Shown one piece after another: positions 1-13,877 of a stretch of 13,877 nt of DNA. This DNA comes from Thermoplasmata archaeon. GTDB lineage: Archaea; Thermoplasmatota; Thermoplasmata; GCA-020350865. The notes below the pieces were generated by a model. That model saw only the letters and a program-made list of their open reading frames with translations. It did not search any database and was not told where the DNA came from. Position 1 is the first letter of the stretch; each line of letters opens with the position of its first letter. Both the position numbers and the translations under genes were made by a program. The stretch spans positions 2,007,953 to 2,021,829 of the forward strand of contig CP070751.1 in NCBI GenBank assembly GCA_020348445.1, written 5' to 3'.

Positions 1-29
1 TAGACCAGTATTTCGAGGAGTTTTGGATT

Positions 30-590
30 TCAGGTCCCCAGAAGTTTAACTTCTTTTACTGTGATGTATGTGGGTCCCTCTCTTGAGAGCACGCTCTTCT
101 TCAGCTTAATTCCCTCCACCTTTTGTGTACCAAAGACCACATCCTGGTATTCTTTTAGAATGTCACCTAGGATTTGCTTGTTCCTTGGACCTTTGACCCT
201 GGCCAAAGTAACATGGGGTCGAAAGCCTTTTTTCTCTCTTTTGAATCCATGTTTTGAAAGCTCCGAATTCAATGCTTTGGCGATCTTTACCAGTGAATCA
301 GCACCCTCCAAACCCACCCAGATTACCTTCATATAATTGGGATTTGGAAATGCCCCTGTGCCTATCATCTCCATAGTAAAAGGTTCCACACCCTCGATGC
401 TCAAAGACATAGCACTTTCGATATCCCCGATCTTAGCCTCGTCTGTGTCCCCAAGGAATTTTAAAGTCAGATGAATGTTCTCAGGTTCTACAAGTTTGAG
501 CTGGGCATTGCTTTCTTTTAGTTTGTTCCAGAATTCCTCGAGTTTGGTTCCCACTTCAACTTCAACTGCTATAAAAGCCCTGAATGTCAT
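30..590 (-). CDS. thpR: RNA 2',3'-cyclic phosphodiesterase (2H phosphoesterase, LigT/ThpR family)
   Basis: Two HxT motifs (IHLTLKFLG, PHVTLARVK), N-terminal RAFIAVEV and GAFPN motifs. The start is placed at the ATG at 590 (MTFRAF), because the 13-aa extension to 629 in the ORF track precedes the family N-terminus. Confidence 0.93.
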   Translation of the reverse strand: MTFRAFIAVEVEVGTKLEEFWNKLKESNAQLKLVEPENIHLTLKFLGDTDEAKIGDIESAMSLSIEGVEPFTMEMIGTGAFPNPNYMKVIWVGLEGADSLVKIAKALNSELSKHGFKREKKGFRPHVTLARVKGPRNKQILGDILKEYQDVVFGTQKVEGIKLKKSVLSREGPTYITVKEVKLLGT

Positions 591-720
591 ATTCGCAGTA
601 TGGAATTGACTCAATAAATCTTTTTCCAAATGGGGGGAGAGTTTATTAATTTTGAGGGCATATCTACTTTCGCATATTGAGGCTCATCTAGCAGGGAGAT
701 ACTCATATATGATGAACCTC

Positions 721-730
721 TATATTTAAA
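721..730 (+). promoter_or_regulatory. Candidate archaeal TATA box for panE
   Basis: TATATTTAAA ending 37 nt upstream of the ATG at 767, inside the divergent thpR/panE intergenic region. Confidence 0.45.
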
Positions 731-766
731 CATCTTAATAATGAAAGACAGTTGTGGATGGTTTAC

Positions 767-1684
767 ATGAGAATACTTATCTTCGGTGCTGGGGCAATGG
801 GCACCTTTCTCGCAGGTGTGTTTTCCCAAAAATATAATGTCACACTTTATGGAAGGGAAAAGAAGATAAAAGCTATAAAAGAAGATGGGATCAGAATAAC
901 AGGGATTACCGAACTTACCACGAAGGTAAAGGCGGTGGACAATTCCAAGGCATTAGAAGGTGAGGAATACGATCTTATCATTTTGGCTGTGAAATCCTAT
1001 GACACTGATTCGGCAATGGACATCATTAAAAAAATCGTTGGCCAGACTTTTGCTGTTCTATCCCTTCAAAATGGGTTGGAAAACGAAATTAGAATTGCTA
1101 AGATAATAGGGGAAGAAAGGACCCTAGGTGGTGTGACAAGTCACGGTATTACCTTTGTGGGGCCTGGCCATGTGCATCACGCAGGGATCGGGGAAACCAT
1201 AATAGGAGAGATGAATGGCAAAGAGACCGAAAGAATCAAGGAAATTGCGAAGGCTCTAACCTCTGTGGGTATGGAAACCAAAGTAAGCGGAAACATACCA
1301 AGTGAAATCTGGGTGAAGGGCATAGTAAATGCTGGTATCAACCCACTAACCGCTATTACCAAGTTAAAGAACGGTTATCTTCTCGAAATTCCGTATCTCA
1401 CCAGGCTACTAGAAAGGACATGCCTGGAATGCATCGATGTGGCGAATGCCGAGGGTGTGGATCTTCTTGGATGCGATGTCATAGAAAAAACCAAGAATGT
1501 TGCAAGACTCACCGCGGGTAATAAATCCAGTATGTTACAGGATATAGAATTGGGAAGGAGGACAGAGATAGATTCCATTAACGGGAGAATTGTCGAGATC
1601 GGGAAGAAAAACGGGATTGAGGTCCCAATTAACTCCACTTTGGTTTCACTGGTGAAGGGAATCGAGGAGGGAGAAGACAGGTAG
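767..1684 (+). CDS. panE: 2-dehydropantoate 2-reductase (ketopantoate reductase, PanE/ApbA family)
   Basis: Rossmann GAGAMG at the N-terminus, plus AVKSYD, SLQNG, KGIVNAGINPL, SSMLQD and TEIDSING motifs. The start is the ATG at 767 (MRILIFGAG); the ORF track opens at an upstream TTG (752). Confidence 0.93.
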   Translation: MRILIFGAGAMGTFLAGVFSQKYNVTLYGREKKIKAIKEDGIRITGITELTTKVKAVDNSKALEGEEYDLIILAVKSYDTDSAMDIIKKIVGQTFAVLSLQNGLENEIRIAKIIGEERTLGGVTSHGITFVGPGHVHHAGIGETIIGEMNGKETERIKEIAKALTSVGMETKVSGNIPSEIWVKGIVNAGINPLTAITKLKNGYLLEIPYLTRLLERTCLECIDVANAEGVDLLGCDVIEKTKNVARLTAGNKSSMLQDIELGRRTEIDSINGRIVEIGKKNGIEVPINSTLVSLVKGIEEGEDR

Positions 1685-1732
1685 CGAAAAATCCGAAAAC
1701 ATTTTAGCAGGCAAAACCAATACCCCCATTGG

Positions 1733-2323
1733 ATGCACTCGGATGGGAATAGATGGACTTTTACCAGGAAGTTTGCTAAAAAGAAAGGCCAGTCTAGATT
1801 TTTAAAGAGACTGTATGAGGCAAGAAACTACTTTCCTGAGCTTGCTTGTGAAACTGTAAAGGTGGGAATCACGGTCAATGCCGATGGGAAGGCTGACTTG
1901 AAAGGAAAGGCCGTATTTTTCAGGAGCAGGAACGTTAGCTATTATGTTATAGGCCATGAGCTTACACATCTTCTGCAGGAGGCTGGAGATGTACCCAAAG
2001 GGGAAAGAAGCTGCGACATCTATACCATGGCCAGGGAATTAAAGTTCTGTGATGAGGCTCCAAATTATGTTAAGGTCCCAAAAAGACTTTTAGATGACAG
2101 AGGATTCATTAGAAAGGAATACCGTGGTCTTGTCCACGAGACAGCCAAGACAGCATTGATCATGAAGAATATGGGGAAGAAAAGATACATTTCATGGTTC
2201 GAGAGGAATCTGGTTGAAATTTGTGGAGGAGATGATCGTAATAAAATCGATTTTTTTAGACAAAAAGAATGTGTGTCAGGGAAAATATTATTACAAACCA
2301 GAATTAATGACTTTATCAAGTAA
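1733..2323 (+). CDS. Hypothetical protein with HExxH zinc-binding motif (zincin-like fold, function unknown)
   Basis: 196-aa ORF containing VIGHELTHLLQ followed by GERSCD, a possible third-ligand Glu. Basic sequence with no signal peptide. Confidence 0.6.
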   Translation: MHSDGNRWTFTRKFAKKKGQSRFLKRLYEARNYFPELACETVKVGITVNADGKADLKGKAVFFRSRNVSYYVIGHELTHLLQEAGDVPKGERSCDIYTMARELKFCDEAPNYVKVPKRLLDDRGFIRKEYRGLVHETAKTALIMKNMGKKRYISWFERNLVEICGGDDRNKIDFFRQKECVSGKILLQTRINDFIK

Positions 2324-2336
2324 TACTGGCCTCTTT

Positions 2337-5300
2337 TCACCTCATAAGTTCGTCCATTATGTCTTTTATTCCCCTCAGTTGTTCCATATCACCGTCCCAA
2401 TCCTCAAGAATCTCACCATATTTGGATTCGATTCGAGAGACCATATTTTCCAGGGTCTCTTCCAGATCCTGCGGCTCATCCCCCACCAAGACAACAGCTA
2501 TGTAGATATGCTCCCCCTTCTTTATGTGTATCACAGAATCTCCGAAATCCAGCCTCCTCAGGCCGTATTTGCTTTTCTCCCTAAATGAATCCCTGATAAA
2601 TTCCTGGACCGCGGTGAGCATTGAGCTTAATATATCGTCATCCACATCAGGTCTGAGTTCTTTAGAACGATGCGCCAGGGGAAGGCCAGAGTTGGAGATG
2701 ATAAATATATCCTCGATTGTTGCCTTCTTTCTTTTTAGAATCATGAATAAAACCAATGAACAAATAACTGCTATGACAACCGCCAATATCAAAAATATAT
2801 TCAAGGATTCCTCTTCCTCCTCCTTTTTAGGGGGCTTGACCTCGACCTCCCAGCTTTGCATCATGAATGAATCGTTCTCATCAGTTACCTTCACCGTCAG
2901 GTTATATGTCCCATGTCCATAGGAAGAGCGGTCAAAGGTAAATGAAGATCCTCTGACTCCGGTATCATTTCCGTCGATGAACCATTCGTAGGTGAGGGCA
3001 TCGTTATCGGGATCTGATGCTGTGATTGTAAACATCATGGATTCTTCATTTGAATTTAGTCTGGGTTTAAGGTTCATTGGCTCGTACTCGTCAATTATCG
3101 GAGCGCGATTTGCCTGGGTAACAATGACTATCCATCTGTGTTCAACACTGGCACCATTTCCATCAGATACATTCACAATTACCTCATGGTCTCCTGCGGT
3201 TCCGAACGCAGGCTGATAACTCCAGAACGGGATATCCTCTCTTTTTATTTGTCCATCCAAAATCCAATCAACAGAAAGGGAATCCCCATCCTCATCAAAA
3301 TGCGATATATTGAAATCAAGGGCTATTCCTTCCTCTACAGTGGGATACATCATTAAGGGTAGGTAAAATGTTATAACAGGTTTGTCATTGACATTCTCAA
3401 CGATTATTGTGAAGGTATGGCTGTCTGTTCCATTGTTTCCATCAACACATGATACAGTGACCTGCCAGCTTCCGGCTTCATGATATGTCGGGGTACCGTA
3501 AAGCTCACCAGTTATTGGATCAATTGATAGCCAGTTTGCTGTTGTATCAAGGGACCAAATTAGAGAATCTCCGTCGTCATCATCGGCTTGATAGATAATA
3601 GAATATAGTTGATCTTCGAAAGCACTTAAAACATCTGTGGTTGTTATCATTGGGTCATCATTTGTATTGAAAACATTAAGGGTGAAGTTGCGCCATCCCA
3701 AGCCCCCGAATTCGTCTTCTGCAGTAACATTTATCCAATAATAACCTATATGCTCGTTTCGAGGTATGCCAAAAAGACCTCCTGTTGTGGAATTTATTGA
3801 AAGCCATTCTGCATTTGAAGCAAGGCTCCAGATGATGTTTCCATCTCCATCGTCGGAACTAGCAAAGTCCACATAATATGAAGTGTCTTCGTTTATCAAC
3901 GTAATTTCATTTTGAGAAATGACTGGATCACTGTTTTTAACTGTTAGTGTGAAGTTGCTGAAATCCCATCCACTATGACCGTCATAAACAAATATATTGA
4001 CAATCCAATCCTCTATTTCCAGGTAATTAGGCGTTCCAGAGAGCACACCGGTTTGGGAATCTATTGAAAGCCATGTGGCATTGGTAACAAGACCCCAGGT
4101 GATATCACCCTGGCCGTCATCAGAACAGTTGTAATCCACTTGATAATATACATCCTCGGAAGCTGTGAAAACATCGGTTGTATTTATGATCGGCTTGGTG
4201 TTGATCACCCATAAGTTGAACTCGGAATAGGATATACCGCCGTGATTGTCTCTTACCGAGATATTGACTGGATCCACTCCAACATGGGAGTTGTTTGGTG
4301 TTCCGAAAAGCTCTCCTGTGACACTGTCAATGTTAAGCCAGGAGGGGCCATTTTCAAGGGTCCAGATCGTATTTGGATCATCATCTGAATCGTAATCTCT
4401 ATAATATTGTGAGTCCTCCAACGCGAGACCCACATTCGATGTTAAAATCTCAGGTGCTCGATTCAGAACCTCTAATAAAAACGAGAACTCGTCATGGCCG
4501 CCATTCACATCCGTTACTTTGATTAGGAATGAGTAAACACCCACATTATCATTCGAGGGAGTTACGGTAAGATTTCCTGTTGAAGGATTTAGGGTTATCC
4601 ACGTTTGCGAAGTGTTGATAGACCAAGTAAGAGGATTCCCCTCTTTGTCTGTAGCATGGAAGGTGTTATAATAAAATGAATCTTCATCAATCTGTATGTT
4701 TGAGATGGGGTCTGTGATGACGGGATCATCATTTTCAAGAGTTATAACAACTGTCTGACTTCCGTATGTTAGATCCACTTGGATTTCTTCCCAACAAGTT
4801 GTGTTGAATACTCTTACATTATGCGGGTTGGTTGAATTGTAAAACAAAGTTTCATTTTGTGAATAACCCAAACACACTTCCCATCTTAACCAACCATTTG
4901 CGTCGGTGGTTCCATTAATAACTTCATTGGCATCTGGCCATAATACGCTTATATTTACACCTGGATAAGGTTGATCCAGCCCATCTCTAACTTGTACATT
5001 CAAGTACCACATTACCACAAGAACTGTAGAAGGATCAATGATATTGACATCTGTGAATGAAGTATTAATTAAATATAGTAAGGAATTCTGGCTTATATCT
5101 ATATCGGAAGTTGTTTGTGCATTTAATGTGGAGTTTACAATCCAAACATTTGAACAACTGATTCCCATTACTGCAGGGATGATTCCGTTCGTGCTGATAG
5201 AAAGGGATTCGAACAAACAGTCCACTGTTCTATTTAGTACCACTCCAGCACCCCAGGCACCGATTACGTTCATTGTGAAATTTGTAATTGAAATATTGTC

Positions 5301-7997
5301 AGAGGATAATGTAGAAAATCCAAAACTTCCAAGGCCATTTAGATCAATGGAGATATTGGATAGCCTAACATAATGTGCATCGCCGAGAAATATCCCGTCT
5401 ATGAAGTCGGCATTTCCTGTAATAGTTAGATTTTCTATGATTGTGTAATCAAAAAATCCCACCAATTGAAGACCCGTACCTGCACTATTCAAATCCACGT
5501 TATTTCCATTAACCAATGAATTAGTAAGGTTGTATAGATCAATTGCAGTGCAATAATCAACATATGAAAAGATAGTGTTACCCCATACTTGACATCTATC
5601 CATTTCCAAGAAATCCAAGCCTGCACCTGGAGCATTTAATGAAACGGAGTTATTATTCACGGTATAATCGCTGCTTTCTGCAAGAAATATCCCGATATTC
5701 CATCCTTGCGTGCCATACATATTTACTTGATTTCCCTCTATAATAGATCCTGGGGAATACCCAGCGTATATTCCTATATCATCATTATGGGTCGTTGATA
5801 TATCCACATTATTGTATAATACTTGAAGATTGGGACAGTTCCAGGCCCTGATTGCGCATGAAAAATCAGAGTACCCATTTATATTAAAAGTGCTGTTTTT
5901 GACAATGGAATCAACAGAATCAGCAAAAATAATTCCTATAAAGCTTCCCTGAATATATGCATGGTTGAATACGGCTGAGTCCGTCTCAACATATATTCCC
6001 TTGTCATGGAATGCAGGCGCATCCCACCCGCAGTCAATTATATATGAGTTTCTTATTTCTATAACCGATCCGTCCCAAGCATAGAAGGAGAATACATAAT
6101 CATTAGGACTCCCATCATCGGTATCATAAGGACTATCGGTAATTACACTGGCATCATCAACTGTATAGTTGTCCCAATCATTATCATATAAATGAAGCTC
6201 ACCCCCCCATGTGACATTTAGATGGTACTGGCTGTTCATCTGGGTTGCATTAAGCATTATGGTGCAGTTATGCAAAATAAGGTTGCCTGTTGCATTGATT
6301 GTGATATTTCCATCCATTAAGAAGGTGGTATCCCAGTATTCTTCTGTGGTATCTATCCACCAATCACCTTTTCTTTGTGCTTTTGAGACACCCATGGGTT
6401 GGAGAGTGGCTTTTATGTTCCGATTCTGATTCATTGTAACTTCGGTATTCCACGGATCATATCCGCTATAGGTCACTGTTATGTTATGCGGAGTTTCTGC
6501 TTGTGAGCTGCTCTCGTAATGGACCACTTCTGTAAGAGGTAGATACCGAATCTGGCCGTTTGCATCGGCTGGGCCGTTGAATATCGTATCTCCTGTGCTG
6601 TTTTTAATCTGGATAAATGCTCCAGGTAATAGAGCACCCTGCCAGTCTTCAACTGTGAGTTCCAGGAAATGCTGAACTGTAAAATCTGACAGGGCATCGT
6701 CCACATCATATGTGATAAATTGAGTGTTTAGAGCAGTAACATGTGAATCTGAATCAACATCTATACCTGTCTGAGGTCCAAAAATAGTGGTGTTGACTAT
6801 CATCACATCATAAGTATTATCACAATTTATTCCATAGTTATTTATGCCAGATGTGACTGTGATGGTGGTGTTCTCTATCAAAATATCATGGGCTGAGAAA
6901 CCAATAGCTATTGCACGGCAGTTATCTTGACTCACAGTAAAGTTGTTATTCTTTACTGTAACATTATCTACCCCAAAAATACCTAATGCGCAAATATTTA
7001 TTCCTGAGGCAATTACTTCGTTATCGATTACATTAATATAACTTCCCCCTGAAAGCTGAATACCCTCACTAGCCTGATCCCAACCGCAAATCGTATTTGA
7101 GGTTATGTTAACATATCCGCTGTAGAGACGGATGCCTTCGGAACCTAAACCTGTGACATTTATGGTATTTTGATGAAGTTCGTTCCATTCCCCTCCCCCT
7201 GCGATTCTTATTCCTTCGGAGTTCCCTGAAATGACATTAATGGTATTTCCTGCTACCTTATTTCTCCAACATCCACTTGTGAAGGATATTCCATAATCTC
7301 CGCTGCTGTTAAGATCTATTATATTGTTGTAGAATAACGAATCCGAAGTCGATTGAATAAAGATGCCGTCATCATCAAGATCGGTCAAGGTACAGTTCTC
7401 GATAATCGTTCCCAAACTTGCATCCACATTGATTCCTCGATAGCCCCTTGAAATCGAGCAGTTTCTAATCACTGCATTATCTGTATGAATATACAATCCC
7501 CTCTCTTCGATAGAACCTTGACTATAGCCAACTTCAGATACTGCGCTGTTGATCATGGTAAAGCTCGAGCTTTGATGGACATAAAATCCAAACCTATGAT
7601 CTCCATCTGTATTGTTGCTCGTGATATTGCATCCATCGTAGGTTGTGATAGGGTTATTGTCGTAATCCGAAATCAATAGTATTGCACCATTATTCACATG
7701 AATATATGTTGTTAGATTCCCTGTATTGTTCATTCTGATTGTGACGTTAACGAGGGTTAGTGAAAAACCCCCCAATACAGTGATGTTCCCGTTCACAATT
7801 ATCGTCTGATTTCTGTATATGGCGTTGGAATCAACATCCCAGTCCCCGTCCCAAAATATGGTTGCATCCTCGATTGCAGGAGGCTGTGCAGCAGATGCCA
7901 TTTCAATGGGCAAGTTGTCTTCAAGGGGAATTATGATGACTAGAACTGGTAATATAAGAATCCATACTAATACGTGCACTGCATGTCGTTTCCTCAT
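2337..7997 (-). CDS. Large single-pass cell-surface glycoprotein/adhesin: signal peptide, 2x (parallel beta-helix + carboxypeptidase-regulatory-like Ig domain), 5 cadherin-like/putative Ig repeats, 2 PKD-like repeats, TM helix, cytoplasmic longin-like domain
   Basis: The ATG at 7997 has AAGGTG 7 nt upstream and opens a signal-peptide-like MRKRHAVHVLVWILILPVLVIIIP. GIxI/NxTI beta-helix repeats; NxxP...ED...W..WL.I...TG.L.GTP repeats; hydrophobic LNIFLILAVVIAVICSLVLFMIL followed by KRKK; about 55 N-x-S/T sequons by manual count. The ORF track extends to a TTG at 8117. Confidence 0.85.
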   Translation of the reverse strand: MRKRHAVHVLVWILILPVLVIIIPLEDNLPIEMASAAQPPAIEDATIFWDGDWDVDSNAIYRNQTIIVNGNITVLGGFSLTLVNVTIRMNNTGNLTTYIHVNNGAILLISDYDNNPITTYDGCNITSNNTDGDHRFGFYVHQSSSFTMINSAVSEVGYSQGSIEERGLYIHTDNAVIRNCSISRGYRGINVDASLGTIIENCTLTDLDDDGIFIQSTSDSLFYNNIIDLNSSGDYGISFTSGCWRNKVAGNTINVISGNSEGIRIAGGGEWNELHQNTINVTGLGSEGIRLYSGYVNITSNTICGWDQASEGIQLSGGSYINVIDNEVIASGINICALGIFGVDNVTVKNNNFTVSQDNCRAIAIGFSAHDILIENTTITVTSGINNYGINCDNTYDVMIVNTTIFGPQTGIDVDSDSHVTALNTQFITYDVDDALSDFTVQHFLELTVEDWQGALLPGAFIQIKNSTGDTIFNGPADANGQIRYLPLTEVVHYESSSQAETPHNITVTYSGYDPWNTEVTMNQNRNIKATLQPMGVSKAQRKGDWWIDTTEEYWDTTFLMDGNITINATGNLILHNCTIMLNATQMNSQYHLNVTWGGELHLYDNDWDNYTVDDASVITDSPYDTDDGSPNDYVFSFYAWDGSVIEIRNSYIIDCGWDAPAFHDKGIYVETDSAVFNHAYIQGSFIGIIFADSVDSIVKNSTFNINGYSDFSCAIRAWNCPNLQVLYNNVDISTTHNDDIGIYAGYSPGSIIEGNQVNMYGTQGWNIGIFLAESSDYTVNNNSVSLNAPGAGLDFLEMDRCQVWGNTIFSYVDYCTAIDLYNLTNSLVNGNNVDLNSAGTGLQLVGFFDYTIIENLTITGNADFIDGIFLGDAHYVRLSNISIDLNGLGSFGFSTLSSDNISITNFTMNVIGAWGAGVVLNRTVDCLFESLSISTNGIIPAVMGISCSNVWIVNSTLNAQTTSDIDISQNSLLYLINTSFTDVNIIDPSTVLVVMWYLNVQVRDGLDQPYPGVNISVLWPDANEVINGTTDANGWLRWEVCLGYSQNETLFYNSTNPHNVRVFNTTCWEEIQVDLTYGSQTVVITLENDDPVITDPISNIQIDEDSFYYNTFHATDKEGNPLTWSINTSQTWITLNPSTGNLTVTPSNDNVGVYSFLIKVTDVNGGHDEFSFLLEVLNRAPEILTSNVGLALEDSQYYRDYDSDDDPNTIWTLENGPSWLNIDSVTGELFGTPNNSHVGVDPVNISVRDNHGGISYSEFNLWVINTKPIINTTDVFTASEDVYYQVDYNCSDDGQGDITWGLVTNATWLSIDSQTGVLSGTPNYLEIEDWIVNIFVYDGHSGWDFSNFTLTVKNSDPVISQNEITLINEDTSYYVDFASSDDGDGNIIWSLASNAEWLSINSTTGGLFGIPRNEHIGYYWINVTAEDEFGGLGWRNFTLNVFNTNDDPMITTTDVLSAFEDQLYSIIYQADDDDGDSLIWSLDTTANWLSIDPITGELYGTPTYHEAGSWQVTVSCVDGNNGTDSHTFTIIVENVNDKPVITFYLPLMMYPTVEEGIALDFNISHFDEDGDSLSVDWILDGQIKREDIPFWSYQPAFGTAGDHEVIVNVSDGNGASVEHRWIVIVTQANRAPIIDEYEPMNLKPRLNSNEESMMFTITASDPDNDALTYEWFIDGNDTGVRGSSFTFDRSSYGHGTYNLTVKVTDENDSFMMQSWEVEVKPPKKEEEEESLNIFLILAVVIAVICSLVLFMILKRKKATIEDIFIISNSGLPLAHRSKELRPDVDDDILSSMLTAVQEFIRDSFREKSKYGLRRLDFGDSVIHIKKGEHIYIAVVLVGDEPQDLEETLENMVSRIESKYGEILEDWDGDMEQLRGIKDIMDELMR
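2835..4733 (-). repeat. Seven tandem ~87-95 aa Ig-like repeats (5 cadherin-like/He_PIG-type + 2 PKD-like) inside the surface protein
   Basis: Repeat starts on the - strand at 4733 (NDDP), 4463 (NRAP), 4202 (NTKP), 3935 (NSDP), 3668 (NTNDDP), 3395 (NVNDKP) and 3116 (QANRAP). The first five share ED..Y, DxD, W...WL.I and TG.L.(G)TP; the last two share D.D.D.L...W..DG. Confidence 0.85.
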
Positions 7998-8004
7998 GCT
8001 AAGG

Positions 8005-8010
8005 CACCTT
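8005..8010 (-). promoter_or_regulatory. Shine-Dalgarno site for the surface protein
   Basis: AAGGTG on the - strand, 7 nt upstream of the ATG at 7997. Confidence 0.6.
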
Positions 8011-8224
8011 TTACTATCAAATATTCGAAGGAACGACTGGTCCTTCTTTTTATAGACCTGAGATAAACGGCTATCGATATTTTTCCTATATAATAGAATT
8101 ATTGATATTATTCTCAAATAAAAGAATAACAGAAATCATGGTAAAAGCACCATTTTCTAAAGAAAATAGATGTTCAATAGGCGAAAGATAAAATAGAGCT
8201 AACAACAATAACGCATTATCAACT

Positions 8225-8232
8225 AGGTGAGG
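8225..8232 (+). promoter_or_regulatory. Shine-Dalgarno site for the thioredoxin-like gene
   Basis: AGGTGAGG immediately upstream of the ATG at 8235; spacing is short (2 nt). Confidence 0.6.
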
Positions 8233-8234
8233 AT

Positions 8235-9071
8235 ATGAGGAAAATAATATTATCGCTTGTAACTGGATGGATACTGGTATCTGCGGCCCTTTTCAGTCTA
8301 TGCGTATTCAGCTCGGAGAAGGAAATAAATGCCTCTGCCGATGAATGGGGGGATGCCCCGGATTTCACATTACGTGATATCGAGGATAATTTGTTTACCT
8401 TATCAGACAATCTGGGTAAGGTCATTCTAATCGATTTCATGGCCACATGGTGCGGTCCTTGCCATACCGAAATGGAAGAGTTAGACAAAATTCATGACGA
8501 AGTCGGCAACGGAATCGTCATGATCTCAATAGATGTGGACACCTCTGAGACTGAGGAGGATGTTGTGAACTCTTTCGAAGATTATGTATTTAAATGGATA
8601 TTTGCCATAGATACAAATTCTGAGGGTGTATCAAATCAATATGAAATTCAATATATACCAACAATATACATCATCGATACAAACGGAGACATTTCTTATT
8701 CATCTACTGGTATTACAGAAGAAGACACATTAATGGATGAATTAGAGGAGGCCGGGTATAAAAAATCAAGTGAGGGCGCTGGTGGAAGTGGAGGTGATCT
8801 GATGCCTTTCATATTGATAGGCATCATAGCTATCATTGCAGTATTAGGATTAATTTTTGCATTAGTCCTTCTACCAAAGAGTGGTGGGGCTCCACAATAT
8901 CCCCCGCAATATCAACAACAATATCAATCCACTCAACCCCAGTACACTCAGCAATACCAACAGACTCCCTCACAATACCCTCAACAACAAATAGCAACTT
9001 ATTGTCCTTATTGTGGTAATTTAATACAGCCTGGATGGCAGGTATGCACATACTGCAAAAATCCTTTATAG
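8235..9071 (+). CDS. Membrane-anchored TlpA/ResA-like thiol-disulfide oxidoreductase with C-terminal Q/P/Y-rich linker and zinc ribbon
   Basis: Signal-peptide-like N-terminus; APDFTL..., GKVILIDFMATWCGPC and IPTIYIIDTNG (TlpA/AhpC-TSA pattern); TM LMPFILIGIIAIIAVLGLIFALVLLP; QY/PQ low-complexity stretch; CPYCG...CTYC. Confidence 0.85.
   Translation: MRKIILSLVTGWILVSAALFSLCVFSSEKEINASADEWGDAPDFTLRDIEDNLFTLSDNLGKVILIDFMATWCGPCHTEMEELDKIHDEVGNGIVMISIDVDTSETEEDVVNSFEDYVFKWIFAIDTNSEGVSNQYEIQYIPTIYIIDTNGDISYSSTGITEEDTLMDELEEAGYKKSSEGAGGSGGDLMPFILIGIIAIIAVLGLIFALVLLPKSGGAPQYPPQYQQQYQSTQPQYTQQYQQTPSQYPQQQIATYCPYCGNLIQPGWQVCTYCKNPL
8893..8990 (+). repeat. Low-complexity Gln/Tyr/Pro coding repeat
   Basis: Recurrent CAATAT/CAATAC/CAGTAC (Gln-Tyr) units encoding PQYPPQYQQQYQSTQPQYTQQYQQTPSQYPQQQ. 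Confidence 0.7.
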
Positions 9072-9104
9072 CCCTGTGTAGGGAGAACTAGCGATAATTG
9101 ATAT

Positions 9105-10319
9105 TCACCCCTTGTTTTTTCTAAATTCGCGAATCAACACAACAATCAGGGGTATCATGATAAAGATCGAAATTATCGTGATAATGTAAAGAACAGCCAT
9201 ATCCCATTTCATTCCCATTATCATCAAGGTCAGAGGCTGCTTGTGGTCCTGGTAGTTGATAAGAACCTCTGAGACGTCTCTTACATCATCCACATGAATG
9301 GTCACAACCCAAGTAAGCCCGTTCCACCATCTTGAGAATCCCATGAACATATCACTTTCTCGTCCATCAGATAAAATATTACCAATTATCGTTATAGATT
9401 TATTCTTGGGTTTTATGGAAACATAAAGGACTTTAGTTTCTGGATCATATTTATAGCCCTCTTCCATTCTCTGGTCATTGCTGATATTCTCTACATGCTG
9501 GTAGTGGCTGTTGTTTGATCGGTACTTAACCGACAGATTATCAAAATTAAATTGTTCCAGATCAAATTCAAGTGTTATCGGCACATCCCAAATTTTAGGA
9601 TCTGAGCCGGTATAATCCAGTTCGAAAACCATTTTTGTATCGTTACTATTTTGCGAATTAAAGTAAACAGTGGTATGATCTACGATATAATAATACGATC
9701 TTACCTCCCCCCATGTGGCATACCAGACATTATTATTTGAGTCGATGTATTTAAGAGATTCCGAGTCCAATTTATCGTTTTGGTGGAACATGCAATCTGC
9801 CCAAGATCCATTTTGCTCTGCCTTATGAAGATCACTTATGTGGGCTTCACCCTCGGTCACCTTTCCGCCTAGACGAGCTATGTTCATCCAATCCATCTCA
9901 TCCTCAGGTGCGCTCGTTTCATTTATGATTAAACCACATATAGAATCAAAAAAACAATTGCCAGCTATTCTGAATCCGGTATCGTAAGCTGCCTTCATGA
10001 CATTTTTGTTGGGACTGGAATAGGGATATGCAATGCTCAGGCATGTGGTTCCCCATCTTGAGGTGGACTTCGTGTTATCCTCGATTAAGGCCAGTGATTC
10101 CTTGGTCCATGTAAGAGCTTCGTCGTAACTGAAATCCTTTGTTTTGACATGGCGTGCTCCGTGGGAACCGAGCTCATGACCCTGTTCTATAGCCTGGTTC
10201 TCATGATAATTTATGTCGCTATCTATGTAATATTCATTTATTATGTATATACCTAGATTCACACTGACTATGATTAATATGATGCACAGAATTATAGCGA
10301 CTACTTTCTTTGAGCCCAT
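9105..10319 (-). CDS. Polysaccharide deacetylase-like protein (CE4/NodB family), membrane-anchored at both termini, with permuted motif order
   Basis: GHELGSHGARH (metal-binding His motif), SIAYPY, DCMFH and VWYATWGEV. The DD motif (VVTIHVDD) lies near the C-terminus. Hydrophobic helices at both ends. The start is placed at the ATG at 10319 (MGSKKVVAII); the ORF track opens at a TTG at 10376. Confidence 0.75.
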   Translation of the reverse strand: MGSKKVVAIILCIILIIVSVNLGIYIINEYYIDSDINYHENQAIEQGHELGSHGARHVKTKDFSYDEALTWTKESLALIEDNTKSTSRWGTTCLSIAYPYSSPNKNVMKAAYDTGFRIAGNCFFDSICGLIINETSAPEDEMDWMNIARLGGKVTEGEAHISDLHKAEQNGSWADCMFHQNDKLDSESLKYIDSNNNVWYATWGEVRSYYYIVDHTTVYFNSQNSNDTKMVFELDYTGSDPKIWDVPITLEFDLEQFNFDNLSVKYRSNNSHYQHVENISNDQRMEEGYKYDPETKVLYVSIKPKNKSITIIGNILSDGRESDMFMGFSRWWNGLTWVVTIHVDDVRDVSEVLINYQDHKQPLTLMIMGMKWDMAVLYIITIISIFIMIPLIVVLIREFRKNKG

Positions 10320-10397
10320 CAAGGGTAATATCAGGGTGTCGATATTTATTGGTTTCTGGATGCGATAAGATAACAATTGGTAATAGAATTTTGATTT

Positions 10398-10445
10398 GTT
10401 TTTAATATATCTCGTGAGGTTTCACACCACGAATAATATAAAAAC
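10398..10445. promoter_or_regulatory. Imperfect inverted repeat in the divergent deacetylase/methyltransferase intergenic region
   Basis: GTTTTTAATATATCTCGTG (10398-10416) versus CACGAATAATATAAAAAC (10428-10445). Each arm carries a TATA-like run. Confidence 0.4.
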
Positions 10446-10528
10446 GATTCTTTACATGTTTGCAAAGTTAATAAATCTGTATAAACTATAACGATTTAAA
10501 TTGATAAGTACATATTCGATGTGAAAAT

Positions 10529-11284
10529 ATGCCTGTTGATTACTCAGATATTGCAGGATATTATGACAAAGTGCGTATCACTTCCCCAGATTATTTGAGG
10601 TTCTGGTCCTCTAGGATTGCCCAATATGGGTCAATCAATAAGAATTCAAGGGTATTGGATATTGGAAGTGGCACTGGACGATTCACACTAATGCTCTCTA
10701 AAGTTACCAATTCCGAGGTTCATGCAATAGAGCCATCCGTGGATATGTTAGATAAAGCAATGAAAAAGGACAAGAAGAAAAAGGTTAATTGGAGCAAAGG
10801 AAAAGCTGAAGAACTTGCCTTTCCTGACGAATTTTTTGATTGTGTCTACATGACCTTTGTATTTCATCATATAAAAAACCGAAAAAAGGCACTTGCAGAG
10901 ATATATCGGATCCTGAAACCAAAGGGCAAGTGCATTTTCATGACCACCTCATACGGTCATATCAGACGATCACCTTTATATCTATTTCCAGGGCTTGCTG
11001 CCATAGATTTAGGTAGATTTCCCTCATTGCCGGAATTTAAGAGAATTCTAAAAAAGGCCAGTTTTAAGGATGTGCATTATCATCTCGATAAATATGAAAA
11101 TCAAAAGTACAGTTTAGATGATTACTTAAAGCGTGTCAAAAGCAAACATGTCTCCACTTTATCTGTTCTTGCCGAGGACGAATTTAAACGTGGCTACATA
11201 ATTTTTGAAAAAAAGCTAAGGGCAAAATATCGAGATTTTCTTGAGATTAGGCATGGAGTTTACCTCGTATCAGGGAGAAAGTAA
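10529..11284 (+). CDS. Class I SAM-dependent methyltransferase (UbiE/Methyltransf_11-like), substrate unknown
   Basis: Motif I VLDIGSGTG, post-I VHAIEPS, motif II LAFPDEFFDCVY, and ALAEIYRILKPKG. Confidence 0.88.
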   Translation: MPVDYSDIAGYYDKVRITSPDYLRFWSSRIAQYGSINKNSRVLDIGSGTGRFTLMLSKVTNSEVHAIEPSVDMLDKAMKKDKKKKVNWSKGKAEELAFPDEFFDCVYMTFVFHHIKNRKKALAEIYRILKPKGKCIFMTTSYGHIRRSPLYLFPGLAAIDLGRFPSLPEFKRILKKASFKDVHYHLDKYENQKYSLDDYLKRVKSKHVSTLSVLAEDEFKRGYIIFEKKLRAKYRDFLEIRHGVYLVSGRK

Positions 11285-11342
11285 GCGAGGGTACTTTTTA
11301 TTGATTTTCGAATGAAAGAACATTTTAATGGTCTTGACAGAT

Positions 11343-11687
11343 TCATTCAAGCTCAAAAAAAACGCTACTGTCCGAGTCTACATCCAAGGTCTCGGTTTTA
11401 TACAGTTCATATGCTCCCGAGACCTCATGAAAGAGCTCGAAGGTGTGCTTGCCTGGTGACACTTCAAATTCCCTTTCCGCACTCTGCGCAGGATCCAGGG
11501 AAGCGGAAAACTTCTTGGACCCGTCAATATGCAATTCAATGTTTTGAGTTGTATCCCTGTTGTTCTTTACAGTAATCATCACCCTATGGTTTTCAGTTGT
11601 GCAGCCTGTTAAGATGGAAACAGAGAGTATACATGTAAAAATAATAAATGCGACTGATTTTCTTATTGTATCATCTCCGGTAATCAT
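11343..11687 (-). CDS. Small putative lipoprotein with an Ig-like beta-sandwich domain
   Basis: RK followed by a hydrophobic stretch ending in the lipobox LTG-C (Cys29). The mature part is beta-rich (VMITVKN, IELHIDG, EFEVSPGKHTFEL). Confidence 0.72.
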   Translation of the reverse strand: MITGDDTIRKSVAFIIFTCILSVSILTGCTTENHRVMITVKNNRDTTQNIELHIDGSKKFSASLDPAQSAEREFEVSPGKHTFELFHEVSGAYELYKTETLDVDSDSSVFFELE

Positions 11688-11833
11688 TTATTAGTTATTT
11701 CTGTATTATTAATATATTGCTTCATAATTAATGTTTGCCTCATAAATCATGATACTTTAAGATAGTTTTCGATATGGCAAAGGAAATTATTTATATATGT
11801 TTTAATGTAAAGTTATGCCAAAAGTCATATATA

Positions 11834-11841
11834 TTTATATA
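11834..11841 (+). promoter_or_regulatory. TATA box for a probably leaderless Fic transcript
   Basis: TTTATATA ending 25 nt before the ATG at 11866, with no SD upstream of the ATG. Confidence 0.5.
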
Positions 11842-11865
11842 TACTATATGGTTATATAGATAATT

Positions 11866-12765
11866 ATGAATCAAAACATATTAGATACCCTCCGATCAAA
11901 ACTTCTCGAAAGAATAAGCTTCGATACATTGCCTGAATCGGCCTTAAAACGAAGTGCTGCTTTGAATACCTGGGGAACGAATGCAATAGAGGGAAGTACG
12001 ATAACCAGGGCTGAGGCTGAAAGGATATTGTTGGAGGAACGTAGCGTTGCAGGAAAACCAATTCGGGATGTCATGGAAACAATACAACATGAACGAGCAT
12101 TCCGAAGCCTTTTAAACAGGCGAAAAAGAGAAATTACACTCGAAACGGTACTTGAACTTCATGAAGAAGTATTCCGTGGAATCCTGTACGATGCTGGACA
12201 GTGGCGGAGGGTAAATGTCCGTATTAAAGGAGCAAAGTTTGCACCTCCAAGAATGGAAAAGGTTGTAAAGGAAATGAACGATTGGATGAATGAATACCGA
12301 AAACGGGATATCGAGGGGGAAGACACTTTCGAATTAGCTTCATGGATGCATTATAAATTCGAATGGATTCATCCATTTGGGGATGGTAACGGACGGGTAG
12401 GAAGACTCCTTTTGAACCTGCATTTTCTTAGAAGGAATTGGCCTTTCGTTCATGTCCTGCCACCAAATCAGAAGGAATATTTGAAGGCATTAAATGCTGC
12501 ATCCGGTGGAGATTTTTCTCTTTTTGTGAATCTAACGAAAACACTTATGGGTGCAAGCCTTGTGGATTTGTTGGATCAGGTAGGAACGAAAAAGGATAAG
12601 CTAATTACCTTAAAGAAGGCGGTGAAGATTTCCCCTTATAGTGAGAAATACCTTGCTCTTAGGTGTAAGCAAGGTGAGCTACCAGCTTTAAAATCAGGGA
12701 GGGAATGGAGAACAAGTGAGCGGGCACTTGGTCTCTATAGTGATTTGGTTGGTAGGAAGGGGTAG
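11866..12765 (+). CDS. Fic/Doc family protein (class II, N-terminal inhibitory helix) with C-terminal HTH domain
   Basis: Complete catalytic motif HPFGDGNGRVGR (12370-12405); inhibitory-type motif TNAIEG (11977-11994); C-terminal LITLKKA...YSEKYLALRCKQGELPALKSGREWRTSE resembling excisionase/MerR-like HTH. Confidence 0.92.
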   Translation: MNQNILDTLRSKLLERISFDTLPESALKRSAALNTWGTNAIEGSTITRAEAERILLEERSVAGKPIRDVMETIQHERAFRSLLNRRKREITLETVLELHEEVFRGILYDAGQWRRVNVRIKGAKFAPPRMEKVVKEMNDWMNEYRKRDIEGEDTFELASWMHYKFEWIHPFGDGNGRVGRLLLNLHFLRRNWPFVHVLPPNQKEYLKALNAASGGDFSLFVNLTKTLMGASLVDLLDQVGTKKDKLITLKKAVKISPYSEKYLALRCKQGELPALKSGREWRTSERALGLYSDLVGRKG

Positions 12766-12816
12766 AATTTCAAGGAGAAACACATCCCAACACTTATATA
12801 CCCCAAATAAGAGTCG

Positions 12817-12833
12817 TTTTTTTTCCCTTTTTT
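12817..12833 (+). terminator. Oligo-T candidate archaeal terminator after the Fic gene
   Basis: T8 (12817-12824) and T6 (12828-12833), about 50-70 nt after the Fic stop codon. Confidence 0.5.
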
Positions 12834-12860
12834 TGGAGAGATTTGGAAGGGAAGGGGAGG

Positions 12861-12873
12861 AAATTATATAAGG
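12861..12873 (+). promoter_or_regulatory. TATA box for the MNT-HEPN operon
   Basis: AAATTATATAAGG, about 40 nt upstream of the ATG at 12912, preceded by a purine-rich run and identical to 13605-13617. Confidence 0.6.
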
Positions 12874-12911
12874 AATTAAAGAAGTGTATGGAATGACCGG
12901 AAGTGTAGATA

Positions 12912-13208
12912 ATGAAAACGCTAGAAGAGATCAAAAAAATGCTTAAAGAACATGAGAAAATCCTCAAAATGAAATATAAGACCAAAAAGATAGGGATCTT
13001 TGGTTCTTATGTGAGGGATGAGGAGAAGGAAAGAAAGAGCGATCTCGACATATTGGTTGAGTTTGATGACGGTATCACCCTTTTGAAATTTATAGAGATG
13101 GAGAATTATTTAAGCGATCTTTTGGGTATAAAAGTGGATCTCGTTATGAAGAAAGCACTGAAGCCCAGAATCGGAGAAAATATATTAAAAGAGGTTTTGT
13201 ACATATGA
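12912..13208 (+). CDS. mntA: Minimal nucleotidyltransferase (MNT), antitoxin of a HEPN-MNT (type VII) TA pair
   Basis: 98 aa; IGIFGSYVR...SDLDILVEF; LSDLLGIKVDLV; ATGA overlap with the downstream HEPN gene. Confidence 0.88.
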   Translation: MKTLEEIKKMLKEHEKILKMKYKTKKIGIFGSYVRDEEKERKSDLDILVEFDDGITLLKFIEMENYLSDLLGIKVDLVMKKALKPRIGENILKEVLYI

Positions 13209-13549
13209 AAAACGAGTACAAGGATTATATTGAGGATATTTTAAATTCCATATTGAAAATCGAGGATTTCATAGACGAGCTGACCTTTGAGGATTTTAAA
13301 AGTGATGATAAAACTGTTTTTGCGGTAATAAGAGCTCTTGAGATTATAGGGGAAGCAGCCAAAAAGATACCGCAACCATTGAAAGGTAAATATTCTCAAA
13401 TTCCCTGGCGTGAAATATCTGGTATGAGAGATAAATTGATACACGGATATTTCGGGGTAGATCTAAAAGTTGTATGGGATACGATAAAAATCGATATACC
13501 GGACCTCAAACCGCAAATTAATAGGATGCTTTCAGATTTGGATGAATAA
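13205..13549 (+). CDS. hepT: HEPN-domain (DUF86/HepT-like) RNase toxin
   Basis: 114 aa; AVIRALEIIGEAAK; IPWREISGMRDKLIHGYFGVD carrying RX4HXY (R-DKLI-H-G-Y, 13427-13450); translationally coupled to the MNT gene. Confidence 0.9.
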   Translation: MKNEYKDYIEDILNSILKIEDFIDELTFEDFKSDDKTVFAVIRALEIIGEAAKKIPQPLKGKYSQIPWREISGMRDKLIHGYFGVDLKVVWDTIKIDIPDLKPQINRMLSDLDE

Positions 13550-13591
13550 ATTTCGAAAAAGGAAAGAAAGTCAGCCAATTTCTTAGGGAAT

Positions 13592-13617
13592 CCTTATATA
13601 CCGCAAATTATATAAGG
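13592..13617 (+). promoter_or_regulatory. rRNA promoter core (BRE-like CGCAAA + TTATATAA) embedded in a 9-bp inverted repeat
   Basis: CCTTATATA-ccgcaaat-TATATAAGG. The TATA box at 13608-13615 lies about 215 nt upstream of the mature 16S 5' end. Confidence 0.65.
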
Positions 13618-13639
13618 GCGATTCACCCTTAAATAACGG

Positions 13640-13828
13640 TGGCAACAGAGCGGCGCGGGTTGTGAGCAAGGGAATAACATCCCCTCGATGAACAACCCTA
13701 TTCTATTGTTGTCTACAAAATGGAGATTCGAGAAACCCGGCTATTTTAAGTCGTGACCTCTTGAATCCGACACTCGACGAATCGGTGAGACCAGATAACC
13801 TGCCAATATTTACAATATGCGGATAATA
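13640..13828 (+). other. Structured 5' leader (external transcribed spacer) of pre-16S rRNA
   Basis: Non-coding. Stems GGGTTGT/ACAACCC (13657-13663/13692-13698), GATTCGAGA/TCTTGAATC (13725-13733/13759-13767, one G-U) and CGGCT/AGTCG (13738-13742/13749-13753). The 5' boundary is estimated from the TATA position. Confidence 0.6.
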
Positions 13829-13877
13829 ATTCCGGTTGATCCTGCCGGAGGCTACCGCTATTGGAATCCGATTAAGC
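13829..13877 (+). rRNA. rrs: Archaeal 16S rRNA gene, 5' end (partial, runs off the window)
   Basis: ATTCCGGTTGATCCTGCCGGAGGCTACCGCTATTGGAATCCGATTAAGC. Positions 13830-13849 match the Arch21F primer TTCCGGTTGATCCYGCCGGA exactly. Confidence 0.95.

Follow-up and report, generated by a model that had tools for sequence, protein, structure and literature searches.

The CE4/NodB barrel encoded by one minus-strand gene of a Thermoplasmata archaeon is very probably a natural circular permutation. The gene lies in the window, i.e. the whole analysed stretch of 13,877 nucleotides. The canonical CE4 motif order 1-2-3-4-5 is absent from its product; instead, motifs 2-3-4-5 are followed by a beta-sandwich and only then by motif 1. 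Circular permutation of enzyme barrels is rare, and our results support a break point that has not been described previously. It is found in a small and unannotated family of Thermoplasmatota, where each of the new ends carries a membrane helix. An earlier note on this DNA had already proposed the permutation. This reading is upheld by non-collinear BLAST and HMM matches, by collinearity of the re-joined sequence, by alignment of HVDD on TFDD, by two AlphaFold models and by the seven clusters of the family. We consider it likely that the permutation is real and, at the same time, that the protein is a probably active and externally exposed CE4 enzyme. From the combined evidence we infer a metal-dependent carbohydrate deacetylase that is extracytoplasmic, membrane-tethered and predicted to be active.

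Gene structure and motif layout

The minus-strand reading frame (9105-10376) is open from a TTG at 10376. Homologs start at an equivalent M-x-x-K-K, and for this reason the downstream ATG (MGSKK...) was taken as the start. The chain of 404 residues runs from a hydrophobic helix through motifs 2-3-4-5 and the beta-sandwich to WWNGLTWVVTIHVDD, a helix and QPLTLMIMG, and ends in a second hydrophobic helix (Table 1). The order 2-3-5-1 proposed earlier, with the break between beta2 and alpha2, is thereby borne out, and motif 4 (DEMDW), which had not been listed, is placed between motifs 3 and 5. All earlier coordinates are exact when compared with the translation (GHELGSHGARH 10181-10149, AYPY 10031-10020, MFH 9791-9783, DD 9290-9285).

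Table 1. Features of the permuted CE4 gene and its product (positions in the window).
Feature	Residues	Positions	Strand	Basis or remark
Whole CDS, predicted permuted CE4 deacetylase	404 aa + stop	9105..10319	(-)	ATG start 10319
N-terminal hydrophobic helix	about 6-28	10236..10304	(-)	signal anchor or uncleaved-looking signal peptide
Barrel part A: alpha2, beta3, remaining strands and helices, motifs 2-5	40-215	9675..10202	(-)	Pfam, VIA-align, hhalign
Motif 2, two predicted metal-binding His	H53-G-A-R-H57	10149..10163	(-)	invariant in 7 family members; aligns on canonical HTVTH
Motif 3, canonical Arg replaced by Ala	A97-Y-P-Y100	10020..10031	(-)	family alignment, hhalign
Motif 4	D140-E-M-D143-W144	9888..9902	(-)	W144 invariant; D143 is G or A in 2/7 members
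Motif 5, predicted catalytic acid His	M177-F-H179	9783..9791	(-)	His invariant in family
Beta-sandwich domain, last strand MFMGF (325-328)	216-328	9336..9674	(-)	DSSP strands of AlphaFold model
Relocated beta1-alpha1-beta2: RWWNGLTWVVTIHVDD, helix, QPLTLMIMG	329-369	9213..9335	(-)	HMM, BLASTP, AlphaFold
Motif 1 equivalent, inferred catalytic base and metal-binding Asp	H342-V-D344-D345	9285..9296	(-)	invariant in family; aligns on TFDD
C-terminal transmembrane helix	about 374-396	9132..9200	(-)	hydropathy, AlphaFold, conservation
Short basic tail REFRKNKG, predicted cytoplasmic		9108..9131	(-)	sequence; positive-inside rule as inference

The Pfam profile Polysacc_deac_1 (PF01522) matches with 28.5 bits (curated cut-off 23.1 bits) over residues 42-118, which correspond to profile positions 53-123 of 124. 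As the match begins only at position 53, the half of the domain that carries motif 1 is missing at the N-terminus, and residues 1-39 comprise nothing beyond the hydrophobic helix and a short linker. The expectation of two out-of-order Polysacc_deac_1 hits was not confirmed, since only the one partial match was obtained; the moved piece is detectable only with a model of the closer subfamily. Annotation pipelines overlook half of the domain, and the proteins of the family are labelled hypothetical. Counts of CE4 enzymes in Thermoplasmatota may thus be wrong, and so may judgements of catalytic competence that are based on a missing motif 1.

Within the family, defined here as seven clusters at 90% identity including the present protein, H53, H57, Y98-P99, W144, D175, H179, W331-W332-N333, H342-V-D344-D345 and P362-L-T364 are invariant (7/7). 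H179 is nearly invariant even among 27 relatives. In motif 3 the RxPY pattern of CE4 is retained in its Pro and Tyr only, with Ala in place of the Arg. The Arg of this motif tethers the catalytic base, and the Tyr belongs to the oxyanion hole. AYPY likewise occurs in the canonical sandwich-bearing relatives P0029 and P0035. Judged from the sequence, the predicted CE4 catalytic apparatus is complete except for the motif-3 Arg, and it is invariant in the close family.

Membrane anchoring

A hydrophobic helix had been claimed for each of the new ends, and hydropathy agrees with TM-like segments at residues 6-24 (3.12) and 378-396 (2.99). AlphaFold models them within helices 2-32 and 374-403; the N-terminal segment is present in six of the seven family members and the C-terminal one is conserved in all seven. 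The basic flanks (KK 4-5, REFRKNK 397-403) would fit an N-in/C-in topology. Seven N-x-S/T sequons are located between the two TM-like segments, which fits a predicted extracytoplasmic domain.

The permutation could also be real with the C-terminal helix as the sole anchor, the N-terminal stretch being a cleaved Sec signal peptide, so that no clamp of two helices would exist. We consider this rather unlikely: the hydrophobic run in the close family extends over ~20 residues with no evident small-x-small cleavage site, and residues 2-32 are modelled as one long helix. Against this stand the distant marine relatives (see below), whose classical signal-peptide-like N-termini end in VVA/D or AAE, and the family member P0007, which as called has no N-terminal hydrophobic segment. 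Several unpermuted relatives likewise have both a hydrophobic segment at the N-terminus and a TM-like one at the C-terminus.

Unpermuted relatives and the position of the cut

An exhaustive search of representative sequences yielded ~20 further relatives, in which an internal region matches query residues from about 40 to 310. A search of an index of 5.8 billion proteins for such longer homologs returned none, though the representative library contains them. At least 14 of the relatives carry the pattern [WFY][WY]N[GND][LM]xW....[HRS]xDD...PLT ~50 residues ahead of the motif-2 His, and the DD is present in all 14 (P0009, P0010, P0012, P0013, P0016-P0024 and P0027). This WWNGL-type set is derived from metagenomes and has 26-36% identity to the permuted protein over barrel and sandwich. 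The signature WWNGL..[H/R]xDD..PLT is common to both, but in the WWNGL-type set it stands in the canonical order. Most of the unpermuted units form part of larger proteins (500-1600 aa, many of them longer than 1,000 aa); many of these proteins have an N-terminal hydrophobic segment and some also a C-terminal TM-like one.

BLASTP of the query (P0002) against P0013 gives two non-collinear matches: residues 49-311 correspond to 261-539 (1e-44), and residues 325-368 to 202-244 (3e-10). P0021 displays the same pattern. An HMM built exclusively from the 14 unpermuted relatives likewise matches the present protein twice: residues 37-307 correspond to hmm 52-341 (225.7 bits), and residues 324-371 to hmm 2-48 (41.1 bits). 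The same two out-of-order pieces are found in all seven family members with neither duplication nor loss, and the cut is located at HMM positions 49-51. This out-of-order arrangement is far beyond chance.

When the C-terminal segment is placed first, the permuted sequences become collinear and almost gap-free with P0009, P0010 and P0012, and the loop length at the break also matches. The earlier suggestion that re-joining should restore a full-length match was followed with hhalign and HMMER: the sequences are collinear with the unpermuted relatives, and the hhalign alignment becomes longer with no rise in its score. Against canonical CE4-plus-sandwich proteins (P0029, P0030, P0035, P0037 and others) hhalign reports 99.3% probability in either order. 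The native order aligns over 198 columns from motif 2, and the re-joined order over 251 columns with iHVDDv on TFDDg, but this extension through motif 1 adds no score (152 vs 155). Taken alone this step is weak, and the link to the canonical TFDD is for this reason mainly transitive, via the unpermuted subfamily. A sequence profile search of the PDB returned weak matches to motif 2 only (best 3qbu, E 0.011), and PF01522 has no match in the unpermuted relatives P0013, P0016 and P0021.

Structural models

The AlphaFold model of the protein (27-row alignment) reaches a pLDDT of 87.5 and a pTM of 0.83. It consists of a helix (2-32), a barrel (40-215), an all-beta region (216-328), a strand that ends in HVDD (337-346), a helix (349-356), a further strand (363-367) and the terminal helix (374-403). 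The relocated tail is thus a strand-helix-strand unit, and its pLDDT is about 95.

VIA-align recovers the distorted (beta/alpha) barrel fold of CE4 with Z 8-10.8 over model residues from 34 to between 210 and 305. Solved CE4 chains are aligned only from residue 34 to about 210, as would be expected of a sequential aligner if beta1-alpha1-beta2 had moved. The alignment to 4dwe_A extends from model residues 33 to 305 (chain 171..451, Z 10.8). Generic TIM barrels, by comparison, align across residues 48..370 (7uek, Z 9.2) and 34..369-373, and since these alignments run through residues 369-373, the model indicates that the tail closes the barrel. Foldseek returned no hit at E <= 0.001 for the whole model against the PDB and no CE4 among its top rows, probably because of the TM helices and the permutation; VIA-align did find CE4.

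The AlphaFold model of the unpermuted P0021 (pLDDT 85.4) matches solved CE4 structures with Z 13-18.5. Its alignments to CE4 start at residues 58-65, which form the WNNLSWALAFHVDD strand; with SpPgdA (2c1i) the first aligned residue is 65, on chain residue 268. If beta1 is ungapped, D72 and D73 of P0021 would coincide with Asp275 (catalytic) and Asp276 (metal-binding) of SpPgdA. This bridge through the P0021 model is stronger than the profile-profile step as an argument that the moved piece would represent motif 1. The placement of the tail in the barrel is deduced from homology and secondary structure, together with the confidence values and the ranges of the alignments. It would bring Asp344, as predicted base, and Asp345, as predicted metal ligand, beside the putative metal-binding His53 and His57 and the putative acid His179.

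It is very improbable that the protein is instead an N-terminally truncated CE4 remnant, i.e. a pseudoenzyme or glycan-binding protein, in which the DD segment is an unrelated juxtamembrane module that happens to resemble motif 1. Such a remnant would explain why Pfam detects only the second half of the domain, why the motif-3 Arg is missing and why the extension of canonical CE4 profiles through the DD adds no score, and it would agree with the large marine sister group, which has the same layout and has lost catalytic residues. Yet the segment shows significant homology to the residues ahead of motif 2 in the 14 unpermuted relatives, and in the model of one such relative these residues superpose on beta1 of CE4 enzymes of solved structure. 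Moreover, a barrel deprived of the DD segment would miss two strands, and the five catalytic residues are all invariant in the close family.

Distribution of the permuted order

In the index of 5.8 billion proteins the circularly permuted family comprises six further clusters of 389-426 aa with 37-63% identity (sources JGI, Logan and NCBI), one of which is named as a Thermoplasmata archaeon MAG. A search for homologs of the same order had been proposed, and all seven clusters share it in independent assemblies. The DD, whose conservation had been proposed as a test, is invariant in each of them (D344, D345). The chance that the gene order is an artefact of assembly or gene calling (a chimera, for instance, or the collapse of a tandem repeat) is practically negligible, as the same order and length recur in the six clusters from separate assemblies, among them the 3.58 Mb chromosome of a Thermoplasmata MAG (L003), and the reading frame is uninterrupted in a gene that is single-copy.

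The genome itself (5.16 Mb, one contig) has one copy of the gene, and no paralog or unpermuted copy was found in it. Four genomes of the same genus gave no match, and 400 genomes of the class only one weak match. A metagenome scan for the family retrieved distant relatives only (21-25% identity), located on long marine metagenome contigs (L004-L014); these, together with P0025 and P0033, have the same permuted order. The proteins of the distant marine group combine a C-terminal TM helix with an N-terminus that resembles a signal peptide. They carry (V/A)GHH in place of HVDD and have also lost the second His of motif 2, motif 3 and the motif-5 His. This joint loss of the DD with the other motifs fits a single shared active site, as far as one event seen in sequences can suggest it. 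In the ESM Atlas, unnamed Thermoplasmatota clusters with 181, 80 and 335 members resemble the protein over its whole length (TM-scores 0.69-0.75). In view of the marine relatives and the ESM Atlas clusters, the topology is widespread and old, and it is the form with intact catalytic residues that is rare.

Origin of the permutation

The ancestral unit consisted of a lead strand, beta1(DD)-alpha1-beta2, the rest of the barrel and the beta-sandwich, an order that survives in at least 14 relatives. In the present protein the chain is opened in the beta2-alpha2 loop (CE4 loop 1), with beta1-alpha1-beta2 now placed after the sandwich. A strand at residues 53-55 (FLGIP) precedes beta1 in P0021, where 4dwe is aligned from model residue 50. 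By analogy with BoPDA (4dwe), the modelled unpermuted relative appears to share the layout of a domain insertion, in which the lead strand would pair with the C-terminal sandwich. Such pairing would make the old N- and C-termini adjoin, which is the geometric condition for a circular permutation. The equivalent strand in the permuted protein, MFMGF, directly follows the sandwich.

The old termini, lying side by side, may have been joined by a tandem duplication with subsequent trimming. This scenario predicts a complete end and a complete start of the unit at the junction, and the junction retains exactly these (hmm 341 and hmm 2). Tandem CE4 units occur in the canonical relatives P0031 and P0038; a tandem-duplicated intermediate was not found within the WWNGL subfamily. 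A tree built on 329 columns unites the unpermuted WWNGL proteins in one clade (support 95/90). The tree with a canonical outgroup shows the permuted proteins as a grade with long branches involved; monophyly of the permuted proteins was not rejected in an AU test (p 0.10). One origin of the permutation is possible on these sequence data. The coexistence of permuted and unpermuted orders in related proteins represents a natural test case for the origin of permutations, because the domain-insertion layout brings the old termini together.

Membrane geometry and possible function

Loop 1 of CE4 enzymes starts just after beta2, shapes the substrate cleft and helps to form the negative subsites (PMC5855634). 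As a beta-to-alpha loop it belongs to the catalytic face, and in the present protein two membrane helices, attached through linkers of 6-8 residues, would take its place. With a cut on the catalytic face and linkers this short, the active site should sit close to the outer surface of the membrane and face it. We put this membrane-facing geometry forward tentatively, on the barrel topology and the CE4 loop nomenclature, and lean slightly towards doubting it. It would suit acetylated glycans close to the membrane, such as lipid-linked oligosaccharides, lipoglycans or nascent polymer, and, if true, would point to an unstudied step in the tailoring of archaeal envelope glycans.

A further-reaching reading, which is speculative and in our view unlikely, holds that the permutation was adaptive. 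The protein would then be a membrane-interfacial CE4 enzyme with its groove against the outer leaflet, deacetylating lipid-linked or membrane-embedded glycans, and the marine GHH relatives a repurposed, non-hydrolytic derivative. Example substrates would be dolichol-linked N-glycan precursors and lipoglycans of wall-less or S-layer-poor Thermoplasmatota. We know of no described CE4 enzyme with membrane-interfacial access to its substrate.

In the window the gene is accompanied by genes for a TlpA-like redoxin, a SAM methyltransferase and a giant beta-helix/Ig surface protein, and by Fic and MNT-HEPN genes. At the L003 locus the neighbours are unrelated housekeeping genes, and a Wzy_C-like gene is located at a distance of 2.3 kb. 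The neighbours of the two loci differ, and no glycan-gene neighbourhood is conserved between them. The adjacent genes offer no functional clue and no hint of an N-glycan or EPS substrate.

Comparison with known CE4 systems

PgaB, IcaB and BpsB are extracytoplasmic poly-beta-1,6-GlcNAc de-N-acetylases that modify surface polysaccharide, and in PgaB the motif-5 His55 precedes Asp114/115. The present protein resembles these enzymes in that a CE4/NodB barrel has undergone a natural circular permutation of its five motifs. A permuted CE4 subfamily is therefore not new as such. It is established for the PNAG deacetylases PgaB, IcaB and BpsB, with the shuffling point inside loop 5 and credit to Nishiyama 2013 (PMC5855634), and permuted CE4 domains are also mentioned in PMC4817252. 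The earlier remark that no described CE4 of such topology was known to its author has to be narrowed accordingly: permuted CE4 barrels are known, and the novelty is confined to the break point and the anchoring. In the full text of the literature searched, neither a CE4 that is broken between motifs 1 and 2 nor one bracketed by TM helices was found.

The break in PgaB and IcaB lies in loop 5 and places motif 5 before motif 1, whereas here it lies in loop 1 (HMM positions 48/52). A beta-sandwich is furthermore present between motifs 5 and 1, and a hydrophobic helix forms each of the new termini. When the model of P0021 is compared with PgaB and IcaB, the alignment starts only at the motif-1 strand of these enzymes (Z 9.4-9.8). 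With CE4 permutation otherwise documented at the PgaB/IcaB break point only, the NodB barrel evidently tolerates a second one, in a loop that forms the substrate cleft.

Canonical CE4 enzymes (SpPgdA 2c1i, SlAxeA 2cc0, Bc1960 4l1g) share the fold from alpha2 onward (Z 7.9-8.2), and their Asp-His-His metal triad, Asp base and His acid all have counterparts in the sequence. They differ in the order of the motifs, in the motif-3 Arg, which is absent here, and in motif 1, which here reads HVDD rather than TFDD.

The best structural match is BoPDA (BACOVA_03992, 4dwe), with Z 10.8 for the permuted model and 17.7 for the unpermuted relative. In BoPDA a beta-sandwich hosts the CE4 domain as an insertion, with residues 63-85 of the sandwich before the barrel and 381-441 after it (PMC11713874). 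BoPDA is a soluble bacterial protein with the canonical motif order and a His-Asp dyad. Its sandwich is split by the barrel, whereas in the Thermoplasmata protein it is the barrel that is split and the sandwich that forms one continuous stretch of sequence.

Distribution and degeneration of the permuted topology

The permuted topology, in which motif 1 (HVDD in the window protein) stands near the C-terminus, is common to a large marine group of Thermoplasmatota, represented by loci on marine metagenome contigs (L004 and L006-L014) and by two relatives from protein searches (P0025 and P0033). Proteins of this marine group carry (V/A)GHH in place of HVDD and are devoid of the second motif-2 His, of motif 3 and of the motif-5 His, while CHG and GHH are still conserved. 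We interpret this pattern, the retention of CHG and GHH with the loss of the other motifs, as an indication that the marine permuted proteins are either pseudoenzymes or possess a re-invented metal site. The corresponding ESM Atlas clusters comprise 80-335 members, every one of which is labelled hypothetical.

Genomic surroundings

At two marine loci (L004 and L013) the degenerate permuted CE4 gene is adjoined, in divergent orientation, by a PlsC-type acyltransferase gene (PF01553). Its conserved surroundings in both loci also include thymidylate synthase, a class I Trp/Tyr-type tRNA synthetase gene (PF00579) and one resembling saccharopine dehydrogenase; DHFR belongs to them too but is annotated only in L004. 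This synteny is weak evidence, since L004 and L013 may be closely related to each other.

Upstream of the CE4 gene of the window, an AT-rich AATAAATAT element, recognised by eye only, lies ~25-33 nt from the ATG at 10319 and could be the archaeal TATA box of a leaderless transcript. The Fic-domain gene and the MNT/HepT pair are located 1.5-3.2 kb upstream on the opposite strand. On the 3' side, the thioredoxin/redoxin-fold gene is convergent with the CE4 gene and ends 34 bp from its stop codon, and the surface protein gene follows on the CE4 strand ~1 kb past the 3' end.

Features of the window and of two marine loci
Feature	Location	Strand	Remarks
Surface protein, 1926 aa	window:2337-8117	-	right-handed beta-helix, He_PIG, Big_9, PKD domains
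Thioredoxin/redoxin-fold protein	window:8235-9071	+	C-terminal zinc ribbon
AT-rich AATAAATAT element	window:10320-10360	-	read by eye only
Fic-domain gene	window:11866-12765	+	
MNT/HepT toxin-antitoxin pair	window:12912-13208 and 13205-13549	+	nucleotidyltransferase-HEPN
Marine permuted CE4-like gene	L004:7941-9104		
Marine permuted CE4-like gene	L013:7938-9122		
PlsC-type acyltransferase	L004:7148-8020	-	beside CE4 gene
PlsC-type acyltransferase	L013:7142-7918	-	beside CE4 gene

Tandem units

Two canonical-order relatives (P0031 and P0038) contain CE4-plus-sandwich units in tandem duplicate, with two HEIGSHTxxH motifs spaced 320 residues apart. Such tandem units are the intermediate type required by the duplication model of circular permutation.
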